A stretch of DNA of 64,000 nt, taken from positions 2,878,093 to 2,942,092 of the forward strand of contig CBDHCN010000002.1 in assembly GCA_965261185.1 (NCBI GenBank), given 5' to 3'. The notes below the pieces were generated by a model. The model searched no databases, was not told the DNA's origin, and worked only from the letters and a program-made list of their open reading frames with translations. Below are positions 1 to 64,000 of this stretch, piece after piece. Origin of the DNA: Candidatus Aldehydirespiratoraceae bacterium (GTDB lineage: Bacteria; Actinomycetota; Acidimicrobiia; Acidimicrobiales; Aldehydirespiratoraceae). Made by a program: the position numbers and the translations under genes. Each line of letters opens with the position of its first letter. Positions within the stretch are counted from its first letter, which is position 1.

Positions 1-2762
1 TTGAGAAAATAGCCAGCTACGGCCTCGAGTGCAGCCCAATCTCAGAGATTCTGATTGAAGAGTCGATAGCGGGTTGGAAAGAATTCGAACTGGAGGTCAT
101 GCGCGACCGCCACGACAACTGCGTGGTGGTGTGTGCCATCGAAAACTTCGATCCCATGGGTGTGCACACCGGTGATTCGATAACTGTGGCACCGACGCAG
201 ACCCTCACCGATGTCGAGTACCAGAAACTTCGCGACGGATCGTTTGCGTGTATCCGCCGGGTCGGGGTCGAGACAGGAGGGTCCAATGTGCAATGGGCGG
301 TCCACCCCGACACTGGTCGGCAGGTCATCATCGAGATGAACCCGCGTGTGAGCCGCTCATCAGCGTTGGCCTCGAAAGCAACCGGGTTCCCGATAGCCAA
401 GATCGCAGCAAAACTTGCCGTGGGTTACACCCTCGACGAGATACCCAACGACATCACCAAAAAAACGCCGGCCTCCTTTGAGCCTTCAATCGACTATGTG
501 GTTACGAAGGTGCCGCGCTGGGCGTTCGAGAAGTTCCCGGGCACATCGGGAATCTTGGGGACTTCGATGCAGAGCGTTGGCGAGGTGATGTCCATTGGCA
601 GGACTTTTCCAGAGTCGCTACAAAAGGCGCTGCGCTCACTCGAACAAGGACGATACGGCCTCAACTGCGATCCAGGAGAAGCAGCGTTCGACCAACTTGA
701 CGACCAAGCACTGCTGGCTGCCGCGTCGGTCGCCACACCCGACCGTCCGTTTCAGCTGGAAGCCCTGCTTCGGCGAGGAACTTCGGTAGAGAAAATTAAT
801 GAAGCGACGGCTGTTGATCTCTGGTTCCTTGACCAGATGCTGTTGATTACCGAGGAGCGGGCCTACCTCGCCACTCGTACTCTCGACGACATTGACAGGC
901 GGGATCTCAAACGCGCCAAGCAACTCGGCTTCTCCGACTGTCAACTCGCCTATCTGTGGAGTACCACAGAGGCGCAAGTGCGTGAACGACGGCTGGCTGT
1001 TGGCGTCAAAACGACGTTCAAAACGGTCGATACTTGCGCTGCGGAGTTCGACGCCGAAACCCCTTATCACTATTCGACCTACGAAGACACCGATGAGGTT
1101 CGGCCCGGTGAGCGTGAACGGGTCATCATCTTGGGTTCGGGACCAAACCGCATCGGTCAAGGCATCGAGTTCGACTACTGCTGCGTGCATGCCAGCTTTG
1201 CTCTCAGAGATGCCGGATTTGAGACGGTAATGGTCAACTGCAACCCCGAAACGGTCTCCACCGACTACGACACCTCGGACCGCCTCTATTTTGAGCCTCT
1301 CACCTATGAGGATGTGATGAACATCATTGAGAGCGAGAAACCACTCGGCGTCATAGTGTCTTTGGGGGGACAAACGCCTCTGAAGCTCGCCGATCAACTG
1401 CCTGCAGAACTCATTTTGGGCACATCGCCGAGCGCTATTGACGCAGCAGAAGATCGAGAGCAGTGGAACGCACTCTGCGCCCGGCTTGAAATCCCCCAGC
1501 CCGCTGGTGGAACAGCCAAAAACACTGAAGAAGCTCTCGAGATCACCTCCCGTATTGGCTACCCGGCGCTGGTGCGCCCGTCATATGTGCTCGGCGGGCG
1601 GGCCATGGAAATCGTCTACGACGACGAAAACCTCCGCAGAGCGATGGACGAACTAGCAGGTTTTGGATCTCTCGGTCGTGAGGGAGGACTGTCCGCGCAA
1701 CGCCCGGTCCTAATCGATCGTTTCCTCGAAGATGCCACCGAGGTTGATGTGGATGCGATACGAGATCACCAGGGCGTTTTCGTCATTGGCGCAGTAATGG
1801 AGCACGTCGAGGAAGCCGGTGTGCACAGCGGAGACTCAGCTTGTTCGATTCCACCGACGAATCTCACCGCCCCCACTGTCGAACTGATCGAGAGCTACAC
1901 CGCCAGGATCGCCGCGGCCCTGGACGTAAGGGGACTGATCAACGTTCAGTACGCGGTGAAGGAGAACCAGGTCTTTGTGATCGAGGCGAACCCGCGAGCT
2001 TCGAGAACGGTGCCATTCGTCGCTAAAGCAACCGGTGTTCCGCTCGCCAAAGTGGCCAGCCGAGTAATGCTCGGCGCCACGCTGGAAGAACTTCGCGCCG
2101 AAGGTCTGCTGACAGAGCGGGGGAACTCTGAACATGTGGCGGTGAAGGAAGCGGTGCTGCCGTTCAATCGGTTTCCCGAAGCCGACGCGGTGCTCGGGCC
2201 AGAAATGCGTTCCACCGGTGAGGTGATGGGGATTGATCTGACCCCAGGATTGGCGTTCATGAAATCACAACTGGCGGCCGGTACCCGACTTCCAGAAGCT
2301 GGACCAGAAGACGTCACGGTGTTCATGTCGCTAGCGGACCGCGACAAGACCCTCGGTGCTGCTGTAGGACGCGGTTTTCGAGATCTGGGATTTTCGATTG
2401 TTGCCACCAGCGGCACCGCAGCAATGCTGCAAGTCGCTGGGGTTACCGTAGACACCATCGTCTCCAAACTTGGTGAAAGTGGCGGAGTCCACGCGGTTGA
2501 GTTGATCGAACGCGGTGATGTGCAATTGGTCGTCAATTCTCCGAGGGGCCGCCGCCCCCGCGCTGACGGAGCGCACATTCGCGCTGCTGCGGGACTGGCT
2601 AACGTGCCGCTGCTGACCACCGCAGCCGCAGCGATGGCTGCGGTTGAAGGGCTGCGAGACTGGGCCCGGTACCCGTTGCGGGTTCGGAGTCTTCAGGAGT
2701 ATCACCAGCGAGGCGGATATCCGGGCGCGGTTGGCGGTTTCGAATGGCCGAGCGGTGAGTGA
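1..2762 (+). CDS. carB: carbamoyl-phosphate synthase large subunit (5' end outside window)
   Basis: Frame 3 is open from base 3, and ...[15 protein letters not shown]... precedes the listed Met at 99. Duplicated ATP-grasp signatures are present ([25 protein letters not shown] and [25 protein letters not shown]). The C-terminal MGS-like region is present and pyrD follows. Confidence 0.97.
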
Positions 2763-2765
2763 GCA

Positions 2766-3680
2766 GTGATCGATCTTTCGACGTCTGTGGGCTCGGTGAA
2801 GCTGAAAGCTCCGGTTCTGACCGCTTCAGGCACGGTTGGGTACGGTGCAGAGTTCGCTCGATACCTGCGTCCCGCGGAACTAGGCGCCGTAGTGGTCAAG
2901 TCGATGAAAGCCACGCCGTGGGAAGGCAATCCCGCACCTCGTGTACACCCGACCCCCGCCGGCATGATCAACAGTGTCGGACTCCAAGGCTTAGGGGCAA
3001 AGCACTGGCTCGAACATGAACTGCCACCCTTGGAGGCCACCGGTGCAACCATAGTGGCCAGCATCTGGGGCAACACCATCGACGAATACCGGCAGGCCGC
3101 TGATGCTCTGGCGCAAGCACCTTCCTGTGTGGTGGCGTTGGAAGTCAACGTGTCATGCCCCAACCTCGAAGACCGCAGTCGCATGTTCGCCCATAGCGCT
3201 GGGGCGACCTCCGACGCCATAGCAGCCACCGCCGGCTGCGGTCGGCCCCGCTGGGCCAAGCTCAGCCCCAACGCCCCCGACATTGCAGAAATCGCCGCGG
3301 CCGCCCATGCCGCCGGCGCAGAGGCTGTGGTTTTGACCAATACTCTGCTGGCGATGGTGATCAGTCCCGAGACCCGCCGTCCAGTACTGGGAGCGAAGCG
3401 AGGTGGACTCTCGGGAGCGGCCATGCGTCCGGTAGCAGTTAGGGCTGTCTACGACGTCCACGAGGCAGTGTCTGCGTTGCCGATCGTTGGAGTCGGTGGC
3501 GTTACCAGCGGAATTGATGTGGTGGAGTACCTGCTTGCGGGTGCTTGCGCGGTTCAGGTTGGCACAGCCACATTCGCCGATCCTCGAGCGCCGCGACAGA
3601 TCCTCGGAGAATTTGAACAATGGTGCGATCGCCACGACGTGACGCACACAAGCGACCTCGTAGGCGCGGCACATGACTAA
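2766..3680 (+). CDS. pyrD: dihydroorotate dehydrogenase, class 1B-like catalytic subunit
   Basis: 304 aa with LKAPVLTASGTVGYG, NSVGLQGLG, EVNVSCPN and GLSGAAMRPVA motifs. It lies directly after carB. Confidence 0.9.
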   Translation: MIDLSTSVGSVKLKAPVLTASGTVGYGAEFARYLRPAELGAVVVKSMKATPWEGNPAPRVHPTPAGMINSVGLQGLGAKHWLEHELPPLEATGATIVASIWGNTIDEYRQAADALAQAPSCVVALEVNVSCPNLEDRSRMFAHSAGATSDAIAATAGCGRPRWAKLSPNAPDIAEIAAAAHAAGAEAVVLTNTLLAMVISPETRRPVLGAKRGGLSGAAMRPVAVRAVYDVHEAVSALPIVGVGGVTSGIDVVEYLLAGACAVQVGTATFADPRAPRQILGEFEQWCDRHDVTHTSDLVGAAHD

Positions 3681-3732
3681 CTATCGCCGCATGTAATTGC
3701 CTTCTTTTCTCTTGGCCTCTAGTGTTTCTGTC

Positions 3733-4047
3733 ATGTCTAACCCTCCAAAGTTGTCAGACGAAGCGCGCGCCGCAGCACTTGCAAAGGCAACCGAAGCGCG
3801 CAAGGCCCGTAGAGAGTTGAAGCATCTGTTAAAGATGCGATCGTTGACTCTCGCAGAGGTTCTCGAAAGAGCCGACAGCGACGAAATCGTTGCCAAGACG
3901 AAGACGCTGGCGGTGATCGAATCGCTTCCCGGAGTAGGGAAGGTCAAGGCCCGACGCGCCATGGAAGACATCGGTATCGCTGAAAACCGTCGTCTTCGAG
4001 GCCTCGGCCAAAAACAAAGAGCTGAACTTCTGAATAGGTTTGGCTGA
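3733..4047 (+). CDS. mihF: actinobacterial integration host factor mIHF
   Basis: SNPPKLSDEARAAALAKATEARKARRELK...LPGVGKVKARRAMEDIGIAENRRLRGLG is the typical mIHF sequence. The conserved pyrD-mihF-gmk-rpoZ order is present. The in-frame ATG at 3733 is preferred over the listed 3697 start. Confidence 0.85.
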   Translation: MSNPPKLSDEARAAALAKATEARKARRELKHLLKMRSLTLAEVLERADSDEIVAKTKTLAVIESLPGVGKVKARRAMEDIGIAENRRLRGLGQKQRAELLNRFG

Positions 4048-4080
4048 CCCAAGGTCTCAAGAGAGGCTGGTTGATCAACA

Positions 4081-4638
4081 GTGATTGCGGCCTCGGACCA
4101 GTTGGTCATCGTTGTCTCTGGCCCCGGTGGAGTTGGGAAAGGCACGCTTGTAGCCCGTCTATTGGACCGGGACCAACGGCTCTGGCTTTCGCGCAGTTGG
4201 ACGACCCGAGCGCGGCGTCCCGGCGAGTCAATGGAGGCCTACCACTTCACAAACCGGGAGTACTTCGACAGGCACTTGGAAGCCGGAGGGTTTCTTGAGT
4301 GGGTGGACTTTCTAGATTATCGACAGGGCACGCCGGCAGCGGAGCCACCACCCGGACATGATCTTGTCTATGAGATCGATGTGTACGGTGCTCAACAGAT
4401 CCGACAGCACTTTCCAGAGGCTCTGGTCGTTTTTGTAGACGCTCCCTCCCGTGAAGCTCAGCGAGCCCGGCTCCAAGGCCGTGGCGATCCAGCAAACAAG
4501 ATTGAAGCCAGACTGGCGAAGGCCGCGGACGAGTTGGCTATGGCCCACGAACTTGGTGCAGAGATCTTGATCAACGACGACTTGGATCGGGCGTTGACTG
4601 AGTTGGAAGCGTTGATTCGCGAGCGCCGCGGGAGCTAG
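4081..4638 (+). CDS. gmk: guanylate kinase
   Basis: P-loop VVSGPGGVGKGTL and SRSWTTRARRPGE are present. The length is 185 aa. Confidence 0.93.
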   Translation: MIAASDQLVIVVSGPGGVGKGTLVARLLDRDQRLWLSRSWTTRARRPGESMEAYHFTNREYFDRHLEAGGFLEWVDFLDYRQGTPAAEPPPGHDLVYEIDVYGAQQIRQHFPEALVVFVDAPSREAQRARLQGRGDPANKIEARLAKAADELAMAHELGAEILINDDLDRALTELEALIRERRGS

Positions 4639-4717
4639 TGGCGCTGCTAGGCTTGCAACTCGGTTGAACACCATGCGATAGACGACAAGGCTCGTCGACA
4701 TCTCGGGAGAAGGCACA

Positions 4718-5008
4718 ATGGCTCACGGCTACGACACGATGATGAATCCTTCGATTGAGGGTCTCCTCGATGATGTCGGTTCCAAGTTCCGTCTCGTCAC
4801 CCTCTCAGCCATGCGGAGTCGTGAAATCACCAACTATGTGGGCCAACTCGGCCGTGGCATGGGAGCGTCGATACCTCCCCAGGTTGCATCCACGGCCAGC
4901 AAGCCATTGTCGATTGCCTTTGAAGAAATCGCCGCGGACAAGATCGTAGCAATCGACGTTGATCCCGAAGCCGAAGCTGAAACCGCTCCGGACTACGTGG
5001 GTGCCTGA
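4718..5008 (+). CDS. rpoZ: DNA-directed RNA polymerase subunit omega
   Basis: 96 aa with MMNPSIEGLLDDVGSKFRLVTLSAMRSREI. It follows gmk. Confidence 0.9.
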   Translation: MAHGYDTMMNPSIEGLLDDVGSKFRLVTLSAMRSREITNYVGQLGRGMGASIPPQVASTASKPLSIAFEEIAADKIVAIDVDPEAEAETAPDYVGA

Positions 5009-5035
5009 CCCGAATCATTTGGCAGGGTCTGTGGC

Positions 5036-6280
5036 ATGACCACGCTCTCGGGTCGACGCATCATTCTCGGTGTCACCGGCGGGATCGCCGCCTACAAGGC
5101 GGTGGATCTATGTCGTCGTCTAGTTGACGCCGGGGCGCATGTAACACCGATCTTGACCAAGGGCGCCCTTGAGATGGTTGGTGAGGTCACGTTTTCTGCG
5201 TTGGCCAGCGAAGGAGCCCGCACCTCGCTGTTCAACGACCCCGCCACGCCAATTCCCCATACCGTGATGGGGCAGAACGCAGACATGGTTCTTGTAGCCC
5301 CGGCAACTGCCCGGATCATTTCCGATATTCGCACCGGGCGTTCCGGCGATCTACTGACAGCCACGATTCTTGCCACCCGGGCACCGCTGATGGTCTGCCC
5401 GGCGATGCACACCGAAATGTGGGAACAGGTCTCCGTGCAAGACAACCTTGCGGTACTGCGTTCCCGTGGAGTGCATGTTGTCGATCCCGAAAGCGGTCGC
5501 CTCGCGGGAGGTGATTTTGGGCTTGGGCGTCTCGCCGAACCAGTCGCGATTGTGACTGCTGTCAAGAATGTTCTCACTGCAGGCGATCTTGCGGGCAAGC
5601 GAGTGCTGGTCACCGCAGGGGGCACCCGCGAACCGATCGATGCAGTCCGCTTCGTCGGCAACCGATCCTCGGGCAAACAAGGGCACGCACTGGCCCGAAA
5701 CGCTGCTGAACGCGGTGCTGATGTTGTGCTGATAACTACCAGTCCGACGAGCGCCCCAAGCGGCGTTCGCGTCGTGAATGTGTCCACAGCCGACGAAATG
5801 CATCGGGCCTGCAGCGATGAGGCGCCTCAAGCTGATGTGGTTGTAATGGCTGCCGCGGTTGCGGACTTCCGACCCCAAGAAATCGTGGATCGCAAGCTCA
5901 AGAAGGATCAGGGCACGCTCAGCGTTGAATTTGAACCCACCGTCGACATCCTCGCCGGACTGGGCGCAGCCAAACCCGACGGTCAGGTACTGATCGGATT
6001 CGCTGCGGAGACTGACGATGTTGAACACAACGCGGCCGCAAAACTCGACAAAAAAAACCTCGACATCATTGTGGCCAACGATGTTTCCAAACCAGGTGTG
6101 GGTTTTGAGCACGAAACCAATGAGGTTGTGGTGCTTTGTGCCAATGGTGTCCGGCGGCAAACGCCACTGTGCAGCAAAGACGAGGTGGCACGGGTCGTGC
6201 TCGATGCTGCAGTCGAAACCCTCAACCTCGGAACCCTCAACCTCGGAACCCTCAACCGAGATGACAAGGAGCAAGAGTGA
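5036..6280 (+). CDS. coaBC: bifunctional phosphopantothenoylcysteine decarboxylase / phosphopantothenate-cysteine ligase
   Basis: 414 aa. The N-terminal flavoprotein part has [13 protein letters not shown] and PAMHTEMW. The C-terminal CoaB part has [25 protein letters not shown]. The tail carries an LNLGT tandem repeat. Confidence 0.93.
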
Positions 6281-7479
6281 CTCGCTGGACCTTCACCTCT
6301 GAAAGCGTGACAGAGGGCCATCCAGACAAGATGGCAGATCAGATTTCAGATTCGATTCTGGATGCCATGTTGGCTCAGGATCCGATGAGTCGCGTGGCTT
6401 GCGAAACAATGGTCACGACTGGTCTAGCCATCGTTGCCGGTGAGATAACCACCGAAGCGTACGTAGATATCGCCAGCACGGTTCGCGAGACGATCAAGGG
6501 AATCGGTTACGACCGTGAAGCGTTCGGTTACGACGGGAATACCTGCGGTGTCATGGTCACCATCGACGATCAGTCGCCCGACATAGATCTAGGTCTCCGC
6601 GCTTCTGAGGAGGTTCGTTCGGGTATCGCGGGAGAACAGGACGTGCTCGACATGCAGGGTGCCGGCGATCAGGGAATGATGTTCGGCTACGCCTGCGATG
6701 AAACCGAAGAATTGATGCCTCTGCCCATCCATCTGGCCCATCGAATGGCGGAGCGCCACGCTGAGGTCCGTAGAGCGGGAACGATCCCGTACATTCGCCC
6801 TGACGGCAAAACCCAGGTGACTTTCGAATACGAGGACAGCAAACCCATCCGTCTCAAGACGGTCCTGGTTTCTACTCAACACAACGATGGCATCGACCGC
6901 GACACGATGATCCGGCCCGACTTGATTGAGCATGTCATCGCCCCGGTTATTCCCGCTGAATTCGCCGATGACAACTACGACGTGTACGTCAACCCAACCG
7001 GCCGTTTCGTAATCGGTGGACCGGTGGGGGACTGCGGGCTCACCGGGCGCAAGATCATCGTCGACACCTATGGCGGGATGGCTCGCCACGGAGGAGGCGC
7101 ATTCTCTGGCAAGGATCCTTCCAAGGTCGACCGTTCCGCCGCTTACGCGGCTCGCTGGGTGGCAAAGAACCTGGTTGCCGCCGGAGCGGCTAGCCGGTGT
7201 GAGGTTCAGGTTGCCTACGCCATTGGCATGGCACGCCCCGTTTCAGTTCTTATTGAAACGTTCGGCACTGAGACTGTCGACAAGGCCGCGGTCGACACCG
7301 CTATCGACGAGATTTTCGATCTCCGTCCTGCGGCGATTCTTCGCGATCTCGACCTGCGGCGCCCGATCTACCAGAAGACCGCTTCATACGGCCACTTTGG
7401 CCGCTCCAGCGACGACGGCCTGTTCCCGTGGGAGAAAACGAACCGGGTCGACGAACTCAAATCAGCGTTGGGACTCTGA
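6277..7479 (+). CDS. metK: S-adenosylmethionine synthase
   Basis: 400 aa with [32 protein letters not shown] and [19 protein letters not shown]. The start overlaps the coaBC stop (GTGA). Confidence 0.97.
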
Positions 7480-7503
7480 GGGTCCAGAGGCTGAGCGTCT
7501 CAG

Positions 7504-9261
7504 ATGACCTTGGGCAAAACCGAACGAAGGGTTGTGCGGGTCATTCCCGATGTCTTGGGAATCAATCGGGAGTTCGACTATTTCGTTCCTGAAGCGTGGG
7601 AGGCTGATGGCCGCTCGGAGCGGCTAGGTGTGGGTTCGATGGTGCGGGTGTCTCTTGCCGGGCGACGGGTGGGTGCCTGGGTGTGTGCTGTTGATGTTGA
7701 GCCTGTAGTGGGATTGGAGTTGGCACCACTGAAGACCTTGAGCGGCATTGGACCCAGCGCTGAGATGATGGAGTTGGCCACTTGGGCCGCGTGGCGCTGG
7801 GCGGGTAGCCGAGTGAAGTTCCTGCGTGCAGCTTCGCCGCCTTCGATGCTCGCCGGAGTGCCGCAGGCCGCCAACCGCGAACTGGTGCCGTCTGGACCGG
7901 TAGATGTGTTTTCGCAAGCCTTTGAGCTGGCTCAAGAACAAGCCGTTGCCGTGGTCCGGACCCCACCGAGCAACGACGATGTGCCCCTCGCTCTTGAAGC
8001 TTGCCGAACCGGTGATGCGTTGTTGCTGTTGGCTGATTCTGGTCGGGCTCGCCGCCTTGGGATTGCTTTGCGCCGTGCTGGTGTGAAGGTCGCGCTCGGG
8101 ACTCAGGAGTGGTCTGTGGCCGCGAGTGGCTCCACGGTGGTGGGGACTCGTTCAGCGGCCTGGATGCCCATGCCACGACTGTCCGCGGTCGTGGTCTTTG
8201 ATGAACACGACGAGTCGCTTGCGCAGCAGTCGTCACCCACGTGGCACGCCCGTGTGGTCGGGTTGGAACGAGCGCGTCGTCGTGGCGTGCCGGCGGTTCT
8301 CAGTTCCCCGGTGCCGTCACTGGAAGCTCTGAGAGCGGGTCCGTTGTTGCGGCCCGACCGTACTGCTCAGCGAACCGGCTGGCCGCTGGTTGAAGTGCTT
8401 GATCGTCGTGATGAAGACCCCACCAAAGCGGGTCTTCTTGCCGAGAATATTGCCGGTTTGCTTCGCGGCGAGGGTCGAGTGATTTGCGTACTCAATCGCA
8501 AGGGACGTTCACGGCTCTTGTCCTGCGCAACCTGTGGTGAACTGGTGCGTACCCTCGACGGTGCCTCGCCCATGGTTCTGGCAGACCATGAGCTTCGTTC
8601 ACCCGACGGGACCGAGGTGCGCCCGCCGGTTTGTGCCCACTGTGGCAATACTCGTTTGAAGAACCTCCGTGCAGGCGTCACAAGGGCCAAAGAAGAACTA
8701 GCGGCTCTCGTCGGCGAAGCAGTCGACGAGGTCACCGCATCATCTGTGGCAGAACCGACCACGCGCGTCGTGATCGGGACCGAAGCGGTGCTGCATCGTG
8801 TCGCCGCGGCCGATGTCGTCGTGTTTTTGGATCTTGACCAGGAACTGTTGGCACCTCGTCAAAGAGCCGTGGAACAGACGATGGCATTGTTGGCACGGGC
8901 GGCTCGTTTGTTGGGACCAAGGGACTCCGGTGGTCGCCTCGTACTGCAGACCCGCCAACCTGACCATGAGGTCGTGCGGGCTGTGTTGCGCGGCGACCCC
9001 TCGATCGTCGCCGTCGCAGAACGCGATCGTCGCAAAGCCGCGGGGATCGCCCCTTACGGAGCACAGGTCTTGGTCTCCGGTGTCGGCGCCAAAGAGTTCA
9101 TTGGCGTGCTGGGTCATCCGGTTGGGATTCGAATTCTTGGCCCCTCCAATGACCGTTGGTTGTTGCAAGCCGACACCCATGAGCCACTCCTCAACGCCCT
9201 CGAAGCCACCCCCCGCCCGGATCGTCGTCTGCGAATAGAGGTCGACCCGCTCCGTGTCTGA
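7504..9261 (+). CDS. priA: primosomal protein N' (PriA-like)
   Basis: 585 aa. It has a DExH-like VVVFDEHDES motif, a Cys4 zinc motif (SCATCGE...PPVCAHCGN) and the C-terminal domain. No GxxxxGK[ST] occurs at the expected Walker A position. Confidence 0.75.
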   Translation: MTLGKTERRVVRVIPDVLGINREFDYFVPEAWEADGRSERLGVGSMVRVSLAGRRVGAWVCAVDVEPVVGLELAPLKTLSGIGPSAEMMELATWAAWRWAGSRVKFLRAASPPSMLAGVPQAANRELVPSGPVDVFSQAFELAQEQAVAVVRTPPSNDDVPLALEACRTGDALLLLADSGRARRLGIALRRAGVKVALGTQEWSVAASGSTVVGTRSAAWMPMPRLSAVVVFDEHDESLAQQSSPTWHARVVGLERARRRGVPAVLSSPVPSLEALRAGPLLRPDRTAQRTGWPLVEVLDRRDEDPTKAGLLAENIAGLLRGEGRVICVLNRKGRSRLLSCATCGELVRTLDGASPMVLADHELRSPDGTEVRPPVCAHCGNTRLKNLRAGVTRAKEELAALVGEAVDEVTASSVAEPTTRVVIGTEAVLHRVAAADVVVFLDLDQELLAPRQRAVEQTMALLARAARLLGPRDSGGRLVLQTRQPDHEVVRAVLRGDPSIVAVAERDRRKAAGIAPYGAQVLVSGVGAKEFIGVLGHPVGIRILGPSNDRWLLQADTHEPLLNALEATPRPDRRLRIEVDPLRV

Positions 9262-9296
9262 GGCTCGCGAGATCAACCAAAGCTGAATCACTGACT

Positions 9297-9357
9297 GGCC
9301 TGTGGCGACAGCACCGGCTCTGAACTCCGGGTCATACTTGCGTCGTGTGTGTGACAT
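9297..9357 (-). pseudogene. remnant of an IS3-family transposase OrfA N-terminus
   Basis: The first ~20 codons of minus ORF 8740..9357 read MSHTRRKYDPEFRAGAVATGQSV. The RRKYxPEFRxxAV opening is characteristic of IS3/IS911-type OrfA. The rest of that ORF is antisense to priA and is not meaningful. Confidence 0.35.
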
Positions 9358-9643
9358 AACGTCTCCTCATAGACGATGTCTCCACGATTTGGGGGGATAC
9401 CCAACCGAAGGGTTCGACGCGGTTCGTGACTATGTGAAAGCAGCGCAGGTGTTAGGCGATTCAATCAACAAACAACACCACCCAACACCAAACGCGTGGC
9501 CGCTAACCAGCGAGTCTATGCACTCAATACGCGACAAAAACGTGTGATACGCGGTCGAGTCCAACTCGAATCGAACAAATGATGACCAACGACTCGCATT
9601 CGTCCACCTCGACAGTTGGCGTGTAGTAGCAGACCAGGTTCAC

Positions 9644-10408
9644 CTAGTGTTGGTGCCCAGCGGCGCACCGTCCACCGACTCCGGGATGGGGATGTGTGCA
9701 GCGCCCCCGCTTCGACTTGTTACGCGCCCCGCATTCTCCCAGGAGCACCGGGGCCTGTTTCTGGTCGCTGGTCGCCTGCGTTTGAGTGCGCTTGCGCATC
9801 AACGAACTAACCCGGCCACGCAGAACCTGCCAGAACCCTTGTCGCTGGACGACTCCTCGCGCGGTTGCCTCCTGTGCAACCTCCTCAGCGAAATGGTGCA
9901 TAGTTACGGTCCTGAGCGTCCCCTGCGGGAGTGCTTCCTCGATGAGGTCGATTAGCTCATCGGCGTTGTCGATCCCGAGAGTCTGAGCGAGTATCACACA
10001 GTCCGGCTTGTCCAGAAGACGGGCCGTGGTCAGCTTCATCGCCAACAGATACCTAGGACTCGCTGCTTCCACAACGAGATTGGTCCCCTCGAAAACGACC
10101 GTTGGCTCAGCACGAACCGCAACCGTCTTCGCTTTGGCCCCGTCGTTAACCCAGTCTGCACGCAGGTCGTGCCGTGCTGCGACCCTCGCTGCTGCACGCC
10201 GCAGACCCATCGGCATTCGCTCCGACACGACATCCACATCGACCGTCACACGATTAGACACATGAAGCGCAATAGCTGCGCCGCCCACGATGGCGATACG
10301 GCATGGTTCGCTGAGACCCTCAAAACTGAGTTCGTCGTCCAGTTCCGCTAACAATACGCGTAGCCGTTCTCCGTCGAACTCGCTGAACTCGGAGTCGTCT
10401 AGGCGCAC
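9644..10408 (-). CDS. nucleotidyltransferase-fold protein (minimal NTase-like, AbiEii/DUF6036-like), function unknown
   Basis: IAIVGGAAIALHVSNRVTVDVDVV fits the G[GS]-x(10-20)-DxD NTase signature. The basic C-terminal tail looks low-complexity. It lies 15 nt downstream of a partner ORF. Confidence 0.45.
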   Translation of the reverse strand: MRLDDSEFSEFDGERLRVLLAELDDELSFEGLSEPCRIAIVGGAAIALHVSNRVTVDVDVVSERMPMGLRRAAARVAARHDLRADWVNDGAKAKTVAVRAEPTVVFEGTNLVVEAASPRYLLAMKLTTARLLDKPDCVILAQTLGIDNADELIDLIEEALPQGTLRTVTMHHFAEEVAQEATARGVVQRQGFWQVLRGRVSSLMRKRTQTQATSDQKQAPVLLGECGARNKSKRGRCTHPHPGVGGRCAAGHQH

Positions 10409-10423
10409 AGTTTGTTCGCCTGG

Positions 10424-10852
10424 CTAAGATCGGAAGCCATGCACGGTGATGTTCTCGATACTTGCGGGATCGAACCACACTCGGTGATAGACACAAGCGT
10501 CGGGGGCGACGTCTAACACGATGCTCCCGTAATGAGACTCCAGATCCAGTGGGATCAATCCAATCGGCCGAGCGCTGCGATGCTTCCACACCCAGCCCGG
10601 CACATCGACACCGTCACGGTCACACAGGGCGTGAACGACCGCAGCGATCCGCGCCAGATCATGACGACGGGCTGTGAAACGGTGCCACCAGCGATACCGA
10701 CGCGGCACAGTGCTCACCATCGCGGCGCGGTGGGCGTGGTCGGTGAGCGCCCACTGTTTGCAAAGCTCACGAAGCTCAACAACCCGACCACGGTTGTCGT
10801 CCTTGGCCATCCAGCGAGGTATCTGATCAGCGGAGAGAGTGGGAACATACAT
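10424..10852 (-). CDS. hypothetical protein, upstream partner of the NTase-fold gene
   Basis: The ORF is co-directional with the NTase-fold gene and 15 nt upstream of it. ATG 10852 (MYVPTLSADQIPRW...) is the preferred start. No recognisable motif was found. Confidence 0.4.
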   Translation of the reverse strand: MYVPTLSADQIPRWMAKDDNRGRVVELRELCKQWALTDHAHRAAMVSTVPRRYRWWHRFTARRHDLARIAAVVHALCDRDGVDVPGWVWKHRSARPIGLIPLDLESHYGSIVLDVAPDACVYHRVWFDPASIENITVHGFRS

Positions 10853-11558
10853 GGCGTCAACCGTGGTCGTGTGGCGGCAAGACAATCGTAACAGCCGCTC
10901 CCAGTCGATTCTCGCGAATTACGTCATACCGGTGCCGGCCGCCTGCACTGCATCGCCGGGTGATTCTCAGCTAGGCGGGTCAACCCACGGATTAGGTGGC
11001 CCTTGGGGAACTAACCGTAGATGGACCGGGCTGGGCGCACCCGTCGACGCGCCCAGCCCTGAGTTGTCTGCACCAGCAGCGTCACTCCAGACCTTCCCCG
11101 CCGAGTGTCAATGGAGCGGAGGTGACCGGCGCGGGCTACACATTGGTCGAGATGGTCGCGTCGGCATCTCAGACGCGTCGAGGTTCAGGTAACGCTGATA
11201 GCCGTACCCCGTCGTAGCCGTCAGCGCCGCTTACCGTCAACACATGCCAGGACTCCCGCGGCGCAGGCAGGTAACAGGTGGTTGCCTGAACTAACAAACC
11301 AACTGTGAATCAGGTTCTGCTCAGGTACTTGCTTGGTGTAGTTGATTGGCCGTCTCTGCGATGGGAGGTCTTGCGGGTTGTGGCCGTATCGGCGGTGCTG
11401 GCGATAGGGTTGGTCGTTGATTGGCGCGCGAGACCCAAGCGGGCAGCCTCGGCGGATCCACCCGCGTCGACAGACGAGTGGGCGATCTGATTCACCTGCC
11501 GGGAGGCCAAGCTGATGGCGAAGCAGAGATTGTGAGGCTTGCGCGGTGAGCGGTTCGT

Positions 11559-12725
11559 TCAGGCAGTCCAGTTGGTGCGGCGGGTCTCGTAGAGAGCGAT
11601 TGCGGTTGCGATTGCTACGTTGAGCGAGCCGACTTTGCCGAGTTGGGGAATGAAGGCGACGTTGTCGCAGACGGCGAGCGTCGCTGGTGTGATCCCTCGA
11701 TCCTCATGGCCGATCACCAAAGCGATGTCGCCTGCTAGATCGGTGTCGTGCAACGGCAGAGCATCGCTGGTGAGTTCGACCGCCACCACGCGATAGCCGT
11801 TGGCTCGTGCCGCGGTTACTGCCGCGGGACCCGAATCGATCTCCGTCCAACTTAGATATCGGGCGCTTCCGAGCGCCGTTTTGTCGACCTTGTCGTGGTC
11901 CGGGGCAGTGTCCGAGGCGATCCACAGGTGATCTACTCTCTGTGCAGCAGCCGTGCGAACAATCGACCCGACATTGAATGGGTTGGCTACGCCGTCGAGG
12001 ATCAAGGCGACGCGGCCGGTGGTGCGCTGGCGCCATGACCGGTGAAGCCGTTTCATGCCAGTGCCATCGAGTTGTGTCACTAGTTCCTCCCGTGGGTTGA
12101 CTTCGAGTATGCGATAACCCGAGCGACTGACCAACCGAATTGTTGGGAATCCTTGGTCTATCAGCCAACGATTCAAAGAGTCGCTGCCCAGATGCTTTTG
12201 CACAACAAGATGAGCTTGACCGTCGGGGTTCAAGCGGCTGAGCCAACTCTCAAGCAGTTGATGCAACGCCGGTTTGCCGATCCGAATCGGCGGGTTGGAC
12301 AAGATTCGATCAAAGCGAACACCCGCTGGGACCTCGGCGGGTGACGCCACGGTGATGCGGTCAGCAGCGCCTATTGCTCGGGCATTGATCTCGGTCAGGG
12401 TCCGGGCCCGTGAGTTGGTGTCTATGGCCCATATTCGCCCGTCGCCGGTTCGCAACGCCGTGACGCAGGCAATCGGACCCCAACCGCAGCCAATGTCGAG
12501 TGTTACCGCGTTGTCGTCGACCGGAGGAGCTTCTGTCAACAGTAATTTGGTGCCAGGGTCGAGCCGGTCCTGCGAAAACACTCCGCGGTCCGATGTGAGG
12601 GTCACAGACACGTCAAAGAGGTTGATCTCTACTGGCGTAGGTTTCGATGCCGCCGTCGGCTCCTGATCAAAATAGTGCGCGGTCCCCACAGCTTCGACCG
12701 TACTCGGCGGCGCACTCGCAACCAC
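11559..12725 (-). CDS. fused RNA methyltransferase: RsmC/MTS-type class I SAM MTase plus SpoU/TrmH 2'-O-methyltransferase
   Basis: The N-terminal half has LTSDRGVFSQDRLDPGTKLLL, LDIGCGWGPIA and SNPPIRIGK. The C-terminal half has LILDGVANPFNVGSIVRTAAA, LVIGHEDRGIT and GKVGSLNVAIATAIALYE (SPOUT knot motifs). Confidence 0.8.
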   Translation of the reverse strand: MVASAPPSTVEAVGTAHYFDQEPTAASKPTPVEINLFDVSVTLTSDRGVFSQDRLDPGTKLLLTEAPPVDDNAVTLDIGCGWGPIACVTALRTGDGRIWAIDTNSRARTLTEINARAIGAADRITVASPAEVPAGVRFDRILSNPPIRIGKPALHQLLESWLSRLNPDGQAHLVVQKHLGSDSLNRWLIDQGFPTIRLVSRSGYRILEVNPREELVTQLDGTGMKRLHRSWRQRTTGRVALILDGVANPFNVGSIVRTAAAQRVDHLWIASDTAPDHDKVDKTALGSARYLSWTEIDSGPAAVTAARANGYRVVAVELTSDALPLHDTDLAGDIALVIGHEDRGITPATLAVCDNVAFIPQLGKVGSLNVAIATAIALYETRRTNWTA

Positions 12726-12775
12726 GGTCTTGAGTTCCGAGTTTGTGGGCTGAATCCGCCCGCTAACCTGAGCTA

Positions 12776-13378
12776 GTGGCTAGTTACGACATTCGTGTCA
12801 TTGGAGACCCTGTCCTGCGCCAAAAAGCGCGTCAGGTCAACGACATTGATGGCGCGCTGGTGCGTCTCGTAGACGACATGATCGAAACCATGTATGAGGC
12901 ACCAGGGATTGGGCTTGCTGCCCCGCAGGTTGGGGTGCAGAAGCGGTTGTTTGTTTGGGACATGGGCGAAGGACCTCGCGTGATCGTCAACCCTGAAATT
13001 GTTGAAACCGACGGCGAATGGCTCTATGACGAGGGTTGCCTCTCGGTTCCGGGTTTGACCTGGGAAATAGTTCGCCCAAAAACAGTCCATCTGATTGGAC
13101 GTGATCTCGACGGCAACGAAATGTCCCTTGAGGTAGACGAACTCGAGGCCCGCCTGTTTCAACACGAAATCGACCACCTCGACGGCACCTTGCTGATCGA
13201 GCGACTCGACTCCGACACTCGCAAAACCGCGCTGAAGGCAATCCGCGACCTGCAAATGGCCGAGGCCATGCCCACATCGGCAAGCACTGGATCGGCAAGC
13301 ACTGGATCGGCAAGCACCGGATCGGCAAGCACCGGACCACCGAGTAACCGTGCCGGCGAAGGTCTAAGGCTGCCGTGA
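12776..13378 (+). CDS. def: peptide deformylase with repeat-containing C-terminal tail
   Basis: GIGLAAPQVG, EGCLSVPG and QHEIDHLDG motifs are present. The tail reads SASTG x4. Confidence 0.95.
   Translation: MASYDIRVIGDPVLRQKARQVNDIDGALVRLVDDMIETMYEAPGIGLAAPQVGVQKRLFVWDMGEGPRVIVNPEIVETDGEWLYDEGCLSVPGLTWEIVRPKTVHLIGRDLDGNEMSLEVDELEARLFQHEIDHLDGTLLIERLDSDTRKTALKAIRDLQMAEAMPTSASTGSASTGSASTGSASTGPPSNRAGEGLRLP
13277..13336. repeat. 15-bp tandem repeat x4 inside the def 3' end
   Basis: tcggcaagcactgga occurs twice, followed by tcggcaagcaccgga twice. Together they encode (SASTG)4. Confidence 0.9.
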
Positions 13379-14286
13379 CCATTCCGCCACCGGCGGAGGT
13401 TCAGCGCATTGTCTATCTCGGCACGCCCGCCACCGCGGTGCCGCCCTTGCGTGCACTTTGTGACGCTGGTTACGAGATCGCATTGGTCGTGTCACGCCCC
13501 GACACCCGACGGGGACGAGGCGTGTCCTTCCAGCCGAGTCCGGTGAAAGCTGCTGCCCTTGATCTTGGTTTGGACGTAAGCGACGATCTCGAAGACTTGG
13601 CTGGAGTCACCGCCGGTCTCGGCGTAGTGGTCGCTTACGGTGAAATCATCCCGCCTACGGCCCTCGAACAGCTGTCGATGGTCAATCTTCATTTCTCGCT
13701 GTTGCCGCGTTGGCGCGGGGCTGCACCAGTGGAGCGGGCAATCCTTGCCGGCGATGAAGTGACCGGAGTGTGTTTAATGGCGGTTTCCGAGGGTCTCGAC
13801 ACCGGAGCCGTTTATCGACGAGCCGAAACGCCAATCGACCCCGAAGAAGAATGCGGCGCATTGAGAGCGCGGCTGGTAACGCTTGGCACTGAAGTGTTGA
13901 TCGACGCGCTTGCGCAGGGGCTTGGTCCGCCACAGCCGCAACTTGGTGAACCGGTCTACGCTGCCAAGATCACCTCGGCGGATCGTCATATCGACTGGTC
14001 ACAACCGGCGGTCCAGATTCACCGGCAAGTGCGAGTCGGAGGCGCTTGGACAACCTTTCGCAACCAACATTTCAAGATCTGGCGTACCGCTGTAGCTGGT
14101 TCTCCCGATGCTCCTGTTGCTGAAGCAACGCCTGCCGCTGTGCCGGGATCGATCAGCGGTGTGTCGGTTGCTACTGGCGAGGGCCGAATCGATTTGCTTG
14201 AAGTGCAAGCGCAAGGCCGAGCACGCCAAGTTGCATTCGCCTGGTGCAACGGTGCCCGGCTAACGCCCGAAGATCGATTTGTCTGA
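13375..14286 (+). CDS. fmt: methionyl-tRNA formyltransferase
   Basis: 303 aa with VVSRPDTRRGRG, NLHFSLLPRWRGAAPVERAI. The start overlaps the def stop. Confidence 0.95.
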   Translation: MTIPPPAEVQRIVYLGTPATAVPPLRALCDAGYEIALVVSRPDTRRGRGVSFQPSPVKAAALDLGLDVSDDLEDLAGVTAGLGVVVAYGEIIPPTALEQLSMVNLHFSLLPRWRGAAPVERAILAGDEVTGVCLMAVSEGLDTGAVYRRAETPIDPEEECGALRARLVTLGTEVLIDALAQGLGPPQPQLGEPVYAAKITSADRHIDWSQPAVQIHRQVRVGGAWTTFRNQHFKIWRTAVAGSPDAPVAEATPAAVPGSISGVSVATGEGRIDLLEVQAQGRARQVAFAWCNGARLTPEDRFV

Positions 14287-14291
14287 ATCCG

Positions 14292-15416
14292 ATGACCGCA
14301 GATGTCCGCCGGATTGCTATCGATGTCGTAGTTCGCATCGAATCTGACGGTGCTTACGCCAACGTGCTGTTGCCAAAGGTGCTCGCCGAGGTCGACTTGG
14401 ACGCCCGCGACAAGGGCTTCGTGACCGAGTTGGTTTATGGGTCCACTCGACGCAAACGAGCACTTGATCATGTTGTCGACCGGTTCTTGGTTCAGGATCC
14501 GCCACCGACAGCGCGTGCCGCGCTTCGGCTGGGCGCCCATCAACTAATTGAGATGGGTACCCCGCCCCACGCTGCGGTGTCGGCCACAGTGGAGGCGACA
14601 CCCAAGAGGTTCCGCGGCCTTGTCAACGCCGTTTTGCGAAAGGTTGCGACAGCGCATTCGGCGGGTATCGACTATCCGAACGAAGCGGTGGCGCTCAGCT
14701 ATCCAGACTGGATGGTTGCGCGTCTGATTGAGGATCTCGGCAGCCAGGAGGCCACCGATGCTTTAACGGCGATGAACCTCCCGGCACGACGGCAACGTCG
14801 CGAAGACGGCTACGTCCAGGACCGAAGTTCCCAGCAAGTCGCAACTCTGGTACCGGCCGCGCCGGGTGATCTGGTGTTGGACCTGTGTGCTGCTCCAGGC
14901 GGGAAATCGACTGAAATCGCCAGCCGGGGTGCCGCTGTGCTTGCCGCAGATCTTCGGCTCGCTCGGGCTGGGCTGATCGTTCAAAACGCCGAAAGGCTGG
15001 GCTGTCGCCCCCGACTCGAACCGAATGGGGTCGCTGTCGTAGTAGCTGATGGCACTGCGCCTCCGTTTCCAAGCCGCACGTTCGACGCGGTTCTGGTTGA
15101 CGCTCCGTGCTCGGGTTTGGGATCTCTGCGGCGTCGTCCAGACGCACGTTGGCGCATCAAACCCAGCGACATTGTCAATCTGGCGACCCTACAGAAGCAA
15201 CTGTTGACGAGCGCTGCGGACCTCGTCGTACCAGGCGGGACACTCGTCTACAGCGTCTGTACTCTCACTGCGGCCGAAACCATCAAGGTGCTTGAGGCGA
15301 CCGGCACCGATCTCAGCGCGCTTGGTTTCAAACAAGTAACAAGCGATCTTTCTCTCCCGACAACCGACCAGGACGGCATGTTCTTTTCGGTCTGGACTCG
15401 CAGTCCGGGCTCGTAG
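14292..15416 (+). CDS. rsmB: 16S rRNA (cytosine-C5)-methyltransferase RsmB/Sun family
   Basis: It has a NusB-like N-terminus and MTase motifs DLCAAPGGKS and DAPCSGLGSLRRRPD. ATG 14292 is preferred over the listed 14244, which overlaps fmt. Confidence 0.88.
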   Translation: MTADVRRIAIDVVVRIESDGAYANVLLPKVLAEVDLDARDKGFVTELVYGSTRRKRALDHVVDRFLVQDPPPTARAALRLGAHQLIEMGTPPHAAVSATVEATPKRFRGLVNAVLRKVATAHSAGIDYPNEAVALSYPDWMVARLIEDLGSQEATDALTAMNLPARRQRREDGYVQDRSSQQVATLVPAAPGDLVLDLCAAPGGKSTEIASRGAAVLAADLRLARAGLIVQNAERLGCRPRLEPNGVAVVVADGTAPPFPSRTFDAVLVDAPCSGLGSLRRRPDARWRIKPSDIVNLATLQKQLLTSAADLVVPGGTLVYSVCTLTAAETIKVLEATGTDLSALGFKQVTSDLSLPTTDQDGMFFSVWTRSPGS

Positions 15417-15444
15417 CGCAACCAGTGCGTATATCGTCGTTGCC

Positions 15445-15966
15445 ATGGCTCAACACCACCATCACGAAGAACACGACTCGGCTGCTGCGCTCCTATGCGC
15501 GAAGGTTCTAACCGTCTCCGACGGCGTGGTACACGGCACCCGCCAAGACAAGTCCGGAGAAGCTCTCGAGTCTCACCTGACCGGCGCTGGATGGACGGTC
15601 GTGGAGCGGATTGTGAGCGAAGACGGAGAGCATCCGGTGGCCGAGACTCTGACACGCCTCGCCGAAGGCTTCCACGGTCTGATCGTCACCACCGGAGGCA
15701 CGGGTTTCGGTCCCCGTGACCGCACACCTGAAGGGACCAGAGCAGTCATCGACCGTGAGGCACCGGGGTTGGCTGAGGCCATGCGATTGGTGAATCCCCT
15801 CGGGCGCCTGAGCCGCGGCGTGGCGGGGACACTCAACGCAAGCTTGATCCTCAACACGCCAGGATCATCGAAGGGCTGTGTCGAAACCGTCGACGCCGTT
15901 CTCGACGTACTCCCTCATGCGGTACGACTCTTGGTCAACAACACCGACCCCCACCCTCACCACTAG
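15445..15966 (+). CDS. MoaB/MogA-family molybdenum cofactor biosynthesis protein
   Basis: VLTVSDG...QDKSGEAL and LIVTTGGTGFGPRDRTPE are present. The termini are His-rich (MAQHHHHEEH, TDPHPHH). Confidence 0.8.
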   Translation: MAQHHHHEEHDSAAALLCAKVLTVSDGVVHGTRQDKSGEALESHLTGAGWTVVERIVSEDGEHPVAETLTRLAEGFHGLIVTTGGTGFGPRDRTPEGTRAVIDREAPGLAEAMRLVNPLGRLSRGVAGTLNASLILNTPGSSKGCVETVDAVLDVLPHAVRLLVNNTDPHPHH

Positions 15967-15978
15967 TCGGTCGCTCGC

Positions 15979-16995
15979 ATGAACCAAGACGAGCACTATA
16001 TGGGGTTGGCGATCAAGGCGGCCTGCAATGCTCGGCATCGGTCGTCGCCGAACCCGTGGGTCGGGGCTGTGCTGGTCGGTGCTGATGGCAGCGTCGTGTC
16101 GGGCTCCACGCAAGTCTATGGAGGAGCCCACGCCGAGATGGTGGCCCTGAACGGGGCGACCAATACTCAAGGTGCCGCGCTCTACACAACGCTTGAACCC
16201 TGCAATCACGTCGGACGCACTGGCGCTTGTACTGAAGCGCTGATTCGAGCGGGAGTCTCGCGGGTTGTCGCCGCGATCCAGGACCCGGATCCGTTGGTTG
16301 CCGGCAGTGGGATTGAGCGTCTTCGTCAAGCAGAGATCGATGTCACCGTGGGTGTGTGTGCCGAAGAAGTCGAGCAGCAACTGCGTCCCTACCTTCACCA
16401 TCGTCGCACTGGCCGACCCTGGGTGGTGCTCAAGCTCGCAGCAACGTTCGATGGTCGTGTAGCCGCACCTGACGCAACCTCACAGTGGATCACCGGAACG
16501 CAGGCACGGCTTGACGTTCACCGGTTGAGAGCAATTTCAGACGCCATTGTTGTGGGTGCGGGCACCGTACGTGCCGACGACCCGTCACTGACCGTGCGCC
16601 ACTGGCCCGGCCATGATCAAACAGTCGACCCCAAAGAGGTCAGCGATCCTCGCCGAGTCGTTCTCGGTTCGGTGCAGGCCACCGCCAAGGTGAACCCCTG
16701 CCTCGAATGGGACCGAGAGCTTGACGAACTACTTGAACATCTCGGCGACTCCGGAGTCGTGCAATTGCTGGTCGAAGGTGGTCCGACCGTGGCCCACTCC
16801 TTCCACAGCGCAAGACTGGTAGACCAATATGTTCTCTATCTGGCACCGGCGTTCATGGGCGGAGATGACGGTGCTCCGCTGTTCAGCGGTCCCGGCACGG
16901 TGACCATCAGCGAAATCTGGCGCGGAAAAATAGAGCAAGTCCGAGAACTGGGCGACGATGTACGCATCGATGTAGTGAAATTCACCGCTAGTTGA
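15979..16995 (+). CDS. ribD: bifunctional riboflavin biosynthesis deaminase/reductase
   Basis: The deaminase zinc motifs HAEMVAL and TLEPCNHVGRTGACT are present. A reductase half follows (KLAATFDGRVA). Confidence 0.93.
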   Translation: MNQDEHYMGLAIKAACNARHRSSPNPWVGAVLVGADGSVVSGSTQVYGGAHAEMVALNGATNTQGAALYTTLEPCNHVGRTGACTEALIRAGVSRVVAAIQDPDPLVAGSGIERLRQAEIDVTVGVCAEEVEQQLRPYLHHRRTGRPWVVLKLAATFDGRVAAPDATSQWITGTQARLDVHRLRAISDAIVVGAGTVRADDPSLTVRHWPGHDQTVDPKEVSDPRRVVLGSVQATAKVNPCLEWDRELDELLEHLGDSGVVQLLVEGGPTVAHSFHSARLVDQYVLYLAPAFMGGDDGAPLFSGPGTVTISEIWRGKIEQVRELGDDVRIDVVKFTAS

Positions 16996-17021
16996 ACACG
17001 TGCGCCGCTAGCCTCATCGCG

Positions 17022-17897
17022 GTGTTGAAGCTGGTTCTTCCCAAAGGATCGCTGGAGAAAGCGACGCTGGAGCTCTTCGAAGCTGCTGATTTGAGCGTGG
17101 AGCGCCCTTCGGCTGTCGCCTACAAGGGGTCGATTGCTGACCCGCGTATCGAATCGGTTCGGATCCTGCGTCCGCAGGAGATCCCGGGATACGTGGCAGA
17201 GGGGCTATTCGATCTCGGGATCACCGGTCGAGATTGGATTGAAGAGACCAGTAGCAACGTAGCAAGCCTTGGAGAGCTCAAGTACTCCAAAGTGACTTCG
17301 CGTCCGATACAGATTGTGTTGGCTGTTCCAGAGGATTCACCCTGGCACTCGGTCTCAGATCTTCCCGATGGAGTAAGAGTGTCGACGGAGTATCTCGAAA
17401 TTACCCGACGGTATTTCAAGAATGCCGGCGTTGAGGCCGATGTGCGTCTCAGTTACGGAGCCACCGAAGCGAAGGTCCCCGACATTGTTGATCTGGTTGT
17501 CGACATCACTGAGACGGGACGGGCGTTACGCGCCGCAGGGTTGCGCATCATCGACACGCTGTGCACGTCCTATACCGAACTGATTGCTAATCCGGTGTCG
17601 TTCGCTGACCCGGAAAAAGCGCACGCTATGCGTCAGATCAACACACTGCTGCAGGGCGTGCTCGAGGCGCGGGGCAAAGTACTGGTGAAGATGAACGTGC
17701 CGACAGAGCGCCTTGATGAAGTGATTGAGCTTCTGCCCTCTATGAAGGCCCCTACGGTCAACGAACTGTTTCGAGGCGCTGGATATGCGGTTGAGACCGT
17801 TGTGTCCAAGTCTGAGATCAACATCTTGATTCCAGCACTACGCGATCATGGGGCCAGCGACATCGTTGAACTGCCGATCTCCAAGATCGTTGCGTGA
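17022..17897 (+). CDS. hisG: ATP phosphoribosyltransferase, long form
   Basis: LKLVLPKGSLEKATLELF, RPQEIPGYVAEGLFDLGITGRDWI and the C-terminal regulatory domain are present. GTG 17022 is a plausible start; the listed TTG 16992 overlaps the ribD stop. Confidence 0.9.
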   Translation: MLKLVLPKGSLEKATLELFEAADLSVERPSAVAYKGSIADPRIESVRILRPQEIPGYVAEGLFDLGITGRDWIEETSSNVASLGELKYSKVTSRPIQIVLAVPEDSPWHSVSDLPDGVRVSTEYLEITRRYFKNAGVEADVRLSYGATEAKVPDIVDLVVDITETGRALRAAGLRIIDTLCTSYTELIANPVSFADPEKAHAMRQINTLLQGVLEARGKVLVKMNVPTERLDEVIELLPSMKAPTVNELFRGAGYAVETVVSKSEINILIPALRDHGASDIVELPISKIVA

Positions 17898-17910
17898 AGC
17901 CGAACAAGTC

Positions 17911-18375
17911 TCAGCCACCACTGGCGTGAGCCTGGCCCTTGATCTGCACAAAAGCCAGACGGATCTGGTCGAGAGCATGCGACACGGCAGGTTCGTCCTC
18001 CCCGAGCCGGCCCGCCAGCCCGTTGACGATGGCGCTCAGGGCGTCAATGGCTACGGTGGCCTCAGCAAAGTCGGGCGTCTGCGCGGAGAGATGTAGTGCC
18101 GCTAGTTCGTACAGACCCATTGCATGGTTGGCCACGATGTTGGCGGCAGGCGTGCTAACAAGCCGTTCGCGTGCGATGGCCATTTCTTTGACCATTTCTT
18201 CGGCTCCTGCCCGCTCCTCGGGACTCAAGTCGTTGAGACTCATTCCCTCCGGCAACGCGGCCGCGATCTCATCGTCAAGGCTGTCATCGTGTGTCGGTCC
18301 GGCGGTGTCGCCTAGATCCGATACTGAGGGGCGATCTACGGGGTGTTCCCCGGCGGGTGTCCACAAAGAACTCAT
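17911..18375 (-). CDS. DUF1844-like acidic protein
   Basis: 154 aa with ...ANIVANHAMGLYELAALHL... It sits divergent from infC, as seen in other actinobacteria. Confidence 0.7.
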   Translation of the reverse strand: MSSLWTPAGEHPVDRPSVSDLGDTAGPTHDDSLDDEIAAALPEGMSLNDLSPEERAGAEEMVKEMAIARERLVSTPAANIVANHAMGLYELAALHLSAQTPDFAEATVAIDALSAIVNGLAGRLGEDEPAVSHALDQIRLAFVQIKGQAHASGG

Positions 18376-18583
18376 GCTGATACGCTATCGCTGACAATTC
18401 GAACACCGAAGTGGGGGAATCTCTCGAGATGCCTCCCACCTGGCCACAAGTCGCCTTCTTCGGCGGTCACAGTGCGTCCAGGTCGACGAATCGGCAACGC
18501 TCTAGCTGAGTGTGATCGTGGATGTCGACATTCCGGTATCCACTACACGACGGAGGTTTCGTGCTCACCAGGAGTCCAGGGCA

Positions 18584-19198
18584 ATAGCACCGCCAAACAA
18601 CGAACCAAGGATCAACGAACGGATCCGCGCCCGAGAAGTCCGACTTGTCGGGCAGGACGGCGAGCAGATCGGCATCACTTCACTATCCGAAGCGCGCAAC
18701 ATCGCTCAAGCTGCAGATCTCGACCTAGTTGAGGTAGCTGAGCAAGCCAATCCTCCGGTCTGTCGGATCATGGATTACGGCAAGTGGCGCTACGAGGCCG
18801 ACCAGCGGGCTAAAGAATCGAAAAAGAAGTCTTCCAACCTCACGGTCAAGGAGATGAAGTACCGTCCCAAAATCGGGCCCGGTGACTTCGACACCAAGAC
18901 CCGCAAGGTGGTTGAGTTTCTCGGCGGAGGCCACAAGGTCAAAGTCACGATCATGTTCCGAGGTCGCGAGATGCAACACCCCGAGCTCGGCCGCCAGATC
19001 CTAGATCGGGTGTCTGAGACCGTGGCCCATGTCGGCAAGGTTGAGTTTCATCCCCGCCAGGATGGTCGCAACATGGTGATGGTGTTGGCCCCAGACAAGC
19101 GAGCGCAAGCTCGTCACGAAAAACAAATGCGCAAAGAAGCGGAAGCTACGGTCGTTGGAGCCGAGTCAGAAACCGCTCAGCAAACCACAACCGAGTGA
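18584..19198 (+). CDS. infC: translation initiation factor IF-3 (probable non-canonical ATA start)
   Basis: INERIRAREVRLVGQDGEQIGI, PPVCRIMDYGKWRYE and KVKVTIMFRGRE are present. AGGAG at 18570-18574 lies 9 nt before the in-frame ATA at 18584. The listed GTG 18512 would add an atypical extension. Confidence 0.85.
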   Translation: MAPPNNEPRINERIRAREVRLVGQDGEQIGITSLSEARNIAQAADLDLVEVAEQANPPVCRIMDYGKWRYEADQRAKESKKKSSNLTVKEMKYRPKIGPGDFDTKTRKVVEFLGGGHKVKVTIMFRGREMQHPELGRQILDRVSETVAHVGKVEFHPRQDGRNMVMVLAPDKRAQARHEKQMRKEAEATVVGAESETAQQTTTE

Positions 19199-19255
19199 CC
19201 TTTTTGCGGTAACGCCGCTCAGAGATCCTCCAAATCAAGAGAACCGAGAATCGAT

Positions 19256-19447
19256 ATGCCCAAGATGAAGACGCACAAGGGCGCGCAGGCCCGCTTCAAA
19301 CGCACCGGCTCAGGCAAGCTGAGGCGGCGCAGTCAAAACAAGAACCACATCCTCGAAAAGAAGTCTCCGAAGCGCAAACGTCAGCTTCGCAGGCCGGCTT
19401 CGGTGTCCCCGGCTGACGAGCCGCGCATCCGCGACCTCGGCATCTGA
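19256..19447 (+). CDS. rpmI: 50S ribosomal protein L35
   Basis: [25 protein letters not shown]. Confidence 0.95.
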
Positions 19448-19491
19448 ACCGCATCTACTGAAGCCGTATCCACTAAGAAAGGGAGTCAACG

Positions 19492-19854
19492 ATGGCAAGA
19501 GCCAAACGCGCCGTACATTCCAAGAAACATCGCCGGGTCGTCCTTGAGCGGGCCAAGGGGCACTACGGCAATCGTTCTCGCAGTTTCAAATCAGCGAACG
19601 AGTCCGTTATGCACGCCGGCAACTATGCGTTCCGTGACAGGCGTGCTCGCAAAGGTCAGTTCCGCAAGCTGTGGATTCAGCGAATAAACGCGGCATGTCG
19701 CGAAAATGGCACCTCCTATAGCCGCTTTATTGCGGGTTTGAAGGCAGCAGAGATAGAGGTTGACCGCAAGATGTTGTCCGAAACCGCGATTCACGATCCT
19801 GCTACGTTCACGGTTCTGGTCGAGACAGCCAACGGAGCACTAGCCGACGCCTGA
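19492..19854 (+). CDS. rplT: 50S ribosomal protein L20
   Basis: MARAKRAVHSKKHRRVVLERAKGHYG...FRKLWIQRINAA. Confidence 0.96.
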   Translation: MARAKRAVHSKKHRRVVLERAKGHYGNRSRSFKSANESVMHAGNYAFRDRRARKGQFRKLWIQRINAACRENGTSYSRFIAGLKAAEIEVDRKMLSETAIHDPATFTVLVETANGALADA

Positions 19855-19889
19855 GTGTTGTTCGGATCGGCTGAGTTGCGCCCGCTTTA

Positions 19890-20705
19890 ATGGACCGAGT
19901 CGACGTCAAGGGCCCCAATAGTCGTCGAGTCGTCGAGTTACGGCGACTCATTGACCGAGTCGGCGCGAATTCAGCGGAGATCGTGCTGGAGGGGGAGCGC
20001 ACCGTCGGCGAGGCACTTGATGCAGGGCTGCGGCTGATCACGGTCATTGTCCCGGAGAGCACAGCTAACAGTCTCACTGGCTCATCGCTTCGGAGTTCAA
20101 AGCTTGGGGCGCGCTTTGACGACACCGTTGAGATCTTGGTGGTCAGAGACAGAGTGTTTGAGCGTTTGGCACCATCGGTGACACCCCAACCGATGTTGGC
20201 TGTGGCTGCACGTCCACAAGCCTCGATCCCAACCAGTTTCGACGTCAATGGCTTCGCCTTGGTGCTGCTCGGGGTTGCTGATCCGGGCAATGTCGGCACG
20301 CTCATCCGGGTTGCCGATGCGACCGGTGCGGCCTGTGTCGTCGTAGCCGCCGGTGGTGCAGACCCGTGGCGTCCTAAGGCTGTTCGCTCCTCGGCCGGTT
20401 CGGTGTTGCGAGTGCCGGTCGTGAGCGGAGTTGATGCACCAACAACTTTGCGCCAGTTGCGCGCAGCCGGAGCCAGAATAGTGGCGACCGACGTGCGTGA
20501 GGGGGTTCCTCACGACAGTGGCGTGCTCCACGGTCCACTGGCGATTGTGCTCGGCTCTGAGTCCCACGGTCTTGACCGTTCCATTGATTCTCTTGTTGAT
20601 GATTGGGTCCGGATCGACATGGTTGGCAACACAGAATCGCTCAACGTCGCAATGGCCGGAACTCTGCTGGCCTACGAGGCCAGCAGGTCTGCGTCTTCGG
20701 GGTGA
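19890..20705 (+). CDS. TrmH/SpoU-family RNA 2'-O-methyltransferase
   Basis: LLGVADPGNVGTLIRVADA, IVLGSESHGL and ESLNVAMAGTLLAYE are present. Confidence 0.85.
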   Translation: MDRVDVKGPNSRRVVELRRLIDRVGANSAEIVLEGERTVGEALDAGLRLITVIVPESTANSLTGSSLRSSKLGARFDDTVEILVVRDRVFERLAPSVTPQPMLAVAARPQASIPTSFDVNGFALVLLGVADPGNVGTLIRVADATGAACVVVAAGGADPWRPKAVRSSAGSVLRVPVVSGVDAPTTLRQLRAAGARIVATDVREGVPHDSGVLHGPLAIVLGSESHGLDRSIDSLVDDWVRIDMVGNTESLNVAMAGTLLAYEASRSASSG

Positions 20706-20944
20706 TCACCGATGAAAGCGGCGGCGAATCCACACAGCGGCAGGATGGTTTTGTTGTTCGCCCGCAAGTCATCAAGCATGCCTCGCATTAGCTGGTCGGC
20801 CAAACCCTTACCTCGCATCGACGGGTCTGTTTCGACATGGGGGACCACCACGGTGGCGCCGTCGAGTTGGTAGTCAGCGATCGACACAATGCGGTCGTCG
20901 ACGATCAATTCATAGCGCTGGCGTGCTGGATTGTCCCGAACCAC
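20672..20944 (-). CDS. small GNAT-like (YjdJ-type) acetyltransferase-fold protein
   Basis: Only the C-terminal ~90 codons of ORF 20672..21142 look genuine (VRDNPARQRYELIVDD...HVETDPSMRGKGLADQLMRGMLDDLRANNKTILPLCGF). GTG at 20944 is the proposed start. Confidence 0.6.
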   Translation of the reverse strand: MVRDNPARQRYELIVDDRIVSIADYQLDGATVVVPHVETDPSMRGKGLADQLMRGMLDDLRANNKTILPLCGFAAAFIGDHPEDADLLAS

Positions 20945-21004
20945 GCTACAGAGTCTCCCAGAAATTTGGAGCCAAGGCGCGGGTGGACCTCGTAACCTGT
21001 TCGT

Positions 21005-22006
21005 TTGATGATAGAGACGCTCCGCCAGACCGCTATTGAAGCGCAGGCTCGACTGGCCGAAGTCGAAGACCTCGACGCGTTGGCAGAGCTTGATGTTGAG
21101 TTCTTGGGGAAGAAATCGGCGGTGACTCTGGCCAAACGGCAACTCGGGTCGCTAGCCCCAGAGCAACGCAGAACCACCGGACAAGCCGTCAACGAGATCC
21201 GAACTGAGATTGAAGCGGCGGTTGGGTTTGCCCGCGAGCGCCTAGCCCAGGCCGCTCGAACTCGCCAACTTGAGGCTGAACGGCTCGATCTCACGGAATT
21301 CCGCCAAAAGGCACGGCGCGGCTCGCTTCATCTTGTCACCCAATCCCGCGACAGACTCGAAGATGTCTTCGTAGGTATGGGTTTCACGGTTGCCGAAGGC
21401 CCCGAAGTTGAATCGGCTTGGTACAACTTCGAGGCTCTCAACATTCCTGAATGGCATCCAGCTCGAGGCAGTTTCGACACGATCTTCGTGGATTTAGGTG
21501 AGCCCGAAGAGGTAATGCTGCGCTCGCACACCTCGCCGGTTCAGATCCGCACGATGGAGAATCAAAAGCCACCTGTCTATATCGTCGCGCCGGGCAGGAC
21601 CTTCAGAACCGACACTGCCGACGCGACCCACCTCCCCGCCTTCAACCAGATTGAGGGTCTGGTAGTTGATAGGGGGATAACCATGGGTGACCTTGCGGGG
21701 ACTATCGACGAGTTCGTACACACCTTTTTTGGTGGCGACGTGAAGAGCCGACTACGCCCTTCATATTTTCCGTTCACTGAACCAAGTGCCGAGTTCGATA
21801 TTTCCCGCGCCGATGGAACGTGGCTGGAACTGGGGGGATGCGGCATGGTGCATCCCAACGTTTTGCGCAACTGCGGCATCGATCCCGATGAGTGGCAAGG
21901 CTTCGCATTCGGTTTCGGCATTGATCGCTTAGCGGTGATGCGCCACGAACTCGACGATATTCGTGAACTGGTCAACAACGATGTTCGGTTTCTGAGGCAG
22001 TTCTGA
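21005..22006 (+). CDS. pheS: phenylalanine--tRNA ligase alpha subunit
   Basis: MLRSHTSPVQIR, FRTDTADATHLPAFNQIEG and PSYFPFTEPSAE are present. Confidence 0.96.
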   Translation: MMIETLRQTAIEAQARLAEVEDLDALAELDVEFLGKKSAVTLAKRQLGSLAPEQRRTTGQAVNEIRTEIEAAVGFARERLAQAARTRQLEAERLDLTEFRQKARRGSLHLVTQSRDRLEDVFVGMGFTVAEGPEVESAWYNFEALNIPEWHPARGSFDTIFVDLGEPEEVMLRSHTSPVQIRTMENQKPPVYIVAPGRTFRTDTADATHLPAFNQIEGLVVDRGITMGDLAGTIDEFVHTFFGGDVKSRLRPSYFPFTEPSAEFDISRADGTWLELGGCGMVHPNVLRNCGIDPDEWQGFAFGFGIDRLAVMRHELDDIRELVNNDVRFLRQF

Positions 22007-24501
22007 TGAAGGTGACATTGTCTTGGCTCCGCGAGTTCGCGCCTGGTATCGACGGTGATCCGGTCGACTTGAGCGAGACCTTGAGCGCGCTCGGCTTGAC
22101 CGTGGAAGACATGACCCTTATCGGCGACATCGTCGATGGGGTGGTACTGGCAAAGGTGCTCGATCTCAGGCCCCATCCCGCAGCCGACAAAATCCAACTC
22201 GTCGATGTGGATACCGGCGACGGAGAGGCGCGGCAGGTGTGTTGTGGAGCTTTCAACATGGCTGTCGGTGATCTGATTCCTTTCGCCACTCCGGGCACCG
22301 TCATGAGCAATGGCTTGAAGATCTTGCAGCGCAAGATGCGTGGTGAAGTGTCGTCTGGGATGTGTTGTTCTGGCGCTGAACTGGGTCTCAGCGATGACCA
22401 CGAGGGAATCCTCGTGCTCAACGACCGGGTGGTTCCCGAAGCTGAGCTGGGAATGGCTGTGGGGGCTGCTATCGGCTTGGAACCCGACGTGTTGTGGGAC
22501 CTCGAGGTGAACGCCAACCGTCCCGACGCCATGTCGGTAGCGGGAGTGGCGCGCGATCTAGCCGCCGCACTCGGTGTCGACTTCTCCTACCCGGATTACA
22601 GCGTTGCTGCTGACCACTGCTCGAGTGGTGGCTCCGCTAATAAAGACAGTGTTGACGAGCTGTTGACCGTTGAGATACTCGATCCGACACTGTGCGGCCG
22701 GTTCGTGGCGACTGTGTTGCGCGGCATAACTGTGGGGACTTCGCCACAGTGGCTTGCTGACCGGCTGATGTTGGCGGGAATGCGGCCGCTCAACTCGATC
22801 GTGGATATCTCCAACTACGTGATGCTCGAGTTGGGTCAACCCAACCACACTTTCGATCTGGCCACGATTCCCAATGGCCACCTGCGGGTGCGCCGGGCGG
22901 TACCCGGTGAGACGTTGACGACACTTGACGGTCTGGAACGTGAACTCATCGCCAACGACGGGGTGATTACCAACAACTCAGACGAGATAATCAGCTTGGC
23001 TGGGGTGATGGGCGGCGCTACCACCGAGATCTCCGATCAGACGACCGATGTGCTGTTGGAGATGGCGTGGTGGGACCCGCCGACGATCTCGCGCACTGTC
23101 AAACGGCTCAATCTTGTGAGCGAGGCTTCGAGCAGGTTCCGACGTGGCGCCGATTGGGGCGAGAATGTTGATCGCTCAATGCAGCGCTTCATCCAACTCG
23201 CTTCGGAACTCGGAGCGACCGCGGTACCCGGATACGTCGACGTGTCGGGCAACACCCCTGATCGAACACCGCTCAACGTTCGCAGCGCCAAGATCAACGG
23301 GTTACTCGGCACTGACCTGAGTGCGTCCGAGATGGCGGGGTATCTGTCTTCCATCGGTTTCGGTGCCGATGTTGTTGTGTCTGATAGCGGCACTGAGGAC
23401 CTGGCCGTGACGATTCCCACCTGGCGCTGGGACACCGAAACCGAAACTGACGTAGCCGAGGAGGTGGCACGCCTGCACGGTTACGAGAACATCGTGAGAA
23501 CGGTGCCTAGAGGGGAACTTCCCGGAGGTCTCAGTGATTACCAAGTTCGTCGTCGTTTGGTCAGGCAGGTTCTCGTCGGATGTGGATGTGACGAAACCTT
23601 CCCCATGCCGTTCCTGGCACCCGGCGACTTGTTGAAAGCGGGCCTCGCCGACAATGGGGTGACTTTGTCCAACCCTCTGGTTGCCGAGCAGTCTGTCCTG
23701 CGCACCTCGCTGCTTCCTGGTCAGCTCAAAGCGATTGCCTACAACCAGTCTCGTCGCAGCGCTGACGTGCGCCTTTTCGAAATCGATCACGTTTATCTGC
23801 CACCCCCGGGAGAGCAGGCACTCCTCATCATCGCGGCCTACGGCAAACCCATCAACTCATTCCATCGCGATATCGATCCGTCGCCTTCGAGAGATCAGTT
23901 ACTCCCTGACGAACGCGAGTACCTTGCGGTTGCGCTGGCTGGATCCGAAGCACCGGATGCGGTGGCGGTGCTTGATCTGTTGGAGAGGGCGTTGGGTCTG
24001 CCGAACGTTGTCCTGCGTTCGGCCTCGCCCCCCGGTCTGCATGCCACTCGTTCGGCTGAAGTGACCGTTGCAGGACGCGTAAGGGGAGTGGTCGGCGAGG
24101 TCGACCCGGTTGTGCTCGACAACTATGGCGTCGCGGGGAGAGTGGCGTGGCTCGAATTGGACTTGGGTGAACTGCTCGGTGGCCCTCGAAGCAATCGCAA
24201 GTACAGCCCTGTGTCGAAGTACCCGTCGAGCGATATCGATCTGGCTTTCGAAGTGCCCGATGAGGTGGCTGCCGCGGCAGTTGAGAGTTCGCTACGCAAA
24301 GCGGGCCGAACGTTGCTGACCGACATCGAGTTGTTCGACGTGTACCGCGGTGAGGGTTTGCCCACGGGTACGCGGAGTCTGGCTTATCGTCTGCGGCTCC
24401 AGGCTCACGATCGCACCTTGACTGATGCCGAGGTGGCTGATGTTCGTCAAGCGTGCATCGATGCGGTGGCCCAACGCCACGGCGTGTCTCTGCGCAGCTG
24501 A
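22006..24501 (+). CDS. pheT: phenylalanine--tRNA ligase beta subunit
   Basis: 831 aa. The N-terminal tRNA-binding domain is present (MKVTLSWLREF...HPAADKIQLVDVD), together with B3/4, B5 and FDX-ACB regions. The start overlaps the pheS stop. Confidence 0.96.
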   Translation: MKVTLSWLREFAPGIDGDPVDLSETLSALGLTVEDMTLIGDIVDGVVLAKVLDLRPHPAADKIQLVDVDTGDGEARQVCCGAFNMAVGDLIPFATPGTVMSNGLKILQRKMRGEVSSGMCCSGAELGLSDDHEGILVLNDRVVPEAELGMAVGAAIGLEPDVLWDLEVNANRPDAMSVAGVARDLAAALGVDFSYPDYSVAADHCSSGGSANKDSVDELLTVEILDPTLCGRFVATVLRGITVGTSPQWLADRLMLAGMRPLNSIVDISNYVMLELGQPNHTFDLATIPNGHLRVRRAVPGETLTTLDGLERELIANDGVITNNSDEIISLAGVMGGATTEISDQTTDVLLEMAWWDPPTISRTVKRLNLVSEASSRFRRGADWGENVDRSMQRFIQLASELGATAVPGYVDVSGNTPDRTPLNVRSAKINGLLGTDLSASEMAGYLSSIGFGADVVVSDSGTEDLAVTIPTWRWDTETETDVAEEVARLHGYENIVRTVPRGELPGGLSDYQVRRRLVRQVLVGCGCDETFPMPFLAPGDLLKAGLADNGVTLSNPLVAEQSVLRTSLLPGQLKAIAYNQSRRSADVRLFEIDHVYLPPPGEQALLIIAAYGKPINSFHRDIDPSPSRDQLLPDEREYLAVALAGSEAPDAVAVLDLLERALGLPNVVLRSASPPGLHATRSAEVTVAGRVRGVVGEVDPVVLDNYGVAGRVAWLELDLGELLGGPRSNRKYSPVSKYPSSDIDLAFEVPDEVAAAAVESSLRKAGRTLLTDIELFDVYRGEGLPTGTRSLAYRLRLQAHDRTLTDAEVADVRQACIDAVAQRHGVSLRS

Positions 24502-24519
24502 TTCACCTAGGAAGCCCAC

Positions 24520-25564
24520 ATGACGGAAAAATCTCAGTTGATGGATTCTCTTTTGCACAGGTTCAGACGACGTTATGACGTGCCTGCGGTGGGTGCGGCG
24601 TTCGTGGATGACGAAGGCACTCGTATGGCGAACACTATGGGAGTGCGAGCGCGTGGATCCGATAACAACGTTCTGTTGTCCGACAAGTGGCATATCGGAT
24701 CCTGCACCAAGACAATGACGGCGGTCCTCTGGGCGAGGTTGGTGGACTCGGGTAGCGCTCAATGGGACACGCCATTGCCTGAGATTTTTAGAGATCTCAA
24801 CAGCGTCGACGGCAGATGGGGAGAGCTGACGATACGCGACCTTCTGAACTGTCGGGCCGGCATTCCCGCCAACATTGACTGGACCCGCTTTGAATCGGCG
24901 CGCAAAGATATGCGTCCACTACCTGAACAACGCACGGATCTCGCCGCGGAGGCGCTTGGGGCCGCCCCCCCAAAACCCTGGTGAGTATTGCTACTCGAAC
25001 TTGAGCTACATCATCTTGGGCGCGGCCATTGATCGAGTCTCGAAAACCAGTTTCGAGGAAGCGGTGCTCAGCCGACTCTCGGGACCGCTGGGCGTCCGTT
25101 CTGTCGGTTATGGTGCGCCTGCGGAGATATGCGGTCACGGTGCCAAGATGAACGTGGGGGGCATCGGGGTGCGGAAGGGACCACCCGCGAAACCGGCGAC
25201 CGCCGACAGCGACAATCCTGCGGTGTTCTCTTCGGCGGGTTCTATGCATGTGGCGCTCGAAGACTGGATGACCCTGCTCAGCATCTTTGTCTCGAGTACG
25301 AAGACCGGGTTCTTGAGCGAAGAGTCGATGGCAGAGATATTCCGCGTTCCCGAGCCGGGCAGCGACAGTATGGCGATGGGATGGATCAAGGCCCGAGGCT
25401 CCCTTGCCTCCTACATCATGCAAGGATCGAACACGCTGTGGTCGGCTACTTCGGTGTTGGATCGAGACCGCAAGAGATGTGTGATGATCGTATGCAACGA
25501 TGGGCGTGAGCGAGTGCTGAACCGATCAGCGTCATTGGCGACGCATATGTTGACCGCGCTCTGA
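24520..25564 (+). pseudogene. serine hydrolase (beta-lactamase/transpeptidase-like), interrupted by a +1 frameshift in a C7 run
   Basis: The first piece carries SxxK (GSCTKTMTA). The second piece, in the +1 frame, carries YxN (YCYSNLSY). The frames overlap at 24875-24984, with a run of seven C at 24965-24971. Confidence 0.65.
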
Positions 25565-25584
25565 GCGGATCAAGCAATCGGACC

Positions 25585-25670
25585 ATCAGTTAGTCACCGT
25601 CGCAATAGCGCTAGACCTCCTAACGTATTCTTGCTAACATGTAACTGATTTGCTGGGGGGAATCAGTTGA
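25585..25670 (+). promoter_or_regulatory. three copies of ATCAGTT(A) in inverted arrangement spanning the RBS/start of the aminotransferase
   Basis: atcagtta is at 25585-25592, taactgat at 25642-25649 and atcagtt at 25662-25668. The last overlaps the TTG start at 25667, and the G-rich SD lies between copies 2 and 3. Confidence 0.3.
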
Positions 25671-27037
25671 CCGAGATTAGAGCCGAGGCCCGGGCCCACT
25701 TGGTGCCGCATTTTACGCGTGGCGATGCTTGGCAACGCGACGACCTGCTCGTAATCGAACGAGGTGAAGGCTGTTACGTCACAGACACCGAGGGCAACGA
25801 ATACCTGGACGGGCTCTCCGGGTTGTTCTGCACCAACCTCGGCCACGGTCGCAGTGATCTGACCGCGGTTGCGGCCAAGCAGATGGACAAATTGGCTTTC
25901 AGCCCCAACTGGAGTTTCGCCCACCCTTCGTCCATCGAGGCATCGTCTCTGATCGCGTCGGTTGCTCCCGCAGACCTCAACCGAGTGTTCTTCGTGAACT
26001 CTGGCTCAGAGGCGGTTGAATCAGCTCTCAAGTTTGCTCGCTGCTACCACTTGGCGAACGGCGCTGAGAGTCGCCAAAAGGTGATAGCTCGCCGTTGGGC
26101 CTACCACGGCACCACCCTGGGTGCGCTGACCGTGACCGGCATTCCCAGCTTCCGCGATCCGTTCGAGCCGATGCTCGCCGGGTTCGTGCGCCATGTAGAC
26201 AACACACTCGGCTGTTCTGGCGAAGGCGTACCTGCCTCTGAACTGCCGTGTGTAAAAGCCGTCGAGCAGGCGATCCTCGCCGAGGGCCCTGAGACGGTGG
26301 CCATGGTGATTGCCGAACCAGTACAGAACGGCAGGGGAGCACTGGTCCCGCCCGATGGCTATTGGCAAGAACTGCGCCGCATCTGCGACACCTACGGCGT
26401 GCTGCTCTGCGCAGATGAGGTGATCAACTCGTTCGGACGCCTCGGTCACTGGTTCGGCAGCGAGCGTTATGGCGTCGTGCCGGACATGATCACCTTCGCC
26501 AAGGGTGTCACCAGCGGATACGTGCCTCTGGGAGGTTTGCTTGTACGTGACTCGCTGGTGGATCGGGTGTGGGACTCGCCCGCTGCGATGTTCGTCCACG
26601 GGGCCACGTTCGGTGGTCACCCAGTGGCCACAGCGGTAGCGGTGGCCAACATGACCGCCATGCGCGACGAGAAAGTGTTCGACCGCGTTTTGGCAAACGA
26701 GGACCGCCTCAAGAACGGCTTGCGCGCGCTGATGGAATCCCATCGTTGTGTCAAAGACGTGCGGGGCGCCGGGTACTTCCATGCCGTGGAACTGATGCGT
26801 GACCGCCGTAGCGGTTTGGACCTCACTGACAACGAGTTCGCCGAATTACTACCGGGCGGAGTGCTGGAACGATTTGTGCGTGAGGCGGGCGTTCTGGTCC
26901 GGCCCGACTCTAGAGGTGCCGCCATGCTGGCTGTGGCGCCGCCGTTGGTGGCAGACACCACCGTGATCGACGACCTGCTCAAGCGGGTCGACCAAGTGCT
27001 CGACCGCGTGGGCGGTTGGCTGAAGGCCTCAACATGA
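25667..27037 (+). CDS. class III (omega) aminotransferase; candidate taurine:pyruvate aminotransferase by context
   Basis: 456 aa with FFVNSGSEAVESALK, LCADEVINSFGRLG and TFAKGVTSGYVPLGG (PLP lysine region). Its neighbours are tauABC-like, pta and xsc-like genes. Confidence 0.85.
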   Translation: MTEIRAEARAHLVPHFTRGDAWQRDDLLVIERGEGCYVTDTEGNEYLDGLSGLFCTNLGHGRSDLTAVAAKQMDKLAFSPNWSFAHPSSIEASSLIASVAPADLNRVFFVNSGSEAVESALKFARCYHLANGAESRQKVIARRWAYHGTTLGALTVTGIPSFRDPFEPMLAGFVRHVDNTLGCSGEGVPASELPCVKAVEQAILAEGPETVAMVIAEPVQNGRGALVPPDGYWQELRRICDTYGVLLCADEVINSFGRLGHWFGSERYGVVPDMITFAKGVTSGYVPLGGLLVRDSLVDRVWDSPAAMFVHGATFGGHPVATAVAVANMTAMRDEKVFDRVLANEDRLKNGLRALMESHRCVKDVRGAGYFHAVELMRDRRSGLDLTDNEFAELLPGGVLERFVREAGVLVRPDSRGAAMLAVAPPLVADTTVIDDLLKRVDQVLDRVGGWLKAST

Positions 27038-27068
27038 GGTTACAGAATATCCATTGGAGGGTAATCAA

Positions 27069-28119
27069 ATGAAGAGACTACTAGTATTGTTTATGGTACT
27101 CGGCCTTGTAGCCGCGGCCTGCGGGGACGATGACTCGTCCGACGACGGCGACGACGGCGGCACAACAACTCCCGAAGAAGTCGGTGATGATGGAGACGAT
27201 GGCGAGATGGCCCTTGATGAGTTGAATGTGGCGTATTTCTTGGAATGGCCGACGGCAAATCAGGTGGCGCAGGCCGAACAGACCTACGACGCTGAACTGG
27301 TTCCCGTTCGCATCGGGTGGTGACATGGCTCAGGCGATGGAGTCCGGCGACATCGACATCTCTTATTCGCAGGGTTTGACGCCGTTCGCGAACTTCGTGA
27401 CCGGTGGGTCTGACCTGTTGTTGGTTGGGGTGGCGGTGACATATGCCGATGCCGACAACTGCGTCGCCGGTGCGGATTACGGCGTCACTGCTGACAACGC
27501 CGCGGAGACGCTGGCTGGTCAGAGCATCTATACGCCTTTGGGCAACGTCACGCATTTCAAGTTGTTGAAGATGCTTGAGCATCTCGGAGTGGACACTTCG
27601 TCTGTGGAGTTGATCCAGTCCGAGGGTGGTCCGGCTGCTGTTGCGGCTTTGGACTCCGGTGATGTTGCCATGGCTTGTGCGTTCGGTGGAGCGGTCAACC
27701 AGATGCTCGCCAATGGCGGGAATCTGGTGATGACCGGTTCGGAACAGGAGGCCATCGGCATTCGTGTGTTCGACATCATCTCGACCACCGGCGACTTCGC
27801 TGAGCAGTACCCAGGTGTGGTGACAGCCTTCTTGCAGGTGACCGAGGACGCCAACCGGGCTTACAACGCGGATCGGTCGGCGTTCATCGACACCATCGCT
27901 GAGGCGGCCGGAATGGAGCGCCAACCCACGATTGCCTTGCTTGACGCATTTGCTTTCCCCGAAAAGGAAGCGCAGCTGTCTGAGGCATGGCTGGGTGGCA
28001 CGGTGCAGTCCACCATGAAGGAGCAGATGGACTTCTTTGTGGCCCAGGGAGAAATCGAATCAGCTCTGGCCAGCTACGACGCCTTCGTCGACACCAGCTT
28101 CCTCGAAGCCGTCGAATAG
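27069..28119 (+). pseudogene. NitT/TauT-family ABC substrate-binding lipoprotein (TauA-like), frameshifted near 27288-27300
   Basis: A signal peptide and lipobox are present (MKRLLVLFMVLGLVAAAC). The first piece ends ...AEQTYDAELVPVRIGW*. The homologous continuation NWFPFASGGDMAQAMESGDIDISYSQG lies in the +1 frame (ORF 27226..28119). Confidence 0.6.
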
Positions 28120-28136
28120 AAACCTCCTGACCACTG

Positions 28137-28182
28137 CCGGGCGGCCGTAGTCAACAGCGACCCGTTGACTACGGTTGCCCGG
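28137..28182 (+). other. long intercistronic stem-loop after the SBP gene
   Basis: The sequence is ccgggc-gg-ccgtagtcaac-[agcgaccc]-gttgactacgg-tt-gcccgg. This gives 17 bp with one internal loop. No T-tract follows. Confidence 0.5.
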
Positions 28183-28241
28183 CGATGGTCAGCTAAGCAA
28201 TAATCGCTGCGAGGCCCGCCTCGGGCACAAAGGGGGATTAC

Positions 28242-29615
28242 ATGGATTCGATCGTCCAGGGTCTGGCTGATGTATATGACCTCATAACCTATGTGATTGC
28301 GCGGGGTGCCTACTGGCTGTCGGTCGTGTTCTTCGTTTTGGCAGCGGCCGGAGCAGCAGTGATGCTCGTCGATCTGCTGATAACGCCCTCGCGGCGCTTC
28401 CGAGCCGCAGACCACGCCGCGCAACCCAGCGACGGCATCGTCTTGATCGGCCAACTCATGGCGGGAATGTCGCTCGTTGGCGGAGTCGTGCTGGTGTTTC
28501 GCGACACTGCCTCAGCGTGGCAACCAGTTGCGGCCTTGCTTGGTGGAGCAGCGCTGCTGGCCCTCCTGTTGGCATACCGACGAGCTGACCAGCAGAAACA
28601 GGCTGGGATCGCTCGGTACGTTTGGCTTGCCCTAGCGGTCACCTCTGTGGTGGCGGTGATCTTGGCCTACATGCAGCGCAATGGCTCCTCGATTCCTTTT
28701 TTGGGGTTGCTCTTGGCGGTGTTCGTGCTGGCCCGAGCTTGGATTTCGTTGGCTCGCCCCGAAGTGCACTTCGACCCGTCCCAAGTGGAGGTCGCGCGTG
28801 AGTCCAAGACCGAGAGCCCGCTTGTGGTTGAACAGCTCGGAATGGTTTACGAATTGCCCGACGGCGGCAGCGTCGAGGCCCTCAAGGATGTGACGTTCAC
28901 GCTTGAACCCGGACGCTTGCTCACCTTGCTCGGGCCGTCGGGATGCGGCAAAACGACTCTGCTCAATATCCTTGCCGGTTTCTTGGCACCCACCGCCGGC
29001 GAGGCGAAACTGGGCGACGACCTGATCACTGGTCCCAGCCAGGAGCGGGGCATGGTGTTCCAACAGGGGGCTTTGTTCGAGTGGCTCTCCGTCAACGACA
29101 ATGTCGGTTTCGGCGCTCGCATGAACGGGCGCTCCAGGCCTGCTTCTCGTGAAGCGGTGCAAGATCTGTTGCGCATCGTCGGCCTGTCGGACTTTGGAGA
29201 GAAGGCCGTCTACGAACTCTCCGGCGGTATGCAACAGCGTGTGGCACTGGCTCGCTGCCTCGCCAATGACCCCAAGATCATCCTCATGGATGAGCCCCTC
29301 GGCGCGCTCGACGCGCTGACCCGCGAGAAGATGCAAAGTTTGGTTCTCAACTTATGGAACGAAACCGGCAAAACCATCGTGCTCGTCACCCACAGCGTTG
29401 AGGAGGCGCTGTATTTGGGCGATCAGCTATTCGTCATGGCCCCGCGCCCCGGTCGAATCGAACGGGTCTATGACTTGCCGTTCGCTCAGGAGGCGCTGAC
29501 TGCGGACGCCCGGGAGTTGAAGACCTCTGCGGAATTCATTCAGACGCGGGAGGAGATTCTGTCGATGATCTGGGAGATGGAGGAGGAGATCATGGGAACG
29601 GCGGGAGGCCAGTGA
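28242..29615 (+). CDS. ABC transporter ATP-binding protein (NitT/TauT family) with ~190-aa N-terminal multi-TM extension
   Basis: The C-terminal half has GPSGCGKTTLLNILAGF, LSGGMQQRVALARCL and ILMDEPLGALD. The N-terminal half has about five hydrophobic segments (e.g. YWLSVVFFVLAAAGAAVMLVDLLI, IPFLGLLLAVFVLARAWISLA). Confidence 0.8.
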   Translation: MDSIVQGLADVYDLITYVIARGAYWLSVVFFVLAAAGAAVMLVDLLITPSRRFRAADHAAQPSDGIVLIGQLMAGMSLVGGVVLVFRDTASAWQPVAALLGGAALLALLLAYRRADQQKQAGIARYVWLALAVTSVVAVILAYMQRNGSSIPFLGLLLAVFVLARAWISLARPEVHFDPSQVEVARESKTESPLVVEQLGMVYELPDGGSVEALKDVTFTLEPGRLLTLLGPSGCGKTTLLNILAGFLAPTAGEAKLGDDLITGPSQERGMVFQQGALFEWLSVNDNVGFGARMNGRSRPASREAVQDLLRIVGLSDFGEKAVYELSGGMQQRVALARCLANDPKIILMDEPLGALDALTREKMQSLVLNLWNETGKTIVLVTHSVEEALYLGDQLFVMAPRPGRIERVYDLPFAQEALTADARELKTSAEFIQTREEILSMIWEMEEEIMGTAGGQ

Positions 29616-29657
29616 TGATGAGTCACCCGACGTTGCGGCACACCGAGGAGACGAGCG

Positions 29658-30719
29658 ATGACTGAGGGTTTCGGAGTGTTCGCCTCGCGAGACAGCATCG
29701 AACAACAAGGCCAGCAAGGGAACTGGATGCTCAACTTGATGTTCCGCAAGAAGGGTTCGAGCGCACGCAAGACGGTGACATTCGGCGACGCCGCGGAAGT
29801 AGGCGGCGCTCTGCAGTGGACCGTGGCCAGCCTGACCGTCATTTTGCTGGTGTGGTTTATGGCGACGACGGTCTGGGGTCTGCCATCTGAATGGGTCGAC
29901 TATGGAGAAGAGGTGCGCGCCGGTCTCAGTGAGGACGAGAGCTACCGCCAGCGTGATCTGTTGCGTGACTGTGAGAAGTCAGCCGACGATCCCTCCGATT
30001 ATCCGGGACTTCCACCCTGTTCCTACACGCAATGGCTCAGCGAATCGACCCTGCCGCATCCGCTGCAGATGTGGGACGCGGCCTGGGACTTTGCTCGTAA
30101 CGGTTACAGCGGCTTCACGCTGTGGCAGCACCTGTGGGTGAGTTTCAGCCGTTTGGCAAAGGGCCTGTTCTGGGGGGTGGCCATCGGTGTGCCCATCGGC
30201 TTGGCCATGGGCCTGTCGAATCGCTGGCGGGGCATCTTCGACCCGGTGGTCGAGTTGCTCAGACCGATACCGCCGCTGGCTTTGATCCCGTTGTTCATCG
30301 TTTGGTTCGGAATCGGCGAGGAAGCCAAGGTCAACCTGTTGCTGTTCGCGGCCGTATGGATCATGGTGATCGCGGCGCGTTCGGGGGTGCTCGCGGTGAA
30401 CACCACCAAGGTTCATGCCGCCTATTCGCTGGGCGCGTCGAAACCCCAGGTGTTGCGCCATGTGATCCTGCCGAACGCGCTGCCGGAGATCTTCACGGGG
30501 TTGCGCGTGGCGATCGGTGTGTGTTGGGGAACGTTGGTGGCTGCCGAGTTGCTTGGTGCCAGTTCCGGGCTCGGTTTCACGATCTTCAAGGCCCGCCAGT
30601 TCTTCCTGCTTGACCTGATGCTGTCGGCGGTGATCCTCATCAGCATTCTGGGGGTCACCATGGACGTAGCCATGCGCATGGTCGAGAAGCGGCTGATCCC
30701 TTGGCGAGGGAAGGGCTGA
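29658..30719 (+). CDS. ABC transporter permease (NitT/TauT family, TauC-like)
   Basis: The EAA-type region is present (AYSLGASKPQVLRHVILPNALPEIFTGLRVAIG), along with multiple TM segments. There is a ~70-aa insert after TM1. GAGGAG precedes the ATG. Confidence 0.85.
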   Translation: MTEGFGVFASRDSIEQQGQQGNWMLNLMFRKKGSSARKTVTFGDAAEVGGALQWTVASLTVILLVWFMATTVWGLPSEWVDYGEEVRAGLSEDESYRQRDLLRDCEKSADDPSDYPGLPPCSYTQWLSESTLPHPLQMWDAAWDFARNGYSGFTLWQHLWVSFSRLAKGLFWGVAIGVPIGLAMGLSNRWRGIFDPVVELLRPIPPLALIPLFIVWFGIGEEAKVNLLLFAAVWIMVIAARSGVLAVNTTKVHAAYSLGASKPQVLRHVILPNALPEIFTGLRVAIGVCWGTLVAAELLGASSGLGFTIFKARQFFLLDLMLSAVILISILGVTMDVAMRMVEKRLIPWRGKG

Positions 30720-30729
30720 ACGCCTCGTT

Positions 30730-31665
30730 GTGAGCGTTCTCGACGATTGGTACAGCAGCGCTCGGGAGAACCCGCAGCGCATCATCTTGGCCGATGCAAA
30801 TGATCCGCGAGCTATCGCCGCCGCCGATCGGCTCAATGCCGAGGGTTTGGCCGAGGCACTCGTTGCGGGTCGAGATTTCGGCGCGCTCGCCGAGGTTGCT
30901 CATGGTGCAGCCGAGAGGCTTGTTACGGATCTGGCAGCCGTCGATACGGGGCCTTGGGCGGGCCGTCGGCTCGATGTCGACGATCCGCTGGTGATTTCTG
31001 CGGCTCTGGTCAAGACAGGCTGGGCTGCGGGGTGTGTGGGTGGAGCAAGCCGCTCCAGCGCGGAGGTGATGCGGGCTGGGTTGCGAGTGCTCGGGGTCGC
31101 GCCGGGCGTTGAAGCGCTGAGTAGCTGCTTCTTTTTGGTGCTGCCCGACGGTCGCACAATGGTTTACGGCGATTGTGGAGTGTTACCCGACCCTGACGAT
31201 CAGCAATTGGCCTCGGTAGCGATTTCAAGCGCCGCTACGTTTGCTCAACTTTGTGGTGAGGAGCCTCGTGTCGCCATGCTCTCGTTTTCAACTAAGGGGA
31301 GTGCGCAACACCCGCGTGTCGAAAAGGTGCGGAGCGCTACCGCGATTGCTCAGCAGGCCGCGCCACATCTCAAGATTGATGGTGAGTTGCAGTTTGATGC
31401 CGCTTGGGTTCCAGCGGTTGCCGATGTCAAGGCTCCTGACTCCGAAGTTGCCGGCAGAGCCAATGTGTTCGTCTTCCCAGATCTTGACTCCGGCAACATC
31501 GCCTACAAGATCACCGAACGTCTGGGTCAAGCGCTTGCATTCGGGCCGTTGCTGCAGGGGCTTGATGGCGTGTTGCACGACCTTTCGCGTGGCTGCTCGG
31601 AGGATGACATTGTCAACGTGGCGGTTATCGCTTCAATCCAAGCCTCCGCGTTGCGTCCGCTCTAA
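30730..31665 (+). CDS. pta: phosphate acetyltransferase
   Basis: 311 aa with RIILADANDPRAI, MVYGDCGVLPDP, LSFSTKGSA and VFVFPDLDSGNIAYK. Confidence 0.85.
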   Translation: MSVLDDWYSSARENPQRIILADANDPRAIAAADRLNAEGLAEALVAGRDFGALAEVAHGAAERLVTDLAAVDTGPWAGRRLDVDDPLVISAALVKTGWAAGCVGGASRSSAEVMRAGLRVLGVAPGVEALSSCFFLVLPDGRTMVYGDCGVLPDPDDQQLASVAISSAATFAQLCGEEPRVAMLSFSTKGSAQHPRVEKVRSATAIAQQAAPHLKIDGELQFDAAWVPAVADVKAPDSEVAGRANVFVFPDLDSGNIAYKITERLGQALAFGPLLQGLDGVLHDLSRGCSEDDIVNVAVIASIQASALRPL

Positions 31666-31689
31666 CGTGACGGTGATAGCTTCTAACGC

Positions 31690-32292
31690 ATGACCGGATC
31701 GCCCAGGCGGACTCTGGACCCGGCGCAAGTAATTGAATGCGCCTCAGAGATAGCAGACAGAGAAGGGTTTGACGCGGTCACCCTCACTCGTGTGGCCGAC
31801 GAACTCGGTGTTCGTCAACCGGCGCTTTATAGACATGTCGACGGGTACGGCGATCTTGTCAAACTGCTGGCTTTGAGAGGCCGAGCGAAACTCGCTAGCT
31901 CGCTCACTGAGGCTGCCATCGGTGTATCGGGCGAGGACGCAGTCGTAGCCATCGGGAGGGCTTGGCGGGAGGTAGTGCGGACTCATCCCGGTTTGTACGC
32001 CGCGACCGACCGATATCCCTGCGCGGGTGATGTTGAACTCGAAGAAGCGGTCGAGCGGATTGTGGCGGTCATTGCGCGGTCTCTGGGGAGCTTCCGCATT
32101 GACGAAGCTGAGCGTGTACATGTGGCACGTGGGCTACGGAGTTCATTCCACGGGTTTTCTCATCTTGAGTCTGGCGACGGACATCCGCACGAACACGACC
32201 TTGATGACACATTCGATCATCTACTGGAACTCTTGATTGCCGGGATCCGCCATCTCGAGCGAAATTCTGCGCTAGATAGTCTTGCAGATTAG
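31690..32292 (+). CDS. TetR-family transcriptional regulator
   Basis: The N-terminal HTH is present (FDAVTLTRVADELGVRQPALYRHV). The length is 200 aa. Confidence 0.8.
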   Translation: MTGSPRRTLDPAQVIECASEIADREGFDAVTLTRVADELGVRQPALYRHVDGYGDLVKLLALRGRAKLASSLTEAAIGVSGEDAVVAIGRAWREVVRTHPGLYAATDRYPCAGDVELEEAVERIVAVIARSLGSFRIDEAERVHVARGLRSSFHGFSHLESGDGHPHEHDLDDTFDHLLELLIAGIRHLERNSALDSLAD

Positions 32293-32331
32293 TTATAGGC
32301 TCTTGCGACGGTCTGGAATGGAGGATGAAAC

Positions 32332-34098
32332 ATGACCCGGATGACTCCCAGCGAAGCGTTTGTAGAGACGATGGTGGCCAACGGCGTGACCACTGTCTTT
32401 GGCATCATGGGCAGCGCGTTCATGGACGCCATGGACATTTTTGAGCCGGCAGGTATTGAGTTGGTACCGGTGGTACACGAGCAGGGGGCTGCCCATATGG
32501 CAGACGGGTATGCCCGGGTCAGTGGCCGCCACGGAGTCGTGATCGGACAAAACGGCCCTGGTATTTCCAACTGTGTGACCGCGATCGCGGCAGCCTTCTG
32601 GGCACACAGTCCCGTTGTCATCGTTACCCCCGAAGCCGGCACGATGGGGATGGGACTCGGTGGCTTCCAGGAAGCCAATCAGCTTCCGATGTTTGAGGAG
32701 TTCACCAAGTATCAGGGGCACATCAACAACGAACACCGAATGGCAGAGATCGCGGCTCGTTGCTTCGACCGGGCGCTGTCGGAGATGGGGCCAACGCAAC
32801 TCAACATCCCCCGTGACCGCTTCTATGGCGACATCAATGTAGAGATCGGAACCCCCATGCGGCTCGATCGCGGACCCGGTGGTGAGCGTACGCTCAACGA
32901 AGCGGCCGACCTCTTGGCCAGCGCGCAGTTCCCAGTCATGATCAGCGGTGGTGGAGTGGTGATCGGAGATGGTATGGCCGCAACGGTCGCCTTGGCCGAG
33001 AGACTCGGCTGTCCGGTGGTCAACAGCTACCTGCACAACGACTCGTTTCCGGCCAGCCACCCACAGTGGTGTGGACCGCTCGGCTACCAAGGCTCAAAAG
33101 CGGCGATGAAGTTGATCGCACGGGCTGACGTGGTGCTGGCGCTCGGCACCCGTTTGGGGCCCTTTGGCACCTTGCCTCAGCATGGCCTCGACTATTGGCC
33201 AACAGAGGCCAAGATCATCCAGGTTGATGCTGATTCGAAGATGCTCGGGTTGGTCAAAAAGATTGACGTCGGGATTTGCGGCGATGCCGGTGCAGCTGCT
33301 GCCGCGCTGACCGCGCGGCTGGCTCAACGCACGCTGGTGGCCGACCAGAACCGTGCCGAGCGAGAGTCGACGCTGCTTTCTGAGAAGACCGCGTGGGAAG
33401 ACGAACTCGACGATTGGACCGAAGAAACCGACGACTTCAGTATCGACATGATCAAAGAAGCAGCGGCCGAAGAAGGCAGTTGGCTGCACCCACGTCAGGT
33501 GTTGCGGGAACTGGAGCGGGCCATGCCGGCTCGGGTAATGGTGTCCACCGACATCGGCAACATCAACTCGGTGTCCAACAGCTACCTGCGCTTCGAAGAA
33601 ACCAGGTCGTTCTTGGCAGCCATGAGTTGGGGCAACTGCGGCTATGCGCTGCCGACCATTATTGGAGCCAAGAAGGCTGCTGATGATCGTCCGGCGGTGG
33701 CGTACGCTGGCGATGGCGCCTGGGCTATGAGCATGGTTGAGGTGATGACCGCGGTGCGCCACGATATTCCGGTCACCGCGGTTGTGTTCCACAATCGCCA
33801 ATGGGGTGCCGAAAAGAAGAACCAGGTTGATTTCTACGGTCGCCGTTTTGTAGCCGGGGAACTTGAAGGCGGCGAGAACTACGCGCAAATCGCTCAAGCG
33901 ATGGGAGCGAAGGGTGTTCGTATTGATCAGCTTGATGATGTCGGTCCGGCCCTAGAACGGGCGATCGACGATCAGATGACCAAACGGCAGACCACAGTGA
34001 TCGAAGTCATGACCACCAAAGAACTCGGCGATCCCTTCCGTAAGGATGCTTTGAGCCGCCCGGTCCGCCACCTGAAGAAGTACGCCGAATACACGTAA
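32332..34098 (+). CDS. xsc: thiamine-diphosphate enzyme, sulfoacetaldehyde acetyltransferase-like
   Basis: 588 aa with MTPSEAFVETMVANGVTTVFGIMGSAFMDAMD, GQNGPGISNCVTAIAAAFWAHSPVV and GLGGFQEANQLPMFEEFTKYQ, resembling Xsc as I recall it. The ThDP motif GDGAW...N is present. pta is adjacent. Confidence 0.8.
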   Translation: MTRMTPSEAFVETMVANGVTTVFGIMGSAFMDAMDIFEPAGIELVPVVHEQGAAHMADGYARVSGRHGVVIGQNGPGISNCVTAIAAAFWAHSPVVIVTPEAGTMGMGLGGFQEANQLPMFEEFTKYQGHINNEHRMAEIAARCFDRALSEMGPTQLNIPRDRFYGDINVEIGTPMRLDRGPGGERTLNEAADLLASAQFPVMISGGGVVIGDGMAATVALAERLGCPVVNSYLHNDSFPASHPQWCGPLGYQGSKAAMKLIARADVVLALGTRLGPFGTLPQHGLDYWPTEAKIIQVDADSKMLGLVKKIDVGICGDAGAAAAALTARLAQRTLVADQNRAERESTLLSEKTAWEDELDDWTEETDDFSIDMIKEAAAEEGSWLHPRQVLRELERAMPARVMVSTDIGNINSVSNSYLRFEETRSFLAAMSWGNCGYALPTIIGAKKAADDRPAVAYAGDGAWAMSMVEVMTAVRHDIPVTAVVFHNRQWGAEKKNQVDFYGRRFVAGELEGGENYAQIAQAMGAKGVRIDQLDDVGPALERAIDDQMTKRQTTVIEVMTTKELGDPFRKDALSRPVRHLKKYAEYT

Positions 34099-34133
34099 TT
34101 TGCTGGCCAGTACCTAGCTTCGCTGCTACGGCG

Positions 34134-34255
34134 GGGCTGGCTGGTCGGCGGGGCTTGTTGGCTGGCGCACTGGCTGGTCGGCGGGGCTTGTTGGCTGGCG
34201 TGACTCGCCGGTCGGCGCGGCTTGTTGGCTGGCTCGGTCGGCGTGGCGTGCGGGG
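34134..34255. repeat. ~33-36 bp tandem repeat, about 3.5 copies, in a convergent intergenic region
   Basis: The unit tggctggtcggcggggcttgttggctggcg occurs at about 34138 and at 34171. A degenerate copy gccggtcggcgcggcttgttggctggc lies at 34207, followed by a partial copy at 34236. Confidence 0.7.
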
Positions 34256-34774
34256 TTAACCGGGGCCTGTGAGCGAACTCAGCAGGGCGTCGATTGCTTG
34301 ATCGGCGATAGCGACCATCTCTGAGTCGGTGCGGTCCTGGATGGGGTGCTCGGTCAAGACGTGGGCTATGTCACCTCCGAGGCTCTTGCTTTGTTGCTCG
34401 GCGCCGTCGGCGAACTCAACGGTGGCAACGAACACTCCTGGAATGCCGCGGCGTTCCAGATCGTTGATGTCGTGCACACTGCACGTCGTGCAGGAACCTC
34501 AATCGGCGAGCGCTTCGATCACCGCGTCGCAGGACACGGCAATCTCATGGCGCAGATCGACCGGCGCTGGTTTGGTGAAGGTCGGCTTTTTGAAGCGCTT
34601 CACGTTGACGCCGAGGCCGGTCAGCTTTTGCTCCACGCGGTTGAGAAAAATGTCTCCACGGGGCTTGGAGATGTCGAGTAGTCCGACCGTTAGTCCGTTG
34701 AGAGACTCGGGTCGAGCGACACGCTCACGTTTGTTGGGCCGCAACTCAGCCGTGGGATCAAGAACAACAGTCAT
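34256..34774 (-). CDS. candidate selenoprotein with U-G-S-C motif (in-frame TGA at 34499-34501)
   Basis: ORFs 34499..34774 and 34256..34477 share one frame. Read-through gives ...AVIEALAD-[TGA]-GSCTTCSVHDINDLERRGIPGVF... A hairpin lies just downstream of the TGA. The start overlaps the upstream gene's stop (ATGA). Confidence 0.7.
34479..34493 (-). promoter_or_regulatory. candidate SECIS-like hairpin
   Basis: In the mRNA, CUGCAC-GAC-GUGCAG starts 6 nt after the UGA. The octamer UGCACGAC is repeated 16 nt apart, allowing alternative pairings. Confidence 0.35.
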
Positions 34775-36237
34775 CGAGTGATCTCCTTTGTGACAGTCAC
34801 GCTACCGGTTGCGCCGGTCACCCAACCAGCGATGGTAGAAGAGAACAACCCAGCATGGCTGCCTCCGTGAACAACATGAATCCCTCCAGGCGGGAACTTC
34901 GGTAGCTGATGGCCCGCGACCGATGTCGGCATACCCTCTTCGATTCCGCCGGAGCCGGCGATTATGTCGTCGCCGTCGATCATTAGCAGCGCTTCAAGTT
35001 CTGCCAGAAAGCGGGCCCTGTCCCAGGAGGCATCTCGGTATCGGGCCATATGTTCAGGACTCATCACGATCACGGTTTCCATCGACATGACCATTCTCGG
35101 GCTGACGTTGACGCGTAGCATTTCGGCGAAGTGCTTGGTGAGCGATTCCGGAGAACGCGACTTCTGATCGAACATCAGTCGGGGGCCTTCCCCGGGGAAT
35201 AGGGTGACGGTGGAGACGTTGCGGTCGAAACCGCGAGATTCGGCGAAGGTGTCGAAGGCGCTGCCCTCTTCGTCTTCGGCGAAGCACAACCCGATCTTTG
35301 AGGGGCTGCCCTGGGTGGCGCGGTCGACACCGCCGGGTCTGCCTCCACCGATATTGCGAATAACCAACTGGAGAGCACGGCCGATGGTGTTGTTGGCGCG
35401 GTTCCCTTGGCCCAACAGATTGAGGCCGCTGTTCATGTGAATTTCGTGACGGATGGGTCCGTTGACGATCAGGATTGGACCTACCGGCATAGTGGTGGCC
35501 AACAGTCCGTGCATGTTGAACTCGTCGGTGCAGGCTGCTTCGACCGCGCATAGCACCACAGGGAGATACTCGGGCTTGCAGCCGGCCATTACTGCGTTGA
35601 CAGCCACTTTCTCGACGGTGCATTCGACCAGATCGGGTGGTATGACGGCCACCACCTCCTCCGCGGAGCGACTTGTGCCTTCAAGCATTCTCAGCACCCG
35701 CGCCTCGGTTGGGGGTACGACCGGCATTCCATCACTGAAGCCGCGGTCGAACATGGCTTCTACGTCATCTTCCAACTCGGCGAGTTCGATTCGCCGACTT
35801 TTTAGTATTGAACCTGAGAAGCGCACGGCGAGTTCATCGCTGAGGTTGGGATCGACACTCAGTGAGCCGCATCCGGGTCTCCAATCGGGAAGGTCGGTTC
35901 CGAGACCGTTGAGTCCAGTGAACTCTTCCCAAGCCTGGCGAGACCAACCGACTATGCGATCGGCTTCGGAACCGTCGTCGACTCGCAGCAGCGTGGGTAC
36001 TGTCTCGATTTGATTATGCCATGACAAGGCGAGGTCGGCATCGTGGGTTACCCAGTCGGCGTTTTGGGGAAAGGTGGGGTCGTCTTGGGTGATGACTGAG
36101 ACTCCAATGCGTTCGGCCATCTCGGCTAAGACTGGTGCCACTAGGACACAAGTCGGGCAGTCCTTTTTGACAACGGCTACGAGACCATCGGGGAGCGGAG
36201 CGGTGTTGGTATCGGGCACTCGCCAACTGTGGCACAC
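34771..36237 (-). CDS. thioredoxin-fold domain fused to a large domain of unknown function
   Basis: The N-terminus reads LVAVVKKDCPTCVLVAPVLAEM (CxxC) and a second WRPGCGSLS motif follows. About 330 aa follow that I cannot assign (GMPVVPPTEARVLRML, VNAVMAGCKPEYLPVV, GQGNRANNTIGRAL). The exact start is uncertain (GTG 36237 or 36219). Confidence 0.75.
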   Translation of the reverse strand: MCHSWRVPDTNTAPLPDGLVAVVKKDCPTCVLVAPVLAEMAERIGVSVITQDDPTFPQNADWVTHDADLALSWHNQIETVPTLLRVDDGSEADRIVGWSRQAWEEFTGLNGLGTDLPDWRPGCGSLSVDPNLSDELAVRFSGSILKSRRIELAELEDDVEAMFDRGFSDGMPVVPPTEARVLRMLEGTSRSAEEVVAVIPPDLVECTVEKVAVNAVMAGCKPEYLPVVLCAVEAACTDEFNMHGLLATTMPVGPILIVNGPIRHEIHMNSGLNLLGQGNRANNTIGRALQLVIRNIGGGRPGGVDRATQGSPSKIGLCFAEDEEGSAFDTFAESRGFDRNVSTVTLFPGEGPRLMFDQKSRSPESLTKHFAEMLRVNVSPRMVMSMETVIVMSPEHMARYRDASWDRARFLAELEALLMIDGDDIIAGSGGIEEGMPTSVAGHQLPKFPPGGIHVVHGGSHAGLFSSTIAGWVTGATGSVTVTKEITR

Positions 36238-36322
36238 AAGAAGTTGGCGGTCACGCTGACAGAAGCGACATCTGTCACACTCGGTGTGCGAGGCTAGTCG
36301 GCTCGCGTACGGTTCAAAGTCA

Positions 36323-37228
36323 ATGGGGGATACGCAAGAGCCTGTCGTTGTGTCGTTCCACGGTGTTCGTGGTTCGACGCCGTGTAGTTGCCCGACGGTG
36401 CAGCGCTATGGCGGCAACACCAGTTGCGTCTCGGTTGAAACCGCCGATCACGACCCGATCGTTTTGGACCTGGGTACGGGGCTGCGCCCGTGGGGCTGTG
36501 CAATGTCGCCCCAGAGCGGGTTGACGCTGCATGCGTTGGTTACACATCTTCACTGGGACCACATTCAGGGTCTGCCATTTTTTGCGCCGTTGCTTTGTCC
36601 GGATACCACGTTGAACATCTATGGGTCCGCTGAACGCGGAGAGTCGTTGGCCGAGGCGTTTGATCGTTTTATTGCCCCGCCGTTCTTCCCGATTCGAACC
36701 ACCGATTTGCCGGCCACCATCAAATTCCACGATGTCTGCGACGGCGACTTTGCAGTGGGCCTTGCCTCTGTGATGTCGAGACCGGTACCCCATGTCGGCA
36801 CCACCAACGGCTACCGGCTCAATCTTCATGGTTTGTCAATCGCGTATATTCCGGATCACCAAGAGCCGATCAACGATCCGAGACATGTCGATGAGTCCGT
36901 TCTTGAACTGTGTGATGGTGCCGACCTGTTGATTCACGACGGGCAACTGTGGCCCGATGAACTAGTGATGAAGCAGGCCTGGGGTCACAGTACGCCCGAG
37001 TACGCACTCGAGGTCGCCCGTCAGGCCGGTGTTGAAACGTTGGTGTTGTTTCATCACGACCCCTCTCACGACGACGCCTCGCTCGATGAGATGAGCGCGC
37101 GCCTGAGCGAACGGGGTTCGGAAGTCGGCGTAAGCACTGTGCTAGCGGCCACCGAAGGCACGAGCCTGACTTTCTCCGCCATGAGTGAGCCTTTCGGCGG
37201 CCTGTGCAAGCAATCCGTTCGGCCGTAG
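36323..37228 (+). CDS. MBL-fold metallo-hydrolase
   Basis: VTHLHWDHIQGLPFF (HxHxDH) is present. ATG 36323 is preferred over 36284. Confidence 0.8.
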   Translation: MGDTQEPVVVSFHGVRGSTPCSCPTVQRYGGNTSCVSVETADHDPIVLDLGTGLRPWGCAMSPQSGLTLHALVTHLHWDHIQGLPFFAPLLCPDTTLNIYGSAERGESLAEAFDRFIAPPFFPIRTTDLPATIKFHDVCDGDFAVGLASVMSRPVPHVGTTNGYRLNLHGLSIAYIPDHQEPINDPRHVDESVLELCDGADLLIHDGQLWPDELVMKQAWGHSTPEYALEVARQAGVETLVLFHHDPSHDDASLDEMSARLSERGSEVGVSTVLAATEGTSLTFSAMSEPFGGLCKQSVRP

Positions 37229-37239
37229 AAGGGAACCGG

Positions 37240-37719
37240 ATGTCTATTGACTCAAGTGAGTTCCGATGGGTGCTCGGCCACTTCCCCACGGGTGTGACAG
37301 TGGTGACTGCGCCAACGAGCGAGGGTCCCGTCGGCATGGCAATCGGATCTTTCGCCAGCGTCTCGCTAGATCCACCTCTGGTCATGTTCTGTCCAGGTAA
37401 GGAATCTGCGACTTGGACCAAGATGTCGGGGACGGACAGATTTTGCGTCAACGTGCTCGGTGACGACCAAGCCGACGTGTGCGGCGTTTTCGCGAGCAAG
37501 TCAGAAGACAAGTTTGCCGGCGTCGAATGGAGCACAAGGATCTCCGATTCGCCCGTTATCTGTGGTTCTATTGCTTGGATCGATTGCGAGGTCCACGCCA
37601 TCCACGATGGAGGTGACCACTACATCGTGGTGGGACTCGTAAAAGCACTCTCCACCGAAAACGACAATGGGCCTCTGCTGTTTTTCCGCGGCGGCTACGG
37701 CCGTTTCGAGGACATCTGA
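37240..37719 (+). CDS. flavin reductase family protein
   Basis: FRWVLGHFPTGVTVVTA...GMAIGSFASVSLDPPLVMFC is present. ATG 37240 follows GAAGGGA. Confidence 0.85.
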   Translation: MSIDSSEFRWVLGHFPTGVTVVTAPTSEGPVGMAIGSFASVSLDPPLVMFCPGKESATWTKMSGTDRFCVNVLGDDQADVCGVFASKSEDKFAGVEWSTRISDSPVICGSIAWIDCEVHAIHDGGDHYIVVGLVKALSTENDNGPLLFFRGGYGRFEDI

Positions 37720-38237
37720 TGCCAATTTATGCGCTCGGTGATCGTGTTCCCGAAATACATTCCGACGCCTACATTCACCCGGATGCCACGCTCATTGGGA
37801 GCGTTGTCATCGGCGCAGAAAGTTCCGTATGGGCTCAGGCGGTGATCCGCGCCGATGACAACGTCATCAGTATTGGACGGGGCTCATCGATTCAAGACGG
37901 TGCGGTACTACATTGCACCGAGGTACATGAGACGATCATCGGTGACTACGTGACAATCGGCCATCTCGCTCATCTTGAGGGCTGTCGGATCCTTGACCGT
38001 TCACTGGTTGGCAGCGGTTCGGTGATTCTGCACGATGCGGTTGTTGGGCCTGAGGCCCTTGTCGGAGCCGCCGCGTTTGTTCCCGCCAAGATGATCGTGC
38101 CCGCCTTGGCGATGGCGTTGGGTGTGCCGGCCCGAAATCGCGAGAACGCACTTCAGAAGGGTGCCAACGACCGCAACGTTGAGACTTACATTCGCCGTGC
38201 CCGCTACTACCCTTCTGAACTGCGCCGTATCGATTGA
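37719..38237 (+). CDS. gamma-class carbonic anhydrase-like hexapeptide-repeat protein
   Basis: MPIYALGDRVPEIHSDAYIHPDATLIGSVVIG and the left-handed beta-helix repeat pattern are present. Confidence 0.85.
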   Translation: MPIYALGDRVPEIHSDAYIHPDATLIGSVVIGAESSVWAQAVIRADDNVISIGRGSSIQDGAVLHCTEVHETIIGDYVTIGHLAHLEGCRILDRSLVGSGSVILHDAVVGPEALVGAAAFVPAKMIVPALAMALGVPARNRENALQKGANDRNVETYIRRARYYPSELRRID

Positions 38238-38331
38238 GCGAATAGCGCAGGGTTGTAGACGTTCCGTCCCTTAGTTGTTACTATCTGGATAGGAGAAATA
38301 GGTTGAGCAGCACCTCTAGGAGCGATCGAAC

Positions 38332-39735
38332 ATGACATCCACCGATATCGGCGTCGACCTCGGCAAGTACCAACTGGGGTGGCACGACGAGGAAGACTAC
38401 GTCTTCAAGCCCAAGAAAGGGCTCAACGAAGAGATTCTACGCGAGATCTCCTGGCTCAAGAGCGAGCCCCAGTGGATGCTCGACTTTCGCCTGAAGTCGT
38501 ACCAGCGATTCGGTAATCGCCCGATGCCCCACTGGGGTGGCGACATGTCCGACATCGACTTCGACAACATCTACTACTACATCAAACCCTCCGGAGAACT
38601 CAGCGACGACTGGGATGACGTCCCCGAGTCCATCAAGAACACCTACGAGAAGCTTGGTATCCCTGAGGCTGAGCGCAAGTATCTCGCCGGCGTGACTGCC
38701 CAGTACGAATCCGAGGTCGTATACCACCGCAACCGTGAAGACCTCGAAGCACAAGGTGTGCTGTTCTGCGACATGGACACTGCGCTGCGGGAGTACCCCG
38801 ACATGGTCAGGCAGTACTTCGGCAAGATCATCCCGCCCAACGACAACAAATTCTCGGCGCTCAACAGCTCCGCCTGGTCGGGAGGCTCGTTCATCTACGT
38901 GCCACCCGGTGTCGAGGTCGACATGCCGTTGCAGGCCTACTTCCGTATCAACGCCGAGAACATGGGCCAGTTCGAACGCACCTTGATCATCGCAGACGAG
39001 GGTTCCAAGGTGCATTACATCGAGGGCTGCTCAGCACCGACCTACACGTCTGACTCACTTCATTCAGCAGTTGTCGAAATCATCGTGAAGCCATCGGCGC
39101 GGGTGACGTACACCACTATCCAGAACTGGTCAGACAACGTCTTCAACCTGGTCACCAAACGCGCCTACGTGGAAGCTGAAGGTCACATGGAATGGATCGA
39201 CGGCAACATCGGCTCGAAACTGACCATGAAATATCCGGCGGTCGTGCTCGCTGGCCCCAAAGCCTCGGGCGAGGTTCTCTCCGTCGCTTATGCAGGGCCG
39301 AACCAGCATCAAGACACTGGAGCCAAGATGACTCACGCGGCACCGGAGACGACCTCCAAGATTGTTTCAAAGTCGATCTCCAAAGACGGTGGTCGCACCT
39401 CGTATCGGGGGTTAGTGCGAGTCGAAGACGATGCTTACGGCTGTAAGAGCCATGTGCAGTGCGATGCCCTCATCCTTGATGAGGATTCCGTCTCCGACAC
39501 CTACCCCTACATGGAGGTCGGTGCGGGTGACGCCATCATCGGCCATGAGGCCACAGTGAGCCGGGTGGCCGACGAGCAACTGTTCTATCTGCAAAGTCGT
39601 GGCCTGACAGAAGAACAGGCGATGGGCATGATCGTCAACGGCTTCATCGAGCCGGTCACTCGTACTCTGCCGATGGAATACGCGGTTGAGTGGAGCCGCT
39701 TGATCGAACTGCAGATGGAAGGCAGCGTCGGCTGA
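38332..39735 (+). CDS. sufB: Fe-S cluster assembly protein SufB
   Basis: 467 aa with [23 protein letters not shown] and [22 protein letters not shown]. Confidence 0.96.
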
Positions 39736-39783
39736 GGGGTTCTGCTGATTGGGTTAGTGACGTGGCGTGAATGTTGCGCGACA

Positions 39784-40149
39784 ATGAAACCCATGCCGAT
39801 GCGCCAGGACTGCAAGTACTTTGAATCCCGCACGTATGCCAACGGCGACACCGTGCGCAAGTGCGACCTTGACCTAGCCCCCGAAGCCCCTTGGCGCTGC
39901 CCCGATGACTGCCCGAAGTACACCAGGCGTATGGCTGACGTGAATTGGAGTCACGGATCGCTGATCACCCCGGCCACTCCGCAAGAACCCGCCAGCCTGG
40001 GCAGCGACGACAGCATCGCAGCGTTGCTTGATGCAGCTGAAGACATCATCAACGATGCCGCGCCAGAGGTGCTACAGGAGATCCAAGAGGAGCAGCAGAA
40101 AGCGGCGCGCCGAGGCCTGGGTCGCTTTCTCCGACGACGCCGACGCTGA
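39784..40149 (+). CDS. small Cys-rich protein inserted between sufB and sufD
   Basis: MKPMPMRQDCKYFESRTYANGDTVRKCDLDLAPEAPWRCPDDCPKY carries four Cys. An acidic helix and an RRRRR tail follow. The start is uncertain (39757 GTG or 39784 ATG). Confidence 0.45.
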   Translation: MKPMPMRQDCKYFESRTYANGDTVRKCDLDLAPEAPWRCPDDCPKYTRRMADVNWSHGSLITPATPQEPASLGSDDSIAALLDAAEDIINDAAPEVLQEIQEEQQKAARRGLGRFLRRRRR

Positions 40150-40256
40150 GAGCGCACGCGTTGTACTCGCGGGGCGTACCCGGAGCCGCTGGAGTGCTGT
40201 TCAGCCGGTCTAGCCGGTAGCATTGCCCGTGTTTACGGGCCCTCGGGCCGTCTTTA

Positions 40257-41537
40257 TTGGGCAGGGCCATGACTGAATTCTCAACCGATGCCGCGAGGGC
40301 TTTGGCTGGTCCGGCATGGCTCGTTGACCGCCGGGTTTGCGCAGCCCAGGCCTTTGCCTCAGCGGTCCCACCGGATGTTGCCGATGAGGAGTGGCGCTAT
40401 AGCGCTATCCGAGAATTCGACCTGGCTGATTTTGTGCCGTCATCGACCACTTGTGACGCTCCGGCACTCGAGTTCGAGATCGACTCGGCGGCTATGGTTC
40501 GTACGGTCAACGGGCGGATCACTTCGGTCGAAGTGGCTGATGAACTTGTAGCTGCCGGCGTGTATGTCGGCCCGCTCGCAGGTGTTGATAAGGGGTCTGC
40601 TCTGCTGGGAGCGGTGTCTTTAGAGGCTTCTGACTACTTCACGGTTCTCAATGATGCTTTTGTTGCCGATCCGGTTCTGATTCGAGTGCCATCCGGGGTT
40701 GTGTTGAAGCGGCCGATTGTGGTGACCCACCATGTCGCCGGCGAGCGGGTCGCCGCGTTCCCTCGGCTTGTTGTCGACATTGGCGCCAATGCACAGGCGG
40801 AAGTTCTCGATCACCACACCTCTGATGGCGGCCCATTGCTGGTTTGCCCGGTCACGGAACTCGATGTCTCTGCCGCTGGTCGGCTGGGGTACCTCAACGT
40901 TCAGCAACTCGGCTCGGGCACATGGCAGTTTTCGTCGCAGTTGTCGAGGGCTGGCCGCGACGCCTCGCTTACTGCTTCCACCGCGGCTTTCGGTGGTGGC
41001 TATGCCCGTACTCGATCCGATGTTCGCCTGGTCGGACGCGGTGCCAACTGCGATCTTTTGGCGTTGTATTTCGGCGACGGCCGGCAAGGACTCGATTTTC
41101 GTACATATCAGGACCATGTCGCCGCGGACACAACTTCCAAGCTGCTCTACAAGGGTGTCGTGAGTGACGAGTCTCGCAGCATCTACACGGGCTTGATTCG
41201 AGTGCGTCCCGATGCCCGAGGGACCAATGCCTTCCAGACCAACCGCAATCTGAAACTCGGTGAGAACGCCTGGGTTGAATCGGTACCCAACCTTGAAATC
41301 GAAAACAATGATGTTCGCTGTAGTCATGCTTCCGCGGTTGGCCCCGTCGATGCCGAGCAGCAGTTTTATTTGGAGAGCCGTGGTGTTCCGACTGCCGAGG
41401 CAGAGCGCTTGATCGTGGCGGGTTTTCTCGATGAGGTGCTGGAATCGCTGCCTGTGACCGCCATGCGTAAGACGCTGCGTTCTGCCATTGATGCCAAACT
41501 GAGCCTCCAAGTGCAACACCAAGGAGTCCTGTCGTGA
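40257..41537 (+). CDS. sufD: Fe-S cluster assembly protein SufD
   Basis: 426 aa with LLYKGVVSDESRSIYTGLIRV and AFQTNRNLKLGENAWVESVPNLEIENNDVRCSHA. Confidence 0.9.
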   Translation: MGRAMTEFSTDAARALAGPAWLVDRRVCAAQAFASAVPPDVADEEWRYSAIREFDLADFVPSSTTCDAPALEFEIDSAAMVRTVNGRITSVEVADELVAAGVYVGPLAGVDKGSALLGAVSLEASDYFTVLNDAFVADPVLIRVPSGVVLKRPIVVTHHVAGERVAAFPRLVVDIGANAQAEVLDHHTSDGGPLLVCPVTELDVSAAGRLGYLNVQQLGSGTWQFSSQLSRAGRDASLTASTAAFGGGYARTRSDVRLVGRGANCDLLALYFGDGRQGLDFRTYQDHVAADTTSKLLYKGVVSDESRSIYTGLIRVRPDARGTNAFQTNRNLKLGENAWVESVPNLEIENNDVRCSHASAVGPVDAEQQFYLESRGVPTAEAERLIVAGFLDEVLESLPVTAMRKTLRSAIDAKLSLQVQHQGVLS

Positions 41538-41908
41538 GCCTTCACGTATTGTTTGAGCTTGAAGAGCTTGAAGACGGCACGGCGCGCAAGTTGGAATTGG
41601 AGGGGCACCAGATTTCACTGGTGCGCATCGAAGATGACGTTTACGCCATCGGCGACATTTGCAGTCATGAGGATGTCTCTTTGTCGGAGGGCTACGTTGA
41701 CGCCGAGGAGTGCCTGCTTGAGTGTTGGCGCCACGGGGCGATGTTCGACCTGAAGACGGGTGAGCCCGAAACCCTTCCCGCGGTTCGCCCTGTGCCGGTG
41801 TATGACGCTTCGGTCGTAGACGGCATGATCCGGATCTTGATTTCGGAAGGGTCCGAACCTCCTGCGCCCGGCCGAGGCTCAGCAACTCGGAGGGGTGCTG
41901 ATGAGTGA
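41534..41908 (+). CDS. Rieske [2Fe-2S] ferredoxin-like protein
   Basis: CSHEDVSLSEG ... CWRHGAMFDLKTG matches the CxH / CxxH pattern. Confidence 0.85.
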   Translation: MSLHVLFELEELEDGTARKLELEGHQISLVRIEDDVYAIGDICSHEDVSLSEGYVDAEECLLECWRHGAMFDLKTGEPETLPAVRPVPVYDASVVDGMIRILISEGSEPPAPGRGSATRRGADE

Positions 41909-42689
41909 ACTGGTGATTGAGGGCCTGCGGGCTCGTGTGGGAGGCCAAGAGATCCTCAAAGGTGTTGATCTGGCGATGGCTTCGGGTGAGGTCCATGCGG
42001 TGATGGGACCTAACGGTTCGGGAAAGTCAACCCTGGCCCATGCCTTGGCGGGTCGCCCCGGTCTCGAAGTGCTGGGTGGTTCGGCACGTCTTGATGGCGT
42101 TGAACTTTTGGATTTACCAGCTTGGGAGCGAGCCCAAGCCGGTTTGTTCCTGGCTATGCAGTACCCGACGGAGGTTCCTGGGGTAGCGCTGCGTGATCTG
42201 CTACGAGCTTCGGTGAGTACCAGCGACAATGTCGACGAGATTGAATCGTCAATGCGTGCTGAGGCAAAGCGCATCGGTTTTGACGAGAAGTTCCTGGAGC
42301 GACCGCTCAACGTTGATCTTTCAGGCGGTGAGAAGAAACGCAATGAGGCGCTTCAGCTTGGGGTGTTGCGCCCTCGTTTCGCGATTCTCGACGAACTCGA
42401 TTCGGGCCTTGACTTCGATGCGTTGCGTTTGGTCGGCTCGCGGGTGGAGGCAGCTACCGAAGAAGACGGGGTGGGAGTCCTTGCTATCACCCACTACAGC
42501 CGCTTGTTTGAGCAACTCCGGCCCGACACCGTGCATGTCTTTGCCGGCGGTCGAATTCAACAGACTGGTGGGGCGGAGTTGGCCCAAGAGTTGGAAGACA
42601 CCGGTTACGAACGGTGGCGTGATTCGCCGCCGACGACCACTCCGGCATCGAAGCTCCCCGAAGATCCTTTTGCCGATCCGTTCGCCTGA
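41901..42689 (+). CDS. SufC-like ABC ATPase, paralogue 2
   Basis: GPNGSGKSTLAHALAG, LSGGEKKRNEALQLGVL, ILDELDSGLDFDAL and LAITHYSRL are present. An extra Pro-rich C-terminal tail is attached. Confidence 0.85.
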   Translation: MSELVIEGLRARVGGQEILKGVDLAMASGEVHAVMGPNGSGKSTLAHALAGRPGLEVLGGSARLDGVELLDLPAWERAQAGLFLAMQYPTEVPGVALRDLLRASVSTSDNVDEIESSMRAEAKRIGFDEKFLERPLNVDLSGGEKKRNEALQLGVLRPRFAILDELDSGLDFDALRLVGSRVEAATEEDGVGVLAITHYSRLFEQLRPDTVHVFAGGRIQQTGGAELAQELEDTGYERWRDSPPTTTPASKLPEDPFADPFA

Positions 42690-42716
42690 GTCGTGGTGCT
42701 GGGGCAGACTGTTGCC

Positions 42717-42998
42717 ATGGCTAGAACTCTGCTGACCGAAGATGAGATTGCCGAACTGCTGGCGGAGTTTGGTGAGTGGCGACGTGACGGAGACCGACTA
42801 TGTCGCACCTATGAGTTCTCCGATTTCATCGACGCTTTTGGTTTTATGGCCAAAGTGGCGGTGGTTTCGGAGAAGTTGTTTCACCATCCCGAGTGGAGCA
42901 ATGTCTATAACCGGGTTGATATCGCCATCACTGACCACGCCGCAGGCGGTATATCAAACAACGACCGAGCCTGGATAGAGCGCGTCGAGCAACTCTGA
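42717..42998 (+). CDS. pterin-4a-carbinolamine dehydratase-like protein
   Basis: FGFMAKVAVVSEKLFHHPEWSNVYNRVDIAITDH is present. Confidence 0.8.
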   Translation: MARTLLTEDEIAELLAEFGEWRRDGDRLCRTYEFSDFIDAFGFMAKVAVVSEKLFHHPEWSNVYNRVDIAITDHAAGGISNNDRAWIERVEQL

Positions 42999-43037
42999 GG
43001 CCGAATCAGCCACTGAATCGCTGACTCGCGTCGGCCC

Positions 43038-43532
43038 TCAGGCGGCTGCGGCTTCGTCGAGTGCTTGGGCGAGTGTGTTCCAGCTCAGCGTGGCGCATTT
43101 GATTCGTATCGGGAACTTAACCACACCGCGCAGCGCTTCGAGGTCGCCGAGCTTCGTGTCGTCCGATGCACCGTCGAGTTCTATGCCCAGAGCGGTTTCG
43201 GTGCCGTCTCCGCCGAGGTCGGTCTCGTGGATCGACATGAGTCCCTTGAAGGCCACGATCAGCCTGCGAGCATCTTCAACCGTCTTGCCTTTTATCGCCA
43301 CCGACATCATCGAAGCTGATGATTGGCTGATGGAACAGCCTTGACCGCCGATTGCAACGTCGTCGATAACGCCTGCGTCGTTGACTTGCAGATAGACGAT
43401 GATTTCGTCGCCGCACAGCGGGTTGAAGCCCTCGGCACGTCGCGCGGGAGGGGTCTCGAGTTCACCACGATTGCGGGGCGTTCGGTAGTGGTCGAGGATG
43501 ATTTCGCGATACAGGTCTTCGAGTCCAATCAT
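43038..43532 (-). CDS. sufU: SUF-type Fe-S scaffold/sulfur acceptor SufU
   Basis: LYREIILDHYRTPRNRG, NPLCGDEI, GQGCSISQSSASMM and KCATLSW are present. Confidence 0.88.
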   Translation of the reverse strand: MIGLEDLYREIILDHYRTPRNRGELETPPARRAEGFNPLCGDEIIVYLQVNDAGVIDDVAIGGQGCSISQSSASMMSVAIKGKTVEDARRLIVAFKGLMSIHETDLGGDGTETALGIELDGASDDTKLGDLEALRGVVKFPIRIKCATLSWNTLAQALDEAAAA

Positions 43533-43543
43533 CTTGTGGTCTC

Positions 43544-44773
43544 CTAGAACGAGAAGATGTCGTCGACTGCACTGAGGGCATCGGCGAGCTTATCGAGGTC
43601 GGATTTGTTGTTGTATACGTAGAGGGACGCACGCGAGGTGGCATTGGTGCCGAGCACATCCATGAGTGGTTTCGCACAGTGGTGGCCTGCTCGCACCGCA
43701 ATCCCGGATTGGTCGAGCACTTGGGCGACGTCGTGGGGGTGTACATCGCCGTAGATGAACGACATGACACCGCCGCGCTCTGCGGGCTCTGTTGGGCCAT
43801 GAATGGTGATCTTGTCGCCGTGGCGTTCGGTGAGCGTCCGCAGCGCATAGGCGGTCAGTTCAACCTCGTGCTGGCGGACATTGTCCATGCCGAGGTCGCT
43901 GAGGTAGTCGATGGCGCGGCCGAGTCCGACGGCTTCTGCAACCATTGGTGTGCCAGCCTCGAATTTCCATGGGATCTCGTTGGTGGTGAAACCGTCTTTG
44001 GTGACGTTGAGAATCATTTCTCCGCCACCGAGAAACGGCGGCATGGCTTCAAGCAGTTCGGCTTTGGCCCAAAGCACTCCGATTCCCATCGGGGCGAGCA
44101 TTTTGTGACCTGTGAAGACCAGAAAGTCAGCCCCGAGCGCCTGTACGTCGGTGGGCATATGGGGTACGTATTGGCTGGCATCTACAGCCATGAGCGCGCC
44201 GGCGTCGTGAGCCCGTTCGGCAAGCTGAGCGATCGGGTTGAGGGTCCCCAGCACGTTGCTCATGGCTGTCACCGAGAGCAGTTTGGCTCCGTCAAGGAGC
44301 CGGTCAAGGTTGCTGAGATCCAGATAGCCGGATTGGTCAACACCGATCCAGCGCAGTTCTACGCCCGTTTGGGCTCGCAGCATGTGCCAGGGAACGATGT
44401 TGGCGTGATGTTCCATCTCGCTGATTACCACTGCGTCGCCTGCGCTGAGGTTGCTCTCACCCCAAGCGCGGGCCAATAGGTTTATGGACTCGGTGGCGTT
44501 CTTGGTGAAAACGACCTCGGAGTCAGAATTGGCATTGATGAACGAAGCGACTTTGGCTCGCGCGCCTTCAAGAGCAGCTGTGGCCCTTACCGCGAGTTCG
44601 TAGCTGCCACGGTGAACGTTGGCATTAGTCCTCTGGTAATAGTCGGCCATCGCATCAATGACGACCTGTGGTTTTTGGGAGGTATTGGCGGAGTCGAGGT
44701 AGACGAGCTGATGACCGTGAAACTGCTGGTCCAACAACGGAAAGTCGGATTTGATTGCGGCGGGGAGGGTCAT
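43544..44773 (-). CDS. sufS: cysteine desulfurase SufS
   Basis: HHANIVPW, FTGHKMLAPMGIGVLW and RAGHHCAKPL are present. ATG 44773 lies 4 nt after the sufC stop and is preferred over 44845. Confidence 0.93.
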   Translation of the reverse strand: MTLPAAIKSDFPLLDQQFHGHQLVYLDSANTSQKPQVVIDAMADYYQRTNANVHRGSYELAVRATAALEGARAKVASFINANSDSEVVFTKNATESINLLARAWGESNLSAGDAVVISEMEHHANIVPWHMLRAQTGVELRWIGVDQSGYLDLSNLDRLLDGAKLLSVTAMSNVLGTLNPIAQLAERAHDAGALMAVDASQYVPHMPTDVQALGADFLVFTGHKMLAPMGIGVLWAKAELLEAMPPFLGGGEMILNVTKDGFTTNEIPWKFEAGTPMVAEAVGLGRAIDYLSDLGMDNVRQHEVELTAYALRTLTERHGDKITIHGPTEPAERGGVMSFIYGDVHPHDVAQVLDQSGIAVRAGHHCAKPLMDVLGTNATSRASLYVYNNKSDLDKLADALSAVDDIFSF

Positions 44774-44777
44774 GGGT

Positions 44778-45533
44778 TCAGACTCCGAACCGCTCGTAGC
44801 CTTCGGTTTCCAGTCTCTGCACCAATTCCGAGCCTCCGGATTCAACGATGCACCCGTCGATGATCACATGGACCTGATCGGGATGCAGCTCAGAGAGCAG
44901 CCGTTGGTAGTGGGTGATGGCGAGCACGCCGAGTTCGGGCCGTTCGGAGCGCACCTCTTGGACGCCGGTGGCCACGACACGCAGCGCGTCGATGTCGAGC
45001 CCGGAGTCGGTCTCGTCGAGGATTGCCATCTCCGGTTCGAGGATGGCCATCTGCAGTATTTCGTTGCGCTTCTTCTCGCCGCCTGAGAAACCTTCGTTGA
45101 CGTAACGCTCAGCGAACGAGGCGTCCATATTGAGCCGGTCCATCCATTCCATGATGGCCAAGCGGAGCTCGAGCACCGACATGTCGATGCCTTTGCGAGC
45201 CGAGAGCGATTGCCGCAAGAAATTGAGAACCGAGACCCCACTGATCTCCTGGGGATACTGAAAGGCCAGAAACATGCCGGCCTTGCCGCGCACGTCGGTG
45301 GGCCATTCGGTGATGTCTTCGCCTCGGAAACGAATTGAACCGGATGTGACTTGGTACTCGGGGCTCCCGAGGATCACGTTGGCCAGCGTGCTCTTGCCTG
45401 AACCGTTTGGTCCCATGAGAGCGTGAACTTCGCCGACGTCGACTCGCAGATCAATGCCTTTGAGGATTTCGATCTCGCCTTCGACGGTGCAGGCCCGAAG
45501 GCCGTCGATTTCAAATAGCGGAACCGTCGTCAT
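44778..45533 (-). CDS. sufC: Fe-S cluster assembly ATPase SufC
   Basis: 251 aa with GPNGSGKSTLANVILG, FSGGEKKRNEILQMAILEP, ILDETDSGLDIDAL and LAITHYQRLL. Confidence 0.95.
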   Translation of the reverse strand: MTTVPLFEIDGLRACTVEGEIEILKGIDLRVDVGEVHALMGPNGSGKSTLANVILGSPEYQVTSGSIRFRGEDITEWPTDVRGKAGMFLAFQYPQEISGVSVLNFLRQSLSARKGIDMSVLELRLAIMEWMDRLNMDASFAERYVNEGFSGGEKKRNEILQMAILEPEMAILDETDSGLDIDALRVVATGVQEVRSERPELGVLAITHYQRLLSELHPDQVHVIIDGCIVESGGSELVQRLETEGYERFGV

Positions 45534-45690
45534 GCCTTACAGTTTACGAGCGCTCTCAGTTTCGCACTACGGCCATAGGAGAAATTACCGCTTCGCTGGC
45601 ATGCGTCCGGGCAGTAAAACAGAAATCAATAGTCAGAAAAATAGAAGAAACATTCTCTAAAAATAGAAATCAACGCTATTCTAAATAGCG

Positions 45691-46866
45691 ATGCTTGAAC
45701 GGAGGATCGCCAACGATCAACACGAATCGCTGCTGGAACGTCGCCTCGCCTCTTACCCGGCGGTGGCGCTGGTTGGTCCGCGTCAGTGCGGCAAGACCAC
45801 GCTCGCTCAATCACTCGGGGGTCGCTACTACGACATGGAGCTCGAATCCGACCGTTTGAGGTTGGATCTCGAATGGGACCAGATGGCTGGAGGTGGAAGT
45901 CTTGTGGTCATCGACGAAGCCCAAGCAGCCCCGGAGATCTTCGGTCGACTACGCAGCACCATCGATGCCCAACGTGGCCTCTGTGGGCGCTTCCTGTTGC
46001 TGGGTTCGATAGCGCCGTCTCTGATGAAGAACGTTTCGGAGTCGCTCGCCGGTCGCTTGAGCGTGGTGGAGTTGGCGCCTCTGTCCTGGCTGGAGCTGGG
46101 CGGCGAAGCCCGCGAGCGCCTTTGGCACTGCGGCGGGTTTGCCGACGGTGGAGTGCTCCACGGCAGAGGCTTTCCCGACTGGCAACACGATTATCTGAAC
46201 CTGCTTGCGCAGCGTGATCTGCCAATGTGGGGACTACCCGCCACGGCTCCCACCACCCTGCGCCTCTTCGAGATGTTGGCGACATCACATGGGCAGCAGT
46301 GGAACGCCAGCGAGATCGGTCGCGCCCTGGGGCTCTCCTATCACACGGTGAACGACTACTTCGACTACCTGGAAGGCGCGTTCCTGCTCAGGCGTCTTCC
46401 CGCCTTTCATGGCAATGTTCGCAAGCAGCTCACGAAACGACCGAAGGTCTACTGGCGCGACAGTGGCCTGCTGCACAGCTTGTGGGGAATCGGCAACGCC
46501 TCGGAACTGCTCAGTCATCCGATGGTGGGCGCGAGCTGGGAAGGACATGTTATTGAGCAAGTGCTGACAGCCCTGCAGCAATCAGGGACACCCTTCAGAG
46601 CTTCGCACCTGCGCACGGCTGACGGTCGCGAGATTGATCTCGTCGTCAACGTACGGCAGCAACTCTGGGCTATTGAGGTGAAACTCACCAGCAATCCAAG
46701 CCGTTCCGACATGGCCCGCCTCAACGACACAGCCGATCTGATCGGAGCTCACAGACGGTTCTTGGTGACTCGAGGCGCCGCGACTGCTAGCGGCGGAGCA
46801 CAGACCGTCTGTGATCTTGCTCGCATGATCCTTCAAGCAAGCAAACCGCTCTACGAGAGCCCTTGA
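45691..46866 (+). CDS. AAA-type ATPase with DUF4143-like C-terminal region
   Basis: Walker A (LVGPRQCGKTTLA) and Walker B (LVVIDEAQ) are present. The C-terminal part (GASWEGHVIEQV...WAIEVKLTSNP) resembles the restriction-endonuclease-like DUF4143 module. A markedly AT-rich leader precedes the gene. Confidence 0.8.
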   Translation: MLERRIANDQHESLLERRLASYPAVALVGPRQCGKTTLAQSLGGRYYDMELESDRLRLDLEWDQMAGGGSLVVIDEAQAAPEIFGRLRSTIDAQRGLCGRFLLLGSIAPSLMKNVSESLAGRLSVVELAPLSWLELGGEARERLWHCGGFADGGVLHGRGFPDWQHDYLNLLAQRDLPMWGLPATAPTTLRLFEMLATSHGQQWNASEIGRALGLSYHTVNDYFDYLEGAFLLRRLPAFHGNVRKQLTKRPKVYWRDSGLLHSLWGIGNASELLSHPMVGASWEGHVIEQVLTALQQSGTPFRASHLRTADGREIDLVVNVRQQLWAIEVKLTSNPSRSDMARLNDTADLIGAHRRFLVTRGAATASGGAQTVCDLARMILQASKPLYESP

Positions 46867-49800
46867 CCGACGTTCTCAGTGCTAGTTCTGGAGATCTTGA
46901 CAGTGTGTGTCTCACCGTCGTCGGACAACAAGGTGATGGTGTACCCAGCGACGGTGATGCTCTGGCCCTCGGTCAGGAACGGGGACTCGTCGCTGAATCC
47001 CGAGGTTGTTTCGTTCGCTCCCTTGATCGGTAGTGCGCCTGTTGCTATGGCGGCATCCACGGTGTACACCAACACGCCTTCGGGCAGTCGCTGCGAAATA
47101 TCCGAGTCGTAGCCGAATCGGCGTCTGCTCTCGACGACGATCACCTCGGTTCTCGAGAGCGGTATTGCGGCCATTGCCGTTCCGTCGCCGGGGTCGGCTA
47201 CGGGGGTCAGGTCGACGGTAGCTTCGGGTTCGGTGATGCAACGGATTTGGGCGGTGTCGAGCCAGCCCAATAGCCAGCGGTTCCATGCCAACATCTCGCC
47301 GCCGTCGAAGCGATAGCCGTATTCGGGAGGGAGGAAGACTCTGAATCCCATGAGGCCGAAATCCGCTGAGGGCCAGTTTGCGACCGCGGAGGTTCTGGAT
47401 GCTCGCGAACCGCTGGCATCGTAGAGGTCTGCAAGGCCGAGATTGTGCGCAAGTTCGTGAGCCGCGGCGTGGCCCCACTCTTGAAGCGTGCCGTCACCCA
47501 AGAAGATAATCCACGAGGAGGGGAGGTTGATTCGGTTGGTGGTCAGACTACCTTCGTCGGTCGTCACTTGACCTCCGGCGTTCGCTCCGTCGAAATGGGT
47601 GCCGGGTCCGACGGTCATCACAACGTCTATCCCGCTGAAATCGAATTCGGGGTCGGCGAGTCTTGCCGCGGCGTCTGAAATCGATTCGGATTCGTTGTAT
47701 ACGCTTCCCAAGTAGTCTCCGTAATTGTTCTCGACTCTGAGCCATCGGTGCAGGGGAACGAACTCGATGTCGAGCTTTCCGTAACTGCCCGCCTCAAGGT
47801 ACTGCTCGGCATACCGCAGACTCTCTCGGGACTCATGCCGTGTCGAATATTCGGCCTCAGCATCGGGGAAGTCCACGAACAGCACCGCTACCCGCACAGT
47901 TCTGGTGGCCTCTACAGACCCGCGATGTGGGAAACCCGGCGACAGATGCCCTCCACCGAAGGGTCGGCACATGTCCGGATCCGCACCGGTAGTATGACGG
48001 ACACCGATCGGCATGGGCACGGCCAGCGCGAAGCCCCAGCAGGTGAGAGTGCCGTCGATGTGCAACCCGCAGGACTGAGATTGTCCGCCGGCGAAGACGG
48101 CGCTGAATTCTCCGCTGGGAGCGTAGGGTTGACCGGGGTAGTCGTATCCCCAGCAACTGACTGTCTTGTCGATGCGCAGCCCGCAAGAGTGTCGTCGGCC
48201 AGCGCTGACGGCGCTAAATTGCCCGCTCGGAGGAGTCCCGTAACCCGCGTTGTTGTATCCCCAGCATGCAACCGTCTTGTCGATGCCTAGGCCGCACGAG
48301 TGAGATTGTCCTCCAGTGATGGCGGTGAACCGCCCGCGTGGTGTGTCGGTCTGCAGATTGTCGTCCGGCCCCCAGCATGTGATTGCCATATCGGTTCGTA
48401 GACCGCAAGAAATTCCACCACCAGTTGTGATCGCGGTGAACTGACCGCTAGGGGCATCCGTCCGGCCTTCGATGTTGTCGCCCCAGCATGTGACGGTCTT
48501 GTCGGTGCGTAGCGCGCACGAATGCCAATACCCTATTGTGACATCGGTGAAACGTCCGTCGGGAGTGTCGGTCTGGTTGTCGTAGTCTTGTCCCCAGCAG
48601 GCTAGGGTTTGTTCGGCGCGTATCCCGCACGAACGAGACGTCCCTGAAGCTAAGGCGGTAAATTGTCCGCTGGGTGGGTCAGTCTCTCCCGTGAGGTTGC
48701 TTCCCCAGCAGGTGATGGTGTTGTCGGTGCGCAGACCGCAGGTAAACCGGTGGCCGGTGGCGACAGCGATAAAATGCCCGCTCGGCGCGAAGGCTTGAGC
48801 TTCGGTGTTGTCTCCCCAGCAGGCAAGGGTATTGTCGCTGCGTATTCCGCACGAATGCCAATCGCCCATGGTGAGATTGGTGAACTTCCCGATGGGTGCG
48901 TCGGTCTGCTCGTTGTAGTCTTGTCCCCAGCAGAGGATTGTGTTGTCTGTGCGTAGTCCGCAAGAATGTGATCCGCCGGCTGCAATGGCTTTGAATTGTC
49001 CGTTGGGCGCATGGGTAGCTCCTTCGTAGACGTATCCCCAACAGGAGATGGTGTTGTCTGTACGGAGCCCGCAAGAATGCGATCCTCCGGTAGTGATCGC
49101 GGTGAACAGCCCGTTGGGAGTGTTGGTCTGCTGGCTTTGGCCGTGACCCCAACAGGTGATGGTCCTATCGGCGCGTAACCCGCAGGAATACTGATATCCC
49201 GCCGTGATGTCGGTGAATTGTCCGGCGGGAGGGCTGGACTCTCCGTAGAAGTTGGACCCCCAGCATGCGATGGTTTGGTCGGTGCGAAGTCCGCAGGCGT
49301 GACTCGCACCAGCGGTGATGTCGGTGAACTGCCCAACCGGAGGACTCGGCAGTCCCCAAAGGTTCGATCCCCAGCAGGTGATGGTGTTGTCAGTCCGTAT
49401 CCCGCACGAGATTGAACTAGCGGTAGTGACAGCGGTGAACTGCCCGACCGGCGGCTCAGCCTGACCGAAACGGATGTCGCCCCAGCAGGTGACGGTCTTG
49501 TCGGTGCGAATCCCGCAGGAATGATCTCCGTCAACGCCACCGTAAGCGCTAACGGCGGTGAACTGGCCAACGGGAGGGTTGGACTCTCCATAGTTGTTCG
49601 CTCCCCAGCAAGCAATGGTCTGGTCCGTGCGCAACCCACAGGAATGCTCGTATCCTGCGGCAACGGCGGTGAATTCGTTGCAATCTGGGCTGGCGGGGTC
49701 GATGGACACCGGGGGTTCGCCCTTGTAGCGGTACAAGAAAGTGGCCAGCTGACCGCGGGTGATCGGTTCGTCGGGAGAGTAGGTCGTGGGGCTGGTGCCG

Positions 49801-50301
49801 GTGGTTATGCCACTGCGGAACATCCAGGCCACTGGTTGCTGTTGCCAGGGTGCCGTGACATCGGCGAAAGGGTGGCTCGCGGCGTGGGGTCTGCCTGCGA
49901 GGCGATGCAGGAAAGCGGCGACTTCACCGCGTGTGAGGGTGTCGTTCGGCGCGAACGCGGTGGGGGTTTTGCCAGTGGTAATGTTGTTCGTGTACATCCA
50001 GGAGACGGCTTTGTTCCAGTCTTCGCCGATGACATCTTCAAATGGGTGAGGTGGTGCATCCGGTTGTCCGCGCATGCGCCATATGTACAGGGCGGGTGTC
50101 GCCCCGGCTCGCCGCGATATTCGGCGCAAAACAGGCTGAATTGTCAGTGTCGACGATGCGGTTGTCGACCATCCACTGGACTGGTTCGGTGTAGTAGCGC
50201 TCTGGTTCGACATCACCGAAACCCGCTACTCCCGCAACAGGTGCCGCGGGTGCCAATAGCCCGACAACCAAACCCAACACCAAACACACTCGCTTGCCCA
50301 C
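46851..50301 (-). CDS. secreted SLH-like x3 / RCC1-like x15 / M6 (InhA-like) zinc metalloprotease; N-terminal +1 frameshift near 50098-50106
   Basis: The signal peptide and first SLH-like repeat lie in ORF 50038..50301 (MGKRVCLVLGLVVGLLAPAAP...FGDVEPERYYTEPVQWMVDN). The main ORF 46851..50216 has FEDV...TRGEVAAFLHRLAG repeats and 15 units of hSCGLRTDxTIxCWG. Its C-terminus has VAVLFVDFPD and HELAHNLGLADLY. Confidence 0.75.
47980..49680 (-). repeat. array of ~15 diverged ~111-bp coding repeats (37-aa RCC1-like blades)
   Basis: The period is ~37 aa with the recurring consensus SCG(L/I)RTD.T(I/V).CWG......(P)..G.FT.(I/V). The coordinates are approximate. Confidence 0.7.
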
Positions 50302-50384
50302 AGCCGCAACCTACCGCGGGTCTGGCAACGGGGTCAGACTGGGGCGGATTGGACTTGTGGTGGTGGGGTCGTAGAGTGCAGCGC

Positions 50385-51500
50385 ATGAACTTTGCATTCT
50401 CAGAAGAGCAGGAGCAGTTGCGAGATTTCGTCCGCAGCTTTCTTGAAGACAAGTCGTCGGAAACATCAGTGCGTGAGCAGATGGACACAGAGGTCGGATA
50501 TGACGACGCAGTCTGGAGCCAGATGGCTGAGCAGATGGGCCTGCAAGCACTGGCTATTCCCGAAGAATACGGAGGTCAGGGCTTCGGTTTTGTAGAGCAG
50601 ATAGTGGTACTGGAGGAAATGGGCCGGGCCCTGCTCTGCGCCCCGTATTTCTCGTCGTGCGTGCTGGCGGCCAACACCTTGATGCAAAGCGGCGATGAGG
50701 ACGCAAAGAACGCCCATTTGCCGGGCATCGCCTCGGGAGAGACCCGAGCAACCCTTGCCTTCACCGAGGAGAATGGTCGCTGGGACGAAGGCGGGATCAC
50801 CATGGCGGCGTCGGCCGATGGCGACTCCTGGACGCTCGACGGCACGAAGATGTATGTGCTCGACGGTCACACCGCCAATCTGATCCTGGTGGCGGCGCGT
50901 AGCGATGCGGGAGTGTCGCTGTTCAGCGTTGCCGCTGACGCCGATGGCCTCACCCGCACTGCGCTGTCAACGATGGATCAGACGCGCAAGCAAGCCAAGT
51001 TGGAGTTTTCCGGCGTGTCTGCCGAGTTGATCGGCCAAGACGGCGCGGGCTGGGATGTCTTGGCGACAGTGCTCGATCTAGCAGCGGTGGCGCTCGCGGC
51101 TGAACAAGTAGGCGGTGCGCAGATGTGTCTGGACATGTCGGTCGAATACGCCAAAGTCCGTGTCCAGTTCGGTCGCCCGATTGGATCCTTTCAGGCGATC
51201 AAGCACAAGTGTGCCGACATGCTCCTAGAGGTCGAGTCGGCCAAATCTGCTGCCTACTACGCGGGTTGGTGCGCCGCTGAAATGAACGATGAGCTGGGCC
51301 AGGTCGCATCATTGGCCAAGAGCTACTGCTCCGAGGCCTACTTTCATGCCGCTGCCGAGAACATCCAAATCCATGGTGGCATCGGCTTCACTTGGGAGCA
51401 TCCCGCTCATCTCTACTTCAAGCGCGCAAAGAGTTCTGAGTTGCTGTTCGGTGATCCCACCTACCATCGCGAACTGCTCGCCCAACGCATCGGGATCTGA
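50385..51500 (+). CDS. acyl-CoA dehydrogenase family protein
   Basis: The protein begins MNFAFSEEQEQLRDFVRSFL at ATG 50385. Also present are QFGRPIGSFQAIKHKCADM and ENIQIHGGIGFTWEHPAHLYFKRA. The upstream part of listed ORF 49521..51500 is antisense to the RCC1 repeats. Confidence 0.9.
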   Translation: MNFAFSEEQEQLRDFVRSFLEDKSSETSVREQMDTEVGYDDAVWSQMAEQMGLQALAIPEEYGGQGFGFVEQIVVLEEMGRALLCAPYFSSCVLAANTLMQSGDEDAKNAHLPGIASGETRATLAFTEENGRWDEGGITMAASADGDSWTLDGTKMYVLDGHTANLILVAARSDAGVSLFSVAADADGLTRTALSTMDQTRKQAKLEFSGVSAELIGQDGAGWDVLATVLDLAAVALAAEQVGGAQMCLDMSVEYAKVRVQFGRPIGSFQAIKHKCADMLLEVESAKSAAYYAGWCAAEMNDELGQVASLAKSYCSEAYFHAAAENIQIHGGIGFTWEHPAHLYFKRAKSSELLFGDPTYHRELLAQRIGI

Positions 51501-51526
51501 CAACGCGCATGTGGAGGTGACGCGGC

Positions 51527-51970
51527 TTGGAATGGATCTTCTTCCTAGTCGGTGCCTTAATCGTTGTCCTGATCGCCTTTGTGGCTGTCGGGCAGGCGGT
51601 TGGACAACTAGAAGTCGAACGAAACCCGGCTGTCTATGACCTCAATGACGCGGTGCTTTGGATCGCGCAACGGCTTCCCGACGAGGTGACCGCGCAGATC
51701 TCCTATGACGACGTCGCCTTGCTGTTGAGTTGGCACCTTGATTGGTTTCAAGAAGTTGGGGTCGCCTCGCGCCACGGTCAGGAACTGGCAACTGATCAGG
51801 TCCGCATTGATGGGGCGATTGCCACAGACGAAGCGGCGATAGACGCGATTGTGGCCCGCTCGCTAGCTGCTGGTGGTCCAGAAGCAGTCGATGTGGTCTG
51901 CGTGCTCGACCTCCAAATGAAGTACCTCGCCGCGATCGGCGCGGTCGGTGACGAGGTCGTTGATTCGTAG
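51527..51970 (+). CDS. hypothetical N-terminally membrane-anchored protein
   Basis: A single N-terminal TM is present (MEWIFFLVGALIVVLIAFVAVG), followed by an acidic soluble domain. No motif was recognised. Confidence 0.5.
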   Translation: MEWIFFLVGALIVVLIAFVAVGQAVGQLEVERNPAVYDLNDAVLWIAQRLPDEVTAQISYDDVALLLSWHLDWFQEVGVASRHGQELATDQVRIDGAIATDEAAIDAIVARSLAAGGPEAVDVVCVLDLQMKYLAAIGAVGDEVVDS

Positions 51971-52235
51971 ACCGAGCGAAAATATCCCACACTTCCGAGT
52001 GCTTTTGTGCTTCACTATTGGCACCAAAGAAAGGAGGTGGTCCCGCAGTGTGTAGAAGATCTGTGACCTTGGAGGTGGCTGGCCGCTAGAACAGCTGCTG
52101 GACCACTGGCGCAAACCAAGCCAGCTCCACCCCTGGGGCTAGGTGGACCGGGAATATGTCACGCCTGGTGCGGTACCGCAAGGTGCCACCACTCCCTGGG
52201 TTTCCAGCAAACATTGTTTTTCAAGCAATACTCAA

Positions 52236-52280
52236 GAACCGTCCTAGGGCTGTCACGGCCCTGGGACGGTTCTCTTTTGG
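52236..52280 (+). terminator. intrinsic terminator (15-bp stem plus T-tract)
   Basis: gaaccgtcctagggc-[tgtcacg]-gccctgggacggttc contains one G-U pair and is followed by tctcttttgg. Confidence 0.7.
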
Positions 52281-52329
52281 ATCCCTTTGAATCGCCAACT
52301 CTTGTCGTCGCTGCCGCTAGGTTGCGTGC

Positions 52330-52521
52330 ATGGAACGACCGGCTCGATACCAAAACAGCCGCTTTCTGGGGGATAAGCGGGTCCAGGTGGTCTATGACCT
52401 CGATGACGTGACAGATGAGTCTGTCATAGAAGAACTTGCCGATGGCCCCCATGCTCTAGCGTTCGGGCCTGACACGCTTGCTGAAGCTCGAAACCGCGGC
52501 TACCGCTTGCGGTCGACCTGA
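52330..52521 (+). CDS. hypothetical small protein (weak call)
   Basis: A 63-codon ORF (…KRVQVVYDLDDVTDESVIEELADGPHALAFGPDTLAEARNRGYRL) lies between the terminator and the hydrolase gene. It has no clear SD and no recognised family. Confidence 0.25.
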   Translation: MERPARYQNSRFLGDKRVQVVYDLDDVTDESVIEELADGPHALAFGPDTLAEARNRGYRLRST

Positions 52522-52540
52522 TTGGCGAGGCGACGCTTTC

Positions 52541-53311
52541 GTGGATAGCCGGTTTCTTGTCGACGACATTGAGTTGGAGGCCCATGTCGCCCGCCCTCCC
52601 CAGAATCGTGGCACGGCCCAACCTGGGCTGGTGATTGCTCACGGTTTCCCGGCCGAGGCTGGGGGTGGTATCAACTCAACTTCGAGCTTTCCGGGTCTGG
52701 CTGATCGGGTGGCTACTGAGTGTGGTTGGGCTGCGCTGGCATTTTCGAGCAGGGGGATCGCTCAATCTGCCGGTGACTTCTCCCTTGAGGGTTGGTTACG
52801 GGACCTGCAAGGTGCGATCGCTCATCTGCGTGAGTCTGTGCATTGCGACGGGATATGGATTTTAGGGTTTGGTACTGGGGGTGCCCTGGCGATCGAGGCC
52901 GGGGCTGCCGATGAAACTATCCGTGGCGTCTGCGCGGTTTCGCTGCCAGCGGATTTCAGCGACTGGGCGCGCAGTCCCCGCAAGTTGCTGGTGCTGGCAC
53001 GCGAAATGGGAGCAATCCGCGATAGCAACTTTCCAGAAGACTTTGGTGATTGGTCGCAGCAATTGCGCTCGGTCGATGCCAGCAAGGCCGCGGCTCGCTT
53101 GTCGCCGCGGGAGTTGCTGCTGATTCATGGCAGCGACGATGAGGTGGTGCCGGTGCTCGACGCCCGAGCGGTCGCGGACTCGCACGGCTCGGCAGATTTG
53201 CGGATCATTGATGGAGCGAGCCATCACCTGCGTCATGATCCCCGCGCTATCGCGGTGGTGCTTGGCTGGCTCGACCGGCAGCGCAACCGGCTGCTTTCTG
53301 AGGTTGCCTGA
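52541..53311 (+). CDS. alpha/beta hydrolase
   Basis: GLVIAHGFPAE, the nucleophile elbow ILGFGTGGALA, and LIHGSDDEVVP...GASHHL are present. GTG 52541 (VDSRFLVDD) is preferred over 52478. Confidence 0.75.
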   Translation: MDSRFLVDDIELEAHVARPPQNRGTAQPGLVIAHGFPAEAGGGINSTSSFPGLADRVATECGWAALAFSSRGIAQSAGDFSLEGWLRDLQGAIAHLRESVHCDGIWILGFGTGGALAIEAGAADETIRGVCAVSLPADFSDWARSPRKLLVLAREMGAIRDSNFPEDFGDWSQQLRSVDASKAAARLSPRELLLIHGSDDEVVPVLDARAVADSHGSADLRIIDGASHHLRHDPRAIAVVLGWLDRQRNRLLSEVA

Positions 53312-53314
53312 GGA

Positions 53315-53911
53315 TCAACCAGAGCTTGAACCTCTGGATTTTTCGACCTTCCGTTTCTCGCGGAGCCGACCGAGAGCCCCTGGGTCACCGAGGTCGGCAA
53401 CGCTGCGGAGATCTTCTTGGGCGAAAACCCCGGCGATAGTCTCCCAACCGGATGGCTGGTAATCGAAGCGTTTGGCCAGGATGGACATGAAAATCTGGGC
53501 CTTCACCGGACCGTAGCCGGGCAACGCCAAGAGTCGCTTGTAGAGCACTTCGGCATCATCCACATCTTCCCACAGCAATGCTGGGTCACCTTCGTATTCG
53601 TCAACCAGATGCTCGCACAGCTTGTGGATGCGGCGCCCCATCATGGCCGGGAAGCGGTGCACCGCGGGTTTCTGAGCGGCTACAGCGGCCAGTTCTTCTG
53701 GATCCATCGCGGCGATGTGGTCGGCATCAAGGGTGCCGTCGAGTCGTTGGGCCAGTCGCAGGGGTGCGGCGAAGGCCCATTCGATGGGGATCTGCTGGTC
53801 GAGCAACATTCCGATCCTGAGCGCCAGCGGGTTGGTGTTGAGCAGGTGGTCTGCCTCGGCGTCACCAGTGACGACGAGCGTACCGTTGGCGGGCCGCTGG
53901 GCCTCAGGCAC
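53315..53911 (-). CDS. HhH-GPD-type base-excision-repair-like protein
   Basis: LLNTNPLALRIGMLLDQQIPIEWAF and LLALPGYGPVKAQIFMSILAKRF are present. GTG 53911 overlaps the aceE stop by 8 nt. The upstream 68 codons of the listed ORF lie inside aceE. Confidence 0.7.
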   Translation of the reverse strand: MPEAQRPANGTLVVTGDAEADHLLNTNPLALRIGMLLDQQIPIEWAFAAPLRLAQRLDGTLDADHIAAMDPEELAAVAAQKPAVHRFPAMMGRRIHKLCEHLVDEYEGDPALLWEDVDDAEVLYKRLLALPGYGPVKAQIFMSILAKRFDYQPSGWETIAGVFAQEDLRSVADLGDPGALGRLREKRKVEKSRGSSSG

Positions 53912-56621
53912 CAGTGTCTGGATGGGCTGGGTCGGGGCGGTACGGGTCGATACCGGCCTTGGCGATGGCACGGCTGACTTCCTCACGGGTAGCGGTGCCT
54001 TCTTCGAGCATGGCTGACAATACCGCCACCACGATATTGCTGGCGTCGATCTCGAAGAATCGCCGCAACGCTTCCCTCGTGTCGGAACGACCGAAACCGT
54101 CGGTCCCGAGGACATGTAGCGGGCGAGGCGTCCACCGTGCGATCTGATCGGGAACCAGCGTCATCCAATCCGACACAGCCACTATCGGTCCCTCGCTGTC
54201 GCTGAGTCTGCGTGTCACGTTGGACAACTCTGGGGGCCGATCAGGAGACAATCGGTTGCGACGTTCCACGTCTAGTGCGTCGGCGCGAAGTCGCTTGTAG
54301 GAGGTGACGCTCCAGAGTTCGACGCCGATGTCGTAGTCGTCGACGAGGATCTGTTGGGCTTCGCGCGCGGCCAGGTTCAAGGTGCCCGAAAAGAGGATGG
54401 TCGCGCGGCGCTCAGTCTCGTCGGGGCCATCGTCGAACTTGTAGATTCCGTCGGTGATGTCGCGGTCCTGAACATGATCCGGACGCGGGGGTTGTTCGTA
54501 GTTCTCGTTGTAGATCGTGATGTAATAAAACACGTCTTCGCCATCGGCGGATCGGCCGTCGGGGTACATCCGATGCAGGCCCTGGCGCAAGATCGTGCCG
54601 AGTTCGTAGGCGAAGGCGGGGTCATACGCTTCGCAGGAGGGAACCGTTGATGCCAACAGCATGCTGTGACCGTCTTGATGTTGTAGTCCTTCGCCGAGCA
54701 GGGTGGTGCGGCCTGCGGTGGCGCCCATGAGAAAACCTCGCGTACGGGCGTCAGCTGCTGCCCACAGCGAGTCACCGACCCTCTGAAACCCGAACATTGA
54801 GTAAAAGGTGTAGAACGGGACCATAGGAACACCGCTGTTGGCGTAGGCGGTTCCAGCGGCGATCCATTCGGCGGTCGAACCACATTCGGTTATGCCCTCT
54901 TCGAGGATTTGCCCGTCTTCAGATTCGGCGTAGGAGAGCAGCAGGTCGTGGTCGACTGGTTCGTAGAGTTGGCCTTGCGGCGCGTATATGCGGAACTCTC
55001 GAAACAGCGAGTCCATACCGAAGGTGCGGGCCTCGTCGGGGACGATCGGCACGACACGTTCGCCGAATCGCTTGTCTCTCAGCAGGTCTCGCAACACTGC
55101 AGTGAAAGCCATTGTGGTCGATACCGAGCGCCCCGAGGAGCCTTTCTGGAGATCAAGGAAGGGTGCCTCGCTGGGCAACTTGAGTGGTCGGCGGTCTCGT
55201 ACGATGCGGCTGGGCAGGGGCCCGTCGAGTGCGCGGCGTCGCTCCATCAGATAGGCGCGCTCCTCTCCGTCTGGTGATGGCCGGTAATAAGGTGGGATGC
55301 CGTCGTCGAGTGAATCCTCGGAGATTTCCTCTTCCATCCGGAGCCTGGCCCTTAGTTCCAGAAGTTGTGCCTTGGTCATCTTCTTGATCTGGTGGGTGGC
55401 GTTGCGCCCTTCGAAACCCTCACCAAGGGTCCAGCCCTTAATGGTCTTGGCGAGGATCACGGTTGGTTGTCCAGTGGTCTGAGCTGCAGCTTTGAAAGCG
55501 GCGTAGACCTTTTGGTAGTCGTGGCCCCCGCGGGGGAGCGCTTTGAGGTCGTCGTCGCTCAGGTGTTCTACGAGTTTGCGCAGTCTCGGGTCTGGTCCGA
55601 AGAAATTCTCGCGGATGTAGGCGCCGTCTTCAACGGCGAAACGCTGGTATTCGCCGTCGACTGTTTCGGACATCTTGTTGAGGAGCACACCATCTACATC
55701 GCGATGCAGCAGTTCATCCCAGCGACTACCCCAGATCACCTTGATGACGTTCCAGCCGGCGCCACGGAATACGCCTTCAAGTTCTTGGATGATTTTTCCG
55801 TTGCCTCTAACGGGTCCGTCAAGGCGCTGCAGGTTGCAGTTGACGATCCATTTCAAATTGTCGAGGGCGGAGCGACCTGCCAGGGCGATCGCGCCGAGGG
55901 TTTCGGGTTCGTCGCATTCGCCGTCGCCGAGAAAGCTCCACACGTTGCTTTGCGAGGTGTCGTCGATTTTGCGTTGATGCATGTAGCGGTTGAAACGGGC
56001 GTGGTAGATCGAATTGATCGGGCCCAGACCCATCGAGACGGTGGGGTACTCCCAAAACTCCGGCATCAAGCGAGGGTGCGGGTAGCTCGAAAGGCCGTTC
56101 CCGCCGACTTCCATGCGGAAATGGTCGAGTTGTTGCTCGTTGAGGCGCCCCTCAAGGAAGGCCCGTGCGTAGACCCCTGGGGCAGCATGTCCCTGGAAGT
56201 ACACATGGTCACCGGGGAGTCCGTCTTCTTTGCCTCGAAAGAAATGGTTGAAGCCGACTTCGTAGAGGGCTGCGCTTGAAGCGAACGTTGACAGGTGGCC
56301 GCCGATGCCGTCAGCGATCTTGTTGGCGCGGATCACCATGGCCGCAGCGTTCCAACGGATGATCGCCCGAATGCGTCGCTCTATGTTTTCGTCGCCGGGA
56401 AAGAAAGGTTGCGACTCGGCGGGGATGGTGTTGATGTAGGGCGTGCTGGTAGTCGGGGGGACTCCGATTTGGAGTTCGTTGGAACGTTCAAGCAGTTTGG
56501 CGAGCAGGTACCGGGCCCGAGCTTGACCTTGACTGGCATGGACTGCATCAAGGGAATCGATCCACTCAGTGGTTTCGGCTGGATCGATGTCGGGTAGTTG
56601 GCGGGAGAAGTGATCAGCCAT
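53904..56621 (-). CDS. aceE: pyruvate dehydrogenase E1 component, homodimeric type
   Basis: 905 aa with IRWNAAAMVIRANK, GGHLSTFASSAALYEVGFNHFF and FLGDGECDEPETLGAI. Confidence 0.96.
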   Translation of the reverse strand: MADHFSRQLPDIDPAETTEWIDSLDAVHASQGQARARYLLAKLLERSNELQIGVPPTTSTPYINTIPAESQPFFPGDENIERRIRAIIRWNAAAMVIRANKIADGIGGHLSTFASSAALYEVGFNHFFRGKEDGLPGDHVYFQGHAAPGVYARAFLEGRLNEQQLDHFRMEVGGNGLSSYPHPRLMPEFWEYPTVSMGLGPINSIYHARFNRYMHQRKIDDTSQSNVWSFLGDGECDEPETLGAIALAGRSALDNLKWIVNCNLQRLDGPVRGNGKIIQELEGVFRGAGWNVIKVIWGSRWDELLHRDVDGVLLNKMSETVDGEYQRFAVEDGAYIRENFFGPDPRLRKLVEHLSDDDLKALPRGGHDYQKVYAAFKAAAQTTGQPTVILAKTIKGWTLGEGFEGRNATHQIKKMTKAQLLELRARLRMEEEISEDSLDDGIPPYYRPSPDGEERAYLMERRRALDGPLPSRIVRDRRPLKLPSEAPFLDLQKGSSGRSVSTTMAFTAVLRDLLRDKRFGERVVPIVPDEARTFGMDSLFREFRIYAPQGQLYEPVDHDLLLSYAESEDGQILEEGITECGSTAEWIAAGTAYANSGVPMVPFYTFYSMFGFQRVGDSLWAAADARTRGFLMGATAGRTTLLGEGLQHQDGHSMLLASTVPSCEAYDPAFAYELGTILRQGLHRMYPDGRSADGEDVFYYITIYNENYEQPPRPDHVQDRDITDGIYKFDDGPDETERRATILFSGTLNLAAREAQQILVDDYDIGVELWSVTSYKRLRADALDVERRNRLSPDRPPELSNVTRRLSDSEGPIVAVSDWMTLVPDQIARWTPRPLHVLGTDGFGRSDTREALRRFFEIDASNIVVAVLSAMLEEGTATREEVSRAIAKAGIDPYRPDPAHPDTGA

Positions 56622-56666
56622 ATGTGTCCCTATTCTCGCATCACTTTTTTGCTTTGGGTGAAAGCA

Positions 56667-57749
56667 ATGGGTGGAAGTTGTCCGCAGAGATCACAGAATG
56701 AGCGCATCAGTAGTGCAACTAGTACAACAACTGTTTACACGGACGGTGCCTGTCTAGGGAATCCTGGGCCTGGTGGCTGGGGTTGGGTTGTGCCCGATGG
56801 CCGCTGGGCCAACGGCGCTGACACTGCGACTACCAATCAGCGGATGGAACTCACCGCTGTACTCGAAGCGCTGCGGGCCATCGAGGGTCCCGTTGAGGTC
56901 GTCTCGGATTCAACGTACGTAGTCAATTGTTTTCGTGACCGCTGGTGGGCAGGTTGGCTCAAACGTGACTGGCGCAACTCCAACAAGCAGCCGGTCGCCA
57001 ATCGAGACATCTGGGAACCGCTGATTGAGCTTTATCGCTCAGCGCCACACGAAATCACCTTTACTTGGGTGAAAGGGCACGCTGGCGACGAATGGAACGA
57101 GGTAGCGGATCGCTTGGCGGCTGAAGCTTCGCGTACGCAAGTGGGTCGCACAGGTGTTGGTATGCCCGATGATCTCGCTGAGGCTGATGAGATTGGGCTG
57201 CTAGCACCACGTGACGGAACCGCAGACAACCGCCCCTTCGGCAGTTCGTGGCGACCAGCGGGCCGTTGTGTGGCGATACTTGGGTTGCAGCTCGACTCAG
57301 AGGGCCCCCACTCAGACAGCAATGTGGATAAGACGCGGCAGCGGCTCGCGGAGATCTTGGCGGCGAAGAAAGAACTCGACGACGACCTGGTCGTGCTGAC
57401 GGGGTTGCGCCGTGGCGCGGAGACTCTTGGCGCCGAAGCAGCAGCGGAGGCTGGAGTGCCTTACGTAGCAGTGCTGCCATATCCCAACCCTGCACGCAAG
57501 TGGCCGTCGGCCAACAGAAATCACTTTGCGCAGATGTTGGAAGGAGCGGCCAAAGTCGTGTGCTTGCAACGCAAGGTTCCCGACACCTCCAAACGGGCCG
57601 GCGAGGCGCTGAAGCGAAGAAACGCATGGCTGAGAAAAGTCGCCGACGAAGCGTTGATCGTGTGGGACGGTGCTGATCGCCGGGTCGGCAGAGTGGTGAG
57701 TGCTTTCGAACGTGAAATGCCCGACGACGTTTGGGTCGTTGACGCCTAG
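56667..57749 (+). CDS. RNase HI domain fused to a YpsA-like SLOG domain
   Basis: The N-terminal part has VYTDGACLGNPGPGGWGWV, TNQRMELTAVLEAL and WVKGHAGDEWNEVADRLA. The C-terminal part has VVLTGLRRGAETLGAEAAAEAGVPYVAVLPYPNPARKWPSANRNHF...RRNAWLRKVADEALIVWDG, which follows the YpsA/DUF1273 pattern. ATG 56667 is preferred; the listed 56598 overlaps aceE. Confidence 0.8.
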   Translation: MGGSCPQRSQNERISSATSTTTVYTDGACLGNPGPGGWGWVVPDGRWANGADTATTNQRMELTAVLEALRAIEGPVEVVSDSTYVVNCFRDRWWAGWLKRDWRNSNKQPVANRDIWEPLIELYRSAPHEITFTWVKGHAGDEWNEVADRLAAEASRTQVGRTGVGMPDDLAEADEIGLLAPRDGTADNRPFGSSWRPAGRCVAILGLQLDSEGPHSDSNVDKTRQRLAEILAAKKELDDDLVVLTGLRRGAETLGAEAAAEAGVPYVAVLPYPNPARKWPSANRNHFAQMLEGAAKVVCLQRKVPDTSKRAGEALKRRNAWLRKVADEALIVWDGADRRVGRVVSAFEREMPDDVWVVDA

Positions 57750-57757
57750 AACGACTT

Positions 57758-58660
57758 TCACTGCGGCTTGTCGAGAACGCTCCGTAGCGCACCGGCGAGA
57801 TCTGGTTGACGGAACTGGTAGCCACTGGCCAATAGCGCCGAAGGCTCGACCCTTTGGCTGGCGTACAGCAGTTGTTGAGTCAATTCCCGCCCGACTTTGG
57901 CCCACATCACAAGTTTGGGAGTGGGCAGAATCGTTGGTCGGTGCAGCACTTGTCCGAGGGTCTTGGTGAACTCTGCGTTGGTGACGGGATTGGGCGCGGT
58001 CATGTTGACGGGCCCGCCGATGTCGTTGTCGAGCAGCCAGATGATGGCCTGAACCATGTCTTGGATCGATATCCAGCTCAGCCACTGACGTCCGTTGCCG
58101 ATGCGGCCACCGATTCCGAGCCGAAAAAACGGGAGTTGCGCCTTCAGGGCTCCTCCGTTACCTGCCAGCACCACACCGGTGCGCAGATAGGTGAGCCGCG
58201 TGCAAGTTTGTGCTGGGCTGGCAGCGTGTTCCCAGGCGCGCACTACATCGGCAAGAAAGCCATCGCCACTGGAACTGATCTCGTTGAGTTCTTCGTCGCC
58301 GCGGTCTCCGTAGAAACCGATCGCCGAACCCGACAGGAACACCGATGGAGGGTTCTGGGCCTCGGCGATTGCGTTTGCCAACAGCGTGGTGGTCGTGATT
58401 CGGCTGTCGAGAATCCGGGTTTTTTGGGTGTCGCTCCAGCGTCGCTCGGCTATTGATGCTCCGGCTAGGTGAACTACCGCGTCGATATCTTCGAGAGCAT
58501 CTTTTGAGAAATCGCCCTTCGCCGGGTTCCAGAAGATGCTTTCGGTGTCGTCTCGGTTCTGTGACCGCAGCAGACGAATCGGCGTGTGGGTCGTGGCTTT
58601 GAGTGCGGAAACCAACGATGTTCCGATTAAGCCGGTGGAGCCGCTGATCAGTACCCGCAT
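57758..58660 (-). CDS. TIGR01777/YfcH-like NAD-dependent epimerase-family protein
   Basis: The protein opens MRVLISGSTGLIGTSLVSAL at ATG 58660. A DUF1731-like C-terminus is present (RVEPSALLASGYQFRQPDL). Confidence 0.8.
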   Translation of the reverse strand: MRVLISGSTGLIGTSLVSALKATTHTPIRLLRSQNRDDTESIFWNPAKGDFSKDALEDIDAVVHLAGASIAERRWSDTQKTRILDSRITTTTLLANAIAEAQNPPSVFLSGSAIGFYGDRGDEELNEISSSGDGFLADVVRAWEHAASPAQTCTRLTYLRTGVVLAGNGGALKAQLPFFRLGIGGRIGNGRQWLSWISIQDMVQAIIWLLDNDIGGPVNMTAPNPVTNAEFTKTLGQVLHRPTILPTPKLVMWAKVGRELTQQLLYASQRVEPSALLASGYQFRQPDLAGALRSVLDKPQ

Positions 58661-58764
58661 AGTCGTCCTTCGATCTCGCTTCTCGCGCTTGAGTGAGTCA
58701 CGCCCTATGCTGCGAATCATAGAGGGCTGGAATCATCGAGCGCACGCGAACTAAAGGACCGAAG

Positions 58765-59001
58765 ATGTCAGACGATCTGAACAATCAACCGACAGCCAAA
58801 ACCGGTATGGGCAAGTTCATCGGAGCTGCGCTGGTGGCCGTGGCTCTGATCGCTTTCGTCGTGCAAAACACCGATAGCACTCCGGTCCAATGGTTCTTCA
58901 TCGATCGCAGTGCGCCGTTGTGGCTGATTATCGTGGTCTCAGCTGTTGCTGGTGCCATTCTGAGCGAGATTATCGGGTGGATTGTTCGCCGTCGACGGTG
59001 A
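58765..59001 (+). CDS. LapA-domain (DUF1049-like) small membrane protein
   Basis: 78 aa with two TM segments flanking QNTDSTPVQWFF and an RRRR tail. Confidence 0.65.
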   Translation: MSDDLNNQPTAKTGMGKFIGAALVAVALIAFVVQNTDSTPVQWFFIDRSAPLWLIIVVSAVAGAILSEIIGWIVRRRR

Positions 59002-59026
59002 CCGATTGGTTTAGCTGGTCAGCGGC

Positions 59027-59608
59027 CTAGGTGGCCAACAACTGTTCAATTCGTTCGGCGAGTTCTGCGACAGGGAGTCTGGTTACCTCGGTCGTGCCAT
59101 CGTCGTTGATGAAAGCGTAGATCGGCTGGCTGAAGACGCCGTAGCGTTCCCATACCGAATTGTCGGTGTCGGACACGTTTATGAGGTCAAAGACTCCGTA
59201 GCCCCCGACGAAGCGCTCAAGATCGGCTTCTGAGGTGCTGCTGCCACCGACGCCGATGATGTCAATCTGACCGGCGAATTGTTCCTGCACCGATGCGACC
59301 GCACCGGCTTCGCGTTGACAAGCCGGTCACCATGGCGCCCAAAACCACAACACGAGATCCTGTCCCTCGTAATCACCGGCATCGAATTGGCCTCCACCGA
59401 CGCGTTCCTCGGTCCAGTCGTGGGGCCATGCAACCGCAACAGAATCGCCCGCTTCGGTTGATGGTGACGGTCCTTCGGTGGTGGTCGTGGTCGTCGGATC
59501 CGGCTGTGCTGGGGTGGCTTCGTCGTCGGTTCCGTCGCCGCATGCACTTACGAAGAGCGCAGCGCCCAACAACGCGGCCGTGAACGGAGACAGCACATTT
59601 CGTTTCAC
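59027..59608 (-). CDS. candidate selenoprotein: TlpA/thioredoxin-like lipoprotein with U-x-x-C active site (in-frame TGA at 59327-59329)
   Basis: ORFs 59327..59608 and 59027..59290 share one frame. Read-through gives ...GQDLVLWFWAPW-[TGA]-PACQREAGAV..., the WCxxC position of redoxins. The N-terminal lipobox is ALFVSAC. A 7-bp hairpin starts immediately after the TGA. Confidence 0.75.
59304..59326 (-). promoter_or_regulatory. candidate SECIS-like hairpin
   Basis: In the mRNA, CCGGCUU-[GUCAACGCG]-AAGCCGG starts at the first nucleotide after the UGA. Confidence 0.4.
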
Positions 59609-59715
59609 CGTTACCCATCGTAGGACCTTTTGGATTTACCAGCACCTTGCAGCCGTATTGTCAGTACTACCGGCGATAGCCTGGCTGAGCTGAGAGAAGT
59701 AACGAAGAGGTCACG

Positions 59716-59808
59716 ATGAGTACCCGGATGTTGATCGGAGTCTCGCTCTTGGTCGGGCTGCTGATTCTTGTGGCAGGAGCCGTTCAGTTGTTGATGATCG
59801 TCGGCTGA
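59716..59808 (+). CDS. possible 30-codon hydrophobic micro-protein upstream of lpd (weak)
   Basis: GAAGAGG lies 5 nt before the ATG. The product is MSTRMLIGVSLLVGLLILVAGAVQLLMIVG*. It is below the ORF-track length cut-off. Confidence 0.2.
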   Translation: MSTRMLIGVSLLVGLLILVAGAVQLLMIVG

Positions 59809-59828
59809 AAAGAGTCGGCCCCGGTAAC

Positions 59829-61259
59829 ATGAGGCCCGCACGGGGAGGAAGTCCCATAGAGACACAACACGATGTGATCGTCGTCGGCGGTGGCCCTGCC
59901 GGTTATGCAGCCGCTCTTTATGCCGCGGGTATTGGGCTGAACGTAGGACTCGTGGAGAAGGGCGCTCTGGGAGGCACTTGCCTACATGTCGGGTGCATTC
60001 CCGCCAAGGAGTTGTTGGAGACGGCGCACGTCTTTCGCACCGTTACCCATGCCGCAGACTTCGGTGTGAACACTTCGGCACCAGCGCTCGACTGGGATGT
60101 CACGATGCAACGCAAACAGAGCATCATTGATCAACTCGTTGCAGGTCTAGGATCGATGATGAAGAGCCGAAAGGTCACCGTTTACAACGGTATCGGCACG
60201 CTAGGCGCCGATCGGGTGGTGTCGGTGACGCAACAGGGAGAGACACAAACGCTCACTGCCCCCTCGGTGATTCTTGCAACAGGGTCATTGCCCCGCACGA
60301 TTCCAGGCTTTGAAGTCGACGGAAAATTCGTTATGACCTCTGACGAACTGTTGTCGATTGAAGCACTTCCGCAGAGTGCCGCGGTGATTGGCGGCGGTGC
60401 CATCGGTTGCGAGTTCGCCTCCATGATGGCTGATCTCGGAGTTGATGTCACCGTGATCGAGGCGCTGGAACAGATCCTTACCGGATGTGATCGCGACGCT
60501 GCCAAGGTTGTGGCGCGCAGCTTCAAGAAGCGCGGCATTACGGTGCATACCTCGGCTCCGGTACATGGTCATTCTCCCGATCCGTCTGGTTCGCACACAT
60601 CGGTGTCCTTCGGCGACGGCCAGTCTGTGGACGTGGACCTGGTGGTGGTGTCGGTCGGCCGTCGCCCCAACGCTGACCTGTTGGGTCTGAGTGGTACTTC
60701 GGTAGTCGTTGACGAGCGCGGTTTCGTTGAGGTTGATGGTCGTTGTCGGACAGCAGAGCCGGGTGTTTGGGCGGTTGGTGACCTGATCGACACACCACAG
60801 CTGGCCCATGTGGCCTTTGCCGAAGGAATGTTGGCGGTCACTGATTCGTTGGGCGAAGAACCCGCTCCGCTGGATCACCACGGAACACCGTGGTGCATAT
60901 ATTGCCATCCTGAGGTGGCGTTCGCCGGGCACACCGAGGAGTCGGCGATCGCGGCGGGCCACGACGTTGTGACTTCGTCGCTGCGTTTCATTGGCAACGG
61001 TCGAGCCAAGATTGTTGGCGATACCGATGGCATCGTGAAGGTCATAGCCGAGAAGCAGGCTGACGGCACCGGAGGGCAGATACTGGGCGTTCACATGGTC
61101 GGACCCTGGGTCACCGAGCAGCTTGGTCAGGCGTACCTTGCTGTCAACTGGGAGGCGACCGTTGATGATGTGGCTGCTTTCATACAACCGCACCCCACGA
61201 TGAGCGAACTCTTTGGAGAATCTGTGTTGTCGTTGACCGGGCGTTCGCTTCATGGTTGA
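59829..61259 (+). CDS. lpd: dihydrolipoyl dehydrogenase (E3)
   Basis: DVIVVGGGPAGYAAA, the redox disulfide GGTCLHVGCIPAK, and the C-terminal HPTMSE are present. Confidence 0.95.
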   Translation: MRPARGGSPIETQHDVIVVGGGPAGYAAALYAAGIGLNVGLVEKGALGGTCLHVGCIPAKELLETAHVFRTVTHAADFGVNTSAPALDWDVTMQRKQSIIDQLVAGLGSMMKSRKVTVYNGIGTLGADRVVSVTQQGETQTLTAPSVILATGSLPRTIPGFEVDGKFVMTSDELLSIEALPQSAAVIGGGAIGCEFASMMADLGVDVTVIEALEQILTGCDRDAAKVVARSFKKRGITVHTSAPVHGHSPDPSGSHTSVSFGDGQSVDVDLVVVSVGRRPNADLLGLSGTSVVVDERGFVEVDGRCRTAEPGVWAVGDLIDTPQLAHVAFAEGMLAVTDSLGEEPAPLDHHGTPWCIYCHPEVAFAGHTEESAIAAGHDVVTSSLRFIGNGRAKIVGDTDGIVKVIAEKQADGTGGQILGVHMVGPWVTEQLGQAYLAVNWEATVDDVAAFIQPHPTMSELFGESVLSLTGRSLHG

Positions 61260-61328
61260 TGCAAACTGTTGCCGGTAGGTGAAACGAGACGAATGAGATG
61301 AATCAGAAGATGACGAGAAGAGGACTTG

Positions 61329-62819
61329 ATGGCTGACGTGACCATGCCCCAGTTGGGGGAAACAGTCACCGAGGGAACGATCACCCGCTGGTTCAAACAG
61401 GTCGGTGACCATGTGGAGATGGATGAGATCCTCTTCGAAGTTTCCACTGACAAGGTTGACTCAGAAGTCCCGTCGCCCATTGCCGGCACATTGATCGAGA
61501 TATTCGCCAACGAGGGAGACCTGGTAGAGGTTGGACAAGTTCTTGCCCAGATCGGCGATGCTGCTGCTGTACCGGCCCCGGCAGAACCCGAGGTTTTGGC
61601 GGAGCCTGAACCTGAGCCGGAGCCCCAACCGGAGCCTGAAGCTGAGCCTGAACCGGAAGCTGAGCCTGAACCGGAAGAAATCCCCAGCGCACAGACACCT
61701 CTGTCTTCGACTCTGCCGCCACCGCCTCCGCCGCCAACGGGAGTCGCGGCTGCTCCTGATGCGGAGACGCCGGCGGGGTCGCCAGTCGATGAATCCTCAG
61801 AGCGCGAGAAACCGAGTTCGCTCATGTCTCCGGTTGTGCGTCGGTTGATAGCCGACAACGGACTCGATCCCTCAACGATTGTCGGCACAGGCATAGGTGG
61901 CCGCATTACCCGAGCTGATGCCGAAGCGGTGATCCGTTCGAGAGCGTCTGCCGCGTCCGCAGCGCCACCACAGAGTCCTCCAGAATCGGCTTTGCCCCCG
62001 CCTGTCGCCGAGCGGCCATCCGAGCCGGCAACGCCTCCGCCTCCGTCGGCCGTGGTCAAGACGCCAGCGGCCACGACTGCGACCCCATCGACCGCGGTGG
62101 GCACGCGTGACAAGGTCGTCGCGCTGAACAACATTCGCAAGCGCACTGCAGAACACATGGTGATGTCCAAGAGCGCGTCGCCACACGTGCTCACGGCCAT
62201 GGAAATCGACTATGAGGGTGTCGAAAAAGTGCGCAAAGCGATCAAATCTGGTTGGAAGGCAGAGGAGGGATTCAGCCTCACCTACTTGCCGTTCATTGCG
62301 CGCGCTGTCGTTGATGCCTTGCGTGAATACCCGCATCTCAATGCCAGTTTCGGGGGTGACCATCTAGTCATCCATGATCAGGTCAACCTTGCCATCGCTG
62401 TCGACATCGATTTCAGCGGCTTGCTGGCGCCGGTGATCAAGGGCACTGAGGGCAAGCGGCTGCGACAAATCGCTCGAGATATTGTGGATGTCGCCAGCCG
62501 GGCGCGTACCAGGCAGTTGATGCCCGACGAGCTGTCCGGTGGCACTTTCACGCTGACCAATGCCGGTCAATACGGCACGATGATGCAGTTCCCGATCATC
62601 AACCAGCCTCAGGTGGCGATTTTGTCAACCGACGGTGTGGCACGAAAACCGGTTGTGGTCACTGATTCTTACGGCAACGAATCGATCGCCATTCATTCGG
62701 TCGGGGTTTTGGCGATGGCCTGGGATCACCGCGCGTTCGATGGCGCCTATGCCGCGGCGTTCCTTCACCGAGTCAAAGAGATCATTGAGACTCGCGACTG
62801 GGAGGCGGAGGTCCGCTGA
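61329..62819 (+). CDS. 2-oxoacid dehydrogenase E2 dihydrolipoamide acyltransferase
   Basis: A lipoyl domain is present (MPQLGETVTEGTI...EVSTDKVDSEVPSP). It is followed by a Pro/Glu-rich linker, an E3-binding domain (SPVVRRLIADNGLD) and a catalytic domain (MAWDHRAFDGAYAAAFL). Confidence 0.93.
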   Translation: MADVTMPQLGETVTEGTITRWFKQVGDHVEMDEILFEVSTDKVDSEVPSPIAGTLIEIFANEGDLVEVGQVLAQIGDAAAVPAPAEPEVLAEPEPEPEPQPEPEAEPEPEAEPEPEEIPSAQTPLSSTLPPPPPPPTGVAAAPDAETPAGSPVDESSEREKPSSLMSPVVRRLIADNGLDPSTIVGTGIGGRITRADAEAVIRSRASAASAAPPQSPPESALPPPVAERPSEPATPPPPSAVVKTPAATTATPSTAVGTRDKVVALNNIRKRTAEHMVMSKSASPHVLTAMEIDYEGVEKVRKAIKSGWKAEEGFSLTYLPFIARAVVDALREYPHLNASFGGDHLVIHDQVNLAIAVDIDFSGLLAPVIKGTEGKRLRQIARDIVDVASRARTRQLMPDELSGGTFTLTNAGQYGTMMQFPIINQPQVAILSTDGVARKPVVVTDSYGNESIAIHSVGVLAMAWDHRAFDGAYAAAFLHRVKEIIETRDWEAEVR

Positions 62820-62827
62820 GCTCGTTG

Positions 62828-64000
62828 GTGCTGAACGGTTCGGTTTTGGCCGAGCGGACTCTGCGGGTCCGCTGGTTGGGACGGGTTGCTTATTCAGATG
62901 CGCTCGCGTTGCAACGGTCGTTGTTCGTCAATCGCCAACACGACTATCTGCTGTTGTTGGAGCATCGCAATGTAGTGACCATGAGTCGCCGCACGCCGGC
63001 TGAGCATCTGCTTGCCGACGTTGAGGCGCTCGGTGCGGAGTTGTTTGTAGCGGATCGGGGAGGCGACGTTACCTACCACGGCCCCGGTCAACTTGTTGCT
63101 TATCCCATTGTTGATGTGCCGGGGCGCCGCGGCGGCGGTATGGCCGACACCGCCGCGTATGTGTCATCGCTTGAACAGTGTTTGATTGAAACCCTCGGAG
63201 ATGTTGGTGTGCAGTCGGGGCGTATCAAAGGCTGTACCGGCGTCTGGGTGGATCCCACCGGAGAACGGCCCCAGAAGATAGCGGCAATCGGGGTGCGGAT
63301 AGCGCGGGGACGCTCCATGCATGGGGTGGCGCTCAACGTTGACCCGGATTTGAGCTGGTATGAGCGAATCGTTCCGTGTGGCATTCCCGACAAGGGTGTC
63401 ACCTCGCTGGCCGCGCTCGGTGTTGACGTTTCGATGCCTGAGATGGTCGAGGTGTTCACGCAACGGGCGGTGGCTGTGTTCGCTCAACACGGATCAGTTG
63501 ACCGCGCCGGCGTTGGGTTCAAGACCAAACCCGCTGACTTTGCGCCGTTCACTCGTGGAGAAGGCCCAGGCACACCGGTTGGGCGTTCTGGAGTCGGTTA
63601 CCAATCTGAGGATCCGACCCCGGCAATCACTGGACAAGCGTCCTCACCGCAGGAATTTGCGAGACAGGCTGATGGCACGTCGGTGCGGTTGCTTGGACGC
63701 CTTGCTCAAGCGGGGGCCACCAGTCACGACCCCGTGCGCTTGCGCGCGCGCAAGCCTGAGTGGATGCGGGTGAAGTTCGATCCTGGACCGCAGTATCGCC
63801 GGATCAGGTCCACGATGCGTGAACTCGGACTCGTGACCGTGTGCGAAGAAGCGGGTTGCCCCAATATTTCCGAGTGCTGGAACGACGGCACGGCGACCTT
63901 CATGATCCTGGGGGACCGTTGCACACGAGCTTGTGGGTTCTGCTTGATCGACACCCGGCATCCCGAGGCGCCGGATCCTCATGAGGCGACCCGTGTGGCT
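62828..64000 (+). CDS. lipB-lipA: lipoyl(octanoyl) transferase LipB and lipoyl synthase LipA in one continuous reading frame (3' end outside window)
   Basis: By manual translation, no stop occurs from 62828 to the window end. The LipB part has LLLLEHRNVVTMSRRT, DRGGDVTYHGPGQLVAYPI, KIAAIGVRIARGRSMHGVALNV and PCGIPDKGVTSL. After a ~70-aa linker the LipA part follows (RKPEWMRVKF...LVTVCEEAGCPNISECW...ATFMILGDRCTRACGFC). The ORF is absent from the track because it has no stop in the window. Confidence 0.8.
   Translation, partial: MLNGSVLAERTLRVRWLGRVAYSDALALQRSLFVNRQHDYLLLLEHRNVVTMSRRTPAEHLLADVEALGAELFVADRGGDVTYHGPGQLVAYPIVDVPGRRGGGMADTAAYVSSLEQCLIETLGDVGVQSGRIKGCTGVWVDPTGERPQKIAAIGVRIARGRSMHGVALNVDPDLSWYERIVPCGIPDKGVTSLAALGVDVSMPEMVEVFTQRAVAVFAQHGSVDRAGVGFKTKPADFAPFTRGEGPGTPVGRSGVGYQSEDPTPAITGQASSPQEFARQADGTSVRLLGRLAQAGATSHDPVRLRARKPEWMRVKFDPGPQYRRIRSTMRELGLVTVCEEAGCPNISECWNDGTATFMILGDRCTRACGFCLIDTRHPEAPDPHEATRVA

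Follow-up and report, generated by a model that had tools for sequence, protein, structure and literature searches.

The window, i.e., the whole 64-kb stretch of DNA analysed, contains on its forward strand a single gene in which a predicted RNase HI of the E. coli/RnhA type is joined in frame to a C-terminal YpsA-type SLOG domain. This fusion is confirmed as genuine and is no assembly artefact. The account favoured here, at a probability of roughly one half, is that rnhA has been extended by an accessory SLOG module, which would serve as a sensor of an NAD/ADP-ribose-like nucleotide and tune or localise RNase HI. The gene and the parts of its product are:

56667..57749, + strand: complete coding sequence of the RNase HI–SLOG fusion, 360 aa plus a stop codon at 57747-57749 (ORF listing and translation)
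56667..56723, + strand: N-terminal Ser/Thr-rich leader of 19 aa, MGGSCPQRSQNERISSATS, specific to the window clade (pLDDT 56-70)
56724..57137, + strand: RNase HI domain, aa 20-157, with WWAGWLKRDWRNSNKQPVANRDIW at the presumed position of the basic protrusion (PF00075, 1ril alignment, Foldseek, conservation)
57138..57176, + strand: conserved segment following the RNase H domain, aa 158-170, consensus TQ.GR.G...P..LGP.D, for which the model shows a short additional strand
57177..57263, + strand: variable, acidic, disordered linker, aa 171-199 (pLDDT 43-55)
57264..57746, + strand: YpsA-clade SLOG (Rossmannoid) domain, aa 200-360 (family profile, PF06908, AF2 model, Foldseek)
57285..57332, + strand: degenerated strand 1–helix 1 loop of the SLOG domain, aa 207-222, LQLDSEGPHSDSNVDK (76-sequence alignment, dN/dS)
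57402..57443, + strand: G-rich GxE pocket motif, aa 246-259, GLRRGAETLGAEAA (conservation, 2nx2 alignment)
57477..57506, + strand: segment P271-Y272 ... W279-P280, equivalent to YpsA P79-F80 and W87 by the 2nx2 alignment

The longest frame at this locus is the ORF 56598..57749 (+), giving 383 aa from a TTG codon; the ATG at 56667, used as the start in the sequence-only reading, gives 360 aa. Close relatives aligned at this position mostly have Met, with Leu in L004, and such alternation, typical of a start codon, favours 56667. All motifs on which the sequence-only reading relied (YTDGAC, NQRMELTAV, SDSTYV, GHAGDEWNEVADRLA, TGLRRGAETLGAEAA, VAVLPYPNPARKWPSANRNHF, and RRNAWLRKVADEALIVWDG) are present in the translation. 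Its treatment of the fusion as one gene also holds, the same single in-frame ORF being seen in 76 of 82 independent assemblies, complete chromosomes included. No second copy of either RNase H or SLOG was found within the 64-kb window. Public gene models of the family mostly begin at an internal Met (MEL..., MNDLVD..., MKGH...), and hence lack the first catalytic Asp; these starts were rejected as miscalled, since the in-frame YTDGAC lies upstream in the DNA. Such models hide the true architecture of the fusion.

The N-terminal domain matches the Pfam model PF00075 over aa 20-155 (E = 1.6e-38), scoring 132.5 bits where 25.8 would suffice and spanning positions 3-140 of the 141 in the profile; it also matches the NCBIfam RNase HI model PRK00203 with E = 1e-42 (145 bits) and T. 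thermophilus RNase H (1ril) with E = 2.7e-35. It is 39-42% identical to solved structures (TMt 0.8-0.88), and Foldseek aligns it to E. coli RNase HI with TMt 0.81-0.88 and rmsd ~1.8-2.2; the full-length model retrieves, among the matches listed, RNase H structures only, and the C-terminal domain was then modelled separately. The full active site is present: D26, E61, D81, H138, and D148, each at least 97% conserved in 76 species-level sequences, match E. coli D10, E48, D70, H124, and D134. The earlier assignment of an N-terminal RNase HI is thus upheld by both the PF00075 match and all five active-site residues. In the 1ril alignment, WWAGWLKRDWRNSNKQPVANRDIW pairs without gaps with a segment of the T. 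thermophilus enzyme that we take to be the counterpart of the basic protrusion (substrate handle) of E. coli RNase HI, and so a protrusion of the E. coli type is presumably present. Within the window clade the domain evolves with dN/dS 0.08. By these matches, the nuclease is an RNase HI of the E. coli/RnhA type. PRK07238, the model for Rv2228c-type bifunctional RNase H/acid phosphatases, gives 14.4 bits (E = 0.018; cutoff 326), and a Pfam search finds no phosphatase domain in the window protein.

Assignment of the C-terminal domain comes from the family. Taken alone, the window sequence gives sub-threshold Pfam matches only (YAcAr 7e-4, YpsA 0.01, DprA 0.026), with 16.3-18.8 bits for PF06908/DUF1273 against a gathering cutoff of 27.7. 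The profile of the 30-member C-terminal family, in turn, matches YpsA (2nx2) with E = 1e-7, profile positions 6-140 aligning to YpsA residues 4-139; 26 of the 30 members match PF06908 themselves (best E = 1.5e-9), and many homologues bear a precomputed PF06908 annotation. The AF2 model of the domain is confident (pLDDT 94.8, pTM 0.90). Its top Foldseek match is again 2nx2 (E = 1.4e-9, TM 0.80/0.76), followed by ShosA (E = 4.8e-7) and DprA (E ~1e-5, TM ~0.6). The domain is under purifying selection within the window clade (dN/dS 0.12), close to the value for the nuclease. DprA/Smf (PF02481) stays below threshold at 14-17 bits against 29.6, although weak matches recur. The motif PGGxGTxxE, which we take to be the LOG catalytic signature, is absent from the translation, and LOG structures match with E ~1e-3 and TM 0.36-0.54. 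The YpsA-like SLOG call made from the sequence is therefore borne out by the family profile, the predicted structure, and conservation. The two checks proposed with it give the same answer: a profile search of the C-terminal region reaches YpsA via the family profile, and the predicted structure has B. subtilis YpsA as its best PDB match, no unrelated fold scoring better. By the profile comparisons, the window clade belongs to the YpsA family but is divergent within it.

The survey of RNase H architectures in related genomes, likewise proposed earlier, covers 82 related loci; 76 have the in-frame fusion, all in Acidimicrobiia, and stand-alone rnhA occurs in sister lineages. There are at least 270 genome matches, the best 80 of which all come from Acidimicrobiia; the closest relatives of the window gene belong to Ca. 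Aldehydirespiratoraceae. The neighbourhood of the gene in the window is as follows:

53904..56621, − strand: aceE (pyruvate dehydrogenase E1), divergent neighbour, given as context (ORF; Pfam on orthologues; 58 of 82 loci)
56622..56666, no strand: divergent intergenic region between aceE and the rnhA-SLOG gene, 45 bp, from the aceE ATG (56621, −) to the fusion ATG (56667)
57758..58720, − strand: NAD-dependent epimerase/DUF1731 protein, convergent neighbour, given as context (ORF; Pfam on orthologues; 32 of 82 loci)

Where aceE occurs, it is most often divergent and lies 45-190 bp from the YTDGAC motif. A promoter scan of the aceE/rnhA intergenic region shows no sigma-70 consensus, and Rfam gives no match on the window or the TGA region.

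Stand-alone rnhA orthologues, 67-80% identical, occupy the same aceE-flanked locus in sister Acidimicrobiia, which rules out a universal fusion in this class and means that the SLOG module is not needed for the core function of RNase HI: the SLOG domain is accessory. It has probably been lost repeatedly; the direction, loss and not gain, is taken from an NJ tree without bootstrapping, in which the stand-alone forms nest among the fused ones. Pairwise distances of the RNase H and SLOG domains co-vary (Spearman 0.58). Judged from the sequence comparisons, the fusion is old, common in Acidimicrobiia, and vertically inherited. One apparent split into rnhA and ypsA (L085) was discarded, as this assembly is riddled with frameshifts and its aceE is broken too. 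A phage origin or a defence role was also rejected: the fusion protein has no relatives on viral contigs, PADLOC defence models show no match at E <= 1, the synteny is of housekeeping type, and the search against PHROG yields a single insignificant match.

Conservation in the SLOG domain is centred on a few motifs. In the G-rich motif, conservation among the 76 sequences reaches at least 97% at G246, G250, A251, and E252, which gives the GxD/E signature; the 2nx2 alignment pairs G250 and E252 with YpsA G53 and E55, and the 30-member alignment shows no variation at E252 and E257 (numbered E57 and E62 in alignment A2). GxD/E is the substrate-pocket motif of YpsA, and the G53A and E55Q mutants lose function (PMC6459960). 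Further downstream, P273, W279, P280, R317, R318, and W321 reach at least 97% in the same 76 sequences, and the aligned sequences listed have Tyr or Phe at position 272; P79L and W87A are loss-of-function mutations of YpsA (PMC7376506, PMC6459960). The conserved positions thus map to G53, E55, P79/F80, and W87, where YpsA function is abolished, in support of a pocket. We infer that this pocket is formed by the GxE motif, the Pro-aromatic pair, Trp279, Arg317/Arg318, and Trp321, and that the domain is a nucleotide-binding accessory module.

The favoured account proceeds from these residues. The rnhA gene of an acidimicrobiial ancestor gained a C-terminal YpsA-family SLOG domain, attached by a flexible linker; the SLOG pocket would, speculatively, bind an NAD+/ADP-ribose-like nucleotide or a nucleotide at a nucleic-acid end; and this binding, speculatively again, would tune the tethered RNase HI or concentrate it on the nucleoid, and not serve an unrelated metabolic reaction. 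The YpsA clade has been linked to NAD/ADP-ribose, and SLOG–nuclease fusions of phages are predicted to be ligand-regulated (PMC6459960, PMC9503650). Ligand-controlled or nucleotide-processing-coupled removal of hybrids, as suggested by the sequence-only reading, is plausible.

A somewhat unlikely alternative would make the SLOG domain a nucleic-acid targeting module, one that binds ssDNA or RNA/DNA ends and positions the nuclease at primer junctions or at the strand displaced in R-loops, in the manner of the hybrid-binding domain of eukaryotic-type RNase H1. An RNase H1 with an accessory hybrid-binding domain is a known design, and the best structural matches after YpsA, ShosA and DprA, are ssDNA binders, with the recurrent weak PF02481 matches pointing the same way. 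YpsA-GFP forms nucleoid-associated foci, and P79/F80 have been proposed to line a DNA groove (PMC7376506); the Pro-Tyr/Phe pair is kept in the fusion family. The ranking of the ssDNA binders and the nucleoid foci together leave room for binding of nucleic acids. However, the SLOG domain is neutral to acidic (family median net charge -3, pI 5.75), whereas ShosA binds DNA through an extensive positive surface (PMC11961720); the extra domains of DprA are absent, and sister lineages dispense with the SLOG domain. The acidic charge as against that of ShosA, the invariant pocket glutamates, and the nearest non-fused relatives of the domain, which are ordinary YpsA proteins and one YpsA-NADAR fusion, all argue for a small molecule over the DNA backbone as the bound partner.

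How the two domains communicate, if they do, depends on the segment between them. The sequence-only reading placed here a linker of ~50 aa; a linker is present, but it measures ~42 aa (aa 158-199). Across the family the segment spans 16-69 aa (median 42, net charge -2), with dN/dS 0.27. The initial ~13 residues show conservation and are modelled with confidence (G163 nearly invariant; mean pLDDT 92 for aa 161-170; a strand at 161-164), the remainder being disordered; stand-alone orthologues stop just past the equivalent of this motif (...DQRSRRGP*). At the other end of the nuclease, the leader MGGSCPQRSQNERISSATS is conserved only in the closest relatives, L003-L012. The full-length model has pTM 0.57 and predicts no inter-domain packing, and this value, together with the disordered and length-variable linker, is as compatible with two autonomous modules as with coupling.

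Hence the linker and the missing packing can equally be read as evidence for two autonomous activities as in RnhC, the SLOG domain being an independent nucleotide-processing enzyme (e.g., an N-glycosidase or a LOG/YpsA-like hydrolase of ADP-ribose derivatives) and the fusion serving co-expression only. LOG catalysis depends on Glu and Arg residues, and invariant Glu and Arg residues are found in the SLOG domain; some lineages have dropped SLOG yet kept rnhA. The RnhC domains are themselves autonomous, and the essential function does not require the phosphatase (PMC5224475). Nevertheless, this arrangement is unlikely: the LOG signature is lacking and the structural match to LOG proteins is weak, the YpsA-proper clade is without known enzymatic activity, and the fusion persists through deep divergence with correlated domain distances.

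A further proposal, which we regard as doubtful, is that the SLOG domain senses an NAD+/ADP-ribose-type metabolite that signals the redox or oxidative-stress state and gates or relocates RNase HI in response, and that stand-alone YpsA of Firmicutes acts at RNA:DNA hybrids of the nucleoid. Tolerance to hydrogen peroxide has been tied independently to YpsA and to mycobacterial RnhA/RnhB (PMC6459960, PMC5224475), and YpsA foci are associated with the nucleoid (PMC7376506). These two links, combined with the short divergent region that the fused gene shares with the NADH-producing aceE in most genomes, lend the redox proposal circumstantial support.

The window clade departs from the rest of the family in the loop between strand 1 and helix 1. 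In the window protein, LQLDSEGPHSDSNVDK (with LQLDSEGPH in the loop) stands in place of the family motif RPPELGGY..NP, which reads YKPFELGIF in YpsA; no sequence of the window clade has the RPPELGGY-type loop, whereas the remaining 64 of the 76 sequences retain it. Clade members have instead an acidic, Ser-rich insert that is variable among them (dN/dS 0.57) and shows PHSDS-type indels among L003, L005, and L006. Other changes near the pocket in the same clade are GLGLGAEQ to GLRRGAET and RRD to RRN. In Rossmannoid domains of the SLOG class, the loop after strand 1 contacts the substrate nucleotide (PMC9503650), and its degeneration makes canonical ligand binding less likely in the window protein; ligand recognition is probably altered or weakened in the window clade. 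Decay of the window-lineage SLOG domain into a non-functional remnant heading for loss, which could be read from the replaced loop, the two pocket-proximal changes, and the loss of the whole domain in related lineages, is very improbable, given that the remaining domain is constrained nearly as strongly as the nuclease (dN/dS 0.12), is modelled with pLDDT 94.8, retains E252, W279, R317/R318, and W321, and shows no frameshifts or stops in the fusion gene of 12 clade members.

R-loops are controlled by RNase HI, an enzyme that some actinobacteria cannot do without. If the nucleotide-sensing account is true, the fusion would be the first bacterial RNase HI whose control is linked to a metabolite or ligand. 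YpsA has been examined in several genetic studies; for its ligand and molecular role, the conserved fusion with a hybrid-specific nuclease supplies a concrete hypothesis that can be tested. Fusions with an intact loop, such as that of the cultured Actinospongicola halichondriae Hal317 (L038), loop-degenerate fusions as in the window, and same-locus orthologues that lack SLOG form a natural comparison set. Should the redox proposal hold, the fusion could serve as a 'Rosetta stone' that reveals what YpsA-type SLOG domains do, and removal of R-loops and hybrids would be coupled to the metabolic state. As the sequence-only reading had supposed, no characterised RNase HI–SLOG fusion is found in the searchable literature, although the SLOG classification of Burroughs et al. 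(2015) may list the architecture.

Among known systems, RnhA of E. coli, T. thermophilus, and M. smegmatis shares with the window protein the fold and the DEDD/His active site; compared with these enzymes, the window protein adds ~200 aa of C-terminal linker and SLOG domain and the 19-aa leader of its clade. B. subtilis YpsA (2NX2; PF06908/DUF1273), the founder of the YpsA clade, shares the GxE motif, the Pro-aromatic pair, and the equivalent of Trp87. However, the window SLOG domain is only ~15% identical to it and is fused to a nuclease, whereas YpsA stands alone; the gene has aceE and the epimerase as neighbours instead of gpsB; G42, E44, and W45 of the Firmicute protein, involved in inhibition of cell division, do not fall at conserved positions in the fusion family; and the KPxELG-type loop is absent in the window clade. 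DprA and ShosA, SLOG proteins that bind ssDNA, have the same superfamily fold, but the window protein lacks the SAM and C-terminal domains of DprA, has an acidic net charge, and matches PF02481 below threshold only.

M. tuberculosis Rv2228c and M. smegmatis RnhC likewise combine an actinobacterial type-1 RNase H with a nucleotide-related C-terminal domain, RnhC being an RNase HI with a functionally independent enzyme domain (PMC5224475, PMC7466739). Their nuclease, though, is of another RNase H lineage, and their C-terminal domain is a histidine phosphatase (CobC-type) in place of SLOG. The suggestion that the partner domain had been swapped relative to Rv2228c therefore does not stand: the window protein scores 14 bits with PRK07238 against 145 bits with PRK00203, and stand-alone RnhA is found at the same locus, so that SLOG was added to rnhA independently of the RnhC–CobC fusion. 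Thoeris ThsA (SIR2-SLOG) and the phage fusions of SLOG with HNH nucleases, exonucleases, or helicases resemble the window protein in having an effector joined to SLOG. The SLOG domain of ThsA and, by prediction, those of the phage fusions sense a ligand derived from ADP-ribose and control the attached effector (PMC7272460, PMC9503650). Unlike these, the window gene is vertically inherited in housekeeping synteny, matches no defence model, and has RNase HI as its effector.

The gene at 56667-57749 (+) encodes a 360-aa RnhA to which a SLOG domain, accessory and uncharacterised, is joined. At the N-terminus lies an RNase HI of RnhA type, intact and matched by Pfam RNase_H at aa 20-155 (E = 1.6e-38) and by the E. 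coli-type RNase HI model of NCBIfam (145 bits). Among solved structures, T. thermophilus RNase H is closest to the nuclease domain (E = 2.7e-35) and aligns to it with no break across the segment that makes up the basic protrusion of E. coli RNase HI; the full-length AlphaFold model superposes on the E. coli enzyme with rmsd ~1.8-2.2 Å (TMt 0.81-0.88). Catalytic residues D26, E61, D81, H138, and D148, equivalent to E. coli D10, E48, D70, H124, and D134, are at least 97% conserved among 76 species-level sequences, and dN/dS of this domain is 0.08 within the window's clade (the window protein and its 11 closest relatives). By homology, the domain is predicted to cut RNA in RNA:DNA hybrids.

For the C-terminal domain, single-sequence Pfam matches are all sub-threshold and all to SLOG families (YAcAr, 7e-4; YpsA, 0.01; DprA, 0.026). 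The C-terminal 176 aa of the protein retrieve 106 homologues, many with precomputed PF00075 and PF06908, labelled 'ribonuclease HI/uncharacterized phage-like protein YoqJ' by JGI and, in some NCBI entries, 'SLOG family protein'. A 30-sequence profile matches B. subtilis YpsA (PDB 2nx2; E = 1e-7, positions 6-140 vs. 4-139) with no other significant match, and 26 of the 30 members individually match PF06908. Compared with the PDB, the AlphaFold model of the domain (pLDDT 94.8, pTM 0.90) matches 2nx2 best (E = 1.4e-9, TM 0.80/0.76), followed by ShosA, DprA, Moco carrier protein, and LOG. The domain is a YpsA-clade SLOG domain, as the sequence-only reading had it: profile and model both favour 2nx2, and no unrelated fold scores better. 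Functionally important YpsA residues are kept, as seen from alignment and conservation (PMC6459960, PMC7376506):

YpsA G53/E55 (GxE motif): here G250/E252
YpsA P79/F80: here P271/Y272
YpsA W87: here W279

The fusion is one gene, old, and inherited vertically. When one genome was searched for each GTDB species, at least 270 relatives came up, and Acidimicrobiia account for essentially all of the best 80; the hits include Ca. Aldehydirespiratoraceae (94-98% identity), Microthrix-like MAGs, and the cultured Actinospongicola halichondriae and Acidiferrimicrobium. The SLOG frame runs stop-free upstream into the YTDGAC-bearing RNase H domain in 76 of 82 related loci (four of the other six are truncated at a contig end, a fifth contains a stretch of N, and L079 has no N-terminal motif), which settles the earlier question of two genes in favour of a single fused ORF. 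The gene aceE is present in 58 of the 82 loci, mostly divergent and 45-190 bp distant; other recurrent neighbours are epimerase/DUF1731, lpdA, and sucB. Pairwise distances of the RNase H and SLOG domains correlate (Spearman 0.58). We found no viral relatives, no match to defence-system models, and no paralogue within the 64-kb window. Two fusion-bearing MAG contigs, CAXMSE010000093.1 and RFFY01000797.1, carry the labels 'Gammaproteobacteria' and 'Actinomyces sp.', probably by binning or labelling error; the neighbours on the former (aceE, 82% identical to the window's, and hydrolase, HhH-GPD, and epimerase genes) identify it as an Acidimicrobiia contig.

The ORF listing of the window gives a single plus-strand frame from 56598 (TTG) to 57749. 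The ATG at 56667, chosen as the start in the sequence-only reading, is separated by 45 bp from 56621, where the divergent aceE begins; close relatives have M here (one has L), followed by conserved GGSC[PS]QRSQNERISSAT, a pattern that fits a genuine start codon. Translation of the 360-aa product contains all motifs quoted earlier. In a comparison of 106 public gene models with the DNA of the 82 loci, most gene calls of the family begin at an internal Met (MEL..., MNDLVD..., MKGH...), and therefore lack the first catalytic Asp, some lacking more. In the DNA, the frame is open and unbroken upstream of the called starts and includes YTDGAC; true starts lie very near the divergent aceE start, some being TTG. 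Hence, the N-terminus of this family is systematically mis-annotated in public gene models.

A swap of the RNase H partner domain relative to Rv2228c, suggested earlier, is rejected: the nuclease scores only 14 bits on the Rv2228c-type bifunctional model, and in mycobacteria the E. coli-like RnhA is a separate enzyme from RnhC, which joins RNase H to an acid phosphatase (PMC5224475). The protein is an RnhA that carries an extra domain. Searched by itself, the RNase H domain retrieves mainly stand-alone RNase HI proteins (143-175 aa, 67-80% identical), many terminating in ...DQLA.GAA.DQRSRRGP*. Two stand-alone rnhA genes occupy the identical locus, aceE(-), rnhA(+), epimerase(-), with no space for a SLOG domain; the SLOG domain is accessory to RNase HI. 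In one SLOG-less relative (L083, 6937-7544), a gene for a PemK-family toxin, preceded by a small gene with which it resembles a toxin-antitoxin pair, is inserted between rnhA and the epimerase gene. An unbootstrapped NJ tree of the 140-aa RNase H domain, with E. coli as the root, places fused forms on the deepest ingroup branches and stand-alone forms nested within them, 33 of these making up one pure clade; the window's nuclease is equally close to stand-alone and to distant fused forms. The simplest reading of this unbootstrapped tree would be one ancient fusion followed by several losses of the SLOG domain.

After strand 1 of the SLOG domain, 64 other sequences have RPPELGGY..NP, which in the window's clade gives way to a variable insert, acidic and rich in Ser, that shows PHSDS-type indels. 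There, dN/dS is 0.57 in the strand-1 loop vs. 0.12 in the remaining SLOG domain, which thus does not appear to be decaying. At 57285-57332, and in four relatives, short tandem PHSDS/GS-rich indels differ between genomes otherwise 94-98% identical; the loop is a local hypervariable low-complexity patch within an otherwise constrained domain. Since Rossmannoid domains of this class contact their substrate nucleotide through the loop that follows strand 1 (PMC9503650), ligand recognition in the window's clade is probably altered.

Both domains are intact and under selection, separated by 16-69 aa, of which the first ~13 are conserved and the remainder disordered and acidic. We favour, with a probability of roughly 0.4, the SLOG domain as a small-molecule sensor or localiser, its pocket being predicted from family knowledge to bind a nucleotide moiety. 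This is because the domain is neutral to acidic; its pocket glutamates are invariant; the non-fused proteins nearest to it are ordinary YpsA and one YpsA-NADAR fusion; and the YpsA clade is tied by context to NAD/ADP-ribose, with ligand regulation predicted for phage SLOG-nuclease fusions (PMC6459960, PMC9503650). Alternatively, the domain might target ssDNA or nucleic-acid ends, consistent with its structural likeness to DprA/ShosA and the nucleoid association of YpsA foci, or may be an autonomous enzyme, after the RnhC-CobC pattern. The dN/dS values speak against a decaying remnant.

Two further genes of the neighbourhood deserve mention:

59027-59608 (-): thioredoxin-fold (TlpA/ResA-like) gene, with hydrophobic N-terminal signal/lipoprotein-like sequence
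62921-64000 (+), running past the window end: LipB-LipA fused ORF, from domain assignments

In the former, exactly one TGA lies in frame, where WCxxC has its first Cys (FWAPW-TGA-P[AT]C). It is kept in the window and 17 related loci, distant ones included (L001-L009, L011-L013, L017, L019, L024, L046, L056), and gene callers break the gene into two small ORFs. A conserved hairpin, GCCGGUGC-GGUC-GCAUCGGU, starts ~22 nt downstream of the TGA; no Rfam match was found for this region. This looks like a candidate selenocysteine (UxxC) protein with a bacterial SECIS element. The latter, immediately 3' of lpdA-sucB, combines octanoyl/lipoyl transferase (LplA-B_cat, LipB-like) and lipoyl synthase (LIAS_N and Radical_SAM, LipA) domains, and is a LipB-LipA fusion; counterparts (L001 16102-17781, L002 16029-17873) have 559-614 aa.

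Both domains of the RNase HI fusion are known and the architecture is already labelled by automated pipelines; in the searchable literature, we found no paper describing or testing it. It is of interest mainly because it offers a testable link from domains of YpsA type to the metabolism of RNA:DNA hybrids. The ties to peroxide tolerance of both YpsA (PMC6459960) and mycobacterial RnhA/RnhB (PMC5224475) are an intriguing coincidence. While B. subtilis YpsA has a YKPFELG loop after strand 1, the window's clade lacks a counterpart motif; as in the phage fusions, predicted to be ligand-regulated (PMC6459960, PMC9503650), SLOG is here joined to a nuclease.

Follow-up and report, generated by a model that had tools for sequence, protein, structure and literature searches.

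The locus lies on the minus strand of the window, by which we mean the whole stretch of DNA that was analysed, 64,000 nucleotides long. Two minus-strand ORFs, 59327..59608 and 59027..59290, share one frame, and when the TGA at 59329..59327 is read through they give a single translation, V/MKRNVLSPFTAALLGAALFVSAC...LVLWFWAPW-TGA-PACQREAGAVAS...LLAT-stop. In this reading the start codon is the GTG at 59608..59606, the putative selenocysteine (Sec) codon is residue 94 and the true stop is the TAG at 59029..59027. The features of the locus are:

59027..59608, minus strand: complete putative selenoprotein gene, 193 codons plus stop, drawn from the sequence, the Pfam matches and the conserved open frame
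59540..59608, minus strand: predicted signal peptide with lipobox, residues 1-23, from pattern reading of the sequence
59429..59539, minus strand: Pro/Thr/Ser-rich low-complexity linker, about residues 24-60, from the translation
59030..59419, minus strand: thioredoxin-fold catalytic domain (TlpA/ResA/DsbE-type), residues 64-193, from Pfam and PDB matches
59327..59329, minus strand: in-frame TGA predicted to be read as selenocysteine, U94, aligned with the first Cys of WCPxC
59318..59320, minus strand: codon TGT of the resolving Cys, C97, a Cys shared by all listed members of the UxxC family
59304..59326, minus strand: hairpin CCGGCUU-9 nt-AAGCCGG, nt +1..+23 after the UGA, present here and not conserved
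59290..59307, minus strand: SECIS-like hairpin CCGGUGC-GGUC-GCAUCGG, nt +20..+37 after the UGA, recognised by conservation and covariation

Residues 1-23 consist of a KR n-region, then a hydrophobic core and then V-S-A-C, whose Cys23 (codon 59542..59540) is predicted to be lipidated; 7/7 orthologue N-termini have a motif of the lipobox type, [LV]-x-[AGS]-C. By pattern reading, this segment would provide the membrane tethering and export that characterise DsbE/DsbF-like proteins. The linker that joins the lipid anchor to the catalytic domain keeps its composition and varies in length and sequence across orthologues, and no match in the Pfam or PDB searches covers it (about residues 24-60). A sigma-70-type promoter scan of the divergent intergenic region gave no match, this kind of scan being uninformative for Actinobacteria. 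All the elements that the first-pass annotation had described here, namely the collinear ORFs, the TGA, the lipobox and a stop falling on the first Cys of a WCxxC motif, are indeed present.

Regarding the fold, the best Pfam match is AhpC-TSA (PF00578; 45.9 bits against a cut-off of 26, residues 64-172), and Redoxin (39.1 bits, cut-off 26.6) and Thioredoxin (26.6 bits, cut-off 23.5) are also above their cut-offs. Among PDB entries, 3IOS (Mt-DsbF) is matched over residues 68-188 with E=1.2e-22 and 1LU4 (Mt-DsbE) with E=4.3e-19, and the thioredoxin fold is settled because of this match to the solved DsbF/DsbE structures, with E about 1e-22. Mycobacterial MPT53-like proteins appear among the database matches of the window protein as well. 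In the alignment with DsbF, the active site W-U94-P-A-C97 falls on W-C-P-T-C and the cis-Pro loop S-Q-P162 (59125..59123) on Q-Q-P. No NCBIfam model reaches its cut-off for the window protein; the equivalog models score 44.9 vs 170 (ResA), 36.3 vs 210 (StoA), 23.4 vs 230 (TlpA) and 20.2 vs 123 bits (DsbE), and the protein is related to ResA, StoA, TlpA and DsbE/CcmG, yet is the equivalog of none of them. Similarity over the full domain points to an actinobacterial DsbE/DsbF-like (TlpA/ResA-like) thioredoxin-fold lipoprotein.

A single base change makes TGA from a Cys codon, and in dozens of assemblies this gene stands in the public gene calls as two separate pieces without a name. Both facts would suit a pseudogene, that is, a nonsense mutation from TGC or TGT to TGA at the active-site Cys which left the two ORFs as decaying remnants. 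Nevertheless, the conservation of the locus leaves this explanation with practically no chance of being correct. The same TGA is present in all 8 orthologous contigs, whose protein identity is about 59-85%, and it recurs in about 95 or more other genome loci. A protein matching that of the window is also encoded on the complete chromosomes OZ240617.1, OZ242187.1, OZ240616.1 and CBDFKX010000002.1. Past the TGA the frame is intact and conserved in the 7 contigs that extend beyond it, and it ends in ...LLAT or ...LLAS plus stop where the stop is reached (contig L009 finishes before it); no frameshifts and no extra stops were found downstream of the TGA in the orthologues. The 99 codons after the TGA have a median dN/dS of 0.20 (59 orthologue pairs), with dS up to about 1.3 in comparisons involving the window's own gene. 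Furthermore, sequence divergence, independent samples and independent assemblers exclude an assembly artefact from a shared template, and a dedicated RNA hairpin, described below, co-occurs with the TGA only.

In the databases, the seven nearest relatives are without exception gene calls that break off at ...LVLWFWAPW. A pattern scan of species-representative genomes returned at least 119 stretches, almost all of them from Acidimicrobiia, and around 95 of the 120 further pattern matches listed continue as PxC plus roughly 97-101 thioredoxin-fold residues. The scan pattern ends 2 nt past the TGA, and it covers the first 2 bases of the hairpin at 59326..59304 and none of the SECIS-like hairpin. 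The conservation of the TGA, which holds in every orthologue examined, is far beyond chance. A general reassignment of UGA in the genetic code was rejected, as TGA is the stop of 23 of the 34 long ORFs in the window. In homologues at up to 47% identity and in the structures 3IOS and 1LU4 (WFWAPWCPxC / WFWTPWCPFC), the first Cys of WCPxC is the residue aligned with the TGA, which is what the first-pass annotation had expected such an alignment to give.

Two hairpins lie downstream of the UGA. The nearer one, at 59326..59304, had been put forward as the stem-loop 3' of the UGA; it exists and is stable alone (-13.6 kcal/mol, z = -2.6), but it is not the conserved element. At least 5 of its 7 pairs are formed in just 20/96 sequences, and we rejected it as the SECIS element, its pairing among 90 non-redundant members being 48.4% vs 48.7% in shuffles, with 349/500 shuffles at least as high. 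The second one, at 59307..59290, lies 19 nt further downstream and has a similar stability (-13.1 kcal/mol, z = -2.5), and the covariance check proposed in the first-pass annotation came out positive for this hairpin. The two hairpins are mutually exclusive because nt +20..+23 are common to both, and in the window sequence the nearer one is as stable as the SECIS-like hairpin and competes with it.

The SECIS-like hairpin has a GGUC apical loop (59300..59297) that starts 27 nt past the UGA, a distance that falls inside the published range for bacterial SECIS elements and is not the canonical E. coli spacing. This loop is found in 88/96 Sec forms, and the loop together with 4/4 upper-stem pairs in 79/96 Sec forms vs 0/109 Cys forms; these Cys controls carry the same WFWAPW-C-P peptide, lack the hairpin and vary freely there. 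Pairing was 74.6% vs 67.1% in shuffles and covariation 0.210 vs 0.096, in both cases with 0/500 shuffles as high, and RNAalifold selects the core of the same hairpin. Stem pair 4 covaries (C-G 55, G-U 15, G-C 9). The 8 Sec sequences without GGUC at +27 have a hairpin of 5-9 bp with a GU-containing loop at +35/+36. These displaced hairpins were revealed by a register-free detector requiring at least 5 contiguous pairs, which was too strict in general: it found 29/96, because in most of the family the stem is interrupted by a mismatch or bulge once 4 bp have formed. The whole 76-nt region folds no better than shuffles (z = 0.15) and only the local hairpins stand out. A lower stem like that of fdhF, pairing GACCGGC in the UGA region with GCCGGUC at +52..+58, was also tried and rejected, for it is perfect in the window's subclade only (8/96). 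In Rfam, the window had no match above the gathering thresholds, and the locus, searched with E up to 10, had none to a SECIS model, its three weak matches being to unrelated families; according to a 2026 preprint, Rfam covers bacterial SECIS elements poorly. We propose the hairpin at 59307..59290 as the putative SelB-binding element. The TGA shared by all eight contigs, the dN/dS of around 0.2 and the Sec-specific hairpin bear out the earlier claim of a genuine Sec codon; the opposite picture, a TGA in one strain alone accompanied by further lesions, is not what we observe, since the TGA is shared and the frames are open.

The hairpin lies wholly within the coding sequence and A-V-A is nearly invariant in the Sec forms, which would also be seen if hairpin conservation were a by-product of the conserved peptide E-A-P/G-A-V-A, without RNA function. 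We consider this extremely unlikely, in view of synonymous third positions that are fixed well above background codon use: Ala+25 is GCG in 80/80 sequences (background 34%), Ala+31 is GCA in 82/92 (21%) and Val+28 is GTC in 91/95 (58%). Cys homologues with the same preceding motif are free to vary at these positions, and none of the 109 has the hairpin, whereas the outlier Sec sequences show relocated hairpins rather than none. A further argument comes from a sister family, UxxU, in which a second TGA replaces the resolving Cys (25 loci among the matches listed). These paralogues switched to T-V-V at the loop, where the UxxC forms have A-V-A, and they keep the GGUC loop in 22/22 cases on another stem, CCAC/GUGG instead of CUGC/GCAG, so that pairing was preserved by double substitutions. 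The RNA requirement would thus dictate the protein sequence at the loop, A-V-A vs T-V-V.

We also looked for the selenium machinery. The 64-kb window has no tRNA, there is no tRNA-Sec among 20 tRNAs in 128 related loci, six-frame translations of the window and around 1 Mb of related loci contain no SelA, SelB or SelD motifs, and the 34 long ORFs have no sel domains. Downstream hairpins can stimulate stop-codon read-through in general. With no sel genes or tRNA-Sec found in these sequences, it could be argued that the UGA is recoded without selenium, either by near-cognate read-through (Trp, Cys, Arg) or by hairpin-stimulated suppression, giving W-x-P-A-C. Nevertheless, this is very unlikely. 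The codon occupies the catalytic Cys position, where the chemistry survives only with Cys or Sec; the GGUC loop and upper stem are of the fdhF type, as recognised by SelB; and leaky read-through would hardly explain a sister family in which both Cys positions are TGA. Moreover, the same window holds a second selenoprotein gene, of the curated UGSC family, with a TGA (34501..34499) at the U position and 151 bits vs the NCBIfam cut-off of 125, so that the earlier statement that the window contains two Sec codons holds. A related bin, from a sponge-associated Acidimicrobiales, contains the COGs of SelA, SelB and SelD, and selA/B/C/D have been reported in 84/84 complete Actinomarina genomes (2026 preprint). 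On this lineage-level support, the source organism is probably competent for Sec insertion. The remark in the first-pass annotation that Sec beyond formate dehydrogenase is uncommon in Actinobacteria fails for the class Acidimicrobiia, where the W-U-P-x-C gene occurs in at least roughly 95 loci, and the Sec machinery of the Actinomarina genomes speaks against it too.

Bacterial Sec insertion is usually inefficient and competes with RF2. This competition, and the GTG at 59290 that opens the downstream ORF, leave room for a UGA that mostly terminates, yielding a 93-residue stub, or a second protein from the GTG at 59290, with the full-length product being minor or selenium-regulated. We give this little credence, about as little as selenium-free recoding. 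The 12 codons from the TGA to the GTG, which include the resolving Cys, are conserved as in-frame coding sequence. The N-terminal stub would be an anchor, a linker and part of a fold only, the C-terminal piece would be without signal peptide and active site, and selection on both halves makes sense for the fused product alone. Some selenium-dependent termination is compatible with Sec insertion as the main explanation.

Taken together, the comparative evidence strongly supports a genuine selenoprotein gene at this locus. What was observed or computed is the conserved UGA, the purifying selection downstream of it, the Cys in homologues, the covarying hairpin specific to Sec forms and the fold assignment. 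Very probably this is one gene, coding for a 193-residue exported lipoprotein of the DsbE/DsbF family with Sec as the N-terminal active-site residue (W-U94-P-A-C97). Translation would begin at the GTG at 59608, and the hairpin at 59307..59290 would recruit SelB·GTP·Sec-tRNA(Sec) once the UGA (59329..59327) occupies the A site of the ribosome. Sec insertion would then replace termination, and 99 further codons would be read up to the TAG at 59029..59027. SelB binding and the actual insertion of Sec are what the sequence leads us to expect, and the same is true of the export and lipidation of the precursor, which would be attached through Cys23 and kept by the Pro/Thr-rich linker on the external side of the membrane. 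There the U94/C97 pair, alternating between its selenol/thiol and selenenylsulfide states, would carry out disulfide exchange with extracytoplasmic substrates, presumably served by a redox partner. Regarding the direction of catalysis, analogy with Mt-DsbE/F suggests an oxidant, and the protein could instead be a reductant, as ResA/TlpA.

In the UxxU forms, both Sec codons are apparently served by a single downstream SECIS element.

A wider reading, which we hold only tentatively and as a whole think rather doubtful, is that DsbE/F-like selenoproteins anchored in the membrane have undergone a lineage-wide and so far uncatalogued expansion in Acidimicrobiia, the window gene being one representative. 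The expansion would be mainly in sponge-associated Ca. Poriferisodalis and Ca. Aldehydirespiratoraceae, with UxxC and diselenide-capable UxxU proteins often co-occurring in a genome and perhaps forming jointly a selenium-based extracytoplasmic disulfide-exchange or antioxidant system; one hairpin at a fixed position would serve UGAs lying 26 and 17 nt from the loop, both in UxxU. If true, this two-spacing hairpin would imply an unusually tolerant SelB-ribosome geometry.

With the gene recognised, a complete redox enzyme is regained at about 95 or more genome loci of Acidimicrobiia, and the marine and sponge-associated members concerned stand out as users of selenium well past formate dehydrogenase. 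It also gives a large and clean training set for SECIS elements, with about 96 Sec, 22 UxxU and 109 Cys control sequences. Furthermore, a predicted exported, lipid-anchored UxxC enzyme with UxxU sisters would be a tractable system for asking what selenium brings to extracytoplasmic thiol-disulfide exchange. Predictions of UxxC selenoproteins with a thioredoxin fold go back to 2004-2005, and a DsbE/F-like selenoprotein does not overturn the current understanding.

Regarding known selenoproteins, the catalogues list Prx-like thiol:disulfide oxidoreductases (pfam00578; 'UxxC, UxxU; 1-2 Sec') and a Redoxin family protein (PF08534; UxxC) (PMC9312934, PMC13188914), and 22 sequences are given for the Sargasso Sea survey (PMC1088965). 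The window protein shares with the Prx-like family PF00578 as best match, Sec as the first residue of UxxC, widespread Cys homologues and UxxU sisters, whereas its clade is DsbE/DsbF-like, lipoprotein-anchored and concentrated in Acidimicrobiia. It would count as a Prx-like member by the domain and motif rule of the reviews; the reference sequences of the catalogue are WP_010940744.1 (Prx-like) and HEU0032618.1 (Redoxin UxxC). SelL, described by Shchedrina et al. in 2007 and present in aquatic eukaryotes and marine bacteria, is reportedly a Prx-like selenoprotein with a diselenide UxxU motif; the sister-family UxxU loci resemble it in having two Sec in a thioredoxin-like UxxU motif, whereas the window gene is UxxC. 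The ResA-like WAxxUGC selenoproteins of NF041054 are likewise bacterial ResA/TlpA-like thioredoxin-fold selenoproteins. However, they have a UGC motif instead of UPxC (WAPWUPAC in the window) and another architecture, in a model of 354 positions, and membership was rejected at 16.6 bits vs a cut-off of 300.

The closest solved structures are those of M. tuberculosis DsbF (Rv1677, 3IOS) and DsbE/MPT53 (Rv2878c, 1LU4), with which the window protein shares WFWAPW-C/U-PxC and the cis-Pro loop. They are likewise actinobacterial and extracytoplasmic, but the M. tuberculosis pair uses Cys and the window protein is predicted to use Sec. In vitro, Mt-DsbF and Mt-DsbE act as oxidants: they fold hirudin, and they neither reduce insulin nor show isomerase activity (PMC3853704). 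The genes proposed to encode their partners (DsbD or Rv2877c) are nearby in M. tuberculosis, whereas no DsbD/CcdA-type domain was found in the 34 long ORFs of the window or in the orthologous neighbourhoods.

Finally, the SECIS element of E. coli fdhF, the sequence of which was verified in 5,419/5,426 E. coli genomes, is likewise a coding-sequence hairpin downstream of its UGA, with a GGUC loop and a 4-bp upper stem. This upper stem is UGCA/UGCA in fdhF and (C/G)UGC/GCA(G/U/C) in the window family. Counted from the UGA, the loop starts at 27 nt here and at 19 nt in fdhF, and the window copy has an uninterrupted, bulge-free stem of 7 bp that includes a G-U pair. Most family members, however, have a mismatch or a bulged 5' pyrimidine just below the upper stem, like the bulged U of fdhF.

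The in-frame TGA at 59329..59327 (residue U94) was read in the first-pass annotation as a Sec codon in a TlpA-like lipoprotein. Conservation of the TGA, selection on the frame and a hairpin specific to the Sec forms bear this out, and we consider it very probable that the following is a genuine selenoprotein gene.

59608..59027, minus strand: predicted selenoprotein gene, GTG start at 59608, TAG stop at 59029..59027, 193-residue product

Translated from the GTG on the minus strand, the frame begins V/MKRNVLSPFTAALLGAALFVSAC... and has 93 codons before the TGA and 99 codons after it, up to the TAG; translation thus confirmed that the ORFs 59327..59608 and 59027..59290 are collinear across the TGA. 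The TGA lies within ...LVLWFWAPW-[TGA]-PAC..., that is, at the first-Cys position of the WCxxC motif, and the alignment with homologues and with the DsbF and DsbE structures places a Cys there, as had been proposed. Public gene calls split the gene into two separate proteins, neither of them named in any source: an exact 93-aa N-terminal piece (P0121; 59327..59608) in a cluster of 40 members, and an exact 87-aa C-terminal piece (P0136; 59027..59290) on 26 contigs of up to 4.25 Mb.

A search covering 5.8 billion proteins gave as the seven closest relatives (59-85% identity, N-terminal half) gene calls that all end at ...LVLWFWAPW. No full-length relative exceeded 47% identity, and WFWAPWCPxC is present in the three that were retrieved. 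Regarding the orthologous DNA, eight contigs from independent assemblies have the same neighbourhood as the window gene and all eight carry the TGA at the Sec codon; the six that reach the gene end have an unbroken conserved 99-codon frame, ending ...LLAT or LLAS. The dN/dS after the TGA (99 codons, Nei-Gojobori, 59 pairs) had a median of 0.20 and a range of 0.08-0.46, with dS up to about 1.3 in the window's own comparisons, which shows that the stretch after the TGA is translated and subject to purifying selection. The TGA in all eight contigs, the open conserved frame and this dN/dS rule out a nonsense lesion or pseudogene; the refuting case raised earlier, a TGA in one strain alone with Cys orthologues and further lesions, is not what we found. 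A reassigned code is also ruled out, because 23 of the 34 long ORFs of the window terminate at TGA and UGA is therefore a normal stop. The stop codon of all 12 orthologues is TAG or TAA.

The gene forms a monocistronic unit that diverges from the lpd-E2-lipoate cluster, an arrangement kept in all the orthologous contigs at 59% identity or more. In the eight contigs this divergent flank has lpd, E2 and a lipoate-synthesis gene, and the opposite flank has genes for LapA-domain, epimerase, RNase H and PDH E1 proteins. A promoter scan of the 220-bp intergenic region between the divergent genes (59609..59828) gave no sigma-70-type match. Inside the gene, at 59351..59371 (minus strand), there is a terminator-like stem with UUGUGGUUUU after it, around 20 nt upstream of the UGA and within the codons for YEGQDLVLWFW; it is probably a chance site, since the scan gave 2 sites of this kind where shuffled sequence would be expected to give 0.7. 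The window DNA is around 97% identical to several Ca. Aldehydirespiratoraceae chromosomes (e.g. OZ240617.1 and OZ242187.1), which places it in that family, and its 34 long ORFs are housekeeping genes such as carB, pyrD, metK, pheST, SUF genes and pyruvate dehydrogenase. A 1,121-aa ORF at 46854..50225 (minus strand), with two S-layer-homology (SLH) domains and seven RCC1 repeats, is predicted to be a large cell-surface protein unrelated to the selenoprotein.

At least 119 stretches matched W-F-W-A-P-W-TGA-P (TGGTTYTGGGCNCCNTGGTGACC) in a scan that took a single genome for each species. Among the matches listed, about 95 go on as P-x-C and then 96-103 residues of thioredoxin fold. The matches listed are nearly all from Acidimicrobiia MAGs (Ca. 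Poriferisodalis, Ca. Aldehydirespiratoraceae, Ilumatobacteraceae and 'Acidimicrobiales'), with a few from Euzebyales, Nitriliruptorales and Egibacteraceae. The supposed rarity of Sec use outside formate dehydrogenase in Actinobacteria is thus inapplicable to Acidimicrobiia, given the gene in about 95 loci among the matches listed. Three loci labelled Chthoniobacterales (L020), Gammaproteobacteria (L033) and Actinomyces (L088) have sequences that group with the Acidimicrobiia members, which suggests that these contigs were mis-binned. Those from Arthrobacter (L084) and Williamsia (L094) are chance pattern matches without a thioredoxin-like frame. In L063 the conserved frame is lost about 20 codons past the TGA, by a lesion or an assembly error. 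In Ca. Poriferisodalis-type members the open frame before the TGA reaches 250-655 codons in length, compared with about 100 for the clade of the window gene (long in L015, L022, L027, L031, L048, L050, L058, L064, L070, L071, L083, L107, L123 and L126), which suggests either an N-terminal extension or fusion, or merely an open GC-rich frame. The cis-proline of the thioredoxin fold is normally invariant and its loss is unusual in active enzymes; this position (S-Q-P162 in the window protein) is Gln in the UxxC orthologues L003, L046, L053 and L108 (S-Q-Q-T-F), and Arg in a sister family with TGA at both active-site Cys positions, UxxU (T-E/Q-Q-R-T-Y).

Two hairpins follow the UGA:

59326..59304, minus strand: CCGGCUU-9 nt-AAGCCGG, -13.6 kcal/mol, z = -2.6
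59307..59290 (+20..+37), minus strand: SECIS-like hairpin CCGGUGC-GGUC-GCAUCGG, found by stacking family sequences

The scan pattern ends 2 nt past the TGA and holds two bases of the first hairpin and none of the second. The first-pass annotation relied on the upstream one, which is indeed present and stable, but it is broken in most of the stacked sequences, whereas the downstream one is nearly universal. In an ungapped alignment of 90 non-redundant sequences with 500 shuffles, the upstream hairpin paired in 48.4% against 48.7% shuffled (349 of 500 as high), and we therefore rejected it as the functional element. The covariance expected of it across the family was found in the downstream helix, with pairing in 74.6% of cells against 67.1 ± 0.9% and a covariation score of 0.210 against 0.096, neither reached by any of the 500 shuffles. 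Sliding the partner columns by 1 to 3 dropped the pairing to 35-52%, the fourth stem pair varies (C-G 55, G-U 15, G-C 9), and unguided RNAalifold gives the core of the same hairpin. No Rfam model matched the hairpin region. Judging from these alignments, our SECIS candidate is 59307..59290. In the window mRNA nt +20..+23 belong to both hairpins, and the stabilities of the two are about equal; from established ribosome footprints we infer that, with the UGA at the A site, the ribosome would sit over much of the upstream hairpin and would favour the downstream one.

The GGUC loop is at +27..+30 in 88 of the 96 distinct Sec-form sequences, and all four loop-proximal pairs form in 79 of them. The control set was 109 distinct Cys-form genes from metagenomes that share the WFWAPW-C-P peptide. 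The combination of GGUC loop and full 4-bp stem occurs in none of them, and their RNA and peptide vary freely at this position. Furthermore, the Cys forms fold more weakly (-8.8 against -11.0 kcal/mol, Mann-Whitney p = 1e-10) although their G+C is higher. Synonymous positions at the hairpin are near-fixed in the Sec forms (codon share in the rest of those sequences in brackets): Ala+25 is GCG in 80 of 80 Ala codons (34%), Val+28 is GTC in 91 of 95 (58%) and Ala+31 is GCA in 82 of 92 (21%). In each of the eight sequences without GGUC at +27, a hairpin of 5-9 bp places a GU-containing loop at +35/+36, so the SECIS has changed position among family members. Such members (L018, L024, L060, L073, L105, L111, L112 and L122, also L029, L043, L086 and L093) are from Euzebyales, Nitriliruptorales, Egibacteraceae and a few Acidimicrobiales; their displaced hairpin is stronger than the +27 one, with loops GGU, GUU, AGUUG and GGUC.

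The UxxU family (W-U-P-F/H/Y/T-U), whose frame stays open and conserved for about 97 residues past the second TGA position, has about 25 Acidimicrobiia loci among the matches listed:

L010, L019, L025, L030, L036, L040, L041, L047, L054-L056, L059, L075, L078
L085, L092, L101, L110, L115, L117, L121 (two tandem copies, TGA at 2223 and 2939), L124, L128

In all 22 distinct UxxU sequences the GGUC loop lies at +27 counted from the first TGA and at +18 counted from the second, therefore one hairpin apparently serves two UGA codons 9 nt apart. Its stem is compensated (CCAC/GUGG; G-C to A-U in 21 of 22, U-A to C-G in 19 of 22), the peptide changing from A-V-A to T-V-V with the stem altered on both sides. 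Several MAGs have both genes, e.g. MAG-156 (L019, L032) and P01_F01_bin.18 (L014, L055).

With Cys in place of the stop, the product exceeds the Pfam gathering cut-offs for AhpC-TSA (45.9 bits), Redoxin (39.1) and Thioredoxin (26.6). By sequence, the closest solved structure is M. tuberculosis DsbF (3IOS, E = 1.2e-22, residues 68-188), followed by M. tuberculosis DsbE/MPT53 (1LU4, E = 4.3e-19) and B. subtilis ResA (about 1e-10); the first Cys of the DsbF/DsbE CPxC aligns with the Sec and their cis-Pro loop with S-Q-P162. The protein reached none of the NCBIfam equivalog cut-offs for ResA, StoA, TlpA and DsbE. Its N-terminus has, by pattern reading, a K/R n-region, a hydrophobic core and the lipobox V-S-A-C; a lipobox occurs in seven of seven orthologues before a variable Pro/Thr-rich linker, and we read the product as a putative lipid-anchored extracytoplasmic protein. 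Mt-DsbE and Mt-DsbF fold hirudin oxidatively and have neither insulin-reductase nor isomerase activity; DsbD or Rv2877c has been proposed to service them (PMC3853704). By analogy, the most likely role would be extracytoplasmic thiol-disulfide exchange via a U94-C97 selenenylsulfide. No DsbD/CcdA-like gene is among the window's 34 long ORFs or in the orthologous neighbourhoods.

Sec insertion by the source organism is the weakest link of the case, with good indirect support. The window has no tRNA genes and no sel domains among its 34 long ORFs, and about 1 Mb of related loci gave no SelA, SelB or SelD motifs and no tRNA-Sec. The SelA, SelB and SelD COGs are reported in bin76, a sponge-associated Acidimicrobiales bin (Slaby et al. 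2017, Table S4), and selA, selB, selC and selD in all 84 complete Actinomarina genomes assembled by a 2026 preprint. A TGA kept at the catalytic position in roughly 100 species, with a dedicated hairpin, is itself hard to explain without a decoding system. The window also holds, as had been claimed, a second, independent Sec codon:

34256..34774, minus strand, TGA 34501..34499: UGSC-family gene, 172 residues, ...EALAD-U-GSCTTC...

It scores 151 bits against the curated cut-off of 125 of NCBIfam NF041046 (UGSC (seleno)protein family), with the TGA at the U position. Around 15 nt past its UGA one can draw a hairpin that has a bulge on the 5' side and a loop starting with GU; taken alone, this hairpin is not significant. 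The ATG of the UGSC gene shares an ATGA overlap with the stop codon of a 488-aa ORF lying upstream (34771..36237), for which Pfam gives no match.

Predicted selenoproteins with a thioredoxin fold and a UxxC motif form a well-established class: a Sargasso Sea survey found 22 'Prx-like' selenoproteins, 21 with the UXXC motif, and 4 thiol-disulfide-isomerase-like UXXC sequences (PMC1088965). By the naming rule of the reviews alone, which takes the conserved domain together with the Sec motif, the window protein counts as a member of the Prx-like/redoxin UxxC group; it stays below the cut-off of the NCBIfam WAxxUGC ResA-like selenoprotein family. The selenoprotein surveys, reviews and literature searched do not describe the DsbE/F-like lipoprotein clade or its breadth in Acidimicrobiia, and this literature gave no papers on Poriferisodalis. 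The family is of value for annotation repair, as a very clean comparative SECIS data set and, through the UxxC/UxxU paralogue pair, as a study system for extracytoplasmic selenium redox chemistry. Regarding the E. coli fdhF SECIS, the sequence used for comparison was found with 100% identity under annotated selenocysteine-containing fdhF in 5,419 of 5,426 E. coli genomes. Both it and the family have a GGUC loop on a 4-bp stem and, in most family members, a mismatch or bulged 5' pyrimidine below the stem. However, the family loop begins 27 nt past the UGA instead of 19 nt, the window's own stem is an unbroken 7 bp with one G-U pair, and the fdhF-like lower stem is limited to the window's subclade.
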